A stretch of DNA of 64,000 nucleotides. Source: Sphaerodactylus townsendi. Taxonomy: Eukaryota. Where the stretch lies: assembly GCF_021028975.2 (NCBI RefSeq), contig NC_059425.1, positions 96,906,001 to 96,970,000 of the forward strand, written 5' to 3'. The notes under the pieces are model-generated. The model was not told the DNA's origin and made no database searches. It saw only the letters and a program-made list of their open reading frames with translations. Below are positions 1 to 64,000 of the stretch, one piece after another (within the stretch, counting starts at the first letter, position 1; the number at the start of each line of letters is the position of its first letter). A program made the position numbers and the translations under genes.

Positions 1-93
1 TTCCTCCTTGTGTGGGGACTCAGGTTCAGCAGAGCTTGGGTTACCAGGCACCTTCAGGAAGCTTGGCTCCTTCGATGGCTGCGGGCCCAGTAG

Positions 94-1110
94 TTCAGGG
101 TCCAGAGTTGGCAGGCTCTTCCAACTGGAGTCCAGAGTTGGCAGTCAGGGCCCAGTAGTTCAGGGTCCAGAGTAGGCAGTCAGACTGGAGGGGTACGAGC
201 CAGAGCCAGACGCAGGGGGAAGAAGGCCTCTCGTCGTTCTCATTGGTCCCCTAGCTCGTCCTCATCGGGTGAGTCTACAGATGAGGAGTCCGCCCAGGCA
301 GCAGGGGACTATTGGGAGAGAGGGGGAAAGGTGCCAGCTCTTCCCCTGTGGATCACTCAAAGGAGAAAAGGGGAGCTTGCAGTGGAGGACAGTGCCAGGA
401 ATGCGGGGGCTTCAGCCTTCTGCTCGGCATGGGATCTTGGAGACCCTCCAGGCTCCCATTTGACGAGAAAACTGAGAGAAAGAGCCCTGGACGGGTACTA
501 CGTGGACCTCTTCACGGTTTTGCGGCCGGAAGAGGATCCTGAAGAGTCTGGTTCCCGTTCGGCCAGAAGGAAAAGGGAACGCCCGGAAAAAGCTGAGCGT
601 TCCTTTGACAACTGGTCGAAAGGGTTTGCAGAATATATGGCCCTAATAGGAGCCGCTTACCCTTTAAGGGCTTGGCACCTAGCTGCTCATTGGGCCAATG
701 TTCTGAAGGCCCGGTCCCTATCAGGGGATGCAGCGGCCATGAAGTACGATGAAGCATTTCGTAAGAGTGCATCGCATCGTCCTGGGTGCAGGTGGGATCT
801 CATCCACGATCAAACGTGGATGACAAATGTTATTAAAATTACTCCTAGTGGGGCTGAGGGGCTGAGAAGAAAAGGGACTGGTCAGAGGGATCCTCCCCGT
901 CTTGCCTGCTGGGCCTTTAACCAAGGTTCCTGTAGGAAAGACAAGTGCAGATTTGAGCATAGCTGTTCTAGGTGCTTTGGAGCTCACACCAGGATACAAT
1001 GCCCACAACTGGCTTGGCCTCCCTTTCAACGTGGCCGGAACCCTGGCTCCGGCGGCTCTAAGAAGGACAGTGGTGGCCAGGGAGGATCCTTCCCCATCCA
1101 GAAGGCCTGA
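94..1110 (+). CDS. Gag-like ORF1 of the YR retrotransposon (C-terminal part) with CCCH/CCHC zinc-finger cluster
   Basis: Frame 1 is open from 94 (after TAG 91-93) to TGA at 1110. It contains YDEAFR..RWD followed by CWAFNQGSCRKDKCRFEHSCSRCFGAHTRIQC, typical of Ngaro/DIRS ORF1. Upstream continuity is broken by a 65-nt duplication. Confidence 0.85.
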   Translation, partial: FRVQSWQALPTGVQSWQSGPSSSGSRVGSQTGGVRARARRRGKKASRRSHWSPSSSSSGESTDEESAQAAGDYWERGGKVPALPLWITQRRKGELAVEDSARNAGASAFCSAWDLGDPPGSHLTRKLRERALDGYYVDLFTVLRPEEDPEESGSRSARRKRERPEKAERSFDNWSKGFAEYMALIGAAYPLRAWHLAAHWANVLKARSLSGDAAAMKYDEAFRKSASHRPGCRWDLIHDQTWMTNVIKITPSGAEGLRRKGTGQRDPPRLACWAFNQGSCRKDKCRFEHSCSRCFGAHTRIQCPQLAWPPFQRGRNPGSGGSKKDSGGQGGSFPIQKA

Positions 1111-1120
1111 AGTCCCGTAG

Positions 1121-2729
1121 GTTTTGCAGCGTCTCGCCCCTTCCCCGGTGCGTGTACAGCCTTTATGCCAGTGGCTAGAAAGGTATCTGGGTCAAGAAGA
1201 CGCACAGTATTTAAAGGAAGGATTTCAATTGGGCTTTCAAATCCCCTTTTCAGGGAGCAGGGTGGCAACCTCAGCTCCCAACTTAAAATCAGCCAGGGAA
1301 ATGCCTGTGGTAGTGGCTGCCAAGATTGCAAAGGAATGCTTGGCAGGTAGAATCGTAGGTCCCTTCGCAGAGCCTCCGTTACCCAACCTTAGGGTTTCCC
1401 CCATTGGGGTGGTCCCCAAGAAGGCCCCAGGGGAGTATAGGATGATCCAGCATTTGTCCTACCCCGCAGGGCGGGTCAGTGAACGACTTTATCGACCCGG
1501 GCATTTGCTCGGTCCGGTATGCCACTTTGGATGAGGCAGTGAGTCTCATCCGGGAGGTGGGAACAGCCTCGCTGTTAGCGAAATGTGATATACAGTCAGC
1601 TTTTCGGCTGCTGCCCATACACCCCAGGGACTTTGAACTTTTAGGCTTTCAATTTGGTGGACATTGGTATGTCGACAAATGCATGCCCATGGGATGCTCT
1701 ATAGCTTGCGCAGCCTTCGAAAAATTTAGCACCTTTTTGGAATGGGCGATCAAGGATCGCATGCCATCAACAAAAGTCACTCATTATCTTGATGATTGTT
1801 TATTTGTAGGTGCAGCTGGCACTGACGAATGTGTGGTGATGTTGTCAGCTTTTCAGGACTTGGCGGCCGAGCTAGGGGTCCCTTTGGCGGCTGACAAGAC
1901 TGAAGGGCCCGTGTCTTGTTTAACCTACTTAGGAATTCAGTTAGACATGGTAGCAGGAACATCTTCCCTGCCCCTCGACAAGCTGACAATACTACGCACA
2001 TTGATTGGAGACACCTGTGCAAAAAAGAAGTGCAAGTTGCGGGAAATACAGTCCCTGCTCGGGCACCTTAATTTTGCCTGCAGGGTGGTCTCCCTGGGAA
2101 GGGCCTTTTGTTCCCGCCTTGCCAGGGTCATGGCGGGCCACTCAGTCCCCCATCATCACATCAGGGTGACTTCAGGTCTTCGTCAAGACCTAGGGGTATG
2201 GTTACGTTTCCTGGAGCATTATAACGGGGTTTCCTTTTGGCAAGTTCCTTGGAAGCTTCAAGATAGTTTTCAGGTTCACACTGATGCAGCTGGTTCCATA
2301 GGTTTTGGTATTTATTTTAGGGGCCAGTGGTGTGCAGGGGAGTGGCCACCAGCGTGGACTCAGACCGGAATTTTGCGGGACATGACTTTTCTGGAGTTGT
2401 TCCCTCTGGTGGCTGCGGTTCACATCTCGAAGGAAGTGTTTCGCGACCATGCAGTTAAATTCTGGTGTGACAACCAGGCTGTGGTCAGGGTGGTAAACTG
2501 GCAGTCCAGCCGGTCTGAGCGAGTGATGTGGCTAGTAAGAGAATTTGTAATGGTATGCCTGACTAACAACATCTCTTTTAAAGCTGTTTTCCTGCCAGGT
2601 ATAACTAACAGTATAGCTGACGCTTTGTCTCGTCATCAGGTCAGCCGCTTTCGCTCCCTAGCTCCCGATGCCAGCCAGTTTCCGGAGAGGTGTCCAGACC
2701 ATCTGTGGTGTCTTGGCGGCAGTCAATAG
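1121..2729 (+). pseudogene. Reverse transcriptase / RNase H ORF with a single 1-nt frameshift near 1469-1474
   Basis: ORFs 1124..1534 and 1479..2729 join as SPIGVVPKK..YRMIQHLSYPAG/GSVND. RT motifs are KCDIQSAFRLLPI, PMG and YLDD. RNase H motifs are TDAAG, ELFP, WCDN and NSIADALSR. Confidence 0.92.
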
Positions 2730-3622
2730 CCGAAGGTGTCTTGCAGTCACTGGCTCCAGCTACTCATCGCGCGTATGAAGGGGCTCTGAGCACCTTCTTT
2801 GCTTTTGCGGCATCCATCGGCGAGCCTGTCCGTCAGGGGATTGCTAAGGACTTGGTGCTCCAGTACCTGGTTGATCTAAGGGACCGTCGAATGGCTGCTC
2901 GGACTATGAAGGTCCATTTGACGGCCATATCCTTTTTTAGCCAGGCCCTGGGAATCACCGACCATTCCCACTGTTTTGAAGCTCAAAGAGCCGTGGCTGG
3001 ATGGCAGCGCGCTTCCCCCAGGCCACAAGACAGTAGGCGGCCCATTACGAAGGAGCTCCTGGGAACTCTACTTGATGCCACAGACTCAGTTTGTGACTCT
3101 GCCTATGAGGCTACGCTATTCCAAGCCTTATTTACTTTGGCCTTTTATGGGGCCTTTCGGTGTAGCGAGCTAGTTGCCCCATCCACTACATCATTGGCTC
3201 CTATGGCTCTGCAAAGGGTCGATGTGTCCTTGGTGGATGGGAACTTGCTTATATGGCTGGCGGGGTCCAAAACTGACCAGCGTCGTCGGGGAACGAGAGT
3301 AACATTGTCCCCCTCCCCACCAGGGTCACCTTGTCCAGTGGTTCGCATGGCTGCATTTTTGGCTGTCCGTCCTGATGGGCAGGGTCCACTGTTCATCCAT
3401 AGCGATGGATTAGCAGTGTCCAGATACCAATTTACAGTGGTTCTGCGGCATTGCTTACAATTTTTGGGCCTCCCTGCTGAACAGTTTGGTTCCCACTCCT
3501 TTCGAATCGGAGCGGCAACCACAGCCTCTCAGGAGGGCCACTCTGCAGCTGAGATTCAGGCTATAGGCCGCTGGAGGTCTTTGGCCTATCGTGTGTATGT
3601 CCGGCCTCACCTTTTGTTGTAA
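2690..3622 (+). CDS. Tyrosine recombinase (phage-integrase family) of the YR retrotransposon
   Basis: Catalytic residues are in order: R (FYGAFRCSEL), K (SKTDQ), HxxR (HSFRIGAAT), W (GRWRS) and Y (YRVYVR). The ORF overlaps the RNase H end by 40 nt. The true start codon is uncertain. Confidence 0.93.
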   Translation: MSRPSVVSWRQSIAEGVLQSLAPATHRAYEGALSTFFAFAASIGEPVRQGIAKDLVLQYLVDLRDRRMAARTMKVHLTAISFFSQALGITDHSHCFEAQRAVAGWQRASPRPQDSRRPITKELLGTLLDATDSVCDSAYEATLFQALFTLAFYGAFRCSELVAPSTTSLAPMALQRVDVSLVDGNLLIWLAGSKTDQRRRGTRVTLSPSPPGSPCPVVRMAAFLAVRPDGQGPLFIHSDGLAVSRYQFTVVLRHCLQFLGLPAEQFGSHSFRIGAATTASQEGHSAAEIQAIGRWRSLAYRVYVRPHLLL

Positions 3623-3638
3623 CTCTGTTCTTTTATAG
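3623..3638 (+). promoter_or_regulatory. Candidate 3' splice acceptor for the hydrolase ORF
   Basis: ctctgttcttttatAG: a polypyrimidine tract plus AG (3637-3638) between the YR stop codon and the hydrolase domain. Confidence 0.55.
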
Positions 3639-3643
3639 TTCCG

Positions 3644-4240
3644 GTGGCCCGTCGTTACCAAGTTTGGCTGGTTGGCCACAGTATAGTGCACTGGGCCGGG
3701 CGTTACGCAAAGAAGTCTGGCTGGGGAGAACACCTGGGTCTGGACACCTCCGTGGACATTCGCTGGCTGGCGAGGCAAGGCATGATGTGGCCTACTCTAC
3801 TCCTCCGGTTGCGGAACTCCATTCTTCAATTCGGCTTCCCTGATGCAATGGTAATACAACTGGGGGAAAATGACATTTCCTCTTCCAAGGGAGTAGCGTT
3901 GCAGAACTCCATGAGGGATGACTTGAAGTTGATCCACTGCAAGATGCCGAAGACCAAGCTGTTCTGGTCGTGCTTACTAGAGCGGAGGACTTGGAGGAAT
4001 GCCGTGGCTCCGGCCAGAGTTAATAAAACCAGGTCTAAACTGTGTCGGTCCGCAGCCCAGTTGGTAATGAACATGGGAAAGGATGTTATTCCCCATGTTG
4101 ATTTATCTCATGCTTTACCAGCATTGTTTTTGCCCGATGGAGTCCACTTATCGGATTGGGGCCAGGACATCTGGTTACATGATGTCTGTCATGCTCTGCT
4201 GCAGTGTGCTTTCGCGGGTTCAAGCACTCGAGCTGGCTGA
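3644..4240 (+). CDS. SGNH/GDSL-family hydrolase (esterase-like) accessory ORF
   Basis: Block I is VWLVGHS (Ser), block II Gly is in RQGMMW, block III is QLGEND and block V is DGVH. There is no ATG upstream of the catalytic Ser. Confidence 0.85.
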   Translation: MARRYQVWLVGHSIVHWAGRYAKKSGWGEHLGLDTSVDIRWLARQGMMWPTLLLRLRNSILQFGFPDAMVIQLGENDISSSKGVALQNSMRDDLKLIHCKMPKTKLFWSCLLERRTWRNAVAPARVNKTRSKLCRSAAQLVMNMGKDVIPHVDLSHALPALFLPDGVHLSDWGQDIWLHDVCHALLQCAFAGSSTRAG

Positions 4241-4718
4241 GAACTGGTTCTGCTCTGATGCAGTGACTTTGGCGTGCACGCACTGAGCTGTGTGACTCTG
4301 GGCTTCTTACAAGTTGAAGGAAGGAGCTGTTGGTTTAACAACAGCCTCGGTGGCGGTGAAGCATAAGAGCACGATCCTATTTGGGGAAGGCAGTAGCTTG
4401 CGTGCTGAACCTTCCCCACCTCGGGGGCCTCCATATGAGGTCTGTGGTAGCGATAGAGCTCTTGTAAACAAAGCCTTGGGGCCGTGCTGAGAGCTCACTG
4501 CCCCGCAGGGAGGGGTGTCACAAATTGGGTTTGCGTCCATGTGGCATCTAGTAACTTCCTGTTCCAGTTCCCTTGGGGGATGTGCCGGACAGGGGTTCTG
4601 TCCGAAGGGCCTAAGGGGTCAGCTTGGGCTGCCCTATAACCAGGTTCAGCGGTTTGCTACCTGGGGGCCAGGATGTGCTCTGTTATGCTCGCCCAGCTTC
4701 AAGGTTTTGGTTATGTTA

Positions 4719-4724
4719 AATAAA
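4719..4724 (+). promoter_or_regulatory. Polyadenylation signal of the retrotransposon
   Basis: AATAAA followed ~35 nt later by the GT-rich tract gtatgtgttagtgtttttggttgg. Confidence 0.55.
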
Positions 4725-5095
4725 ATTTGGGCTGCGGCCGATTTATTTCCAACAAGTATGTGTTAGTGTTTTTGGTTGGAATGAGTCTCCACACATTCCC
4801 ATGCAATATGACTTGCACTCCTTAGCTAACTATTATGTACCTGAAATTCATTTCACTATCTATTGTGAAAAACCACATTATGCACTTACTTTGAGAGTCA
4901 TGGGGGAGGCGCCAGAGGGTGATTTTCCATCCCTCCAGGTGTGCGCTCGGTGCGCTCGGTGTGCAATGCACCCTTGCCACTCTGCCACTGGTGCCCAGGG
5001 CATTTCCCTGGATGTCCCCATGGGAGCTTCGCCACTGCTTTCAAGCTCACCTATATGCAATATGAGAATAATGCTGGCTTAACTTACATAGGCCC

Positions 5096-5300
5096 TGACC
5101 TAGATAGCCCAGACTAGCCTGATCTTGTCAAATATCAGAAGCAAAGCAGGGTCATCCTACTTAGTGTTTGAATGGGCCTCAAGGAAGTCCAGAGTCACAA
5201 TACAACAACAGGCAATGGCAAATTACCTCTGAACGTCTCTTACCTTGAAAACCCTTTTGGGTCATCATAACTCGGCAGTGACTTGATGGCCTTTCTACCA
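5096..5300 (+). mobile_element. 5S rRNA-derived SINE (5S head plus Sauria/RTE-type tail)
   Basis: cctgatcttgtcaaatatcagaagcaaagcagggtc..ttagtgtttgaatggg aligns by eye to the 5S rRNA internal promoter region. It is followed by the ggcaatggcaaa.acctctg..ccttgaaaaccc tail. Confidence 0.75.
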
Positions 5301-6829
5301 CTACCTTTAGGGATGGTATAAGACATCTAAGGACATGGACTGGATTTAAGTTGGTTTCAGCTTTAGTTTTAGCAGTAAAACTGGAGTCGTGTGATATTGA
5401 AAACCACAGTAAAACTGGAGTAGTGTAATACTGTAATATTGAAAACCACCTGCTAAATATTGATGATTTACCATCCTTGGATAATGAAGCCACAGAAACA
5501 GCTGCTGGATCACCCAGTCTGTTCAACCAAAACAAAATCTTTAAAATGGAGCACTATCTGTTATTGGGTATGGGGGTTTAGGATTGCATTTGTTGTTCAG
5601 CGTGCCAGGTGGATAGTGCTGTGCTCTAATGGTGAAGAGAACTCTTGCCTTCCACACAACAAGGAATAATTCACTATCTTGGCTGCAGCCTGCACAGCAA
5701 ATGCAAGCTCAGTCAAGTGTAAGACTACCACAGAGGCTTGCTTGTATGTGTCTGCTTCCGATGATTTGTCTGCGGCACATAATTGTCTAAGTTGCTTAGT
5801 GTAGGTTGGTAAGAGATCAATTGAAGTTAGAAAGTTCAGAGGCCACTTAAGAAGCAATGTTCTCCCTTTTATCTGCTGGGCTGTTGTGATAAATGTTAAT
5901 GTGAAAGTACTTTACTTGAGGCTAGGGAGAAGGGGGGTTGTACAAATGAACACAGAAGTTTTTAACTGCACTTATGAAATCCATGAATGTCATTTTTACA
6001 AGATCAGGGATTGACTGGCTGCGGAATACATGCAGATCATAGGAAGGACCTACCATCATGATCTCTCCTCAAGAATGTGTTTGGTCTATTCATAAGTTTT
6101 TTCCCCATTATATGTCACCATTGTTCTGGAATTGTTTTTGCATTTCACTCTTCTTAAGTGGTTTAACTAGAATTTCTGGCATTGGAATATGAGCAGCTCT
6201 GCCATAGCTTCAGTTTCTTGTGTTCATTTCCCCTCTTTTAGTTACTAATGCCACCTAGGGTGAAAACTGGAAATGCATGTGTCAAGGTGACACTCTAGCG
6301 CATTGATCCAAAACTCTATGGTTTTACTTAAGGGGAATGCCAACTTCCCCCACTTTCCCTTTGCTACTGCTTGCAAGCGCTTCCAATGGGAGGTCTTCAG
6401 GGAGAGGGGAGGGTTACCAAGTTTCCTACTGTAGCAGGAAACTTCTTACCAGCCATTTCTTGACACCTGTCACTGCTTGGTAGAATGACGGAAGAAATAA
6501 GGACAAAATCACCACTGCATTGATAGTGTGATGTAATTTCCAGGGTGATTATTTATCATATATCATTATTTCGTATTTCAGAGCAATTCAATCAAATGTT
6601 TATTCATCAGTCCATTTAAAATCTTAGTATCTTAAAATATAAATACAATTTTTAAAATATAGTACTAATGCATATTTATAAATCAATTTCAAGCTTTTCC
6701 AAATATCGCTGTGCTGTGCTGTTTCTGTTAAAGAAAATCTGATATAAGTGTTGAGTATAACATCAGTGAACACACCTTTACTATATGGGTTACTGTTTGT
6801 TTAGGGTGTCCACATTGACAGTTGGGTTT

Positions 6830-7060
6830 TTTTCCAGAAGCTTGTAAGGTATACTAAGCAGGACAATGGGACAATAACTTTCTGCTTTCTCAGCAGGTTT
6901 GTCTGACTTCAAAATTGCTGCAATTTTTGACATTTTAAATCCATTAGGTAATCTGCTTGTTCAACGAAGTCCGAGAAAAACCAACTTTATCCTCACTGCT
7001 TCTAAGAAATGCAGGGAATATGCTATCATTACCACATGCTTTCCCAATTTTAAGTTTTTC
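6830..7060 (-). mobile_element. Old non-LTR RT fragment (Vingi/I-like)
   Basis: The minus strand reads RLPNGFKMSKIAAILKSDKPAEKAESYCPIVLLSIPYKLLEK, the K.GK....YRPISLL..YK.LE motif of LINE RTs. Confidence 0.7.
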
Positions 7061-8132
7061 CTCAGCTTTATTTACCGCCTCTATGGTCACTAGGCCATTG
7101 TATTTTTATTATTTGAGGTTGTAAATTTTAAATATTTTAATTTCTTTCAAATCATCTTCATATGTATCATCTAGTGGCCTTGAAGTTTACATTATATGTT
7201 TAGCTATGACATTTGAGTGGATTTCTGCTGTTTGTTTTCGACAGAGCTGACCAGTTGTAAGCCTGGGAAGAGTATGCCAAGCCTTTCAGCTTGAATGGGT
7301 GAAATTCATATTGTCAACCTTCTCTCTCCATTTTACTCTTCTATTTTCACTCAGAGTGGTAAGTAATTCTTTGCTATATTTTCAATGCAGGATGAATGCA
7401 GAAGTGACATTACACTATTCTATGATTCACCAAAAGCTGTGTGCTAAAACCATAGATTTTCCACTGAATCCTAGAGTGGCATGATATCATTTCTGAGTTC
7501 AACCTGGAAATTGCGTCATTCTGTAAACATGATGAAACTATCGATATCCCCACTCTCCAGTCTCCTACTGGGTACCAGCCATTGGCTGGCAAACCTAGGG
7601 CAAGGGGCAGGGTTCGCAAACAGTCTTGCAGATGGGGAACATTCAATCTAGATAAGTTGTGTAGAAATTCAGTTTATCTAGATATATTAAAAAGGCTAGA
7701 AAGAAAGAATGTTGTAATGGGCGATACTTGCAACATTGCAAAGCAAGTCCAAATCTATCAATCAGTGTTTAACAGTTACAGATAATACAGCCCCCACTCC
7801 TTGGTCCATAAGGCCCAACCTAACCCAAACCAAGTGGGATGTACTGAAAAGTACAAATACCATCAATGGAATTAAGTGACGATGCTTGTGATAGCAGTTA
7901 GTAATGTCTGTCCTAAAAAGGACAAGTCCTTGCCTTTCCACAACAAGCTTTCACTTCCCCATCACTATTCCAGAGTGGGTTGATGGAAGGGAAGTGACAC
8001 GAAAGATTGCCTGACAGGACAAAGCCCATACCCCATGGTGAATGAGGCCCATATTCAGAGGGATTTGGGCTTGATTTGCAATGTGGTTCAGATTTTGGAG
8101 TGGGGGAATTTGTACCTTTTCCCACTTTGAAG

Positions 8133-8297
8133 CACACATGAAGCTCTTATACTTGAATCAGACCATTGGTGCATCAACATCAGTACTGTCAGGGGCTTTC
8201 CAGGGTCTCAGGTAGAGGTCTTTCACATCACCTACTGCCTGGTCCTTTTTAATTGGAGAGACTGGGTATTAAGCTTAGGAACTCTTCATGCAAAAGC
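8133..8297 (-). mobile_element. tRNA-head / CR1-tail squamate SINE, head truncated
   Basis: Reverse-complement similarity to the copy at 49735-49950, including the acatgaagct..ttatac.tgaatcagacc tail. Confidence 0.65.
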
Positions 8298-8299
8298 GC

Positions 8300-9376
8300 T
8301 GCTGCTCGGGTAACAATAAGTTATTTCAGCTCAGCAACGTAATGAGGCGCAGGAAGCCGATGTTCTTCAAAGCAAAAGGATTTTATTCGCAGGTGATAGT
8401 CACAGCTCGGTCAGGAGAATCGCGCTCTTGCAACCCCGTGCAAGAACTTTTATTCCCAAACTTCAAAAGGGGCAGAGGGGCAGGGAAAAGGGGAGGTGAG
8501 GGGGCAAGTCCGTCACCAAACACCAATAAAAAAACAAACAATACAAAAGCAAGATATAGTTACAACTTCTGAAGGGGATTACAAAATCCCGCTGTCAACC
8601 GTCTTCCGCTGTAAAGATCTCAAAGCAAGAATGGTGCTGAAGGGAGAGCAGATAAGGTCCATTCATAAAATCCAGGTGGGCTCGCTACCACACCCAGCTA
8701 TTTCCTTTATCAGATGGCTGTTTCCTTTCGTAATACCCTGGGGCTCCCGCCTCACATCGTTGCAACAAAGAAGAGTTCAAACTGTCCAATGGTGGTCCCT
8801 GCATGTCTTCCAATGGCTGGGGACCTCTGGGTGCTGGCAACAGATTCGATTTGCAAGTCCAAAGAGGGTATTTGTCTTTGTTAAGGAGTCGGCTGGGTGT
8901 TGGTCTAAGCTGCTTTCCAGAGCCAACTTTCTTGTCCCTTAATATCAGCTTTTACAGACTACTGCTTTTGCTAACAGACACAAATTTCAAAAATAACATT
9001 TCTAAACTTAAACATTAGGGAAACCTTAAGGGATAAATACATATACTTATAAGCACGACTTTCCTAAGTTAACAATAACAGAACCTTAAACTAACTGGAG
9101 AACTTGATCAAACTAAAATCCTAAACAGCAGGCACATCATAAATTCAACTAAAGAGGGGCTTTTATTACATCTAGAAAGGGCGTAAGCAAGAGGGAAACC
9201 ATACAGCATTGGCACAATCATACATATGTGTTCTCTGTGAACCTTATGGAGGCTTCTGAACCACACAAGTCTCTGCGTCCGGGCATGGAACCAATGTAGT
9301 CAGACAACCTGACTCAGGAAAATATTTTGTTTATTTTTCTGGGTGGTAACAAACTCTGCTTCAGATCAGATCAGCA
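8300..9376 (-). mobile_element. Possible solo LTR (ERV-like)
   Basis: Abruptly interrupts the preceding SINE. It has tgctg...cagca termini and minus-strand AATAAA (tttatt) near the left end. No TSD or PBS confirmed. Confidence 0.3.
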
Positions 9377-10874
9377 CAGTTTGCCCTAAAACACAAGTGA
9401 GTAATTTATTCAGTGGCCTTTTCCCCAAGTACAGTTTTGTTTGAGCTTTAAAAAATTAGGCATGACTAGCTTCAATAGAATGGGAATAGGGGTGTGCATT
9501 GAATACAACTATTATGAATGCAGATTTTGATTCACATTTGGGTCTTCATGCACTCTGCAGCCACAGTTCCTAAGTCATCTTTCTGAAGTCTGTTTATGTG
9601 TATGGATCTTTTTAGGGGGACTGAGGTATGTATTAACAACTTTTTTTTTGAAAAAAACACAGCCCCTCTCTTTAAAGAGGTGCTTTAATTGCATCTATCT
9701 TTGTCCTTGTGTTGAGCTTGTTACCATGGTATATGAATTACTATGATCAATAATGCCATGAAATTAGAGGTTCATGGAATACAACCTAACAATTACCCAC
9801 AATCACTTTCCTGATCTTAGAACAAGGGAACCCAAAGTCTTAAACTGTGGCTGCAGGATTTTCAGGTTTCCAAATATTTGTTCTTCCAATTAAGCAGATG
9901 GAGAGCCTGCTGGTAACGAGCAAGCAGGCTTCAGAACTTCTTCTGCAACTAATTTCTGCCTAGACTGAAATAAATTATGCTGCAGCAATTTGTTATCAAG
10001 GTAAATAACATCATGTGCCACTTGGCAAAGTGCCTAACAACAACAACAACAACAGAAAACCTAAGAAGTGTTCAGAAGTATCATACCTAGTGGGAGATAT
10101 TTTGTCACTACCGTAACAAATGCAATGCAGCAAAAAGCCGGCAGCAGAAGGGAATGCTTTCTTATCTAAGTGCTCTGGAGGATATTTGCTGATCAATCCT
10201 ATGAAAGGATGATATGCTTATGTGTGTCCAGGGGATGAAATAACAAGCCTGGGGGCAATAAGGCTCTCATATCATCTTTGTGAATTTTACAAATGCAGCA
10301 TGAAGCTTGGTGTGACTCAGCCGAAATGGAATTCTTAACACATGCATTTTACATGATAGTTCAATGAGGGCTTTTTCAGGCAGCTCTCTAATATCATGGG
10401 ATGCTGGTTTATAGGCAGTTTTTATCACATTGGTATATGCCACAACACATTTTGTGAACCGTTTGAGGCAGGCCGTAAAGCCCTAGAATATGAGAATTTC
10501 AAGGCTATTTGATTTGCATTCTTTTGTAAACATTCTGCTCTTTTTGAGCATTGGTAGGAACAAAAAATAATGATAAACTTTAGGAACTCCTGAAGGAATG
10601 TAGCTTACAGCCTGGTTCTATGCCTGTTTATGCAGCACCAAGTTCTACTGAACAAATAAATGTAGGATTGCAGCATGGACTCTTACATGAAGTAAACAAT
10701 ACTCTGTTGGATCAGGGTGTTTTATTTGCCTGCACTCTTCTGACTGACATTAATGGTAGTTAATCCCTGAGTCCTCCTGCAGAACTTGCTATTTAAAAAT
10801 AAGTGTCACTAAACAAAGTGAGATGGACTAACCAAAGCACACGCTGGATCATCCTCACATTTGCACATATCCTG

Positions 10875-11570
10875 CCATTTATTAGCTGTCTTTCTAACTT
10901 GCAGAACTCAAGGCAGCTTATAATATAAATAAAACAATTATGAAAAACACATAAAAGATTACAATTTTTAAATCTCCAATTAAAACTGTCAATAAATAAA
11001 AACTAAATTAGTCAAATGCAATCTTACATGAAGCTGTCTTCAACTGCCACTTGAATATCAAAAGTGAGGCGGCCAGGTGCACCTCCCTGGTAAGGTTGTT
11101 CCCCAATTGCAAGGCTGACACCATAGTATGTCCTCTCTTGTGCGCACACAAGCTGACCTTATTTGATTGGTGGAACAGTCAGGATGACCTCCCCTGATTG
11201 GTGGAACAGTCAGGATGACCTCTTAATGTATGGGAGAAGATGGTTCTTCAGATACCCTGGTCCCAAGCCAAGGTAGGTCTTTAAAAAGCTTAACCAATTA
11301 TATCTTGAACTGGACTCATGAGCAGTTCAGTAGTCAGTGTAATTGCTGTAGTATTGGGATCACATGGTCTTGGTAGCTGGCCTTGACCAGCAGTTTAGCT
11401 GCAACATTCAGCATTAGCTGCAGCTTCCGAATACAAAGAGAGTGAATCAGGAACAGACATAGCTGATGGACCACCCAAAGCTGGACAAAAGCACTCTGAG
11501 CCACTGTAGCTATCTGGTTTTCAAAGGTGATTGCTGTGTCAAGCAGCATTCCCAAACTTGGAAAGCACCA
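10875..11570 (-). mobile_element. L2-clade LINE 3' fragment
   Basis: ORF 11334..11555 (LLDTAITFENQIATVAQSAF..RKLQLMLNVAAKLL..DHVIPILQQLH) matches the L2 ORF2 C-terminus. It contains an internal 28-bp tandem duplication at 11164-11222. Confidence 0.8.
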
Positions 11571-12252
11571 TATCCGTCACCATATCCGTCAGCAATATTC
11601 TGTCAGGCCCTCATGGCTGGAATACTTAATGGACTTTCTGCTCTTATATAGGATTGCCAGGCCATCTCTGAGGCAGGAGATCCCCCAACCCCCAGGCTAT
11701 ACACCCACCTATCAGTAGATGGGTGGGGAGATTTAATGGCAGCTGGTGACACCTAGCCCTGCATTTCAACCATGTCACTGGCAGCAAAAGAGTCTTAGGC
11801 TGGTGTCACCAGCAACATGGTAATGCCACTTCTAGAGTACACTGGAACTGATGTCATCACATCACAGGTGATATGGCAACACTTTGTTATTTGAGTCGAA
11901 ACTCTTATATAAAAATGGATTCTATGATAGGGTGTTTGCACAAATAAGAGAGTATTGCTGTGTTGCCATGTGATAACATCACATCTACTGCATGCAGTAA
12001 ACAACACTGCTGTGTGATTGGTGACATGGTTGAAATGACAGAAAAGAGCTCCCTTGCTCCCAGTAGGGACGTCCCCAGCCTCCGCACTTTCAAAAGCCTG
12101 CTTTCAAAAGCTCTGGCTTTCAAAAGCCAGCTTTCAGGGAGGGAGGGGGCAGGGCTTGGTGGCATGTGGCTGGGGCTGGGGCTCCCGGTGCCCCCCATGT
12201 AACCGAAAGGCATGCACCCAGAGACATGGGTGTTCCCATGTCTCTAGGCCCC

Positions 12253-12430
12253 TGTGTTGAAGGTTTTCACAGACTAAATCAACTGAATGCTGCGGATTTT
12301 CCAGACTGTGGGGCTGTGGTTTGCTAGTTTTCGTTCCTAATGTTTCCCAATATCTATGGCTGGCATCTTCAGAGGAATGTAAGATGTGTAACTCAGTAAA
12401 ATGTGTTTCTCTCTATGACACAGTGTGGAG
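12253..12430 (-). mobile_element. Penelope-like pseudo-LTR fragment with hammerhead core
   Basis: Reverse complement of the repeat at 31134-31295. The minus strand reads cctCTGAAGAtgccagccatagatattggGAAACattagg. Confidence 0.7.
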
Positions 12431-13644
12431 TGTTTTGTGTAGCTAAGTATTTGTTTTGTCCACCTGTGAGGTGGGAGGATGAGATGCATTTGCCTTGTGT
12501 CCAGGTGAAATTTAATTGCAAATTTGCATTTGTATGTGTTTTGACCTGGTGGTCTGAATGTGTGTGACTCATCTCAGAAATCAGAGTGAGGTAAGATGAT
12601 GGGGAGTAGGGAAAGGTAGATCCAACTATATTAACAAACTGAAGTGCATTTGATTTTTCTTAAGCAAAGGGTGGGGGATTGGCAATTCTCCCCTCCACTT
12701 CAGACCCCACCAGTTGGTTCCTAAAGATCTGCTAAAAACCTGGAAGAAAATTTCAAGGGGTTAAATGATCTGGATTGGGAGGAAGTAGTGAAAAAAACTT
12801 AAGGGTAACTTAAATGTTCTTAACTGCATGGTTGTATCCGCCACACTGTATTTTAAATTTTATAATCTGTACATTTTATGGTAGATTTTATTTAATTGCA
12901 AGCTGCTTTACAGTAACACAAAGAAAAGTACATTAACGTACAATTTTGCAAACCTTTTTATCATAAGACATACTTTTTAGAGCTCTGCAATTGGATATAT
13001 AGCTCTTCAATGAGTGCATATTCAGTTGGAAAAATGCACCCATCATGGCAGAGGTTTGAAGGGCCTCTGAGTTTCTAATTATCCAAACATTTTAGTTAAA
13101 CCTCTGGCTAACTTGATAAATGGGGATCCTGTTCATAAAGCTGTTGGTGAAACAGAGTTTAAACTAGAAATAATACAGCAAATTATCAAACTGTCATATG
13201 GGAGAAAAGGCACATGAGTGGAAAAATAATAGCACCATATGACACATTTGGAGGAATGCTCTTTTACAAATATAGAGATTTGTCACTCTTCAGTGGAACT
13301 GTGCATTCAAAACAGCCTTTCCTCAAGCAACTATTTATAAGAATTACATTCTGGGATATTTCATGCATTTTTTCTGACAGTGGTCAGTACCCTGTTAACC
13401 AGAAGAGAGAGAGAGACAGAACTATCCAATCCAATCAAGCTTTGTGTCTCTTAGGAAAACAGGGCTTTTTTTTGGTAGCAATACTCAACAGTATGGAATA
13501 CCAGCACATTTTGAGGGGGCTGTCTTAAGTCCTGAAAGGGAAACTGATGGAAATCAATATGAACACGCACACTTTTTGAAAACTAAAACCACACTGGGTG
13601 TTAATAAGCCATTTTGCTGGTAACATCGTGTCAGACTGAAGTTC

Positions 13645-14257
13645 GTTTTTTAAAAAAAATTATTGATTTAACAATAACATTTTTACATTAAATTCAATAC
13701 AACATTGTATATACATTTTGTTAATTTTGAGAATAAACATTAAAGAATAAGGAGGGGGAAAAGTAACAATCATTTACATATATATGAAAAGAATTCATTA
13801 ACATTAGAATTGATTGTAACTGTAAAATACAATAAATATGTGAAAATTACTTAATCAGATTATTAATTAACGATAAATATCTAATTCCTTATATAAAAAT
13901 TCAGCTTGTGCATTACCTTAAATTAAAAATTTAATATTTTGTTATATCAAAATAGAAAAATCATGTTCATTAACTGCATTTTCAGATTATCATTAGCTAT
14001 TTATGTATTATTAGATAACTAATCAAATAAGTCATTTTAACAAATAACATATGTAATATCTTAAATTTATCTTTAAAATATAGTATTAATTAAATTAAAG
14101 TCTGTACATTATATTTGGGACGTATATTCTAACATCTTTGTTATTCATATATTTGATAAATACGTTCCAAGTTTTATCAAATTTCTCTGGATTATTTTTC
14201 AGTTTCCATGTTAATTTGTCAATTGATATTATAGATGTTATTTTATTTTCCCAACTT
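13645..14257 (-). mobile_element. L1/Tx1-type LINE 3' end (5'-truncated)
   Basis: WENKITSIISIDKLTWKLKNNPEKFDKTWNVFIKY resembles the C-terminus of squamate L1 ORF2. It is followed by a very AT-rich 3' UTR and an A-rich tail (T-run at ~13646 on +). Confidence 0.65.
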
Positions 14258-14447
14258 TCCAATGCTTTATTATGCCAGTTTTCTGTTCTTTCTTTTAAAG
14301 TTCTACTTTGGTATTCTTTTTTTGTAGCTGATACCTTCCATAAGTTCAGATTTTTGACTTCTTTCAGGGCTGGTTGATGAGTGCCCTTGATGTAATCTGC
14401 CAAAGCATGCTTTTCTTCTTCTACAGTTTGTTTTACTTGCAGTAATC
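14258..14447 (-). mobile_element. R4/Dong-clade LINE internal fragment
   Basis: The minus strand reads LLQVKQTVEEEKHALADYIK...ENWHNKAL, the post-RT region of R4/Dong elements. It abuts a (TAA)n tract. Confidence 0.65.
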
Positions 14448-14469
14448 ATTAATTATTATTATTATTATT

Positions 14470-14977
14470 ATTGTAGATTTCACAGCTGTTATTAATATTA
14501 TTGTTGTTGTTGTTGATTTCACAGCTGCCAGATCTTTAGCTGGTTGTTGGCCTTCATTACAATTCGAGCCTCACCCAGAAGCCTAGGAAGTTGTAATGTA
14601 TCGGCGTAGTATTCGTGCAGAGATCCAGCAGGGGCTCCCCTTCTTGAGCACAGATGTTAATTTTGTCAATCTCAAGATGTTTCCAAGTGCTGCCCTAGTA
14701 GCTGATTTAAGGATTTGAAGCGTAGCCGATTAGCCATCTGGCATTTAGTTTGAGCCGAAAGTTATAGAGGTTGAGTTTCTCGATTTTCAAATCATGGTAT
14801 CTAGGGACCTTCTTTTTCAATGACCCGGCTGTCACCAGGGACTGCTATGTCGATGATGGTCATTGAAAAAGAACACGAGAAGGTCACTAGATACCGCGAT
14901 TTGAAAATCGAGCTTCAGTGTCTATGGCACAAACCAGCTGAGGTCGTCCCAGTGGTAATCAGCACGCTGGGCGCCAT
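14470..14977. mobile_element. R4/Dong 3' end (minus strand) with an inverted duplicated piece on the plus strand
   Basis: The minus strand has IIDIAVPGDSRVIEKE...ARILRRYITTS*. The plus strand at 14858-14977 has VIEKEHEKVTRYRDLKIELQCLWHK..VVPVVISTLGA. Confidence 0.7.
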
Positions 14978-15051
14978 TGTTGTTGTTATTATTTTTGTTG
15001 TTGTTGTTGTTTGTTGTTGTTGTTGGTGGTGTTGTTGTTGGTGTTGTTGTT

Positions 15052-15651
15052 ATACACATAATAACACAGCACAAGTGTCTGGAATTTATCTCTGAATATC
15101 GAGTCCTTCCCAAGGACCTAGGATATTAGAGGTATTTGTTAGAATGTGTGCAGTTACTAGAAGTGCTGTTTTCTGCAGCATGTGGACTGATATTCTGTCC
15201 AAGTTTAGGCTTTCCAGATGTTTTTCAAGATTTCTTGCCATTTCTCCTAGAGAACCAACTACTATTGGGATTACTGTTGTTCTTTTTCGCCACAATAGTT
15301 CGACTTCAATTTGTAGGTCTTTGTATTTCGTGATCTTTTCTAGCTCTTTGTCCTCTACCCTGCTGTCAACTAGCACTGCAACATCTATGATCCAAACATG
15401 TTTTTTCTCTACCACTGTTATGTCTGGGATGTCATATGCCAGGTGTTTTTCTGTCTGTATTCTAAAGTCCCAGAGTATTTTTGCTTCTTCATTTTCTGTG
15501 GTATTTCTTCTCTGGCTTGTGCTCATACCAGGTCTTGCTACAGGGCAGGCCATACTTTTTGCAAAGGTTCCAGTGCACCATTGCTGCTAGCCTATTGTGA
15601 CATTTGAGATAGTCAGTTTGGGCTATTTTCTTGCAACAGCAGATGATGTGC

Positions 15652-15652
<1 letters not shown>
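15052..15652 (-). mobile_element. R4/Dong LINE, 5'-truncated, with restriction-like endonuclease domain
   Basis: HIICCCK..HNRLAAMVHWNLC (zinc-knuckle end) is followed by KILWDFRIQT..PDI..IIDVA..DSRVEDKELEKITKYKDL, a PD-(D/E)xK RLE. The 3' end abuts a microsatellite. Confidence 0.85.
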
Positions 15653-15714
<62 letters not shown>

Positions 15715-15717
<3 letters not shown>

Positions 15718-15923
15718 CACATAACAACACAGCACAAGTGTCTGGAATGCATCTCTGAATATCGAGTCCTTCCCAAGGACTCCAGTAGGATATTAGGAGG
15801 TATTTATGAGAATATGTGTGAGCCTTTCTAGAAGTGCTGCTTTCTGCATGTGGACTGATGTTCTATCCAAGTTTAGGCTTTCCTGATGTTTTCAAGACTT
15901 TGGGATTCCTCCCAGAGCAATCA

Positions 15924-15924
<1 letters not shown>
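15715..15924 (-). mobile_element. R4/Dong 3' end, copy B (~210 bp)
   Basis: Direct repeat of 15052-15260, flanked by (ATT)n on both sides. Confidence 0.85.
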
Positions 15925-15987
<63 letters not shown>

Positions 15988-15990
<3 letters not shown>

Positions 15991-16195
15991 CACATAACAA
16001 CACAGCACAAGTGTCTGGAATGCATCTCTGAATATCGAGTCCTTCCCAAGGACCTAGGATATTAGAGGTATTTGCGTAGAATATGTGCAGTTCCTAGAAG
16101 TGCTGCTTTCTGCAGCATGTGGACTGATGTTCTGTCCAAGTTTAGGCTTTCCAGATGTTTTTCAAGATTTCTTGGGATTCCTCCTAGAGCACCGA

Positions 16196-16196
<1 letters not shown>
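15988..16196 (-). mobile_element. R4/Dong 3' end, copy C (~209 bp)
   Basis: Direct repeat of 15052-15260, flanked by (ATT)n on both sides. Confidence 0.85.
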
Positions 16197-16272
<76 letters not shown>

Positions 16273-16275
<3 letters not shown>

Positions 16276-16355
16276 TTTGTGGCTGCCAGTTTTTTAGCTG
16301 GTTGTTGGCCTTCAATTCAATTCAATTCAATTCAAGCCTCATCCAGAGGCCTAGG
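16273..16355 (-). mobile_element. R4/Dong 3' UTR fragment of the second subfamily
   Basis: gctgccag..tttagctggttgttggccttca..gcctca.ccaga.gcctagg is shared with 14520-14587. Confidence 0.65.
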
Positions 16356-19300
16356 TTGAATTTATTGAATGTAGTATATCACCCACCGCCGAAGGGCTCT
16401 GGGCAGTGCACAATAAAACCAAAACAATCAACACAAAACAGAACCAATATACAATATATATATATGATTGGGGAAAAAACCATGTTGAAATACATGAAAC
16501 CATCTGGAAATTGGGTAATGTGTAGAGTGGACCAATGGAGAGAATGCTTGCTCAATATCTCCATTAGCTGGGCCAGCATGCAAAATAAAAATATGAAATA
16601 AAGCCTGTCGTCTAATTTGCTTCTTACTTTAGAATCCACCATATTCTTGTAGCACTGTAGGTTTTCCCTTCTTGGAGATCTTTCCCACAGTATTTACAGT
16701 AAGTCTAGCCCAAAGTGGCTGTGATCCAGAAGGGACCTATTAAATCTCTAATTGTAACAGCATGACCAATACATCTAAATGTAGAATTGTGTAGTTCTCA
16801 CTGGTTTTGCATGCTGAGTGACTATTACTATTAACAATTAAATGGGCCATTGTGCTAAGTATATAGCTGATGTAGAAATACTTCTGCTTAAAAGAAAGAG
16901 GGGAGACAGTTTGAGTTTCTATCTTTGCTAAAGCTACTATGAATATGGGAAAGATTCCTGAACAAGAGCTGTTAAAATATCACTGCTTTTTATTTTTGCA
17001 ATTTAACCTTGAGTATTTCAAAAACAAACCTACTCCACACCAAATATTTAAACTGTGATGAGAGTCTTGTTGATCTTCTTACTGAAATGGTATCTCTGAG
17101 TCATTGCTTTCTTGCAGAGTCAGATTTTCAGCAGGCAATGAGGTAAGTTAAAAAAACAACCTATCATCTGCTAAAACTGTGAGATGAAGTGAAAGGACAA
17201 CTACACTATTTTTGACCAGCAGTTATATGCACAGAAGTTGATAAATGTTATATTTTTGAAGATGCAAAATGGTTATAATGTTGATTTACTAAAGAAATTT
17301 CTGAGTAATCCTAACAGAGTAGCACCCTTCTGGGCCTACAGATTTGAATGGATGTAGGAAGAAACTGCACTCTTATATCCTCCTATATGAAGAGTTTGAG
17401 ATCCTTACAAAACCAAAGGGACACATTATTTGTTTATTATTTATAAAAAAAAATAGGAATTTGCCTGAAATGGGTTACATAATACTATGTAATAAAAATA
17501 TAAACCATTAAAAGTTACTAATTGGAGTCCAGCATTAAAAACCCAAAATTTAAAACCTAGCCAAAACATAAAAGCAGAGATAATTGTGCAGCTTGAAATA
17601 ACCATTTTCAGACTAAAACCACATGATAAAATAGTGTTAAATCCCTTACAACTTGGCATGGGTCCTAAAACAGAGATCCAACTAACATAAGCCCACTTGT
17701 TGATGTGCAAATAAACATACCACATTCATTCACATCATTTGTCCAGTCAGTTTTTGCTAGCCTTACTATTGTAGGCATTCCTGCTTTGTGTAGTTTCTCC
17801 TCAAGGGCTTGTTTATCAGTCCTAAATTTCTTTCTCCATCCAAGGATTCATGTCCCTCTCTTTTGCTGTCCTCCCATGGCCTCATCCTTTCCTAATGGAA
17901 AAGAATCATTGGGATAATTAGTAACATTGTTTTAGCCTTCTGCTTAAAAGAGGAAAATTAGAACTCTTATTTCCATTTGTTCCGGCCACATTTGTTTTCT
18001 TTTCTATTTCTATCTAGTATACATGATCAGTGGCATCTTGTTTATCAAATCTAATTAGGATTTCTCCTTATGTTAGATTTGATTTATGTAGTGCTTTATC
18101 TTTATTTGGTTTCTTTTCTCCTCCATTGTTTGGACACATTCTAGTTGTCTATAAGTGTGGAGGAGGGGGCACTCTGGTAATGGAAAACAACAAAATAAAT
18201 ATAATTCTGCCATGTGACAAGAAGGAGGTCCAGAAGAAAGCTTTAGAGTGCCTTGGAAGCATGAAATTTCTTTGCTTACAGCAATAAGCTAGACAGTTTA
18301 ATTTGCAAGTTTTCCTTCCCTTTAGTCTTATTTTTAGAGCTTTAGAGCCTGGCCTCCACAAATCTGGTTAAGCTGTACATTACAAGGTAACTGGTTGACC
18401 TTGAAGCAATCCTTTTTGAGCGAGAGGTGACTAACTGTTTGGCAGGCAGAATTTATGTCACTCTGGGGAATGCCAAGGGAGCACATGAACATAAATATAA
18501 TGTGGAAAAGGGAGCAGGAATCACAGATGGATCTGGTGGATAAGACCTGGGCCTGTGTTTTTGAGTAAGTAGGTCAAAGTGTGATAGTATCATCTCCTTT
18601 AGAAATACAATTCAGAATCTTGTTTGGACTGCATGTGATGCTAGACAGGCCTCATCAAGAGATAAAAAATTATCTCCATTATGCTGGCGAGGCTGCAGAG
18701 TAAGTGGAAAACTACGCATATATTATGAGACTGAGAGGGTTCTGAGGCAGAAATCAAAGGAAGATGGGATAGGTCACTGGAGACCAATTCTTGCTAAACA
18801 CACTGCTAAAGCGGTTGGAGGTCTAGGCTGTAGATAAGCACATCACTTACAAAAGCCTTTGTGCTGAAAATATATTGTTCCTGCAGTTACACTCTGAACC
18901 TATCTGTTTTTGTACTGGATAAGGAACAAGTATTGCAGTACCAACAAACTACCATAATTGGTGTTCTGCATTAGCACTGTCAGCTGGCAGAAGATGTTCA
19001 GTATGCATCAACACTGCTACACTGGCACCCATCCCTCAACCAGACACATCTCTGTGTAGGTTAGAGATCGATAAAATGGGACATTGGTGTAGGAATAGGA
19101 AAGAGTTCAGGATGGCTTGGTTGAGCAGCACCTGACCACCACTCAGCCAGTCAGGCTGCTACAGTCCTGCGGTCCCTGAACTATTTTACTAATTCATTAC
19201 TGTTCATGTTCTTTGTAGGGACATAATGACACCCCTTACTTTGTCAGTCACTTTTCGTCCAGCTCTCAAGTCCATCTCAGAGTTTATTTGCTTCTGGCTC

Positions 19301-19519
19301 CTAAAGCATCTTGCTATACTCTTGAATCAGGAGGCAGGAAATTATAGGCCCAATAGAAACAGATGGAAATGCAGCCAGGAGGACAAAAACAGTAATTTCT
19401 TTCATTTCTATGACTTATACAGAGAAATAATGAACTCCAATTTTGTTTAAAAATATATCCCCAACCCCTACTTTAGATATGAACTGGTGGTCTCATACAT
19501 GGTGTCCTCATACATGTGT

Positions 19520-19720
19520 TCATACATGAAAGCATGAAGCTGCTATATACTGTTGCTGGATCAGGCTATTCATACATAAAAGTCAGTATTGTTTCTCAGA
19601 CTGGTAAAGTCTTAGGAAGACGTCTATCACATCACCCGATCATTTTACCTAAAGTTGCCAGCGATTGAACCTGGGTCTTTCTCCATGCCAAGCAGATGCT
19701 CTAACACTGAGCCATGGCCC
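19520..19720 (-). mobile_element. tRNA-head / CR1-tail SINE
   Basis: attgaacctgggtc..agcagatgctctaacactgagcca is the reverse of the tRNA A/B boxes. Tail is catgaagctgc. Confidence 0.7.
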
Positions 19721-22700
19721 CTATTTCTGCATGGTACAATTATATTGGGTTACAATTGGTATCTTACAATCCGGGTCTATTTTAACCTGGTTTCTCCTTT
19801 TGCATGGCTGCCCATTTCTGTGAAGGAATCGAGTGAAGACCAGGAGGAAATACTCCAGTTTGTTTTGCACAAGCCCAGGTCTTTTGTATTTACACCGCAT
19901 GCATATCCACGCATGTGCAAACATCCCCAGTGTCCCGTGTTCTGATTGGCTGTTGTTTGGGGGCAGCAGCGGGGGCAAACAAAGCCTCCCTTTTCCAGTT
20001 CTAGATAGGGCCCAGTGCAGGCCTCAACATGGCAAGAGGCAGCAAAAAACAATGGGGCACAGCATCACGTCACATTCCAACTACGTTCTCACATTTTTGT
20101 GGAAAATGAGAAACTCCCCCCCACCTGTGATATGCACGCTAACATTCGGCCCAAAGTGCACATCTCTCTAGCTAAACGCTCCAAGCAACTAGTACATGTA
20201 CAGAAAAGAAAATGGGGACATTTTTGGACTCCACTCCTGATTAACCCAGGCAAAATGGCACCTGGTCGAAACCATGAGCAGAAAGCATGCTTGGGGAACA
20301 TTTCGGGAAGGGCAGGCTACAATGGCTCAGCAGAGTTGAAAACTGACATGATGTCAGTTGGGGAGATCAGGAGATGGGGTGGGGTGGGCAGGGAGATCAG
20401 GTGGCTGGGCAGGAAAAATAAACTAGTTCTGCTCTCATGGTGTTTGGATAGTAATGGCCTGTGGCGTTTCCCCTTGCCACCCGGCACCCTCAGGCGGGTG
20501 TGCTGTCCCTCCTTCCCTGACCTGGGGGTTGACTTCCCCAGCCAATGTTCCTTCCACTTGGCCCAGAGGGCCAAGAAACAGCCTTGCCCACAGGGCGCCT
20601 AGGTAAGGGTGCGCCACTAACCTTCTCCCCGCACCCTGTCCTCACTGGCAGGGTGACCGTCCGGCAGAGCTTCGGGCTCTCCAGGCTCCCCCTTGCTCTG
20701 TTGCTTCACAGAGCATGGGCCCTTGGCCACCAGGGCTCTCCCCCCTTCCCTGTTGTACCCTCACAGAGGTGGGGTCACTACTGGCAGGTAGGGAGCCATG
20801 GGTCCCCCCAGCCTGTTCCACTGCACAGCTGGGCTGCAACCCCCTGGGTCCTTTCCTCTTTCCCTGCCTCTCTGTACACACTCTCTTTCCCTTCTCCTCC
20901 TCTCCAACTCTCACTCCCATCTCCCTCACACAGTCAACACCCTCCCCCAGCACTCTCTCCCACCCCCTTATATCCTTTTCCACCCCTCATTCCCCTTCCG
21001 CGCCTCAGCTGTTGCCCTGCACGCCCCAGGAACCATGGAAACTTCTTGGCCAAACCAGGATATTTCTCTTGCTCAACTTGGGATATCTGAACTTTCCTGT
21101 GCCTGCTGTGCAGGTCTGTAAAACAGGACAACTTTCTCATGTCTGCCTGAATTTTGAGAATAAATATCCCCTATAAAATTTCTGATAATTTCATCCCAAT
21201 TGGGTGGAAAACTTACAGCCAGAAATTTGTTTCCTATTGAAAGCAGTGGAAACAAATGAAAACTAGAATAAACATAATGGTGTAATAACTATAAGAAAAA
21301 TAGCAAACAGAACATGTTTCCTGCATATCCCTACCATTTGCATGTTGTTTTTCAACACAAAGAGTAGATAGTGCCATTCCAAAAAGAGAATGGGTTTAGA
21401 CATCAGTGGACTTAGAAGGGTGATACTTAGTGGTCTGAAAGAAAGCTCAAGGAATTCCTATTAAAATATGAGAAGATCTAGGCAGTAGTTCAGGTCAGCT
21501 CAATTGTAATCCAGTGTCAATGAAAGGCTTCTAGAAAGAAGCTTTATATGGAACAACTGAATAATCCATATCAAGGTTTCCCCTGTAGGTGTGTGCCAAC
21601 TATAGTTGTGTAGTAGATATTAGATGAGAGTTAGAGATGAATATTGAATATTGATATATATAATATTAGCAAAGTTGTGTCCTTACACTAGAGCAGTCTT
21701 AACAATGGGACAACTGCCCCAGGCCCTACATTGGGGCAGTCCATGGGACCCCCAACTGACCCCAGCTGCCCATGCTGCCAATTGCCATTGTCTCAGTTCC
21801 CCTACTGGCCAGCACTCAGCCATAGAGAGGGTAACCCTGCTCCATGAAGGTGAGGCATGAAAGCAGGAAAGGGGGATGCCTGGGCAGCCAGATATTCCTC
21901 ATGAGCTAGACTGTAGGCAGATGCAGGGTGCCACCACTGACTATGGGATAAGGAGGGCAGCCTGTAAAGCAGCACATCACAGTGTTTAGGGTCTCTGCAC
22001 TAAACACTGCCAGCTGTGAAATTGTTGTGTCAATAATCCTTCTGGCTTGGGTCCAGCACCTGAACACCCAGTGCACCGAGTAAAGCCAAGGGATGGAGAC
22101 TGGGGAGGTACCCTCAATCTCTCACTGTTTGCTATGCCAGCTCAACCTGACAACCATCACTCACCATTTTTAAGACTGTGGAGGGGTGCTACCCTGATTG
22201 CTCCCCCATCACACCCAGTGATTCTGGAACCCCCATCCTTGACATTTGCCCAGAGTCTCAGAATCACTGAGATTTCCCCTGCCCTCACACGGCTAATGTC
22301 AACTCTCTGAAATGGAAACCTGTGTAGAAAAGTGCCTTGGTAGAATGACAAGAGTTAGCCTTCTTTCAGCTATTCCTGCATATGAAAACATGATTTAAGC
22401 TGTAGGAAAGGAAGGCTGAATAGTTCTTGGGTGAGTGTTAAGCATGATACCAACTGCTGCACATTTAGAAAATTGTTTGAGTCTACGATGTGTGTGCACA
22501 TAAAAAAGAACATCACTGAGTGAACCTAAAAGATGTATTTTGTAAAGGGGAAAAATTGCAGCTACAAAGCATTTTACACAAATCAACAGGAAACCTGAAC
22601 CTGATATAATCATTCTGAAAGGGGACAACTGCTTGAATTCTACCTTTTAACTCAGCTGGCCTATTATATCTCTGAACACTGGAGCTCACAATGCCTTTTT

Positions 22701-24514
22701 TCCTTCCAATTTCTGAATTGTCAGACAGGAGACACAGTGCCAGAGGAAAAAAACCTTATACAATCTCTTGTTAGCTAACTGCGGTGTTTTGTTCCACAGT
22801 TACATGTCTGTACAAGCCATCATTGTGTCATTCATAATTACCACCTGTTCAGTGGCTCCCTTCAGGTTTCATCACCTTTGCAGCTATAAGCAGCCAGCTG
22901 CAGGAAGCAGAGTCAACTTCCCTGGAGCAACAACCACCAGGATCTGTGTTTCAGGCTATAATTGCTGCTTGGGTACAAACATCTCCTTTCTGCTCCCAAA
23001 ATATAAAATATCCAAGACTCTTCACTTTTGCTGAATGAAAACACAATTTAGCAAATTTGGTTTCTGCCAGAGCTTTACTAATACCCAAGTGTTCACTGCT
23101 GATATCTGCTTTCATGGCTTCATCTTACCAGTCTATTTTATTACGGCTGGTATTGTGCAGCCAAAGATTAACAATATCACAGTGAGCCATGGCACTGCCT
23201 ATGATATATCAGCCTTGCTGAAGCTAAATCAGTCTGGATCTTGGTACTGCATGGAAGACTGGAGACCTCCTGTATATTCTATATAAACCACTCCGAGTTT
23301 CATGAAGGAAAGAAGGTGGAACATAAGGGTATCCCCACTCTTGTGGATATGATTTGTGATGGTCCAGGCCTAGGCCTTTTCTGCTGCTGTCCAATGGTTA
23401 TGGAACAGCCTCCAGAAGAAGTGAGGCAGACATTTACCCTCAGAACTTTCTGACAAGCCTGTAGGATAAAATTATTTTTAAAAGCACCTGCCTAACTGTT
23501 CAAATTGTCTGTTTTAATGTTGACAATATGCTTTAATCAACTTAATATTAATATTAGGCAGAGAAAGGGTGACTGGCCACAGGCCACTATGTGAGCCTCA
23601 TGGTATACTAGGGATTTTCCCCAGTTCTATCTGAACAACAGAACAGTATAACAAGATTGAAAGAGATCTTGGGGTTGTAGTAAAATGGTTGATGGAAGTA
23701 TGAACTCAGAATACAGCAGCAATTTCCACATGGCAGGTGTGCTAAGAAAAAATCCATATAATTTCAGATCAGGAATTTTGGGGGAAGTTGATTTTCAGGT
23801 AGAACATCAGTGTGTCAGCTTTCAAATCTGTGTATATTATTTACAATGGGGAACAAATGTGACAGTTTAAATCAGCTGACTTTAAAGATAATAGCACCAA
23901 ATAGGCACAGAACCTAGTTGTCCCTCATATTTTAATCCCCCAAGTTTCAAGCGAATTGGATCAGGGGGTCCAATTATACAGGCCCCTGAACAAGGTGGTC
24001 CCAGCCATCCTACTTGCAGAGCCGTGGGCTGGGAGGAAAAAACATGGGAGGGATGAGGAAGTTGATAGACAGAACAGCAGCTATGTCATTATTAACCAAG
24101 GAGGGCATTTCAGGGGTGGCGTTAGGGTGGACCTGCTGCTTTTAAATCAAATGACACTAAAACTGCAGGGGAACTAGTACTGTCTGTCTTCTAAAGACTC
24201 CCCCCAAGTTTCAGGTGAATTGGAACAGTGGTCTCAACTATGGATTCCTGAAGAAGTTGCCAGTGTGGCAGGCCTGGCCTGGCCCCACCCTGGAGCAGCC
24301 AGGCAGGGCCGCCACTGGGCGCTCTTCAGCCCTGCCCTGCCAGGCCCGGCTTTGCCAGGCTGCCCGGGACTGCTGCTGCCTAAGGTAAGTGGGGCACGAG
24401 GGGGCAGGAAGGGCACTTTTTCTCACCACATGGGGTGCTTTCTCCGGGCCTTCTGCAGCCCAGGAAGGTGGAAGGGGGGCAGGGTGGGGGCAGCTCCCAC
24501 CATGAAACTATAGA

Positions 24515-24800
24515 ACATGTCTTAGTCTTCAGGCAGCACGAAAACAATCATGCATTCCACGCTCTGTGGTGCTGCAGTGGTGCAAAAACCTGCTTGAAAA
24601 ACACAGATCCTATGATTTTTGCACTGTTATCCCAAAATCACCACCACATCACAACTCCAGCCATTCACCACATGTCTGAACACAACAATCACACATCCCA
24701 CGCTTCATAGTACCACAGTGGTGCAAAAACCTCTTGGAAAACATGGATCCTCGTGGATCCTCATGATTTTTGCACTAAGTTACCTCAAAATCACCACAGA
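24515..24800. repeat. Interspersed repeat shared with 56766-57567
   Basis: The cagtggtgcaaaaacc..gaaaaca..gatcc..gattttt gcact motifs recur at 56890-56940 and, inverted, at 57240-57440. Confidence 0.6.
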
Positions 24801-25307
24801 ACAATGCCAGCTGAGCTAGGGATGGGGGGAGGGAGGCAAGGGTTGGGTAGTTTAACTACATTCATTAGATGTTAGCCAGATTTGATGGTAAAATCAAGTT
24901 TGGGTGTGGATAAACAGCATCAGTCTAATCAAAACAAATAATAACTAACAACATACCACCTAACAAGAGAGGTAATAATATGGAATAAGTTAAGATAAAT
25001 AAAAATAAAGTAAAACAAAGGAAAGTTAAAAAAATTAATTCACACTAAGGAAGAAGTCAAATTAAAATGAGAATATTCTGGTTGAAAAAGCAAGGATTAC
25101 TAACAAAAAGAAAATCCCTGTGTTGTGCCTAGAAAATGGGCTAAAGCGTAGAAATCCACACATAGTGAGGGGGAGCAGCAAAAAGGTCAAAGATGGGCCC
25201 TGTCTAAGATATGTATCTGGTAAAGATGTTACCAAATATGTCTGTATTTTTAAAAATATTACTGTTGCATTGCCTCCAATAAAATAAATGTTACTTCCAA
25301 GTAGACC

Positions 25308-25516
25308 AGTTGCTAATGTCCAGGTGGGACCTGGTGATCTCTTCGAATTACAGCTGATGTTCAGACCACAAAGATCAGTTCCCCTGAAGAAAACAGCTAC
25401 TTTGAAGGGTGAATTCTATGGTATTCTACCCCACTGATGTCCTTCCCAAACCTCATACTCCTCAGGCTCCTTCTCCAAATCTCCAGGAATTTCAGAACCT
25501 GGAGTTGCAACACTAT
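25308..25516. repeat. Non-autonomous interspersed repeat with gttgc..gcaac ends (second copy at ~59670-59845)
   Basis: The two loci share gaattaca, tatgg.att and cccaaacc..ctcc motifs. Confidence 0.5.
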
Positions 25517-27379
25517 TAGTATAGCTTCCTGAAATTCATCCTACAGATGGAAAATACAATGAAGACCTGAAATCAGTGCTATCCTGATGTTAGCCTACAA
25601 TCAGTTTCATCTACAACCAGCAGGTAGGCAAAGCATACTTTGCCAATGGGTTGAAACAGTCCAAGATTACCAAGACAGAGCACAATAGTAGAGGCTTCCT
25701 CTATCACCATTGTTTGAACAAAAGAACTGATAATGATTATTGCACAAAAAACATTACAGATCATCAATAATGTCAGTTTTGGTGATAACTGGTGGTTCTC
25801 ACACCAGAGCTATGGCACATCTAGAATCCCAGATTAGCTGTATTTCTCATCCTAATGAATTTGTTCTGTGACAGTGTCCTGAGGCCCCAGAAAAGATCAG
25901 AGGTGTTAAGTATCATGAAGAGGAGGACATACAGGAGGTATATCAACAACTGCCAGTACAAGTGCATTCTCTGTTTTGGCCCCTGTCTCACAGAACAGGT
26001 TGTCTGATGAGGTTAGGAAGGCTCCCACTCTCCTGGCTTTCTGCAAACTATGCAAAACTGAATTATTCAGGAAGGTCTTTTTACACAGGTAAGAGTGCTG
26101 TGCTGTAAGGAAATGGTTCAGAAAGATGCTTTGGTAAAGGGATAGGGTCAATAGATTGTACCCTGTGTACTATCTGTTGCTGTAAGTGGGTCCTACTATA
26201 TAATTTCTGCATTATTTAACATGTCATGTTTAAATGCTTATAATTTGTTTCGGCACTGTTTCAGTTCTGCATGAGATTTCTGTTTATTTTCCAATGCTTG
26301 CAATCCAAATGCTGTGCCATTGCTTCTTGGATGTCCCATGTAATTCATCATATTAACTTACAGCATGCAATGTGCCTTGAATCTCAGTCAGGAAAATAGT
26401 CTACAAATAAAGTAAATAAATAAATAACCAACAGGACGTTTAGTTTATTCACAGAGGTACATCATGAATAAACCTTGAACTGAACTGGCTGCTAGCAAGA
26501 ACCAAACTGAGCTGGAAAGTGAAACTGTACTTGATAAGAGGTAGGATTCTAGCACATCCTAGTGTGGCAAGCAGAGAGGGCCAATTTACTACAGGGAGTT
26601 TTGTTTATTTGGAAACTGTATACAAAGAAAATCCAAATGAGTTTCTCAGCCAGCATTTCACCCTAAACTAAATAAATCTCTTTAGCAGCAAGCCATTTAT
26701 TTCTTCAGTGCTCCATATTTCTTGTGCAGGTCTGAATAACCCAAAGCACATGTGGGGAAACCCCAGAATTGGAGTCACATGCCATCTTGCAGAGTTATTA
26801 TAACATTAGTCCTTTCATTGCTAACTCAGGGCCATATCTGGATAAAATGAAGTTTTAATCTTAGCACAATTAACCTCCATATTTTGTTAAAATGCAAGGA
26901 CTAGCTAGTGTCAGACCCAGTTGCTGAATTTAAGTGGGGGAAATGCCATTGGAATGAAATATCTGGATCAGAATGTGTGTCTATTGGCCTTCTCCGCATG
27001 TTCCAGAGTGAGATCCAAGCTTTCCGCATCTGAAAATTGTGCATTCAGCCACTGAATATGGATTGTGTTTAGGAGAGCTGTGTAACATGTTGACAACCTA
27101 CTCTGCATAAATATGGATTATTCTTTTTAACAACAGCCTCACCAAAGTGGAATGAAAACTTTTTGTTCTGTTATTATCTTTTTCAATGCCTACGCAAACT
27201 GTAATAGACTTTCTATAAAAGAAAGAGATGTAATGGCTTAACTGGCAATTTGAGATAAAGGGCCTCAGAACTAGGAACTCTGTTCTTAAACTATATATCT
27301 GTCTCTACCTTACCTTTTCACCAATTATTACCTTTTAGCTCCCAAATTGCCTGCCTTGCTCTATAAGCTGGAAAGCAGG

Positions 27380-28740
27380 CAGCAAGGCACTAGGAATGTT
27401 TGGATGACAAAGGTACAAAAGAAGCACAGAAGGAAGACCAGGATAGAGAATTTGAATGAATTATTTGATTCAGTGTCCACAGCAAAAAGATGTTGCAATT
27501 ATCTGAATAAAAAAAGGCAGCACATCTGCAGAACTATATATACTAGAGATGACAAAGGATGAAGTTTTGGATGTCTCTGACAAAGTAAAAAGTGATGTCA
27601 TTAAAGCTCCATGGCATTCTCCCAAAACACTAACTCACTAATGAACTACTATATGCAGCTTGTCACGAAAACTATCCTCTTTCCTAGTAAAATAGTACAC
27701 AGTAACCAGTGTAATACCATTTTAAAAAGTTATGGGGGAGGGACTGGTCCAAGAAATTCTGTATCAAGTGCATAACATTGTACAGAATATTATAATTAAG
27801 CATACAATAGAACAAGCCTTTCTGGCAACTGGTCAGCTTGGATTTTATCATGGGAAGTCTTGCTTCAAATAATGATTAGAATTCTTTGAGGCTTTCAAAA
27901 ATATGTAGCTAAACATGGACAGTGTGCACTGCAATTTTAAAAAGTTTGGCAGAAGCATTTGGGCGCATTCATGCAGTAAGGAACCATTTTGGGGTTCCTA
28001 ATCGTAGGGAGAGAGTTTGTACACAGGAATTCTTTATGCATATGTTAAAAAGTGTGCACATAGACTGTGAATAGAGCTTACTACCATGATACTGCTCTCT
28101 TTCTGAATATTAAGTTATGCTGAATATCTAAAAGGGGCTAAAGTCCACCACAAAGGTTTCTGTTAAAAGCCTTGGTAGTGGATAGATAAGTGCCATTCCT
28201 CCTATGGACTTGTAACAGATACAAAGATAGCATTATATTGACCATTTATCCACAACAGAAGAAATTAATACCCACCTTCTCCAATATCACTGGTGGATTT
28301 ATAAACCATCCTTTGGTTTATATCCTGAAATATGCTTTGACTGACTTACGACATGGGAGGTGTTTATAAAATTAGGAAGTCTCTGTCACAATGCCAGTGA
28401 TAGAGATTGCTCAATTAAACTGCTTGGGAGCATGTTCATGACAGACAAAAAAGAAGTACTTTGCGCCAGGTAATTTGCTGAATTTTTAACCACGAACATG
28501 ATGATGGCCACTTGCTTAGAAGGCTTTGAAAATTAGATTGACACAAGGGGGATAAGCCTATCAGCAGCTTGCTGATGTTGGTGAATTAGCAAACTGTGGC
28601 GGATCTCCTTGTTCCACTGTAATGTATCTCTGACTGTCAGATGACTAGAGATGTATACATCATGCCTTAAGTGTGACCTTTCTAGAAGCTTCTGCATGAA
28701 GGTGTCTGAATAAGTGCCACCACTTTGGTCTGATGAAGTA
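27380..28740 (+). mobile_element. Highly decayed CR1 LINE (RT region to 3' end)
   Basis: Remnants include gtaataccattttaaaaag (V.PIFKK), ggattttatcatgggaagtcttgc..gaattctttgag (GF..GKSC...EFFE) and the 3' motif gacagacaaaaaagaagtact...gatggccac..gctttgaaaa. Confidence 0.6.
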
Positions 28741-29489
28741 TGGTAACTGTTCTCAATTCGAACAATTTCAGATAACTAAATCAAGACACTTAATTCTTTT
28801 CAATGTCAAGGTTTCTACTTTTAGCTAACTTCAAATGCTCTTTCTACATTACTCAATTCTCATCAGTGATTTTTGTTTTTCTATCAGAATTAGAAGAATG
28901 TTATTTATCTCTGTTATCCAGTTTTGTACTCTCCTGTAATGTTGGTATGAAACCTATCAGTTCTCCTTGACTGCTGAATTTCTATCTCTTCTTCCCCCAT
29001 TTATATAAAAGCTGACTTGCTTTTTTAAGAACAGCTAAAACACTCTTTGTTGTGTTAGCTGAGCTGTACAACAAGGTTTTTTTAAAAAAAATTGTCTAGT
29101 GTATTGCTCTCTTGCATGCTCTTCATTCTTGCTTACTGTGAAATAAATAAAAGGCAGGGTTTTGCAATTCATAACCTTGAAGTTGTTTGAGGAGTTTCAC
29201 TTCAAGGGATCAGTAATGGAGCATTTGCAAATAGCTCATAGTGAAGGAGGCAAGAGTCAGGAAAAAGAAAGGGGAGTAAAAAGTGTAATTTTCGTTAAAG
29301 TCTTAATGATGGTACTGAATAATTTATTCACTTTGTGTCCTGTGGAAGAAATATAGGGCACTGACCATTAAGCCTTATATAGCATGTGTTGATTACACAA
29401 AGTATGACCAGTTCTTCAAATGATGCATGAAATTTAGGGAAGCTCAAACACCAGCCAGTTGGGCTCATGATCTGTTCACCAATCACAAA

Positions 29490-29944
29490 GGCCGTTTCCG
29501 CATGGCGGCGGAAGCTTGGCGGGGATTTAACATTGTGGCGCCGACCTGAAGGCAGCTGGGACCGTCATGGGCCGGTCAGCTAACTGGGCAGCGGTATGAC
29601 CGGCAACCGACAACCTGTCCGGGCCTCGGCGTCGCCGGGCCTGGGGATGCGCCCCCCCCCCTGGCCCTGCTGGCGCTGAAGGCGTGCAGGGCCGAAGCAT
29701 CCCCAAGCACCGGTGACGCGAAACGCTGAAACAATGCCAGGTAGAGGAGGCGGCATGAAGCGCTGCCGTTATTTCGGCAGCGGCTTCATGCAGCGGGCCT
29801 AAAGCTGGGAAGCGTCTGGGGCTTTGCCGCTGTCAGGCGGCAGGCGGCCGGAAGCGGCAGCGGCTGCGTTACTGTCACCGAATGGCGGCCTGGAGGCGGT
29901 GTTTTACCGTCTCCAGGCATATATTCCCGATGCAGAAAGCGGCC
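29490..29944. mobile_element. GC-rich MITE, PIF/Harbinger-like
   Basis: Termini are ggccgtttccgcat / atgcagaaagcggcc, flanked by aaa on both sides, with internal hairpins. Confidence 0.6.
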
Positions 29945-30197
29945 AAATAAAACTAATTTATCATTGTTTGGCTGCTGGTGGACCATTCAAACCAGTTTGT
30001 TGGGCTGCTTTTCACATATTCATATGGAACAGTGTGGTTCAGAGAAATTGGCAATGTTTCAGACATGTACATCCTCACACAGCCTGATAGGAGTTGAATT
30101 TTCCCCTGCCCTGCTGACCTGTTGTCACTGCACATGCTCATCAGCCAATCATATAAATAAACAGTTAGCAAATCAGTCAGCCAGCAATAGAGTCTTA

Positions 30198-30688
30198 GGC
30201 AGTTTCCGCCTGAGTGGCACAGGTCGGCGTACTGAATTAGAGCGTTCACATGAACTGATCCCAGAAAGAGGCGGATGCGGCCCATGAAGCGGCGTAACTG
30301 ATCGGCATGTCGGGCCTCCGGCCGTCACGAAGGCCTGAGGACACACCCCCAGCCCACAATGGCCTGCTCCTGTATGCGTCACAGGGCGGGGAAACGTGTC
30401 CCAGGCCACCGACAGCAGCGAGCCGAAGGACAAAGGTAAGTGCAAGGGAGGAGTGGAGGTGCCTTGGAAGCTGCTGCCCGTTAAGCACAGCGGCGGCTTC
30501 AAGCGGCGTTTCCACAAAGTCGCGCTTCCCAAAGCGCTTTCGGAAACACTTGACTTCGCTGATCGGTCGGGTGGCCTTGTGGCGGCTTGTCTGCGATACA
30601 GCTTCGCATACTGTCGGCGAACAACAACCTGGGGATAGCATTTTACGTCCCCAGGCCTCTATGATGTCTGCCCGCGTCTTGAGCGGCC
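30198..30688. mobile_element. GC-rich MITE, PIF/Harbinger-like, TTA TSD
   Basis: tta|ggcagtttccgc ... gcggcc|tta. A 3-bp TTA duplication is typical of Harbinger. Confidence 0.6.
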
Positions 30689-30908
30689 TTACTGTTTAGC
30701 ATGGCTGGCTATCAAACATTTTCACTGCAAAGTTTGTAGCATAGTTATTCCCACTCAGACCCTTCTCACATTTCACTTCTTCTTAGAGTAGACCAGGTCC
30801 TCTAATGCACTGCCACAACTGAAACTTCCATGTTTGTTTGTAAACAAAATGTGAACTGATTTGCAGTGGACTGGCGGCATATATGTGTTGTGCTTGGGCA
30901 TTTATAAG

Positions 30909-30966
30909 AAGTACTAATAAAGCAATAAAGTACTAATAAGCAATAAAGTACTAATAAGCAATAAAG
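30909..30966. repeat. ~18-bp tandem repeat x3
   Basis: Unit aagtactaataagcaata. Confidence 0.9.
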
Positions 30967-31133
30967 CCCATTGCACGGGGGAAATGCAGAAAAGTGGAAG
31001 GGGGCAAAAAAACATTTTCCCCAATAATGGGCTTTACAGCTACTTTACCTTCCCCTTCCCTCTGCTGGCCACTTCCTATCTGTTGATGATACCAGGACAC
31101 CGCTATTGGTAAGTCCCAGGACACCATTGTTGT

Positions 31134-31295
31134 CACACAGTGTGTAACAAACTTCTCTCTGTGATACACCTCTGAGGATGCCAGCCACAGATGCAGGCAA
31201 AACATTAGTAACAAGATCTACCAGACCACAGCCACACAACCCGGAAAACCCACCACAACCAGTTGAATCCAGCCGTGAAAGCCTTCGACAATACA
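31134..31295 (+). mobile_element. Penelope-like pseudo-LTR fragment with degenerate hammerhead
   Basis: cctCTGAGGAtgccagccacagatgcaggcAAAACattag...gtgaaagccttcgacaataca. Shared with the copies at 12253, 42585 and 54196. Confidence 0.75.
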
Positions 31296-31720
31296 AAGTC
31301 CTAAATTGTTTGGGACCAACACAACAGAAGGGCTCCCTGTTTCTTTATAAACCTACCAACCACTGCATTTATCTTTGGTCGCTCCACCTCAGGTGTCCCT
31401 TCTTCAAAGGCTGAGTGCGCTTTCTAAGTAGTGGCTCCAAAACTTTGGAATTTTCTCCTGAGAGAGATTCACCTCTCCCCTTCTGTTACCATAATGTGCC
31501 ATTGGGTGGATACTTCCTTGTTTTACTGGGTGTTGTCTAAGGGAGTCTTGCTTTCTCCTCATTGTTACTTTTATCTTTTGTATTTATGCAAAACTCTGTT
31601 TTTAAATTGTTTTAAGTATGTGTTTGTATGTGGTTTTAATGGCTTTTAAGACGTGGTGTTAATTTTCGAGCTTGGAAGGAAAGGGGCAGCCTAGTAAATC
31701 TAAATAAATAGATAAATAAA
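31296..31720 (+). mobile_element. L2 LINE 3' fragment
   Basis: gtggctccaaaactttggaattttctcc (VAPKLWN.L) followed by a T-rich UTR and a taaa tail. Confidence 0.55.
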
Positions 31721-31922
31721 ATTTGTTGGCCTGCATAGTGGTCCTTGTAAGGATAGAAAGGCAGGGTAAAAATCTTTCTAAATAAAAATAATTGAAATGA
31801 CCAGAAGAGAGATGCTTGTCCTCATTTCACCTATTCCTGGATGCAAGAGCTGAAATTTGAAAGCCAGGAAATACAGCATCCAACTTAAAACTGTTAGGGG
31901 TGTGTATATTAAAAACTCACTG

Positions 31923-31966
<44 letters not shown>
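31923..31966. repeat. (TG)n/(TGCG)n microsatellite
   Basis: Directly visible. Confidence 0.95.
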
Positions 31967-32429
31967 TGGGGGGAAGGTGGAAAATGCAAATATAGATTGA
32001 CCTAGTAATGAAAACCCTTCTTATTAAACCGTGCTTTATCTTGGAGCAGCCTTTCTTTTCGGAACACATCCAAGCAGAGATAAAGGCATCTTACCCCACT
32101 CATTAAACTGTGTATGGGTTGATGCAATCAGACTCCTGTCATTTGCATATGATCAGCTTAATCTAGTTCATCTATTCTCATACCTATTGCTAATCATGCT
32201 TCCCGACTCCTATTCCCTCCCAGCTCTCTCTTGCTTTCTCTGTGCCAACCTTTTGTTGCATGTAGATTAACAAATAGTTATAAGGATATCAACATCTTTC
32301 TGAGTGTGTACTTTGGACGTCCCATGCCTTGTTGATTATACCTTAGTTGGCATTCCACATGTTCTCAGTGCTTATGCCACAGCCTAAATGGTGACTCAGA
32401 TGTTCTTGGTTGTGTTTAATTTTGCTGGT

Positions 32430-32800
32430 TTAGTAGATGGCAATTTCCCGACTCAGACAATAACTCACTTGATGGGATCAAGGATTTTATTGAAGACAGG
32501 AGAAAGACAGGAGAAGACAGTTCTGGCAAAAAGGCGCCAAAGCAGTTGATAATATGTTGCAGCAAGTCTCCACCCCCACATGTGAACCAAGTCAGTTAGG
32601 AAAAGTCCAGCCTGAAGGCCGTCCCAGCCGAGAGCTCCAAGGCCAGGGAAACAGATAAAGCAGCACCTGCAAATGCTAAAGCACTCCCCAGCAATCCCCC
32701 TCCCAACAATGGCATCCTGATAGTAGACTGCAAATGGGGAGAGAGGAAGATAGACTGTTCTAAACACATGCCAAGTGTCTTGTCAGCATTGCAACTAACA
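32430..32800 (-). mobile_element. Possible solo LTR
   Basis: Ends in ..gcaactaaca and carries a minus-strand AATAAA at ~32486. Boundaries and TSD are not confirmed. Confidence 0.3.
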
Positions 32801-34849
32801 AATTAAGCATATCTGTACTATCTCTTCCACATATGCATATCCCACATAGGCTAGGGTTTCCAGTTTATTCAGGAGAACAGAGTTACCATGAAGTTGTCTT
32901 TGCACAATGGTTACAAATACTTCACTAGAAAGGCTCCCACCTTATTCCCAGTGCTTTAAAAATGTTTTTAAAATATTGTTTTAAAAATGGGTTAGTTTTT
33001 TTTGACAAGTTTATAGAACTATTTATTGAAAGTGTTGTCTTTTGTATATGTATAAACTGATTTTAATTGTTAGCTGCCCTGAGCATAACATCGTGCTGGG
33101 CAAGGGCAGGATATTAAACCTAATAAAATAATTTAAAAGTTGTCATATTCTAGGATCAGTCATCTCCAAAAATAGCAGTAGTAGTAAAATGGAGGAGATG
33201 ACCTGTTAAACATAGCTGGGAAATGTTTTTTTTAACCATGTGTTAGAAAGAATATAACACTTCCATATTGAAGAAATCTTGAAATCCCATCATGGAATTT
33301 CAACAGGAACAAACTGTGAAGTATAGAAGGGTGATGTGATAACTAGAGGATTGTGCCAGTTTGGGAACCAGTGCCCTAACATCTGAGTCCCCATTTAGGC
33401 TGTGGCCTAAGCCCTGAGTAACACATGGATGAAACCAGTGGGGATCCCATAGCAGAGGGATTTTGCTAATGCAGGTACTGGAAGAGGTGTTTCCCTCTGG
33501 TGGAAAAAGCCTGCATCAAATGCAAGGCACTCCTCTGAGCATCTTGCAACAGGGAACATTTCTCCTGTGGGAGGAAAAAGTCTCCATTAAGGAGAACGGA
33601 TCTACAGTGGGCTTCCATACACTTTGGGCCAAAAAGATGGCATACATTTTTTTAAATAACTCTGTATGTCTTGCAATTTATAGAACTTGGATTATCATTG
33701 CAAGTTGGGCTCCAGCCAAAACAATGGTTTTCTTTAGAGAAATAGTAGGGCTGTACTGTCAGGCCATCCAACCCAAATAGAAACATATAGAATAATTAAA
33801 ATTTTGTTTCAGAAAATGAGAGTCTGAGAACATCCATGCTTTATATTTGTGTCACAGATACAAGGCCGTGGCCAATGTTCTCACTTTTACATGTCAAATC
33901 AGTGTTGTGTTTTATTATCCTTTTCTAGCAGAAGTTAAAAAAAAACATAGAGGGCTCCAGTGAAGAATGGAGAGAGACAACCCATCCTGTTCTCTAGGCT
34001 GGGTATTTCCCAAGTGCACCTTTTCAAAACAGATCTTCAACTAGACTAACCAGGCTTAGAACCTCATCTACATCCATCCCTTTTCTTTACTCACTTGCCC
34101 TCCAACAACACACATTCTGACACACAGGAATGCTCCTTTTTCTGTAATAGAGAGCATGCCACTGCCAGTTCAGATGAGCCAGCACCAGATAGACAGCAAT
34201 GATTTGAGTCCTGGCAAATATGATCATAAGTTCAGTTTATTAATATTGCAACAGTTGCACTCAATGAGATCACTTGGATAACAAAACATTTATCAACTAA
34301 ACGCTGCCACCTACTGAAGTTTTGCAAACAGCTCAGATGATTGGATAAGATCACAAATTCACTCTGTCAGAAGCTTATGGTTTTTGCTGAAATGTCTCCA
34401 AAGGAGGGGGATAGGAGAGAGAAAAAAGAAAGATCACCAGCCGAATGAAACAAGACATCTCTTTTTGTGCAGTCTGTTTGGAAAGTGTCAGGGTAAATCC
34501 TACAGAGCAGCATCCAAACAGAGAACAGCAGGGTTTGGCTCTTGATGCCATGGAGTTTTCAAATACAGCAGCTAGGAATGCTTCCGATCAACTGCGTAGG
34601 CTGGCTGCTGGGTAGTATAAACTTTCACTCATATTTCCACGTCAGTGGCCAGAATTCTACGCAGTCTGTGATGCATGCCACACTTAAAATGGCCTTCTTA
34701 CTTTGTTGGGAAATGTATTGACGGAAAGAAAGGAAAGAAAGGAAGAAAAGAAACAAAGAAAAGCCCTCGCCCTTCTCATTTCTGTGCATTTGTTCATGTT
34801 CTAGAGTAATAACATTTAAGTTAAAAAGATTATCCTGAACACATCCTGA

Positions 34850-35025
34850 ATATACCTTATACTAAGTCAGATAATTGTTCTATCCAGGTCAATACTGACT
34901 ACTCTGACTGGCTGCAGTTCTCCTGGATCTCACCCGGCACAACCTGCTGTCTGATCTTCTGAACTGCAGATGCTGGAAACTGAATCTAGGACCTTCTGTA
35001 TATAAAGCAGATGCTCTGCCATGGC
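34850..35025 (-). mobile_element. tRNA-head / CR1-tail SINE (decayed)
   Basis: ccttatactaagtcaga..gaatctaggaccttctg..agcagatgctctgcca. Confidence 0.6.
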
Positions 35026-38000
35026 CTGTTAAAGTTGGTTTATATCTTAGGTAATCAGATCAAAACCTGAAACTTTTTACAGAAAGTAATGAAGCCTATT
35101 TGGTATAAATAAAAGTGAATTAATTACATGCAGTACAATATTGACCAAAATGTGAAAATAAATGTGTAGTTGTTAACAGTCACCTTTCACTGATAGCTCT
35201 CTTGTGCAGAAAAATCATACTTCTTCCAGCTTCTGCCAAAGTTCGTGGCAGTGTGCAAAAATATCTGAAGAGCTGAGAACATGCCTTTGAAAATTAGTTG
35301 CACTGGTTTTCTGTAAATTTCATTTAATAAGTGAGTGTGGTTCATCTTCTTTTCAAAAGCAGTGTATTGTCTGAACCAAACTGAAGACTTCGTTTTGGAA
35401 AACAACAACAGTGTGTCCTTCTTTTAGTTTTCTTTGTATAATTTCATAGTGATTCTGTCTGCCTGGTTTGTAACCCCACATCTTTCTTTTTATTGTATTT
35501 ATAGCCAGACATGGCATTATGGTTGGGGCGTATGTGTATCTATTTTCACAAAAAAAGGGGGGGCCTCTTAATTCCACCAGTAACCAACATCACTTCCCAC
35601 TGTCTTTGGATCAATTGATTATTATGGAACTTGTTATTTCCACCAACTACCCCTCCTTTCTGCCTATCCATAAGGAGCTCTGGAACGGCTAGTTCTTGAG
35701 AATGGGAAGCGCAAGTATCTGGTCTCTAAAAATACAAGTCTTAGTTTAATTGCATAAGCACACACTCTCTATTCTAGCCCAGAATATTAGGTTCACAGAA
35801 TGTTGCCTGTTTTGCTCTGAAAATGCTTCTCACTGTTTACAGCAAAGATTTGAACAGACTATCTAGGTATACGTCATAGTTAAGAGGAAATAATCTACAT
35901 TTCATTCTTATTCCCCCCATCATGGTAGTGGGATTGCAAAATTGGCTATGCAACCTTCCAGGATCTCTTGGGTCCTGGTAAAGTATACTCTTCTCTCAGG
36001 CTAAGGTATCTTATAGGGTTGTTGTGAGAACAAACTAGAAGAGAGCAGAATGAGTACCCATTGAGGGGATAAGTGGAACTGTATGTAGATGTGATGAAGC
36101 TATTGATAAGTTATCAACTCATGGATTATTTAAGTTTCATAACTCAATTTTTTTCCATTTCATTTTTATAATTTTTTTGGTAAATTTTATGCCCCTGCTG
36201 GCTGTGAATGTTTGCATTACATTTACATAGAGATAGAACTCTTAGGCAGCAGGTAATTAATAAAAAATAAACCTTGAAAAAAAAACAAGGTTATGCACTA
36301 TTCACCGACCAACCATTTTAAGAAACTGCTCATTTTTTATAAAAATGTTCTCCTGCTAACTGCTTCCTTGCTGTGAAAAGCCAGCACGGGAGTGCTCATC
36401 TGCCAGAACCATTTTTTAAAAGTTGTGAACACTGTGTCTATTCCACTTACAGCAATACTAGCAATGGTAAAATACTAAGGGAAAATGATTATTTTAAAGT
36501 TGGCTGGAACAGTCTGTAGACCTACCACCATCATTCAAAGGAAAAAATGGTTTCTCTGACACTCAAAGGTTGCATTATCCTTTACCCCTTTAAGCCTATG
36601 GCTTTACTGAGATTAGAATGGCTATTTCTAAGGGATTGGGGAAAGTGTTTTGCTGATGGGGATCTTATCTGCTGTAATATGGAAGTCAGGAACTATAGAC
36701 CTGGGATAAGGTGACAGCAATGAGGATTCCATGAAAAAGTCCAAGAACAATTCTTATTGATTTCATGGATGGCAGCTCTTATATTCTCCTTCAAAGGAGA
36801 ACATGGATGAAAAAACTGCACAATAGGCAATTGGTGTTAGAAATGAAAAGAAGTGGTTTCTCGAAGGCTTTCAGGAAAGTCCCTGGTTAATTTTCATGTG
36901 GATTTTGCAAGGTCACAAAATGATCACTCCAAGTGTTCATTGCTTTCCTTTTACCAGTTGTGCAAATGCCAGTGAACTAGATGCACAGTGTATTTCCTGT
37001 GTCATCTAATCTCTATTAACTCCATTTACTTCTAAGGGCATGTTGCCATGTTACAGCAAAAACTGGGGGGGGGGCAGCTGCAGGGGTGGCACACCAACGG
37101 CACCACTGAGACACCTCCTAAGGGGTCTACTGTGTTCCAACCAGCCCTGGGACACTACCAAAAAAATCTTTGACAGAAAAAGGGACAGTAGTGCAGGAGC
37201 ATTGGGGTAGAGGGGTTGGGGTTGGGGTTGGAACCATGACCAACAGGGCAGCCAACAGCCATCACGAATGGGGGAGGAGCAAGACAGCAGAACCAGGCCA
37301 GGAGCAGGGAGGGGATAGGAATAGGCAAAGGAGGGTAAGTGGAAGGGGCAGCCCCATGCACTATGATGATTGATCCCCAGTCCAGCCCCGAGCATTTACA
37401 CCAGCACCAGGGTCACGCTGCCTCCACAGCACTTTCACCATCAGCCTCTGCTAATAATGCTGACAGTTTTCTCCTTCAAGAGTAGTGTGCAATGGAGCTT
37501 ATAAAACTAAGAAGAGCCATAGTAATTCAGCAACAAAAGTAAGTGGATGGGAATGAGATCCTTGAATAAGTTTAACTTTTCATTTTGGTAATTGGTACTT
37601 TTATCTTTTACAGTTGAAGGATCCACCCTTCCAAAGTCAGGAGGCAAACTGATAGACCTCCTGTTTTCTGGGATTTCCAGAATTTTAGGAACATTGGCCT
37701 AAACTGTAACAATATAGTATATTGCATTAGAAACTAGCTATGTTAAAGTATAAACATGTTAAGTATAAACATCAAAGTATAAACAAAAATGCAAGAGATT
37801 ACTATAAATCTGTCAGCAAACAAACTGTGAGATTCAAGTGGTGTAAATCTGAACTTGATTTAGAAAATGGCAACCAGACATTTGACTGTAATAAATCATT
37901 TCTACTCTGGGCATACCCATGATCTTATTACAATTATCAACTAACTGAGGACCTTGCTATCTATGTGCACAAGCCTTTCTTCTTCATAGCATTATACATC

Positions 38001-41000
38001 TATAGATTGACTGCATAGGCTTTAAACTGAATATCCTTTCTAGTGATTTTATTTGCTCCAGGTTAATGTTTACCAATGCAGTAAGTTGGAAGAGTTTTAT
38101 TTTTCTGTATCAACCAAAACAAACAAACAAACAAACAAAAAAGGCTTCTCTTGAATCTACACATTTACATTCTATTAAGTCAATTGCTGAGGAATTTGCA
38201 TGCCTAAGCTGCAACTTTCTGACTTGGCATGCATGGGAAAAGGGGGTGGGAATCATTGCCAGCTAATATAATAATGCTTGATGGTTACGATATTAAATCT
38301 TTAAATGCCAGAGAAGTCATAACTTTAGCTGAATTGCTAAATTTACAGTAGCCTTTGTTATGGGAAAAGAGAAGGGTAGAAAGATGAGCAGGGGAAGAGT
38401 CTTGTTTGCAAAGGCAGTCAAGTAAAAGATGACAATTTTTAAAATGGCAAATAATCTCTCTGGAAGGGTCTGGCACTGTACCTTTGCTGCTGCCTGCATC
38501 ATTTGTAAATTGAATAGTTACATTTTATGGACGACTCTGAGTGATGTCTAGGGAAATTGAACACCAATGAAATCAGCCTGGTGTAAAGAAATGTGTGTGC
38601 GTTTTCTGGCTGATGGATTAGTAAACCACAAAAATACCAAGAGCTCATTAATGCAAAATTCTCAGACTGTGGCTCGTGGGGATGTAGAAGTGCTCCAGAG
38701 AGACTGAAAGATGTGCACTATTGTCAGTGTGGCCTCCAGAAGCAATGGATCATGGGAAAAAGAACAGTCCTCTAACTGTTCAGATCACTTTTCCCTCGGG
38801 AACGCTAGCATTTCAGTTAGCATACAAATCAAGAATGGGAAAGTGTGAAGAATAGTAGTTTAGTCTAACTTTTGACTCCAGCTCTTCTGACCTGGCACAG
38901 TAGATTTTAAAATGACACAATTATCTTTACTCCACATTCTTAAGCAGCAAAGCAGAGATGCTTTCCCAAGTATAGAATCTGATCCAGTACATAGAAAGAC
39001 ATATTTTGCACATCAATCACAGTTTGCAGCATCCAACCTTTGAGAGTATTCTCTACGTTGCTAGAATAAGTCACTCACTGTTTGATCTTGTGTTATCTGT
39101 CAAGGCACTGTTGTGGTACAGCATCAGTTCATTTGTCAAATATGTGCACAAAATTCCTGTGGGTGTTTCCTTTCTGGAGAATACTGGGTCTGAAATATAT
39201 TATAAACCACCAAAACATTGGGCATGGTCCTCCCAATACTGGCTTTTTAGACAATGTGAATTGACATAGAGACTTGCGCCACCATTCCTATTACCAGATG
39301 TCCGTAAAAATTTATAGCAGGCTGTTAAATTTAGCAGATCCCATCTTAATTAGATTAGCTTCTGCACAGCATGAAAGATGAATATTTCACTGATGGAGAA
39401 TTTATAAACATTTCTGGTGGGAAGATGTAGTCTATTTCTCCAGTGGGAAAGAAGATCTGTTAATGACACACCACCATTGCATGTTAGAACATAAGGAAAA
39501 GCTTCTCTCTCTCTCTTTTTTTACACAATGTTCCCTTTTTATTTCTCTCAGGAATATTCAGGTTTTTTGTACATTTATGTGTGTTTGCAAACAAAGACCA
39601 GTTAACCTAACAGCCAACACAATAGTGAGAATGTCAGATTTTTCTAACAGAGAAACAATAAGCAATTCCTGTTGTCAAATCCCATTACCAAGCTATCACC
39701 AGGCAAAACATTTATTAGTTGTCTGACAGTTCAAGAATTATTATTTTTACCTACATAATGGAAAAAGAGTTCTACATTTGATTTGAACAGATTTTGTGCA
39801 TTGTAATCTTGCATCTTTCTATCCTTTGCCCTCTAAGGTCATGGTCTTTTTGAAAAACCTCCATTGTCTGCCAAAAATTATATAGTAAAACAGGGAAAAT
39901 AGCTTGAAAGATGAGGACCAGTGTATATTCCCAGTATGGGGATTTATCTGGATCTCCAGCATGCTCATTCAATGCAGCTGGTCCTGAATCTGTCAATACT
40001 TCCTGTCCATACAGCACATATGAGAAATCACAGGTTGTGAATGGGCATTGGTGGTAGGAAAGCATGAATGGAAAAACTGAATTTTTCCACACTGGTAGCA
40101 CCCCTAGAATTTGCTTCTTGGAATCAAGTTCCACTGAGGTCAATGGGATTTACTTGTAGAACAATAGCTTGAACCCTGTGGAAAGTCCTCCACTGTCACC
40201 TTTCCCTTGCAGCTTCCTAATCTTCCAGTAAGCCTAAGGGGGGGGGGGGGTGTTGATGGTGCCTTGAAGATAAAATATCATGAGGCAATGAAGACTGCAG
40301 TTAGAAGGGAGAACTAGGCAAATAATCTCCCACTTTCCTTTGTCATCATGAGATGAGAATGGTTTCCTTTCAGGCAAGAAGCAGAAAGGATTATTTTGTG
40401 TGATTCAACTTACTTACTAAGTCTCATGGTATTTTGACCTTGAGGCTTCTTCGACTCCCAGCACTGATTTCTGATGGCAACTTAGGGAGCTGCTGAGTGA
40501 ACAGGGAAGATGGAAAGATCTGCCTGCAGAAGTCAGCATGTTTAGGATTGGGTTTAAGAAATAAACTGGGAGCATGAGAAGTGCTAAAGTTGGCAGGTCA
40601 TTTCAATATGAGATCAGGAATCAAGGCGCTGTCCTGCTAATCATACATGTAATTTATTCAGATGTGTGCATAATCATTTGATGACCAACCTTTAAAAGAA
40701 GAGGGAGGGAGGCTGAACCTCAGGGTTCCTAGCACTGAAGTATCAGAATATTATAGCTTTTGTATGCCTGTATTTGTAACCTGCTTTGAGTTTTTTCTGG
40801 GGAGAAAAGTGGAATAGAAGTATTTAAATAAACAGGATTATTAGTCGCCTTTCTAGTTTCCTTCTGAAGCCCATTTCTATGTAAGCAGAAAGCATCTTCT
40901 CTTTGAAATGTGTCCTTTCTGGGGGAGGGAGGAGGGGGAGGGGAGCCAAAATGTCAGGAAAGACTCCCACTCAGATCACAATGTTCATATAATAGCCAAG

Positions 41001-41619
41001 GAGCCCTTCAGAACACAAGGATGCATAAACGCTGAGCACGTGTGCTGGTGCCTGATAAAGAGAAAGGACTGGCATTTGCTCACACTGCCGGCTGATAGCA
41101 TTCACATCATACACCATTTGTTACTAGGCAACTGATTAAATATATGTGCTGGTCCTTCAAGCAGTGCTTGCAATTAATTAACCAACCCATTTTCATTTTG
41201 ACTGCCTTCCTTTCCCGCACCCAAGTGCTGACAGCTGAGAAATGCTAGTTATCTTCCTGAATTGAAACTGCTGGAGAGGTGGGGTCAAAAGACACAGGTA
41301 ACAGTCACCTGTGAATACCCTTGAGCAGTTTGGAAGATACCTGGGCAGCAAAAAATGCTTTTCTCCTCATGTTTGGTACTACTGCAGGAGAAGACTAAGT
41401 TGTAAAGCACCTTTCAGCAGGAAAGAATGTTTGTATAATAACTCTGAATTAATATATTCTATTCTGAAGGGCTGGTGACCCATACCAGTCAACTCTATTC
41501 CTTTCCCATGATGCTGTAAGATTCTCCTATGGGAAAAATAAGATCTAATCAGAAAATGCCATTAATTTAATCTTGATCTCAGGTCAAGATCAATCCTAGA
41601 GCATCTTAGGAAAGTGATA

Positions 41620-41872
41620 CCGTGTTTCTCCTAAAATAAGACAATGTCTTATATTAATTTTTGCTCCAAAAGATGCGCTATGTCTTATTTTCAGGAGATG
41701 TCTTATGTTTCTGCTCCACAGCTGCATTCTCTGGTGTTCTGTTCAACAGGCATGCTTCCAAACAAAAACTTTGCTACGTCTTACTTTCAGGGGATGTTTT
41801 ATATTTAGCACTTCAGCAAAACCTCTACTACGTCTTATTCTCAGAGGATGTCTTATTTTCGAAGAAACAGGG
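41620..41872. mobile_element. Tc1/mariner (pogo/Tigger-like) MITE, 253 bp
   Basis: 24-bp TIRs ccgtgtttctcctaaaataagaca / tgtcttattttcgaagaaacaggg (3 mismatches), TA on both flanks, and internal gtcttattttcagg repeats. Confidence 0.88.
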
Positions 41873-42584
41873 TAGTTAGCAAGTACTGTTGAACTTGGGG
41901 GCCTGATATACCGAAGAGTAATATATACAATATCACAGCACTGAAATGGACAGAGTCACTGTCCTTGAAGGCCAGTGTCCAGGACTTATAAAATGGAGTG
42001 GCTTGACTAACATGATGCCAACAGCCTTTCCTCAGAATGAATGGAGAATAGAGAGGAAAATAGAATCCCACCTTCCTATGATATCTGGCACTGATATTTT
42101 CAGCTCACCAAATATGACCACCCTAATGCGTATTTTTTCCCCTCAGTGAGCCAAATAACTACCCCCAAAGGACTGTTTCAGGTCACAAAAGTGGTGTATG
42201 TAGAAGGCTGAAGTTCCTTCTCCATAGACAGCCCTTCTGTGTTTGGAATCAAGTAACATCCATGTGGGAACTGAACAGAACCTGCAGCTCACTTCTGACT
42301 GTGAAACAGCATATGGGGGATCCTAGATTCAATCTATGTACTCTGAAATCTGCAAAGAAGTACATTATGGCTGGTTACCCACAGCCAGCTCTTGCCCCAC
42401 TCTAGCGTGAAAAGTTGCGCTAGAAATGCTCTTGCTTTCTGCGGGAAAAGCAAGAAGCACCAGCGGGGCAGGAGGAAGTTCGTCGGGACAAGAAATATTT
42501 TTCCTGAAGTACTTCTTGTCTCGATGAGCAGCAGGGAGAAAGCACTTTGGGACAAGAAATCTTGCCCTGACGTCCTTCCTCTCT

Positions 42585-42637
42585 CGAAAACCCCCCAGAA
42601 CCAATTGAATCCAGTCGTGAAAGCCTTCGACAATATA
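42585..42637 (+). mobile_element. Penelope-like pLTR 3' stub
   Basis: gaaaaccccccagaaccaattgaatccagtcgtgaaagccttcgacaata matches 31243-31293. Confidence 0.7.
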
Positions 42638-42714
42638 TAGAATTCATGTTTATCTTTAGGATTTTTATTTATTTACTTCAAATTTGAAAGCATAACCCAA
42701 TTTCATCAAATTTT

Positions 42715-42865
42715 GGAAGGAGAGTCAGTACTTGGATGGGAGACTACTAAGGAAAACTTTGCAGAGGAAGGCAATTGTAAACCACCTTTGCTTGAGTTTT
42801 GCCTTGAAAGTCCCTTGCTGGGGTTGCCATTTGTTGGCTGCATCTTTACATCACTTTACACACAT
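42715..42865 (+). mobile_element. 5S-derived SINE (partial)
   Basis: agtacttggatgggagac (5S C-box region) plus the ggcaattgtaaaccacct..ccttgaaa tail. Confidence 0.7.
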
Positions 42866-45584
42866 GCAATATTCATTTTTACACTTAAGAACAAAAAGCT
42901 AATATATTTCCACAGTATCTTCTGCCAAGTTCAAAACAGAACAATCCACATTTCTGCTTCTAATCCAAGGCACCTGCCGGAGCTGCCCACATCCAAGCCA
43001 CAGCCATCGGCCAGGTCCTGCCTGAGAGCCAGCCTTCCTGTCAGCAGGGAGGCAGGAGCCAGCCTCAGGTGGCCAGCTGAGCTGTGAGCTGTGCCAGCCT
43101 GTGGCCGTTGCTCAGTGGCAAGCAGCTTGGGCAGATGCCTGAGGCCAGCTCCTGCCCTCCCTGGCCTCCCTGCTGATAGAGAGGCTGCCTCACTGTTGAG
43201 CCACGCCCCCCAGCCTCTCTGCTGGCTGGCTCCTGCCCTCCCCAGGGAGGCTGGGGAGGGCAGGCCCAGTGGCAGGCAGCCCAGGCGGGCACAGTGGTGG
43301 CAGGTCTTTCCCTGGAGGGCAGGAGCTGGCCTGCTGCCGTGTCCGAGTCACCTGCTGTTGAGTCCCGCCTACGCCCTCCCTGTAGGCTTGCATAGGTAAG
43401 TGGGGCGTGGCTGGGTGGGGGGACATGGGGGGTTGGAGTGTTTCCCTGGGTGCCATTTCCCCCCAGTATGCCTCTGCCCTTTGCTATAACTGATGGAATT
43501 GGAATACATTCTCCTCCTTTTTCAGTAGTCAGCACTTGCAGCAAGATAACACTGTAAGTATAGGTTCAGATGCTTTCACTTAAATTGACAGTTTAAATAC
43601 AGATCAGGTAAAGTACCAGATAGACATCAAAAGGCTTGTCTGGGATGTGGGCAATTCATGGATTCCTGGGTAGTGTGGTAACTATTAATCTGCATATACC
43701 AAAGATGGCCGTGGTGCCTGGTGCCTAAATTTCCAACTCATAATTTTAGCATTATTCATCCTAATTTGTGTTCCTAGATACCTAAATTAACTATAGATTC
43801 AGAAAATCACATTCGGGAATGTTTTGCCTCAGGAACAGGTAAAAAAGAGGACATCACAAAATAATGTAATCTAAGCTGTTTAATTTTTTTGTTGAGAGGA
43901 TTTTCAACATTCTCTTTTAAAAAGCAACAACAAAAAAGAACAAGCGGGAAAATCTCAAAATCCAGCTATTTATAGCCCCATCCAAAGGGTGCGGGGGGGG
44001 GGGGAGAACTTGCAGAACTTGCAGGAGCATTTGCCTTCCCTGGGACCCTTAACCTAGCAGAGGGGGCAGATCCTGCAGCCCCACCACCGCAGAACCTGGA
44101 AGTCCAGGTTGCAGTGCAACCCTGTTGGCATCCTGCTAGAATGCTGGCATGGGGATGGGGTGTTCCCAGGGGGCAAAGCTGGTGTTAGTCAGCTTCCACT
44201 CAGGGTTGAGGACAGGGCCCCAGCCTTCAGATTTACACCATCCTTGTGGGAGTCCTATATGCCCTATGGATCTTTTGAAGGCCCTAAGCTTTTCCCTACT
44301 CCCTGCACTTCCTGTACTACCAGAAAGCCCTCTTGGAGGCAGAAGGGTAGCACCACATTGGGGCAGTGTTCCACTGCCTCTGGGTTTGGATGGGGCTACA
44401 AATTGAGTGAGCAAAAAAGAGGGGAAAAAGCAGAGACAAAAATATCAGTGATAGCAGATGTACACATCTTTAAAAGGTTTACAAATACTGATAGAGTTCT
44501 AAGGGCCTCAGTCCACTGACTCGGGCGTTTATCTTTCCACTGTCATAATATACATTTTTTAGCTTTAGTAAAGGCATGGAAGGTCCATTTTCATGGACCA
44601 TCAATTAACCTCCAAGAGATGGGCTGATAGTTTAAAAGTATATAAGCATAATGAAAAATCCATGTAAGTTCTAATAAAAAAAATTATATGAGTAATAACT
44701 TCTTACCAGAAAAATTGAATGACTGGACATGTCCAAAATTTAAGGGACACATCCTATGAGTTATAATGCCAATATTTAGACAATAACTCAGTCCTTAGCT
44801 GAAGAGCTGCTGTGGTGTCCAGTATATCCTAAACATAATTTTTTGTTGAATAAGTCACATCTTAAGATCAATGGAAAGAGTAATACAAACCTTTAAGGCC
44901 ATAACCCAATTCTTTGGCAAAAATAGGACTGCCCAGCTCTTTATTCCATATTTATTTATTAATCAACATGAAGAATATATAGATAAATACTGCAAGTTTT
45001 GTTCTGGGTGTCTGGTTAGTTTGATTTATTTTGTTAGGCTCTAGTTTGGGAGGATGTACAAGGTGTGACATTTGCAGTGAATAGATCACTTCCCAGCACC
45101 CCTGCATAGACATTGTGGACCACATGGCAACACAGAAACTACACTTTTAACCCACCTACTACCTCTAAATCTGCTATAGCCTGCGTAGGGTGAGGTGACC
45201 TCCTCCACAACCTATGAACTTTTGCATGTCTTTGCAAATTGCAGAGAACAGCTGGTAGGGTTCAGTTTGGATGATGGACTGGGAACACAGAAGATATACT
45301 CAGTATTAGGTACAAATATTTACATGCCGTCAACAATGGCTGATTATGCCAAGATGTCTGCCATGCTGTAGAGACAAATGTCTGTCACAGCAAGATTTCT
45401 TGTATGGATGCTTTTCCTTGAGCCCCACTTTCACTTTTCATCCTCTCTGCAGCAAGCAACACCACTTCAAGCACTTCATTTGCTTTCCCATCAGAGCAGG
45501 GAAGATTTGCCAGTGAGCACAGCTTAGTCCCAGACATCTTCCCTCCACCCATGGCCAGCCTACCTAGCTTCACCCTTCCTTTAT

Positions 45585-46100
45585 TTATAATTTTTAAAAT
45601 TGATATTCTCAAAATAATTATTCAGAAGAAGATAATAAATAGAAAAACAAGAAAAATAATGCAAGAATAATAAACAGAAAAATCCTAACAACAAAAATAA
45701 AACATAACCAAACTGAACTTAATATTCCAACAATTGTATTGGTCAATGACCAAAAATAAATCTGAATCTAATATTCTAACAAATTAATATGTAAACATAA
45801 TACCATTTTGTGAGAGAGCCTTCTATCTTCTTTTATCCCATCTAGCATTCTATTCTTAAATGATTTCATTAACACCAATTGTTATATATCAATTTAACGA
45901 ATACTTGCAACCTTAATTATTAACATTTTTATATTATTGATTCAACCTCATACTGAAATGATGCTTCCCACTTCTCATCAAACTCAGATTTTGACTATCT
46001 TTTTACAAAGTTTGACAGTTTCGCCATTGTAGCATATGCTCTGACTTTATCCTCCCAAGTTTCTATATTTGGGCAACTCTTGGTCTTTCAGATAGCTTCA
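45585..46100 (-). mobile_element. Decayed L1-type 3' end
   Basis: The minus strand reads ..ETWEDKVRAYATMAKLSNF, followed by an AT-rich UTR. Confidence 0.45.
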
Positions 46101-47679
46101 CATTTCCCATCCCTTGCACTGCCATCCACGCCTTCCCATGCCCTCACTTCCGTGTTGCTGGCTCCTTCCTGCTTCTTACTCATCCTGCTGGCATTTTTCA
46201 GAAGCCAGTTAAATGGAAGCCAAAGAAAATAAGCTCAGCCACACAGGTTTAGTCAAAACACATCAACCTCTAAATTCTCATATTGATATGATACCTCAGT
46301 ATAATAATAAATAAGGGTGCTTGGTCCTGCCATACACCCAGTGTTTTCACACACTCAGCCCCCCCCCTTTCCAGGAGTCATGTAAATCTCCCCACAGGCA
46401 CAATCCAGAGGTAGCAAAGAGCAGATGTGGAGATTGTATGGTGCTCATTTACATTTGGAGGACCAGTTGGTGTTTCTAGGAAACATACAAAAAGGGCATC
46501 TTTTTTATTCTACCCTACCTCCCCTGCTCTACTTCTGCCCTGTCTGATGATTGGGAGACCTTTTAAAAACTTTATTCCAATTTCAAGCATTTGTACCACA
46601 TTAGATCTATCAAAATAATGGCAGATCTAAGAAAGGAATACCAAAATAACAAGTAACCATTGCACAATGAAGAGCCCTTAGGTAAGCATTCCATGGTGGG
46701 GAAGAGATTACCCCTTACATAGGATACTGTTTAAAGTCCCTGGAACCTTTACAGCAAGAAGAAGGCACTTAAAATCTGGAATTCAGGAGAGGCGAAGAAA
46801 TGCAAGATTTCTGGCTTAGAAAAGATCAAACCCTGACAGCAGCATTGAGGCAGATGAATTACACCTGGCTGGAATGCTAAAACAATCTAATTAACAGCAG
46901 ATTGCTTATCTGACCTAGCAAGGTAATTTCCCATTTAAACAGCTAGTGAATAGACCCTTGTATAGGAGCAACATGTTACTAGCTTCTGCATGTATATGTT
47001 GCACTCTCAAACCAGATCTGACCATGCATTTTGGATTTGCCTTTTCCTGCTTGATGCTTCAGACTTGGAGTTACCTTAAACTGCATCCACTGATCACATC
47101 TCCTGCTTTAGCTGAATAGTTGACTCAGGACAGATACATTCATTAAAGCTATTGTTCAAATCTTGCTACAAAGAATACCCAACACCACAACATGCCAGAT
47201 TCTAGTTAAGAAGCTATCTTTATTTCATAGTTCAATTCCTCATCCAATATCTTTCTTTAAATACTTATTAATGTAAATTAATAATTTTATTATTTTTACA
47301 AGTGAGAACTTGCAAGGACTTGCAAGAGGCATCACGTTTCCCCCTCCCTCACTATTTACTCTTGCTCTTTGCTAAAAGCCCCCACAGCCTCTCTCTTTTT
47401 TCTTGCTGTTTTCTTCCCTTCCCACACAATAACCAACCTGTACTTATCAGTCTCCTGCAGCCTCTTCCTAGGAAAATAGTGTGTGGACAATGGGCCAGGC
47501 CCACTTGCATGGTAGAGGCCCCTCAAGAACTTGTGGGGAGGTACCTCACATTCCCCTGCATCCTCCTTCTCACACCATTTCTTCCTGGCAACCCTCCATA
47601 TCCCATTTTTTTGACCTCATTCTTGCTTTCTCATCTTTCTCAACCTACCTTTTATCCGCCCTCCATCTTTGACTATATG

Positions 47680-47900
47680 TATTATTTATTTACTTCATTT
47701 ATGTCCCACCTTTTCCCACCAAGGCAGCATATATTATTTTCCTATCTTCCGTTTTTCTCCTCACAACAACCCTGTGAGGGTGGTAAACTGAAAATGAGTG
47801 ACTGGTCCCAAATCACCCTATGAGCTTCCACCACAAGATGGGGATTCAAAACGGGGTCTTCCAGATACTACTTTGAGATGCTAACTGCTACATTATACTG
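47680..47900 (-). mobile_element. tRNA/CORE-type squamate SINE
   Basis: cctcacaacaaccctgtgagg..gactggtcccaaatcacc..gggattcaaaac. Reverse of the family at 61445-61672. Confidence 0.7.
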
Positions 47901-49734
47901 GCTTTCATAGAGTGGTTGCTGTTGAAGAGCAACAAGCAGCCAGGCCTAGATGTGTCATGCAAGTCAGGTGGTATTAAGCCATCCATTTGGTTGCTGTCAG
48001 CTTGGTCATGATCAGTCCTCCCTGAAAGGAGGAAAAAGCCCTAGAAAAAACCCTGCCACCTCCCCCTATAATTTACTGACAGAAACTAAGGCATGGATTG
48101 CTGTGGTTGGCTAGTAAAGAAGATGTCACTGGGGAAATCTGTTTGTTAAAGCTATAGATACTCCTTTTATCATGTGGGTTTTTTAACTCCCCCAATTAAA
48201 AAAAAGATTTCAGATCTTTTAGCAAACCTGGAATGTTGTTCAGGTTTGTAGAAAGATCTGTTTTGCTCATTCACAGGTCCAATCACAGGGTTTAAGTATT
48301 CTCAGATTCGAGTGACTTCACTATTAGTATGTAGATCCCAATAGTTAATAAATGGCCTCATTGACTGAAATTTTGTACCCAAAATTGTTCCCTTTTCCAC
48401 CATTGGTGGGAACAAGATTTTCTTATTGCTTGATCACACTGGAGGGGATGCTAACAGGGCAGGAGATGATATTATCCCACTGACTGAAAACTGAAAAGAT
48501 TTACTGGGGGTATCTGCATTATTTGAATGGTTAAGTGGAATTGTGCCACAAGCACTCGTCATTTATTTTGGTCTAGGAGAATGACATAATGACATTTTAT
48601 TGAGCTTAATTCCTCTCATGATTCTCTGATTCAATCCAAGATGGAGTTTTCCTACACCTTTGGCTTCATAGGCCCCAGTAGTATAGGGTTCTGGGGGTGA
48701 CAATATGCTGCATTATATTACCTTCAGCAATTTCCCAGTTGCTTCCTTACAGATTTTCAAAACACAAGTAGTAAAATGTTGTGCTAGAAGTGGGTATCCA
48801 TGGATCTACATCTTAAATAGCTAAGAAAAAAAGACAGTCAGCCGACCAAAAAGCCCCAAAAGAATTAGGGAGGATTTATTAAATGATTATTCACTAGGCT
48901 GGTAAAAGTTCCCAGGTTAGTACCTGGGGATTAGGTGAAATGGCAATGATATCAGCCAACCCTGCTTTTTATCCACTAATTTTGTAATACAATTGTCCTA
49001 TTAAAGTTATATGAAAGAGGCTGGAATTACACATGAAGAATAGCTAGTTACAAGGATCTGGGAAGATCTGACTGTTCCTATTACACTTGATCAAATGCAA
49101 CTGTTAGCAGCTTTGGCAGAGATCACCTCTGATGAGAAAAAGGAAAGAATGACATTCCAGTTAAAGGCAAAACCTCTGCTAAAATTCACAATTAAATGGG
49201 AGCAGCTATTGTTCAGCTTTCTGACTGGGGATATGGTACAGGTCTTGCTGCTCTGCTTGCCTTTAATGAGGACTTCCTAAATCAGAGCTACCTGTTCCCT
49301 CTCAAAAATCTGACTGCATTAAACATAATTTGGGTATATATAGATATATACATGATGTTATTTCCAGTTGTGTTCCCTTCTTTTCCCCACTGATTTTCTG
49401 AATCTTCTTTTTTTCGTTTTTTGAATCAGTAGATTCTCAGAAGTACTATCTAGTACTCGAGTTGAGTGAGCGATGGCTAGAGGTGAATTTTTAAAGTACA
49501 AAACTTTTGAAAAATTAAAGAGTTTTTGGCAGATTGGGTCAAAATCTCAGCTGGCTTAAATTGGAGTAGCTCTTTAACATTGTCAATAGAGTCATTATGG
49601 ATATGGACTCATGCCGATTGTTAAGAGTTCATTGTCCAGCCTACTTCATTACTTCATGTGGCATAAGTAAAAAAGGATCACTTCCTAGTGCTAGTGGTTC
49701 TGGGTTTTTGTTTTTGTTTTGTATATTGTTATGT

Positions 49735-49950
49735 ATGGGGAAGGGCTGTGGCTCAGGGGTAGAGAATCTGCTTTTCATGCAGATAACTCCAAGTCTAATC
49801 CCTGGCATGTCTAGTTAAAAGGGTGAAGTGGTAAATGATATGAAAGACCTCTGTCTGAGACCTGGAGAGATGCTACCAGTCTGAGCAGATAATATTGACC
49901 TCAAAAGGCCAGTGATCTGATCCTCTATAAGACAGCTTCATGTGTTTATG
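49735..49950 (+). mobile_element. tRNA-head / CR1-tail SINE, near full length
   Basis: A box tggctcaggggtagag, degenerate B box agtctaatcc, and tail tataagacagcttcatgtgt. Confidence 0.75.
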
Positions 49951-50387
49951 TATCCATCCTTTATTGCTTATGCCGGAAACACAGAATAATTTACAGGTGT
50001 TCGCTCATCCATCTGCCCCCTCCATTTTAAGTACTACTTAGCTGTAAAACTACTGTGCACCCTCAAACCACTTCTGTCATTGTAAAAAGGGTAATACAAC
50101 TCTTATCTCAACAATGGAAATGTTATTGTTATTTTAATTATGCATCACCAGAATTAAAGGGAAACAATAATGATATACATATGCCACAAAATGGAGTCAA
50201 GGATTAGAATTCTGATCTCCCAGATCCATGTTCAGTTTCAGGAAACCAAAAATGTTTCTGCAGGGAAAAATGGTGTTTATGGAAAGTAAGTTTTCCTTGC
50301 TGACTCTCAGATATGCATCAACTTGACCGTGTATGAATATTTAGATCAACAGCACTCTACAATGTAGTTTACAGAGTTTTAGTATGC

Positions 50388-50447
50388 TATTCCATGATGA
50401 CCAGTAATATTCCATGATGACCAGTAATATTCCATGATGACCAGTAA
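50388..50447. repeat. Perfect 20-bp tandem repeat x3
   Basis: tattccatgatgaccagtaa x3. Confidence 0.97.
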
Positions 50448-50451
50448 TGAA

Positions 50452-50635
50452 TGTGGAAAGGGCCGTTAAGTTGCAACCAACTTACGGTGACCCTACAAGA
50501 CAAGAGACTAATAGAAGTCATTGCCTTCCTCCTCACAGTAAGTCTGGAATTTCTTGGTGGTATCCCACCAAATACTAAACAGGACTGACCCTGTTTACTT
50601 TATAAAGATCTGATGAGATCAGGCTAGCCTGGGCT
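50452..50635 (-). mobile_element. 5S-derived SINE
   Basis: cttggtggtatccca.caaatactaa.cagg.ctgaccctg..gatctgatgagatcaggctagcctggg is the reverse of the 5S head. Confidence 0.7.
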
Positions 50636-51770
50636 ACAGCTCAGTACAGGTAAGAGAAAATAAAAGACTGTTCCTTGAGCAAAAACTTGTAATTTCTAAA
50701 TTTTCAGTAGTCCCTGTAGATTCACCAATATAGGTGTTGACATTTGTATACATATTGAAGAAAATGCAATGGGGTTACCTGGCAAAAGTTTGGAAGCTCA
50801 TTCCATTCTTGCACTCTAAACACTTTCAGCCCTGAATGCCACTTGTTTAATGGGTTTTCAGTCTGGTATTTTTTAAAGTCTCCAAAAAATAGCATAACAT
50901 TGATCGTATAGAATCTGATCCTGGGTTTCAAATTAGTAATATAAACTTTCTACACAGATTTCTTCAAAAGTTTTCCTACAGTATATTGTAAACTGTAAGT
51001 GCTACAGATATAAAAAGGGTTGACTGAAAATTGGATTGATATATTGAATTAATGTAAATTAGAGTAGTTTCATATCCCAAAAGCTGACCAGTAAATCTCA
51101 GTCAGTTATCTGTATATAACTGTCTCTCGCAGGCTGATTATCCATGGCCTGACGCACTTCCTCTCTCAGTGAGTAGCAGGAAGTAAGCATGTTAGGACAA
51201 GAAATCGTGCCCCAATGCAATTCAGCTCCCAGTGCTGCCCAGAGCTCTTTGGAGTCCCATCTGTAACCAGCCACAATCATGTAGGACCTTTTTTGTTATT
51301 TAGAAAGCAAAAATATACAAACAATTATTTGATCCAGCAACTTTTGCAAAGGTTTTTTTTAAAAAAAAAATGCATTTAATCTTGTAACTCAGGACTTGCA
51401 GTAAGATTTTCTTTGATTCAGATATCTTATCTCTTGTAATTATATTTAATTATCAGTAGCCTTACATAGGAGATATTCATGAATAAAAAAACATGCTATG
51501 GTATTTTATGAAACCAGAATAAAACTGAACATGGAATACTTCCAGTTAGCTGCATTCACCATAAATGAGAGCATCTTAAACCTGAAATGTTTGTGCTGAG
51601 TCAGGGAAGAAAATAATGGATGAGACTGGGGGCTTCTCACTGCTTTGTTTGTTTTCAACACCGCTGAAATATTATCCTGATTTTGCCAGCCTGTTTGAAT
51701 CAGCAACTATCAGCAGGGGATATGGCAAAGTCCCATTTGGATTTTGAGAGTCGGGTATGCTGATTCACTG

Positions 51771-52405
51771 CATAAGAACATAAGAACATAAGAACAAGCC
51801 AGCTGGATCAGACCAGAGTCCATCTAGTCCAGCTCTCTGCTACTCGCAGTGGCCCACCAGGTGCCTTTGGGAGTTCACATGTAGGATGTGAAAGCAATGG
51901 CCTTCTGCGGCTGTTGCTCCCTGAGCACCCTGGACTGTTAAGGCATTTACTATCTCTCAGATCAAGAGGATCCAAGATTAGTAGCCCATAAAATTGACTT
52001 CTCCCCTCCATAGTCTTAAGAAGCCCCTTTTTAAAAGCTATCCAGGTTGAAGCTGGCCATCACCACCTCCTGTGGCAGCATATTCCAAACACCAATCACC
52101 GTTGTGAAAAGTGTTTCCTTTAGTAGTTCTAATTCTTTAGCATTTTTCAATGAATGCCCCTGGTTCTAGTATTGTGAGAAAGAAGAACAAATTTCTCTCT
52201 GTCCCAACATTTTCTACCCCATGCATAATTTTATAGACTTCAATCCTTATATCCCCTCAGGCGTCTCCTCTCTGGAAGCTAAAAAAGTCCCAAGCTGCAG
52301 CCTTTCCTCATAGGAAGGAACTCCAGTCCCTCAATATATGTTGCCTTGCATATATCAATATCCTTTTTGAGATGTGGTGACCAGAACTGAACACAGTACT
52401 CCACT
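51771..52405 (-). mobile_element. CR1 LINE 3' end with octamer tail
   Basis: (cataagaa)x3 terminal octamer repeat, ggatcagacc..gtccatctagtcc 3' UTR, and CR1 ORF2 C-terminal remnants up to ccagaactgaacacagtactcca. Confidence 0.85.
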
Positions 52406-52502
52406 GCACCTGATGTCCACTAATTCATTTGACTGGAAACAACACTGAGGGGAGTCAAACTTTATAGGAAGAGAAATATGTTGCATTTTTATCAATGCAT
52501 CT

Positions 52503-52703
52503 TGACCTGGATAGGTCAGGCTATCCTGATCTTATTAGATCTCAGAGGTTATGCAGGGTTGACTCGGGACAGTATTTGGATGAGAGACCACCAAAAAATA
52601 CTAGGGTAGCTATGCAGAGGCAGGCAATGGCAAACCACCTCTGAATGTTTCTTGCCTTGAAACCCCTTTGAGATTGCCATAAATTTGCTATGACTTGACA
52701 GCA
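52503..52703 (+). mobile_element. 5S-derived SINE, near full length
   Basis: cctgatcttattagatctcagagg.tatgcagggt..agtatttggatgagagaccacc plus the ggcaatggcaaaccacctctg tail. Confidence 0.78.
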
Positions 52704-53113
52704 ACCCCCACCCCCTGCAAATTTTCATTCAAAGATGTCAAGTTGGCTGTAATTGGGCATGCAAATACTCAGGGTTTTTTTCTGTTGGTACTCTTCGGTA
52801 CTGAGTACCAGCAGATTTTTGGGTGCTCTCCCAAGACTTGATTGTGGTCCATCAGTCCTCCCCACTCAGCCTAACAAAGACAGTGTGGACTCTCAGTAAC
52901 AGCCTAGTGGGGCTCTGCAGAGGGCAGGGGACTTGGTGGGAATTGGCTCAACCTTATATATGACCATCGACATCTCTTTTTAGTTCTTAAAAAAAAGCAT
53001 TGCATATCAATGACTGATGAGAATCTCATCTGAAAGATATAAAGATAGTGTCTGCTGCCTGTTCAGGCACTCCTTCCCAAATTTATTAATCCAGAAAGCA
53101 GTGTGTAAGGTGG

Positions 53114-53116
<3 letters not shown>

Positions 53117-53174
<58 letters not shown>
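53117..53174. repeat. (GA)n microsatellite
   Basis: Directly visible. Confidence 0.97.
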
Positions 53175-53177
<3 letters not shown>

Positions 53178-54005
53178 ATCTGTATATCTTTCACAGGTTC
53201 TTGCATGCTTTTCTTTTCAGTCTCCATTTGCAATGTTTTATCTTTAATAAGCTTTTAATTATGCTTTCACTCTGTTTCATCTTGCAAATCCCATGCCAAA
53301 GTATATTGCCAACCCCAATTTCCCATCTTGCTTATGACAGTAAATTTATGGGGATGAGAAAGAAAATTGTTTTACCAAGTACAGGCACGAAGCGTATCTG
53401 TTGGGGTAGACAAAAGCCTTCATCTGTCCATACATCTATAGCATTTTAAAGAGGTCCTTCAGGAAAGCTGGGGAATAGGCATCTACTTTTCTACACTAAT
53501 TACTTGTAGCTGTCTCTGAGATGTTAGAACAAACTGCCTCACCCTCTTTTTTTAAAAGAAAAACACCATTTCATTTGAAAAAATCACAAAGTAACATAAG
53601 CAAGCATTGTAAACGACATCAGCAGATAGCTCTGAACTGCCAATCGGTGATTCAGTTTAACACTGTGATATATCACAATGGATATATTACATGAAGGAAA
53701 GGAATATTTGCTATTCCAGCATTATCGTACAAACGTTATCATATTTTGTTGTCAGGTGTCTAACAGAGGTGCATGCCACACAGACCAAATGTAATGGATG
53801 TAGCAATTACAACAGGCAGGAGATGCTTTATTTCCCTCCCTTCCACCCATTCATTGTAAGTTCTGCGCTGTCCACTGTCAGGGAGAATCTGCCTGCCTGC
53901 CATTCAGTGCAGGTCACCCAGCAGGTTGTGAGTAGGGTTGGTAAATGCTGTAAAAATTCGGTAAAATTTGGATTCAGATTTATTTGGGCATAAAATTATC
54001 TGAAT

Positions 54006-54335
54006 ACTGTGTCCAGTGAGCAGGCTTAGCTGATATTTATGTGGGAGGGGCAAATGCTGTAGGCATCCATTGGAAAGGGAACCTGATGCCCACAGAACTA
54101 CTGCCTAGCCATGCAAATTTCAGCTAAGTTGGCTGGTTCCTTTCAGGAGACTCACACTTGAAGAGGCTCATTGTGTTTCCCCACTCCTAGATGTGAAGTC
54201 TGCTCACTGGACACAGTGTGTAACAAACTTCACTCTGCGATATACCTCTGAAGATGCCAGTCAGAGATGCAGGTGAAACATTAGAAACAAGATCCACCAG
54301 ACCACGGCCACACAACCCAGAAAGCCCACAACAAC
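54006..54335 (+). mobile_element. Penelope-like fragment with hammerhead core and inverted 22-bp repeat
   Basis: CTGAAGA at 54248-54254 and GAAAC at 54275-54279. Inverted repeat at 54006-54027 / 54196-54217. Confidence 0.72.
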
Positions 54336-54694
54336 ACCGCCTCATTGACTTCACTCAGAACTCTCTCACCCCTCCCCACATCACCCCCAAAAGCAAAGTC
54401 CTAATTTCTACAGAACCTCCACCTCTTAAATGAAGCCACTGAGTCTCCTACCAAATAATACACACAGCTGCAGTATGCCACAGCAACACAAAGATAACCC
54501 CTCCCCAAACCAACTAGGAAAAGAAAGACCCCCCCAAAACAAACCAACTAGGAAAACAGAGCATCCAAGCAAGACACACACACACACCCAAACACACACA
54601 CACACCAATAGGAAAACAGAGAGAATCCAAGCAAGTCCCATAGAAAACTACTTCTAGGGAAAATATTACACTGCAAGAAGTCTCCAACATTCCT

Positions 54695-54860
54695 GCTGGG
54701 CGACCTTGGGCTAGTCACAGTTGTCTCACAACTCTCTCAATTCCACCTACCTCACAAGGTGTCTCATGTGGGCAGAGGAAAGGGGAAGGACTTTGTAAAC
54801 TGCTTTGAGATTCAATCAATCTGCTTCATTAAAGTTAAAGAAAAGCAGGGTATACAATAC
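54695..54860 (+). mobile_element. tRNA/CORE SINE, 5'-truncated
   Basis: gctgggcgaccttgggctagtcacag..cccacctacctcaca.ggtgtc..tgtaaactgctttgag. Confidence 0.65.
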
Positions 54861-54953
54861 ATCCATTCCAAACTCATCTTGAATGAGAGCAATTTAACAA
54901 CAGTCACAGAACAGACTATAACACCAGGAACAATCACACTTTCTCTCTTTCTG

Positions 54954-55082
54954 NNNNNNNNNNNNNNNNNNNNNNNNNNNNNNNNNNNNNNNNNNNNNNN
55001 NNNNNNNNNNNNNNNNNNNNNNNNNNNNNNNNNNNNNNNNNNNNNNNNNNNNNNNNNNNNNNNNNNNNNNNNNNNNNNNNNN
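54954..55082. other. Assembly gap (129 N)
   Basis: Run of n. Confidence 1.
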
Positions 55083-55210
55083 CCATACAGCTGAAGAGAA
55101 ACACTTTAAATTCTGTGCTATACTATGCATTTTACTATGTAAACTATTCAAAACATCACACCAAACTCTTATCCTTAGTTATCGCTTCTCCTCTCCAGCC
55201 ATTTGTCCTA

Positions 55211-55780
55211 GGCCGTATCTGCCGCGGCCCGTTTCTGCAACTGACCTGGAAACAAAAGCCCCCCAGGCCACTGTTAAGCACAGGCGCCAGCTGCCTGCAG
55301 CGCCCAGCTTGGCGACCTGAACTCCTCCCTCCCAGAGGCGTCAAACGCCCTGGCTCTTTAACCCTTTCCCCAAAGGGTTGTTGAGGGAGAGATCCGTCTT
55401 CCCTACTTGGCCAGCCCCGGTCTAGCGAACAGCGCCGCCCGGGGCAACTTCCCTCCCGCCCACTTACTGTGTCTCCCTCGTCACCCACTGTGGGGGGCGC
55501 CATGCATGCCCGCCCACCTGTCCTCCGACCTCCGGGGGGTCCGGAGGGCAGCGTGGCCGAGGGCTCTGGACACCCGCAGGCGACGCAAGTGCAATGACGA
55601 AATGGAGGCCGAGGAAAGTCTGAAGCGACTCACGTGCAGAGCCGCCTGCCTATCTGCCCGGCCTCCCCTGTTGCCTGCCTGCGGCTTCCGTCTGAGAGCG
55701 AATCCACTCTGCGCCCGGTGAAACTCTGCGCCAGTGGGATGAACCCGAGGTGGCATACGTGCTGAAGCATGACCCCTATA
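55211..55780. mobile_element. GC-rich MITE-like insertion, probably related to the elements at 29490 and 30198
   Basis: Starts ggccgtatctgc and forms a GC/CpG-rich island in AT-rich DNA. The right end is unclear. Confidence 0.35.
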
Positions 55781-56576
55781 CAGCACAACTCAACTATGAA
55801 AAGTCTTCACTTTTCAACAATACATCTTCACTGTGCTTTCTCGGAAAAGCACAGTAAAGACGGCTGGGAATTGACCCGGCCTGCGGTTGCTGCTCAGGGT
55901 GGGGAAAGGTGAAACCAGCAGATGCCGCCCAAGTGAGGGCGGAAGGGGAAGGGGAGCCATGCCTGGTGAGGGCTAGCGTCACCGGAGGAAAGGAGGGGCA
56001 AAGCAAGGCTTTAAAAGAGCTCACCCTCCTTTGTCTCAGCCATGTGCTCGCCAACTGCGATTTGCCCACCCACCCTCCCTAATTTTTTCTTATGTGTTAA
56101 TGCATGTTAATGCATGCTTCTTTTGTCATAGCCTGATTCATTGGCGGTCTGGCGCATGGGTATTGATCTGGAAGGGCAAGAGGAAGGGAGCTATGGAGCT
56201 AGGCCTTCCCCTTGGGAACGGTGACAACGGCAAGAGGCGTCTGCCCTGCCAAACAGGGCCAAGGGGGAACATCTCTTGCCAGAAGCGGCCGCCCAGCAGA
56301 GCTCCGCAGAAGAGCAAAGCTCAGGTACGGGGCGCCAGCCCTGCGGAGCTTCAGCACATTACCCATATGACCAGTTCTAGACCCATGCTTAGCCTCATGC
56401 TTCTGCTCAATAAAATGGCTATGGCCAATTTATTACCCCAGCAAATGGAGTGGTGCGTATTATTGGGAAAGGGTTTCACACAGAATAGGTCCATCCTTGG
56501 ACAGCAACCAGTAAATAAACAAAAGCAGGGGAGTCCAAGCAAAAAATAAATTGCAGGCCTTCTTTATCCCATAGAG

Positions 56577-56723
56577 CCATGGTGGCGAACCTATGGCACT
56601 CTAGATGTTCATGGACTACAATTCCCATCAGCCCCTGCCAGCATGGCAAATTGGCCATGCTGGCAGGGCTGATGGAAATTGTAGTTCATGAACATCTGGA
56701 GTGCCATAGGTTCACCACCACTG
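56577..56723. mobile_element. Palindromic hAT MITE, 147 bp
   Basis: Near-perfect full-length hairpin with an 8-bp TSD, ccatagag (56569-56576) / ccatagaa (56724-56731). Confidence 0.9.
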
Positions 56724-56765
56724 CCATAGAATGTAGCTGCTACTGGTCTTTCTTGGAAAAGGCTT

Positions 56766-57567
56766 AAATGAGGATCTAAATAGATCCTCCTGAATGCATA
56801 TGATTTTTGAATTGTAATGAAACTAAATAACCATTAAATTATAAAGTCTACAGGCAGAACCAAAAAAAATCACACATCACATGCTCCGTGGCGCACCAGT
56901 GGTGCAAAAACCCATTTGAAAAACAGGGATGTACAAGGATCAACATTGGCTGCTAAATACTGTGTCAACAAGCACAGAGGAACCGGCTTCAGAACCATGT
57001 CTGCACTGGCAGCTAGCCCCTGTTGCCCCTGATTTGTGTTTCTGTGGCAGAATCTATGGTAATAGACTTAACATGTGAGTTCGAGGCAAATTTGCTAAAA
57101 GCCAGAGGATTCATGAGTAACTATGGTTCAGATGCAACATTTGGAACTATGGCAGTCTGCAAAACAGTGGATGATTGTTCTTGGTGGCAAGCTGTGTACA
57201 CAGATTCAATAGGTTGCCGCAGATGGGGGATCGCTGAGGATCTCTGTTTTTCAAGCAGGTTGTTGTGCCACTGGTGCACCACAAAGCATGTGATGCATGA
57301 TTGTTGTGGTCAGACATATGGCTAAGGGCTTGAGCTGTGATGTGATGGTTGTTTTGGGGTAACTTCGTGCCAAAATCCTGAGGATCCTTGAACATCCCTG
57401 TCTTTCAGGCAGGTTTTTGCGCCACTGGTGCACCAGGGAGCATGTGATGTGTGATTGTTTTGGTGCTGCCTGTAGAGTATGACATGCTTTATAGTTTTTT
57501 GGCTGTTTCTTTTCATTACAATTCAAAAATCATATGAATTCAGGAGGATCTGTTTAGATCCTCATTT
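56766..57567. repeat. ~175-185-bp inverted repeat pair around a ~440-bp spacer
   Basis: aaatgaggatctaaatagatcctcctgaat.catatgatttttgaattgtaatgaaa.. (56766-56941) versus its reverse complement at 57383-57567. Confidence 0.85.
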
Positions 57568-57589
57568 TACCCAGACCTATGCTTTTCCA

Positions 57590-57925
57590 AGCCAAGGGAG
57601 TGGGAAATCTCCGGGTTTTCTGTTTGTCCTTTTGCAAGCTAGGGGGAGAGGGAAATCTCGCTTGTCCTTTTGCAAGCCCAGTGCAGCAGAGGCAGGCAAG
57701 GGAAATCTCAGGTTTGTTTTTCTTTTGCAAGCTCCCTGTGGAGGCTGGGGAGGGGGAAATCTCTGGTTTGCTTGTCTGTCCTTTTGCAAGCAGGGGAGAG
57801 GGAAATCTCTGTCCTTTTGCAAGCCAAGTGCAGCAGAGGCAGAGGAGGGAAATCTCCGGGTTTTGCAAGCTGCCTGCAGTGGCTGGGAAGGGGAATCTCT
57901 GAGGTGTTTTTCTTTTCTTTTTCAA
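57590..57925. repeat. Degenerate minisatellite
   Basis: About 7 recurrences of ggg(a)aatctc, most followed by ..ttttgcaagc. Confidence 0.8.
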
Positions 57926-60900
57926 GCCGTGTGCGCACTGAAGCCCGAATATGGACGAGTTGATCCAAATACCTTCTATTTGGATTGGCTCTGACTCAGG
58001 CAGGACGTATTCGGGCTGGATATGGCCTGAATGCAGCTGAATGGGCCTGAATTTGGCCCGAATAGGTGATTTGTTGCATCCAAATCACCAAGCCTAGTTG
58101 TGAGCAGATTCTCTGAGTGCCTGCAGGGTACAAAGTCCCCCAAGGAGGTTTCATCCCTGTGACCAGCTAGTATGGTCAATCTACAGCAACTCGTACATTA
58201 TTGCCTGGCCATTACAGGGACATCCCTTTTTATTTTTTCTTATTTTGTGTGTTGCATGTGCGTAGCTACGCAGCTGCACCCGATCATATTGTCGAATAAC
58301 CAGCATGGCTGCGGGGTTCATTTCTGTACGTCTGCAAATCTGCACATGTGTTATAGGAAACTAAAAAGAGAGAGAAGCATCTCTGTTTGAATGCACAAAA
58401 ACAACCCAAATTGTTTCCATGGGCTCCAATCGCTGCCTGAACAGGTGAAGGGCACACATGTGAATGAGAAAAAGGAAAACAGGTTCCTGTTGACTGCAAC
58501 CTGATATACATATGCTGTGCAGAATTCATAATACTCTAATAGTTCGATCACAATTGTAATCCACCTTGAGGCCCAGTTAGAAAGGTCACTGCCTACTTGG
58601 ATTGGTAGGGGAACTGGGTTGGCTTGACCTATTTTTAATGCTGATTTTATGTATTGATTTTTAATGGAATGTAAGCAGTCTCGAGCCTGGCTGAAGCCAG
58701 GCATGGGTTGGGTGTAAGTTAAACAAACAAATAAATGGTGGACTATGAATGAAAATAATTAAATAAAATGTGTTAAAAACAGAATTAAATCAAAATAGGT
58801 GATCTGAGATATATCACAATCCACATTAGAATAGGCCTGGTGTTCAATCTGTACCAAGAAGAAAAATTTAGAAAAGTTTGAGTCCCAGATGCATAAATGG
58901 TAAAGACTCCTCTTTTATGTTCCCATCTCTTCAACAACACGCTGTGGTACAGTCTGCTCTACTGGTTTCAGTGAAATATACTTGTAGTGAGGCATTCTGA
59001 AGACTGTTGGAGCAGTATAGTGATTAACTGTGTGAGGTACGCGAGACAGAAATCCTCAGTTCAAATCTCATTTCAGTCATGGATTTTCTGGATAGTGATT
59101 AACAAGCAGCTGACTCTCTGTCTTATCTCCAGTATATGCTGACCTTCCTCACCAGGTTGTTATAAGGATTTTTTTTCATCTAAATAATGCGTGTTTGAAC
59201 ATTTTAAAATAGTATATAGTATTATTACTTACAGAAATACCAGCAGCAAGAAATCAAACTTATTTGAGGTATGAAATTATTTCGTTTGGAGGCACCTAGT
59301 GTCCCTGAGGCCCTTTTGGCACAGCAAATGTATAGTGGGTTGCAGTTGGGATAAAGTAACCCACTTTCTTGTTTTTGCATTCACATACATCCATGCACAA
59401 ATGAACCCCTACGGCCATGCTGATGTCTCACGATACAGTGATACGACCATTTGCACCCACGTGGCTATGCAGATGTAAGCCAGGAAATTTAAAAAAAAGA
59501 AAGCACAGTCCGTCCGTTTGCTTGCAAGCAGCTGCAATTGGGATTTTTGACCTAGTTCTCCATATTAGAGTCCATCTGCTCTTAACCACTACTCCACACA
59601 GGCACCACTTTGTAGGAAGTCTAGTCTTTGACACTCCCATTTACCCCTTTAATGTGGATTTTAGTTAATGGTTTGGAGTTGACAAACTTGCAGTAGGGCT
59701 GGAGATCTATTGGAATTACAACTTTGGGGGAAGCTCACTATCATATGGCATTGTAACCTGCTGAACTACCTCTTCTCCCCAAACCCTGTCTCCCCAGTCT
59801 CCACTCAACGGCATCTTTAGAGACTTTTCAGCCAAGAGTTGGCAGTGGATACAGTCTTTGTGGATTAAAAACAACTTGCTCTCTTTATCCCACAATATTA
59901 GTTTTTGGGAGCTTTCTAACTATCTTTAATGATCTTCTACACTTGTAGTGAATTACTCAAGAACAGACACTAGAGAACGATTCTTGTCTGTGGGGACTTT
60001 TCTGAAAGGCCTTCCATCTGGATGGTTTATGAGTCCTATAAGCCCCAAGGTAAAGAAACAGAAAAACAGATTAATAGACATAGCAACCTTCCCCAAGTTA
60101 CTTACAGATAAACACAGCCTTGGGCATTTAGAAAGCTGGATGTACTACACCTTTAAATAGGTTGCTGGAAAGTGTGGCTGTTTCAGTTTAAACTATGCAG
60201 CTGAAGGCATACTGCTGTTTAATCTTTGCTGCTGCATGCCCACAAACAAGTCCAGGTACAGGTCCCCATCTTTATAAAGAATTACACATAGACTGGAAAC
60301 AATTTAGGCTTTAAAAGAACATTTTATTTTTCTCTATGCTGAAACAGGTATAGGTTAAAACCAAACCCATTTGCTGTATTATTGTGAGGATTATGCAAGA
60401 AATACATGATTACATAACTGATATTACATAGAAATGGGACAATAATGCTCCCTCTTCACCTCCATCCTCTTCACCCAAAGTGCAGGCCTATACAAGTAAG
60501 TGAAAATGGAGTATTTGATGACTACTGGTGAATCCCCCTACTTTTCCTCCTGTAAGCAACTTGTGTCAACCTATAAATATTAGTATTATCTGCTTGGAGC
60601 CTCTCAGTGGCCAGTAGAGAATGTTTCTATTAACCAGAATATTTAAAGTTCCAGATTTCAGTATTTTTCATTGTAATAATGTGCACCCAATTCAATTTAA
60701 TTAGATGCAAAGGTGGAGAGAACGAATTAGTGTAGAGACTGTGACACTGGAAATCCCAAATTTGACTTCTTTCAGTCATAATCTACCTTTGATACACTTT
60801 TTAGAAACTTCAAACTCAGAATTAGTTTAATATTGTTATTTAAATTACTTCTATGTTGTCTCAAATGATAAGGTTCTTGTAGTGATATACAATGATAAAA

Positions 60901-61139
60901 ACCATCAGTAACCAAATTATACTCTGTAAAAACCAATTAAACTACCTGCACAAATAATATTAGAATAATAAAAATAGCAGCAGCTAAAACTTAAAACATT
61001 TCAGTTTGGAAGTAATAGAACATTTCAATTGGGCAGTAATAGAAACAGCAGGACACAAATAGCATAGCAGCACTAAAACCTGTGGTTATAGGAAGCAGCA
61101 AAATCATCCACACGCACATAAAAATAAATAATGCAGCCA

Positions 61140-61430
61140 TTACACTGGTTTCCCATCCATTCCCAAGCCCAACTGAAGGTGCTGACTTTGTCCTTTAAAG
61201 CTATACAGGATTTGGGGCCAGGGTACCTGAAGGACCATAATCTCCCATGCCTCCCTGCCTGGGAATGAAGATCCCATGGGAGATCAGCCTATTGACTGAC
61301 CCACTAATGGTGGGCATACAAGCGAGGGGCTTTTGGGTGGCAAACCTACATTTGTGGAAGAGTCTCCCCAGGGAGGTTCACCTAGTCTGCCCACTTTCAA
61401 TCTTCAGTGACAAGGCAATCCCAACCAAAG
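61140..61430 (+). mobile_element. L2 LINE fragment
   Basis: LHWFPIHSQAQLKVLTLSFKAIQDLGPGYLKD matches the L2 LHWLP..FKVL..KAL..LGP.YL motif. Confidence 0.75.
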
Positions 61431-61444
61431 CAGTCTAATCTCTT

Positions 61445-61672
61445 CATTGGTAGAAGCTAGAGTAGTTAGAGTGCTACATCTGGGAAAACTCAGGTTTGAA
61501 TCCCCACTGTGACGTGAAAGCTCACTGGATTACTTTGGGCCAGGCAGTCTCATTCTAACCTACCTCACAAGGTTATTGTGAGGATAAAGTAGAGCAAGGG
61601 ACAATAGTGTTGTAAGCAGCTTTGGGTCCCCATTGGAGAGAAAAGTGGAATATAAATATCTAAATTAATAAA
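61445..61672 (+). mobile_element. tRNA/CORE-type squamate SINE, near full length
   Basis: B box ggtttgaatcc, core ctaacctacctcacaaggttattgtgaggataaa, and tail tgtaagcagctttggg..tataaat. Confidence 0.75.
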
Positions 61673-63035
61673 ATGATTGTTGAGTAAAAGCATCTCAGTT
61701 TTAGAATATTGGCCCCTGACTAGTCCATTACTACCCCAAACACTAAAATGCCCTCTGCAAACAGTAAACATCAAAGCAAAGATCCAGTCTAAGGAAGAAT
61801 TCCATTCTCAATTACAGGAAAAATAGTGGAATTTCTAAACAGAAGATGATTGTATTTCCTGCATTAAAAAGGGGGAGAAGAAAGTGTGGCTCAGGTAATC
61901 TCCTCCCTAAAACATAGTCTCCTCCCTAAATCTTACTGGACAAGGAGAAGGGGTGGTATAGGACCCTGGGGAAAGTTCCAAATGAAGTAAAAGAGGAAAG
62001 GATTCCAGGTGGGGAAGGTGTGTGTTTGAAGCCAATTTGACCTGATCAGTAAAGTGGGGCTTTTGAGAACAGTTCCAATAAACTATATTAGGATAACAAT
62101 CAGTTCAAGGCTGGAAATGAAACTGAGATTGACCACATGTGGATATGGAGCTTGTGTTTGGGAATTGGTAATGCAACAGGTGCTACTTTTAGTTAAAACA
62201 ATGATGGGAAGTCCTTGATGGACAGAATGGTGTGCAAACACTAGGACCCATTACACATGGAACATTTACCTTGGTTCTTCACTGCACAGTGGGGTTGTAA
62301 TGGGGACGCCTTGCGTTTCTCTGTTTACACTGGGCAGCTTGTCTGCTGAACTCTCCTGGGTCCGCTTTTCCTTGTTCTCTTAATAGTGCCCATCAACTCA
62401 CTCTTAGGTACAGATCTCATCACACCCACTAGTTTCAAGATTGCTGGCTTTGTAAAAGCTGTTTAATTACCTTTATAATATGCAAATGAAGTCTGAATAT
62501 TCATACGGCTGAACACCAATATTTTATCTGTTATTGTAGCATACCAAATTCCACGTAACATAGGTGGATTTGGCACAGCAGAATAATAATGGGTTACATT
62601 GGTTATTTTTGAATCTGGGTCTATTTTATTCCATTTTTGTCCTTCACAAGGGTGCCTATGTTCCTATGTTCCGTGAAGTAAACAATCCGTTTTCTTTTTG
62701 CCCCTTCACACAAACCTGCTATTTTTTTTTCAATGCAAATACGCAGGCGCAAACATTCAATTTTCCTGCATTCTGATTGGCTGTTCTATCACCACAGTTC
62801 CCCTTCCTGCCCTCTGCTAAGGGAACACTTCCAATTGGTGGAGAATCTACAGCAACCCTAGGAGCCCAAGCAGGACCTCCCCCTCCCATTTCTACAGTGT
62901 GGGGAAAAAATTAGGGCTTTGAAACCACAACACATGTAAACATGGAGCATGCAACCTCCCCTTGAACATTGTGATATACAAGATAATAAAATCTGTCTAA
63001 AAAGGGAGCAAAGCAATATGTTCCATCCACATCTA

Positions 63036-63110
63036 AAGGTGTGCATCCAAAAAATAAAAAAGGTGTGCATAAAAAAAAATAAAAAAGGTGTGCATCCAAA
63101 AAATAAAAAA
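63036..63110. repeat. ~25-bp tandem repeat x3
   Basis: Unit aaaggtgtgcat(cc)aaaaaataaa. Confidence 0.85.
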
Positions 63111-64000
63111 GGAAAGGAAACATTTGTTGTGAAGCAGTTGCTGTACACATTTGGGTGAAATGGTGCTCACAGTCGCTGCCAAGGGGATAAAACGTGCTTG
63201 GGGGATGTTTCTGAAATGGCAGGCTATCACACCAGTCAGCAGCTCAGCAGAAATGAGAAGGGGCGGTGGAGCAGAATAAATAAAGCAAGGCACACATGCT
63301 GTTTCTTTGGTAGTGGGTTCAACTTGGAATTTTTCAAAAAGGTAATGATTTTGGTGTTTTTTGAAAAACCCAGGTTGAGGAAAATATAACAGGTCAATCC
63401 TGCTTTGGGGAAGGAACCCATGTAAAGTTCTTCCCCAAACTAGAATATTCCCCTTCGTCAACCCATTATATTTCTACCATGCGGAATCCACCATAGTCTC
63501 CGTACATGGCAAAAGTTTCTAAAATGTCTTATATTGTGCCTATTGCATGGCTAAATTTTACACTCTGTCTTGAGTCTCAGTGAAGAAATATGAAGTAAAT
63601 TAATATAAAGAAAAATAAATATTTCTGTTTATTAAGCAGGATCATCCCATCCTTGCTTAAAACATGAACTCTCCGTTCAGCCTCATTGAATTTCCCTAAC
63701 TTAATTGCCACCCGAATTACAAGGCTTCCCTGCAACCATTCATTCCCAGTGGTCACTCTGTTTAATGGAGATTGAAGTCCCTCAGGGCAGAGTCTGTTGA
63801 CATTAAATAGATGTTAAATAATATTTGTAGCATCCATTATCACAGACTGCTGCTTTTCTGTGATTTCTTGGTCTGGAGATTGTCCTGGCACATTGCAGCT
63901 GTTGTTCTGCATCTGTTTCGTGTCATTTTCCATCCCTCTTACATTTTTTCATGACTTCTGTAATAGTTCTAGTTTATGATTTTCATTGGTATCTTTCAGC

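Follow-up and report, generated by a model that had tools for sequence, protein, structure and literature searches.

A 64-kb stretch of the genome of Sphaerodactylus townsendi (GCF_021028975.2, NC_059425.1:96906001-96970000; this whole stretch of 64,000 nt is hereafter the window, with positions counted from its first letter and all features on the plus strand) opens inside a retrotransposon that encodes an SGNH-hydrolase domain, ORF4, downstream of its tyrosine recombinase (YR). The locus raises the question of how such a domain is produced and what it does for the element; in the passages concerned, the papers on Ngaro elements leave open how the start-less recombinase and hydrolase are expressed, as well as the role of the hydrolase. 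Our reading, to which we assign a probability of about three in four, is that ORF4 is produced by splicing as a fusion with the N-terminal part of Gag (GagN) and that this fusion binds membranes or lipids on behalf of the RNA-protein particle. Judging from conserved sequence signals, ORF4 is probably a spliced exon rather than a free-standing ORF, which the original prediction for this DNA had overlooked.

A Ngaro-like element and its dead copy in the window

The element is almost certainly a Ngaro-like YR retrotransposon (order DIRS), present here as a genomic copy. Its ORFs follow the order gag, RT/RNase H, YR and ORF4, an order shared by most of the 40 additional loci retrieved; neither a DDE integrase nor a protease was found in the element, and the gag, RT/RNase H, YR order matches that of Ngaro-like elements. 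The search for a methyltransferase yielded no Pfam Dam match at E≤0.1, and ORF2 stops about 33 codons past the last RNase H motif. A DIRS1-like assignment was rejected given that the terminal repeats are direct, not inverted with an ICR, and that the methyltransferase is absent. PAT-like elements, as described in the relevant part of PMC7192593, combine split direct repeats with a methylase; this assignment was rejected as well, the present element having such repeats but a hydrolase instead of the methylase. The four ORFs and the Ngaro-type assignment of the original prediction were thus borne out by Pfam matches and the Cys/His knuckle from position 907, on the one hand, and by the ORF order, the split direct repeats of sister copies and the lack of a methyltransferase, on the other hand.

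The element had been delimited at 1..4792; we place its 5′ end some 1810 nt before the first letter of the window and its 3′ end at 4804-4806. The B repeat (4352..4806) contains AATAAA at 4719-4724, ends with ...CATGC(AA) and is not followed by A2-B2 repeats. The complete set of split direct repeats (A1...B1-A2-B2) was found in 7 of the 19 copies examined, and the other 12, including the window copy, terminate precisely after B1; an AA dinucleotide occurs at the B|A junction and also at most element ends. The repeat pairs are 96-100% alike in six of the seven full copies, with one A pair at 78%, and recent insertions exist in this element family. The proposal of a young family accordingly stands with respect to these insertions but does not extend to the window copy, the nearest sampled relatives of which are only about 90-92% identical. 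The genome harbors many related families, with 43-91% identity in ORF4.

The window copy itself is dead, and its earlier description as nearly intact does not hold: about 1.8 kb of the 5′ part lies outside the window, gag is frameshifted, A2-B2 is missing, and private indels at 4204-4229 alter the final ORF4 codons. The gag ATG is located 703 nt upstream of the window, and the end of the N-terminal part of gag (1..175, low complexity) is closed by a TAG at 173-175, because a private net gain of 55 nt at approximately 126-180, relative to other copies, shifts the frame upstream of the predicted splice donor. The 65-nt duplication that had been reported in gag is real inasmuch as 83..180 contains two 32-nt copies spaced 65 nt apart, but the net gain is 55 nt. 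The C-terminal part of gag (94..1110) comprises an Arg/Lys- and Ser-rich stretch, a conserved core and the knuckle. Two other lesions had been read correctly, namely the TAG at 1118..1120 in the RT frame, which is private to the window copy (0 of 14 covering copies), and the 1-nt frameshift, an extra base near 1475 that is private among the 14-15 covering copies. This base splits the RT/RNase H ORF (1121..2729; YLDD at 1785, RNase H motifs at 2277-2630) into open pieces 1121-1475 and 1446-2729, with a Pfam RVT_1 match at E 3e-13. Between copies whose cores are about 99% alike, there are more than 100 gap openings, so that part of the indels in the window copy may be assembly errors. As assembled, and judging by the reading frames, neither Gag nor RT nor the proposed fusion can be produced from the window copy.

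ORF4 is a maintained SGNH domain

The open frame of ORF4 spans 3623-4240, of which 3639..4240 is the predicted exon, and matches Pfam Lipase_GDSL_2 at E 3e-4, under the curated cut-off. All four SGNH blocks claimed originally are present (GHS at 3674, QGM at 3776, GEND at 3863 and DGVH at 4136), with the key residues Ser at 3680, Gly at 3779, Asn at 3869 and Asp/His at 4136-4147. Structure prediction gave a model with pLDDT 92.3 whose top structural matches are SGNH hydrolases (3p94: Z 19.6, rmsd 3.1 over 176 residues); by this predicted fold and blocks I, II, III and V, ORF4 is a member of the SGNH hydrolase superfamily. The domain is basic (pI 9.8). The closest named proteins come from geckos (88%) and other lizards, consistent with a squamate genome.

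ORF4 is present in other genomic copies, and its evolution there is non-neutral, with pairwise dN/dS of 0.13-0.22 at pS >0.1 (0.35 in near-identical pairs), next to 0.09-0.17 for gag, 0.09-0.14 for RT and 0.14-0.25 for YR; the most divergent bin is close to saturation. These values come from loci in which the respective ORF is in a single frame, stop-free and at least 90% covered (17, 23, 25 and 51 of 60 for gag, RT, YR and ORF4, respectively), and the 60 loci are the best-scoring among 1060 DNA and 2752 protein candidates, a non-random set selected for an open ORF4. ORF4 is under purifying selection similar to that on RT and YR and, given the low dN/dS, is a maintained part of the element.

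Conserved signals predict splicing from gag to YR and ORF4

We predict that ORF4 is expressed as an exon spliced to the first half of gag, which the conserved signals described below make very probable, and that YR is likewise spliced onto the gag segment, which we consider likely. From a single mid-gag donor (268|269), the RNA would be spliced to one of two acceptors, that of YR (2639|2640) or that of ORF4 (3638|3639), yielding GagN-YR and GagN-SGNH (GagN of about 220-350 aa plus about 190 aa), and unspliced RNA would provide Gag, RT/RNase H and the genome. Hence the model specifies exact junctions.

The predicted donor CGG|GTGAGT (266..274, last exon base 268) is in phase 1 of the gag frame, as it is wherever that frame is intact. 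Among the 45 anchored loci, 41 carry GTGAGT about 230 nt before the conserved gag anchor and downstream of the Arg/Lys- and Ser-rich stretch, and the motif is found in all 10 anchorable groups; of the 2430 control windows, 30 contain it. Owing to the relatedness of the loci, neither these counts nor those for the acceptors represent independent trials. The donor is constant in DNA even though the encoded residues vary (G/S-E-S/Y/L), and the Glu at the donor is encoded by GAG every time, against 496 GAG and 415 GAA elsewhere.

YR (open frame 2621-3622) matches Pfam Phage_integrase at E 2e-4, under the curated cut-off, and its predicted exon (2640..3622) includes R at 3158, HSFR at 3494, GRW at 3566 and the stop at 3620-3622. 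A Met before the first conserved YR motif is absent in 51 of the 60 loci. The predicted acceptor (CTGAC...CAG, 2617..2639) lies within the RNase H motif ADALSRxQ, in phase 1 of the YR frame, and the Gln codons there are CAG in 41 of 41 cases (68% elsewhere). Both this acceptor and the donor sit within coding sequence. The RT frame is +1 relative to gag, and inspection of 22 loci revealed no conserved acceptor or Met for RT. The predicted ORF4 acceptor (3616..3638, phase 1) consists of a branch-like TGTAAC across the YR stop, a pyrimidine tract and TAG. Across the families, a YAG directly after the YR stop, in phase 1, was detected in 56 of the 60 loci; 56 loci are also pyrimidine-rich at this site, compared with 405 among 3610 control windows.

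A competing account of expression holds that ORF4 is a free-standing esterase whose translation starts at an ATG of its own, through reinitiation or frameshifting after YR, and that the splice-like signals are incidental. Such an ATG is found in frame just upstream of ORF4 in 19 of the 23 copies of the window copy's own group, and the part of PMC3783388 on YR ORFs describes these as frameshifted or overlapping in some elements. However, the window copy has no Met before block I, and outside its group an in-frame Met is available in just 3 of 37 loci (missing in 34); furthermore, the acceptor stays in phase 1 despite a YR-to-ORF4 frame offset that differs among families. Together with the paired gene-model junctions described in the next section, and notwithstanding the RNA data given there, these observations render translation from an own ATG improbable. 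Open frames of 530 aa combining YR and SGNH, considered as fusions, were rejected: a stop closes YR in the stop-to-stop listings checked.

Gene models, transcripts and spliced copies

The splicing model receives further support from lizard gene models, which are themselves predictions. In 26 models from Podarcis, Zootoca, Lacerta and Paroedura (28 flagged among 153 entries, minus two host genes), an Arg/Lys-rich and then Ser/Thr-rich segment abuts the SGNH domain. Many of these models start with MAPKK and extend for about 230 aa to the junction, as do several gecko gags. Four of the 29 extended YR models contain a pre-junction segment matching that of a congeneric SGNH model (shared-segment scores 278, 161, 124 and 115, against shuffle maxima of 59-62); in Hemicordylus, Podarcis and Paroedura, the same segment thus precedes YR in one gene model and SGNH in a second one. 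In addition, a Logan contig of 1677 nt (P0139) encodes a gag-like N-terminus and the SGNH domain in a single frame.

In three RNA runs mapped on the element (1487, 705 and 273 reads, each run sampled at 6-24%), no splice joint appeared among the rows listed, a result that counts in favor of translation from an own ATG. In one run (X5), about 36 reads span the pyrimidine tract just before the ORF4 acceptor, that is, are unspliced; reads of this run fall on both strands and are mostly less than 95% alike, so they possibly come from passive copies. Two pattern searches for spliced genomic copies returned one and seven matches, with no clear case among them (all seven are unspliced). At one locus (L034), YR is joined exactly to the ORF4 acceptor, but the junction shows microhomology and is ambiguous. 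In a literature search, reports of splicing from gag to SGNH or to YR were not found; an earlier description is possible, given that Poulter, Butler and Goodwin reportedly mention spliceosomal introns in some YR elements.

Membrane binding as the proposed role of GagN-SGNH

If the splicing model is correct, the relevant ORF4 protein is a Gag fusion rather than a 200-aa enzyme. In GagN-SGNH, a basic Arg/Lys stretch would be adjacent to the SGNH domain, itself basic, which is the layout of the ORF1p of ZfL2-1; the fusion would anchor the RNA-protein particle at acidic membranes, and hydrolysis would be optional. According to the passages of PMC3905857 on this protein, the ZfL2-1 esterase has enzymatic activity, and mutations in its active site do not abolish its binding to acidic liposomes. 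ORF1p (PDB 4c1b) shares with GagN-SGNH the basic SGNH domain that follows an Arg-rich motif within a structural protein of a retroelement. The two domains are distant (phmmer E 0.91, Foldseek E 1.3e-6, identity only about 19%). In contrast to the predicted fusion by splicing beside a complete Gag, ZfL2-1 ORF1p, as described in the same source, is a single ORF with a coiled coil in a non-LTR element. Joined to SGNH, a Gag exon ending in a basic, RNA-binding tail would then recreate the LINE ORF1p-esterase layout through splicing, which would suggest that unrelated retroelements share a requirement for binding lipids or membranes. PTAP, PPxY and YPxL motifs were not detected in 17 open GagN parts.

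As the main rival to this function, the spliced product might instead be mainly an enzyme that hydrolyses an acyl ester, of a lipid or a small molecule, needed by the element. Beyond the activity of the ZfL2-1 esterase, this account is compatible with the finding that 46 of the 54 full-length ORF4 reads, from families as little as 43% identical, have the complete set of Ser, Asn, Asp and His. It has to contend with one related family in which Glu replaces the block III Asn at all 12 loci and Arg replaces the His at 8 of the 12, and which nevertheless retains the gag splice donor at 11 of the 12, as well as with the loss of the His in a host-captured TSG101 exon. We regard a primarily enzymatic role as a real but minority possibility. 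The catalytically complete esterase cargo of the original prediction is thus found in the residues of the window copy but not throughout the related families. Because the family that has lost catalytic residues keeps the donor, we favor lipid binding over hydrolysis; that membrane binding is the leading function of GagN-SGNH is a tentative inference, with somewhat less than even odds.

A third account is that the splice is mainly regulatory, diverting RNA from RT or generating a dominant-negative Gag, and that the SGNH fold is secondary. The fusion would indeed lose the Gag core and the zinc knuckle, and one family tolerates the decay of catalytic residues; against this, the protein-level constraint on ORF4 equals that on YR, and relatives are found across squamates and amphibians. 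A mainly regulatory splice therefore appears quite unlikely, marginally more so than translation of ORF4 from its own ATG.

Relationship to known systems and host capture

Retroviral env mRNA is a spliced subgenomic RNA, and spumavirus pol is expressed from a spliced RNA. The predicted arrangement resembles these in that an upstream donor is joined to downstream acceptors, skipping pol; unlike in retroviruses, the donor is located mid-gag and would add 220-350 aa, the splicing would supply a recombinase and an SGNH domain, and there is no env. On balance, we lean towards a general scheme in which vertebrate Ngaro elements employ retrovirus-like alternative splicing of a Gag exon to YR or SGNH, accompanied by repeated host capture.

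The element type and its hydrolase cargo are already published, and the apparently new part is the well-supported expression route that we infer here from sequence signals. The hydrolase of Ngaro elements is mentioned in the relevant parts of PMC6681497 and PMC7192593, and PMC9210276, in its account of the Xenopus tropicalis Ngaro families DIRS-53_XT as well as DIRS-54_XT, places an SGNH ORF of unproven function after YR. These amphibian families share with the present squamate element the gag, RT/RNase H, YR, SGNH order, the A1...B1-A2-B2 repeats and the lack of a methyltransferase. In contrast to the splicing model, that account treats the ORFs as overlapping, with no mention of splicing and no conserved donor or acceptors.

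The splicing model also accounts for the SGNH domain as the last exon in host genes: we propose that capture occurred repeatedly, in TSG101 and in ZNF318-like genes, because ORF4 would be a ready-made terminal exon. The same SGNH domain terminates squamate TSG101 isoform models. No YR match was found near the TSG101 SGNH exon in the three stretches fetched. In Sphaerodactylus townsendi, the domain forms a phase-1 exon between TSG101 exons, with the catalytic His replaced by Leu, and this exon branches outside the element families of the same genome.

SGNH domains related to ORF4 in other proteins and elements

An SGNH domain related to that of ORF4 forms the C-terminal end of ZNF318-like proteins in the leopard gecko and in cyprinid fish (P0021, P0043-P0045, P0026, P0084); cyprinid ZNF318-like proteins with this terminal domain were also found on Logan contigs. 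The leopard gecko and cyprinid domains are widely separated on the tree, and this placement of the sequences suggests that the respective ZNF318-like genes captured the domain separately. Further proteins contain one, or as many as six, degenerate copies of the SGNH domain. In TSG101, an ORF4-related domain is encoded by an alternative last exon (L136:7869-8460, G000:C2:83669868-83670458 in the S. townsendi genome) that has a phase 1 acceptor and lacks the catalytic His; an SGNH-encoding alternative last exon of TSG101 is annotated in many lizards and snakes. Altered catalytic residues were also found in a Ngaro family (L125-L135 and L139), where the block III Asn is replaced by Glu at all 12 loci and the His by Arg at 8 of these; the predicted splice donor in gag is retained at 11 of the 12.

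Deleted, short and variable element copies

In an internally deleted element (L104:5242-7067), RT and most of YR are missing; what remains is gag with the donor, the tail of YR including the predicted ORF4 acceptor, and ORF4 itself. A short copy (L034:5957-7570, G000:C7) consists of the A repeat and about 70 nt of YR, followed by a junction that falls exactly on the ORF4 acceptor; this junction may represent either a splice or a microhomology deletion. Twelve of the 19 copies contain no A2-B2 and end precisely behind B1 (window 4352-4806; L022-L040); such copies could originate by recombination between B1 and B2 or by assembly collapse, or the recombinase could have resolved the element at the B|A junction, which is repeated. 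A run of 129 N at window positions 54954-55082 is not within the element. The N-terminal part of gag contains a 48-nt tandem repeat (L021:5880-6045, corresponding to window -124 to 42), the copy number of which varies among element copies.

Follow-up and report, generated by a model that had tools for sequence, protein, structure and literature searches.

In retroviruses, the env message arises by splicing from a gag-region donor to an acceptor 5' of the final open reading frame (ORF), so that pol is skipped. The env message of Drosophila gypsy is built alike: its donor is in the gag region too, its acceptor precedes the last ORF, pol is left out, and the splice supplies the start (PMC2585583). 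The Xenopus elements DIRS-53_XT and DIRS-54_XT, like the element described here, carry gag, reverse transcriptase/RNase H (RT/RNase H), tyrosine recombinase (YR) and an SGNH hydrolase ORF, with split direct repeats in the order A1...B1-A2-B2 (PMC9210276). The hydrolase ORF of Ngaro elements is known, its function not being proven (PMC9210276, PMC6681497); PMC9210276 places it in amphibians, and here it occurs in a lizard-type genome. In the same paper on Xenopus DIRS elements, 'splic' and 'intron' occur nowhere. A gag-to-SGNH splice is likewise unreported in the consulted parts of the Ngaro, DIRS and YR-retrotransposon literature that we searched, including those of PMC7192593, PMC3783388 and PMC7599744; Poulter and Butler 2015, Goodwin and Poulter 2004 and Repbase could mention it.

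Here we analyze one copy of such an element in a 64,000-nt window of Sphaerodactylus townsendi, contig NC_059425.1 (GCF_021028975.2), positions 96,906,001-96,970,000 of the forward strand, with coordinates counted from 1. Judging from sequence comparison, intact copies of its family very probably splice a donor in gag to an acceptor before the SGNH domain, which would give a Gag(N)-esterase fusion.

Results

The element and its copy in the window

The element is an Ngaro-like tyrosine-recombinase retrotransposon whose fourth ORF is an SGNH hydrolase, a class assigned by ORF order and repeats. The gag, RT/RNase H and YR ORFs follow one another in this order and overlap, the SGNH ORF lies 3' of YR, as in some Ngaro-like members, and the element has no methyltransferase domain. 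Split direct repeats A1...B1-A2-B2 are found in the family, with all of them present in 10 of 39 other copies; the window copy has A1 and a single B only (Table 1). The open gag frame in the window has no Pfam match, and the Pfam matches of YR (E 2e-4) fall under the curated cut-off.

The ATG of gag is 5' of the window, at window position -703 (L011:3297). In the window copy, the frame that starts there ends at a stop at 173-175, on the 5' side of the donor. Because gag is frameshifted 5' of the donor, this copy is broken and the fusion cannot be made from it.

Table 1. Features of the element in the window (L011 entries in the coordinates of that locus)
Feature	Position	Strand	Remarks
Short duplication, 32-nt copies 65 nt apart	83..179	+	Site at which the ATG-initiated gag frame is broken in the window copy
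gag, 3' part (basic patch, Ser run, conserved Gag region, zinc knuckle)	94..1110	+	Open frame
Predicted 5' splice site, CGG|GTGAGT	266..274	+	GT 269-270; in gag phase 1; preceded by an Arg/Lys patch and Ser run
Predicted intron, 3370 nt	269..3638	+	Inferred; would remove the Gag C-terminus with zinc knuckle, RT/RNase H and YR
RT/RNase H ORF	1121..2729	+	Split by a frameshift in the window copy (1121-1534 and 1446-2729); Pfam RVT_1, E 3e-13
Candidate second acceptor	2619..2640	+	AG 2638-2639; phase 1 in the YR frame, within the RNase H ADALSR motif; weaker
Tyrosine recombinase (YR) ORF	2621..3622	+	First Met about 90 codons in
ATG within the YR end (TAT GTC)	3597..3599	+	Out of frame with ORF4 in the window copy
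Predicted 3' splice site	3606..3638	+	AG 3637-3638; phase 1; pyrimidine tract, ...ttttatAG
ORF4 / predicted exon 2, SGNH (GDSL-like) hydrolase	3639..4240 (open frame 3623..4240)	+	GHS, GEND and DGVH motifs
Single B terminal repeat	4352..4806	+	A2 and B2 of other copies missing; A1 upstream, L011:2190-2380

The donor and acceptor dinucleotides named in the initial annotation are present in the sequence, and its phase-1 match holds, each site lying in its own open frame (94..1110 for the donor, 3623..4240 for the acceptor). The predicted intron also contains what the annotation said would be skipped, namely the zinc knuckle, RT/RNase H and YR. On the 5' side of the acceptor are branch-point-like sequences, CTCAC at 3606-3610 and GTAAC overlapping the YR stop at 3620-3622.

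Conservation of the donor and acceptor

We compared 80 copies from 15 families, 40 from the window-copy family and 40 from 14 other families, with 47-72% identity between families. The annotation had asked whether both sites are conserved across copies, and they are. The acceptor AG is kept in 40/40 copies of the window-copy family, and phase 1 holds for the first AG 5' of the hydrolase in 78 of the 80 copies and in 14 of 15 families (binomial 2e-6, a value that assumes independent families and is hence overstated). Residues around the acceptor vary, as does the frame between YR and ORF4 (0, 1 or 2). Most divergent families have a second phase-1 AG 8-12 nt downstream of the first.

At the donor, GTGAGT is kept in 33 of the 35 window-copy-family copies with an aligned gag region. 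In 56/57 copies in which the site was located (10 families), it occupies one and the same position of gag and is in phase 1, the locating motif having been drawn up post hoc, after the donor comparison, and fixing Glu and the class of the next residue. The donor codons are translated as G-E-S, S-E-Y, S-E-L, S-E-F or S-E-S across families, and the Ser codon of the donor is AGT, nearby serines being mostly TCN. Under a null in which only third bases vary, this conservation has a probability of 6e-8 for 10 independent families and about 2e-4 for five lineages (arithmetic from the null's rates); the families are related to one another, so statistics that assume independence overstate. Across the 80 copies, the interval 3300-3550 nt 5' of GHS holds 59 GTRAGT motifs on the sense strand and 2 on the antisense strand. 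The phase match, which the annotation allowed might be a 1-in-3 coincidence, is therefore more than chance, given this strand bias and the phase-1 first AG in nearly all families.

The layout is of the env type, in that a gag donor and an acceptor 5' of the final ORF are conserved and in phase, and 28 of 63 copies combine an open gag N-terminus with an intact exon 2. With the RefSeq models of other lizards described below, this nucleotide conservation makes a phase-1 gag-to-SGNH splice well supported as a prediction at the family level.

The start codon of ORF4

The first in-frame ATG of ORF4 in the window copy, at 3782, is downstream of the GHS serine codon (3680-3682), as the initial annotation had observed. 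Its conclusion that normal initiation cannot make the enzyme holds for this copy but not for the family, since in 29 of 40 family copies the ATG in the YR end is in frame with ORF4 (codon -26). An upstream ATG, named beforehand as a refutation of the splice, thus does occur within the window-copy family. It is not a general expression route, however, because 29 of the 40 copies from the 14 remaining families lack an in-frame ATG upstream; there, one at codons -23 to -27 is found in 4/40 copies, with F5 and F6 having it at -25.

These ATGs could yield a free esterase of about 220 residues, made from ORF4's own start, which overlaps the region of the YR stop, through reinitiation or a short internal transcript. 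We regard this as improbable. The in-frame codons in the window-copy family, F5 and F6 favor it, but most copies elsewhere have none, and the ATG arises from the Tyr-Val codons of YR (TAT GTN). In the window copy and nine others (10/40 family copies, several from one subfamily), the tract is one base shorter and the ATG falls out of frame, yet the acceptor AG is kept. The conserved donor would also be left unexplained.

Gene models in lizards

RefSeq proteins are gene models, known here as protein sequences alone. Twelve of 17 longer homologues are Podarcis or Zootoca models in which a basic patch, a Ser run and Gly are followed by SGNH. The lacertid Gag N-terminus gave 34 matches, with full Gag in 18 and SGNH in 14, 13 of the latter at the junction Gly. 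Two Paroedura models have an SPSSG junction, as in lacertids. A homologue search restricted to proteins of 1804-5000 aa gave 3 matches. The Ser-run donor context is not universal, because a filter for basic and Ser sequence is passed by 8 of the best 150 representatives, 3 of which have a different junction.

The models also bear on whether the acceptor is used mainly with another donor, such as a leader exon, another gag site or a site inside YR, so that the product is not a Gag(N) fusion. Four predicted proteins matching S. townsendi loci at 96-100% enter ORF4 at the acceptor from different donors, with the Ser-run donor in 0/4; SGNH is preceded by parts of YR in P0002, P0004 and P0018 and by unrelated N-termini in P0001 and P0006. 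These alternative donors vary between models, however; the Ser-run GTGAGT is the one donor that is found repeatedly at a fixed position in different families, and it is the site on which models from lacertids and Paroedura agree. We therefore consider predominant use of another donor quite improbable. A YR-esterase fusion by stop-codon readthrough or programmed frameshift, with incidental splice-like motifs, is extremely improbable: ORF4 shares the frame of the YR stop in the window copy and in F7, F9, F10, F11 and F14, often at TGA-C or TAA-C, a leaky stop context, but the YR-to-ORF4 frame differs by family and is split even within the window-copy family (10 versus 30 copies), and the TRAY motif at the YR stop equally fits a branch point.

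For the gag-to-SGNH splice, we also looked for spliced copies. Two patterns, both exact and so missing divergent copies, found no intron-less copies in the S. townsendi genome. The exon-2 motif without its A had 1 match there, versus 49 with AG, and this match was rejected as an intron-less copy, being a full copy that contains many insertions and an additional G. Three matches to a pattern of Ser run plus GHS were rejected as well, all being unspliced acceptors. Four runs of DNA-like contigs gave 240 joints, and the 15 that were listed did not include the predicted one.

The SGNH hydrolase

S14, N77, D166 and H169 are invariant in 18/18 aligned sequences. Structure prediction of the domain gave a pLDDT of 87.7, and the best matches in a fold search were GDSL/SGNH enzymes (E 1e-7); a PDB profile search with alignment A2 had no matches. 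Block I reads GHS, not GDS, and the Gly of block II is not invariant. By predicted fold and by its catalytic Ser, Asn, Asp and His, the ORF4 domain is an SGNH/GDSL hydrolase, with predicted esterase activity. It is modeled as a soluble SGNH hydrolase and is not classed as an env protein.

A candidate second acceptor before YR

No early Met is conserved in the YR ORF. Of 11 families examined, 9 retain a phase-1 CAG downstream of ADALSR; in F10, the YR frame has stops past the CAG position, and a pyrimidine-rich phase-1 AG lies 60 nt downstream instead. At one Podarcis locus (P0055/P0208), the model joins Gag(N) to YR, apparently at the homologous CAG judging by residues. However, the CAG encodes a conserved Gln of RNase H, its phase 1 follows from the overlap of the RNase H and YR ORFs, and the modeled locus is single. 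We tentatively propose that one gag donor may serve alternative acceptors before YR and SGNH, so that recombinase and esterase would both be fused to the basic Gag N-terminus. If true, this would be a retrovirus-like alternative-splicing program in a tyrosine-recombinase retrotransposon, and use of the donor for YR would bear on how overlapping, start-less ORFs are expressed. For RT, there was no phase-1 AG at a shared position across families, and we therefore make no splice claim for it.

Discussion

The splice is a likely explanation of how the Ngaro hydrolase is made. Unspliced RNA would serve as genome and Gag/RT message, and spliced RNA would provide the start codon usually missing from ORF4. 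The predicted product is a Gag(N)-esterase of about 370-540 residues, whose low-complexity Gag N-terminus, ending in Arg/Lys, may tether the esterase to the RNA-protein particle of the element. The Gag(N)-esterase proposed in the initial annotation is well supported for the family, by the conserved sites and the lizard models, and fails for the window copy, with its broken gag frame.

The annotation's analogy with env splicing applies to the RNA layout but not to the product. In gypsy, the splice merely creates an ATG (PMC2585583), whereas here about 220-350 Gag residues would be joined to the hydrolase; the gypsy and retroviral product is an envelope glycoprotein, and here it is an SGNH hydrolase. 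The ORF1 protein of ZfL2-1 (PDB 4c1b), a retroelement structural protein, likewise has an arginine-rich motif with an SGNH domain on its C-terminal side, and differs in being encoded by one continuous ORF, not by a fusion predicted to arise through splicing (PMC3905857). Its SGNH domain is no closer to that of ORF4 than are bacterial GDSL enzymes, with a weak sequence match (E 0.85) and rank 35 in the fold search. By analogy with this protein, the esterase might act at membranes, a suggestion we consider somewhat less likely than not. The splice would supply an expression route for a hydrolase ORF that usually has no start, and would define its protein as an esterase preceded by a basic piece of Gag. 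In combining an arginine-rich part with an esterase, the predicted fusion is similar to some LINE ORF1 proteins, but it would come about in a different way.

Layout and coding capacity of the window copy

The region encodes gag, RT/RNase H, tyrosine recombinase (YR) and GDSL/SGNH domains, and its layout is that of hydrolase-bearing Ngaro elements, whose hydrolase is of unproven function (PMC9210276). The repeat order A1...B1-A2-B2 is found in 10 of 39 other copies. In the gag N-terminal half, three frame-preserving 48-nt tandem repeats (L011:3877-4042 in the upstream DNA, window -123 to 42) also occur in other copies.

The initial annotation proposed that a donor in gag is spliced to an acceptor before ORF4, and both sites are indeed present in phase 1. 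It is also correct that the first ATG of ORF4 in this copy (3782) lies downstream of the catalytic Ser codon. The window copy itself cannot make the Gag(N)-esterase fusion, because its gag frame, read from the ATG, meets a stop at 173-175, where a short duplication lies, and arrives at the donor out of phase. Its RT also carries a frameshift. The splice question concerns its family.

Features of the element (window coordinates unless a copy or protein is named)
Feature	Position	Strand	Remark
Donor	GT 269-270	+	Phase 1 in gag, read from sequence
Acceptor	AG 3637-3638	+	Phase 1, before ORF4, read from sequence
gag start	-703	+	Seen with upstream DNA (L011)
A-type repeat	L011:2190-2380		Upstream of window copy
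ATG from YR Tyr-Val codons	3597-3599	+	Alignment of family copies
Candidate YR-ORF acceptor	2619-2640; copies L095, L102, L106, L111; proteins P0055/P0208	+	Phase 1

Conservation of the acceptor and start codons

Within the window's family, sampled as all 40 listed DNA matches, the acceptor AG is kept in every copy. GTGAGT stands at the donor in 33 of the 35 copies with an aligned donor region, the other two differing by one base. In 29 of the 40, the ATG that the YR Tyr-Val codons create shares the ORF4 frame; the tract is one base shorter in 10 copies, the window copy included, and one copy lacks the ATG. The premise that normal initiation cannot make the enzyme therefore mirrors the window copy and fails for most copies of its family, and older families needed testing.

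The divergent set comprised 40 copies at about 45-56% identity, drawn from 151 protein matches; the full set comprised 80 copies in 15 families, with between-family ORF4 DNA identity of 47-72%. In the divergent set, 29 of 40 copies have no in-frame upstream ATG, while four carry one at codons -23 to -27, five at -45 or further and two at -1. The frame from YR to ORF4 takes all three values (0, 1, 2) among copies, which counts against the joining of these ORFs by readthrough or a fixed frameshift. The ORF4 domain has an SGNH hydrolase fold, and its S, N, D and H residues do not vary among 18 sequences.

Conservation across copies, which the initial annotation had named as a check on its splice, holds for both sites. 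Of the 80 copies, 78 have the first AG past the pyrimidine tract in phase 1, as do 14 of the 15 families (exceptions, copies L086 and L110). A second phase-1 AG lies 8-12 nt downstream in most divergent families and is missing from the window family, which keeps the first. Among copies L083-L120, such tandem pairs stand 23-38 nt before the GHS codons in most divergent families, the spacing being 9 or 12 nt in nearly every case. In the window family (window 3620-3623) and, at homologous sites, in several others, a branch-point-like TRAY motif (TAAC, TGAC or TAAT) overlaps the stop codon of YR.

Conservation of the donor

Of the 80 copies, 57 (from 10 families) had a donor position that could be located, 56 of them with GTGAGT in phase 1; its codons read GES, SEY, SEL, SEF or SES. 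Because the locating motif was picked after data inspection, the test is confined to the choice of third base. Of the Ser codons in gag and RT, 9.8% are AGT, yet all six families with Ser at the donor use AGT there (AGA in one F2 copy). The test gives 6e-8 if families are independent, and is weaker since they are related. A motif-free scan for GTRAGT 3300-3550 nt upstream of GHS returned 59 sense and 2 antisense matches.

Both sites were located in 63 copies. In 28 of these the frame from ATG to donor stays open for 150 codons or more and exon 2 is intact. The predicted fusion products span 368-543 residues, the Gag part ending in a basic patch. In one copy, L085 (G000:C9:9662100-9670600), an internal deletion has removed RT and the greater part of YR; its gag N-terminus is still open, its SGNH exon is intact and both splice sites remain, with a predicted intron of 1076 nt. 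Copies L121, L122, L125, L127-L129, L131 and L140 carry small insertions throughout, resembling unpolished assembly error, not decay.

Gene models in other species

The species comparison used proteins predicted by gene models. A sequence running from basic patch through Ser run and Gly to the SGNH start occurs in 12 of the 17 longer homologues, and these 12 are RefSeq models from Podarcis or Zootoca; of the other five, one has the basic patch but another junction, two carry YR pieces and two carry unrelated N-termini. Two Paroedura RefSeq models share the Ser-run-Gly/SGNH junction. Queried with one Gag(N)-SGNH N-terminus, 34 proteins were recovered: 18 run on as full Gag, zinc knuckle included, 14 pass into SGNH (13 of them at the Ser-run Gly), a single protein passes into YR and another is truncated. 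An ab initio predictor, we infer, would not pass over the long RT and YR ORFs.

Four predicted gecko-labelled proteins that match G000 loci share the acceptor and use other donors, which counts against the Ser-run donor. Among the best 150 representatives, only eight passed the basic-plus-Ser filter, five with the Ser-run-Gly junction, and 60 have other long N-termini, Bombina models included.

RefSeq models P0001/P0028 (ZNF318-like, Eublepharis) and P0006/P0029/P0030 (ZNF638-like, Zootoca) have Ngaro-type SGNH or RT ends, suggesting read-in from other transcripts via the acceptors of the element. Six long proteins (P0059, P0060, P0174, P0187, P0061, P0063) contain Ngaro-like SGNH domains (identity about 28-35%), a possible case of domestication; two are labelled fish cold-shock-domain proteins and others have several SGNH stretches.

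A candidate acceptor at the YR start

YR, too, has no conserved early Met. Of the 11 families examined, 9 retain a phase-1 CAG past the RNase H motif, and a single Podarcis locus has a gene model that joins Gag(N) to YR. In F10, YR-frame stops follow the candidate acceptor, and a pyrimidine-rich, stronger-looking AG lies 60 nt downstream. Since the CAG doubles as a conserved Gln codon, splicing of YR from the gag donor is rated as possible but somewhat less likely than not.

The proposed splice and known systems

The sequences show the two sites, their phases and conservation, the SGNH fold and the break in the window copy; splicing of the gag donor to the SGNH acceptor is inferred from them and is likely. 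The product would be a Gag(N)-esterase fusion protein, which may have its role at membranes or on the particle that the element forms. The literature searched, with two key subscription papers outside its coverage, yielded no published account of a gag-to-SGNH splice. In gypsy, too, a donor in the gag region is used for the last ORF, but there the splice only forms the ATG (PMC2585583). The esterase of ZfL2-1 ORF1p, an analogue of the ORF4 SGNH domain rather than a close relative, binds acidic lipids and sits after an arginine-rich motif (PMC3905857).
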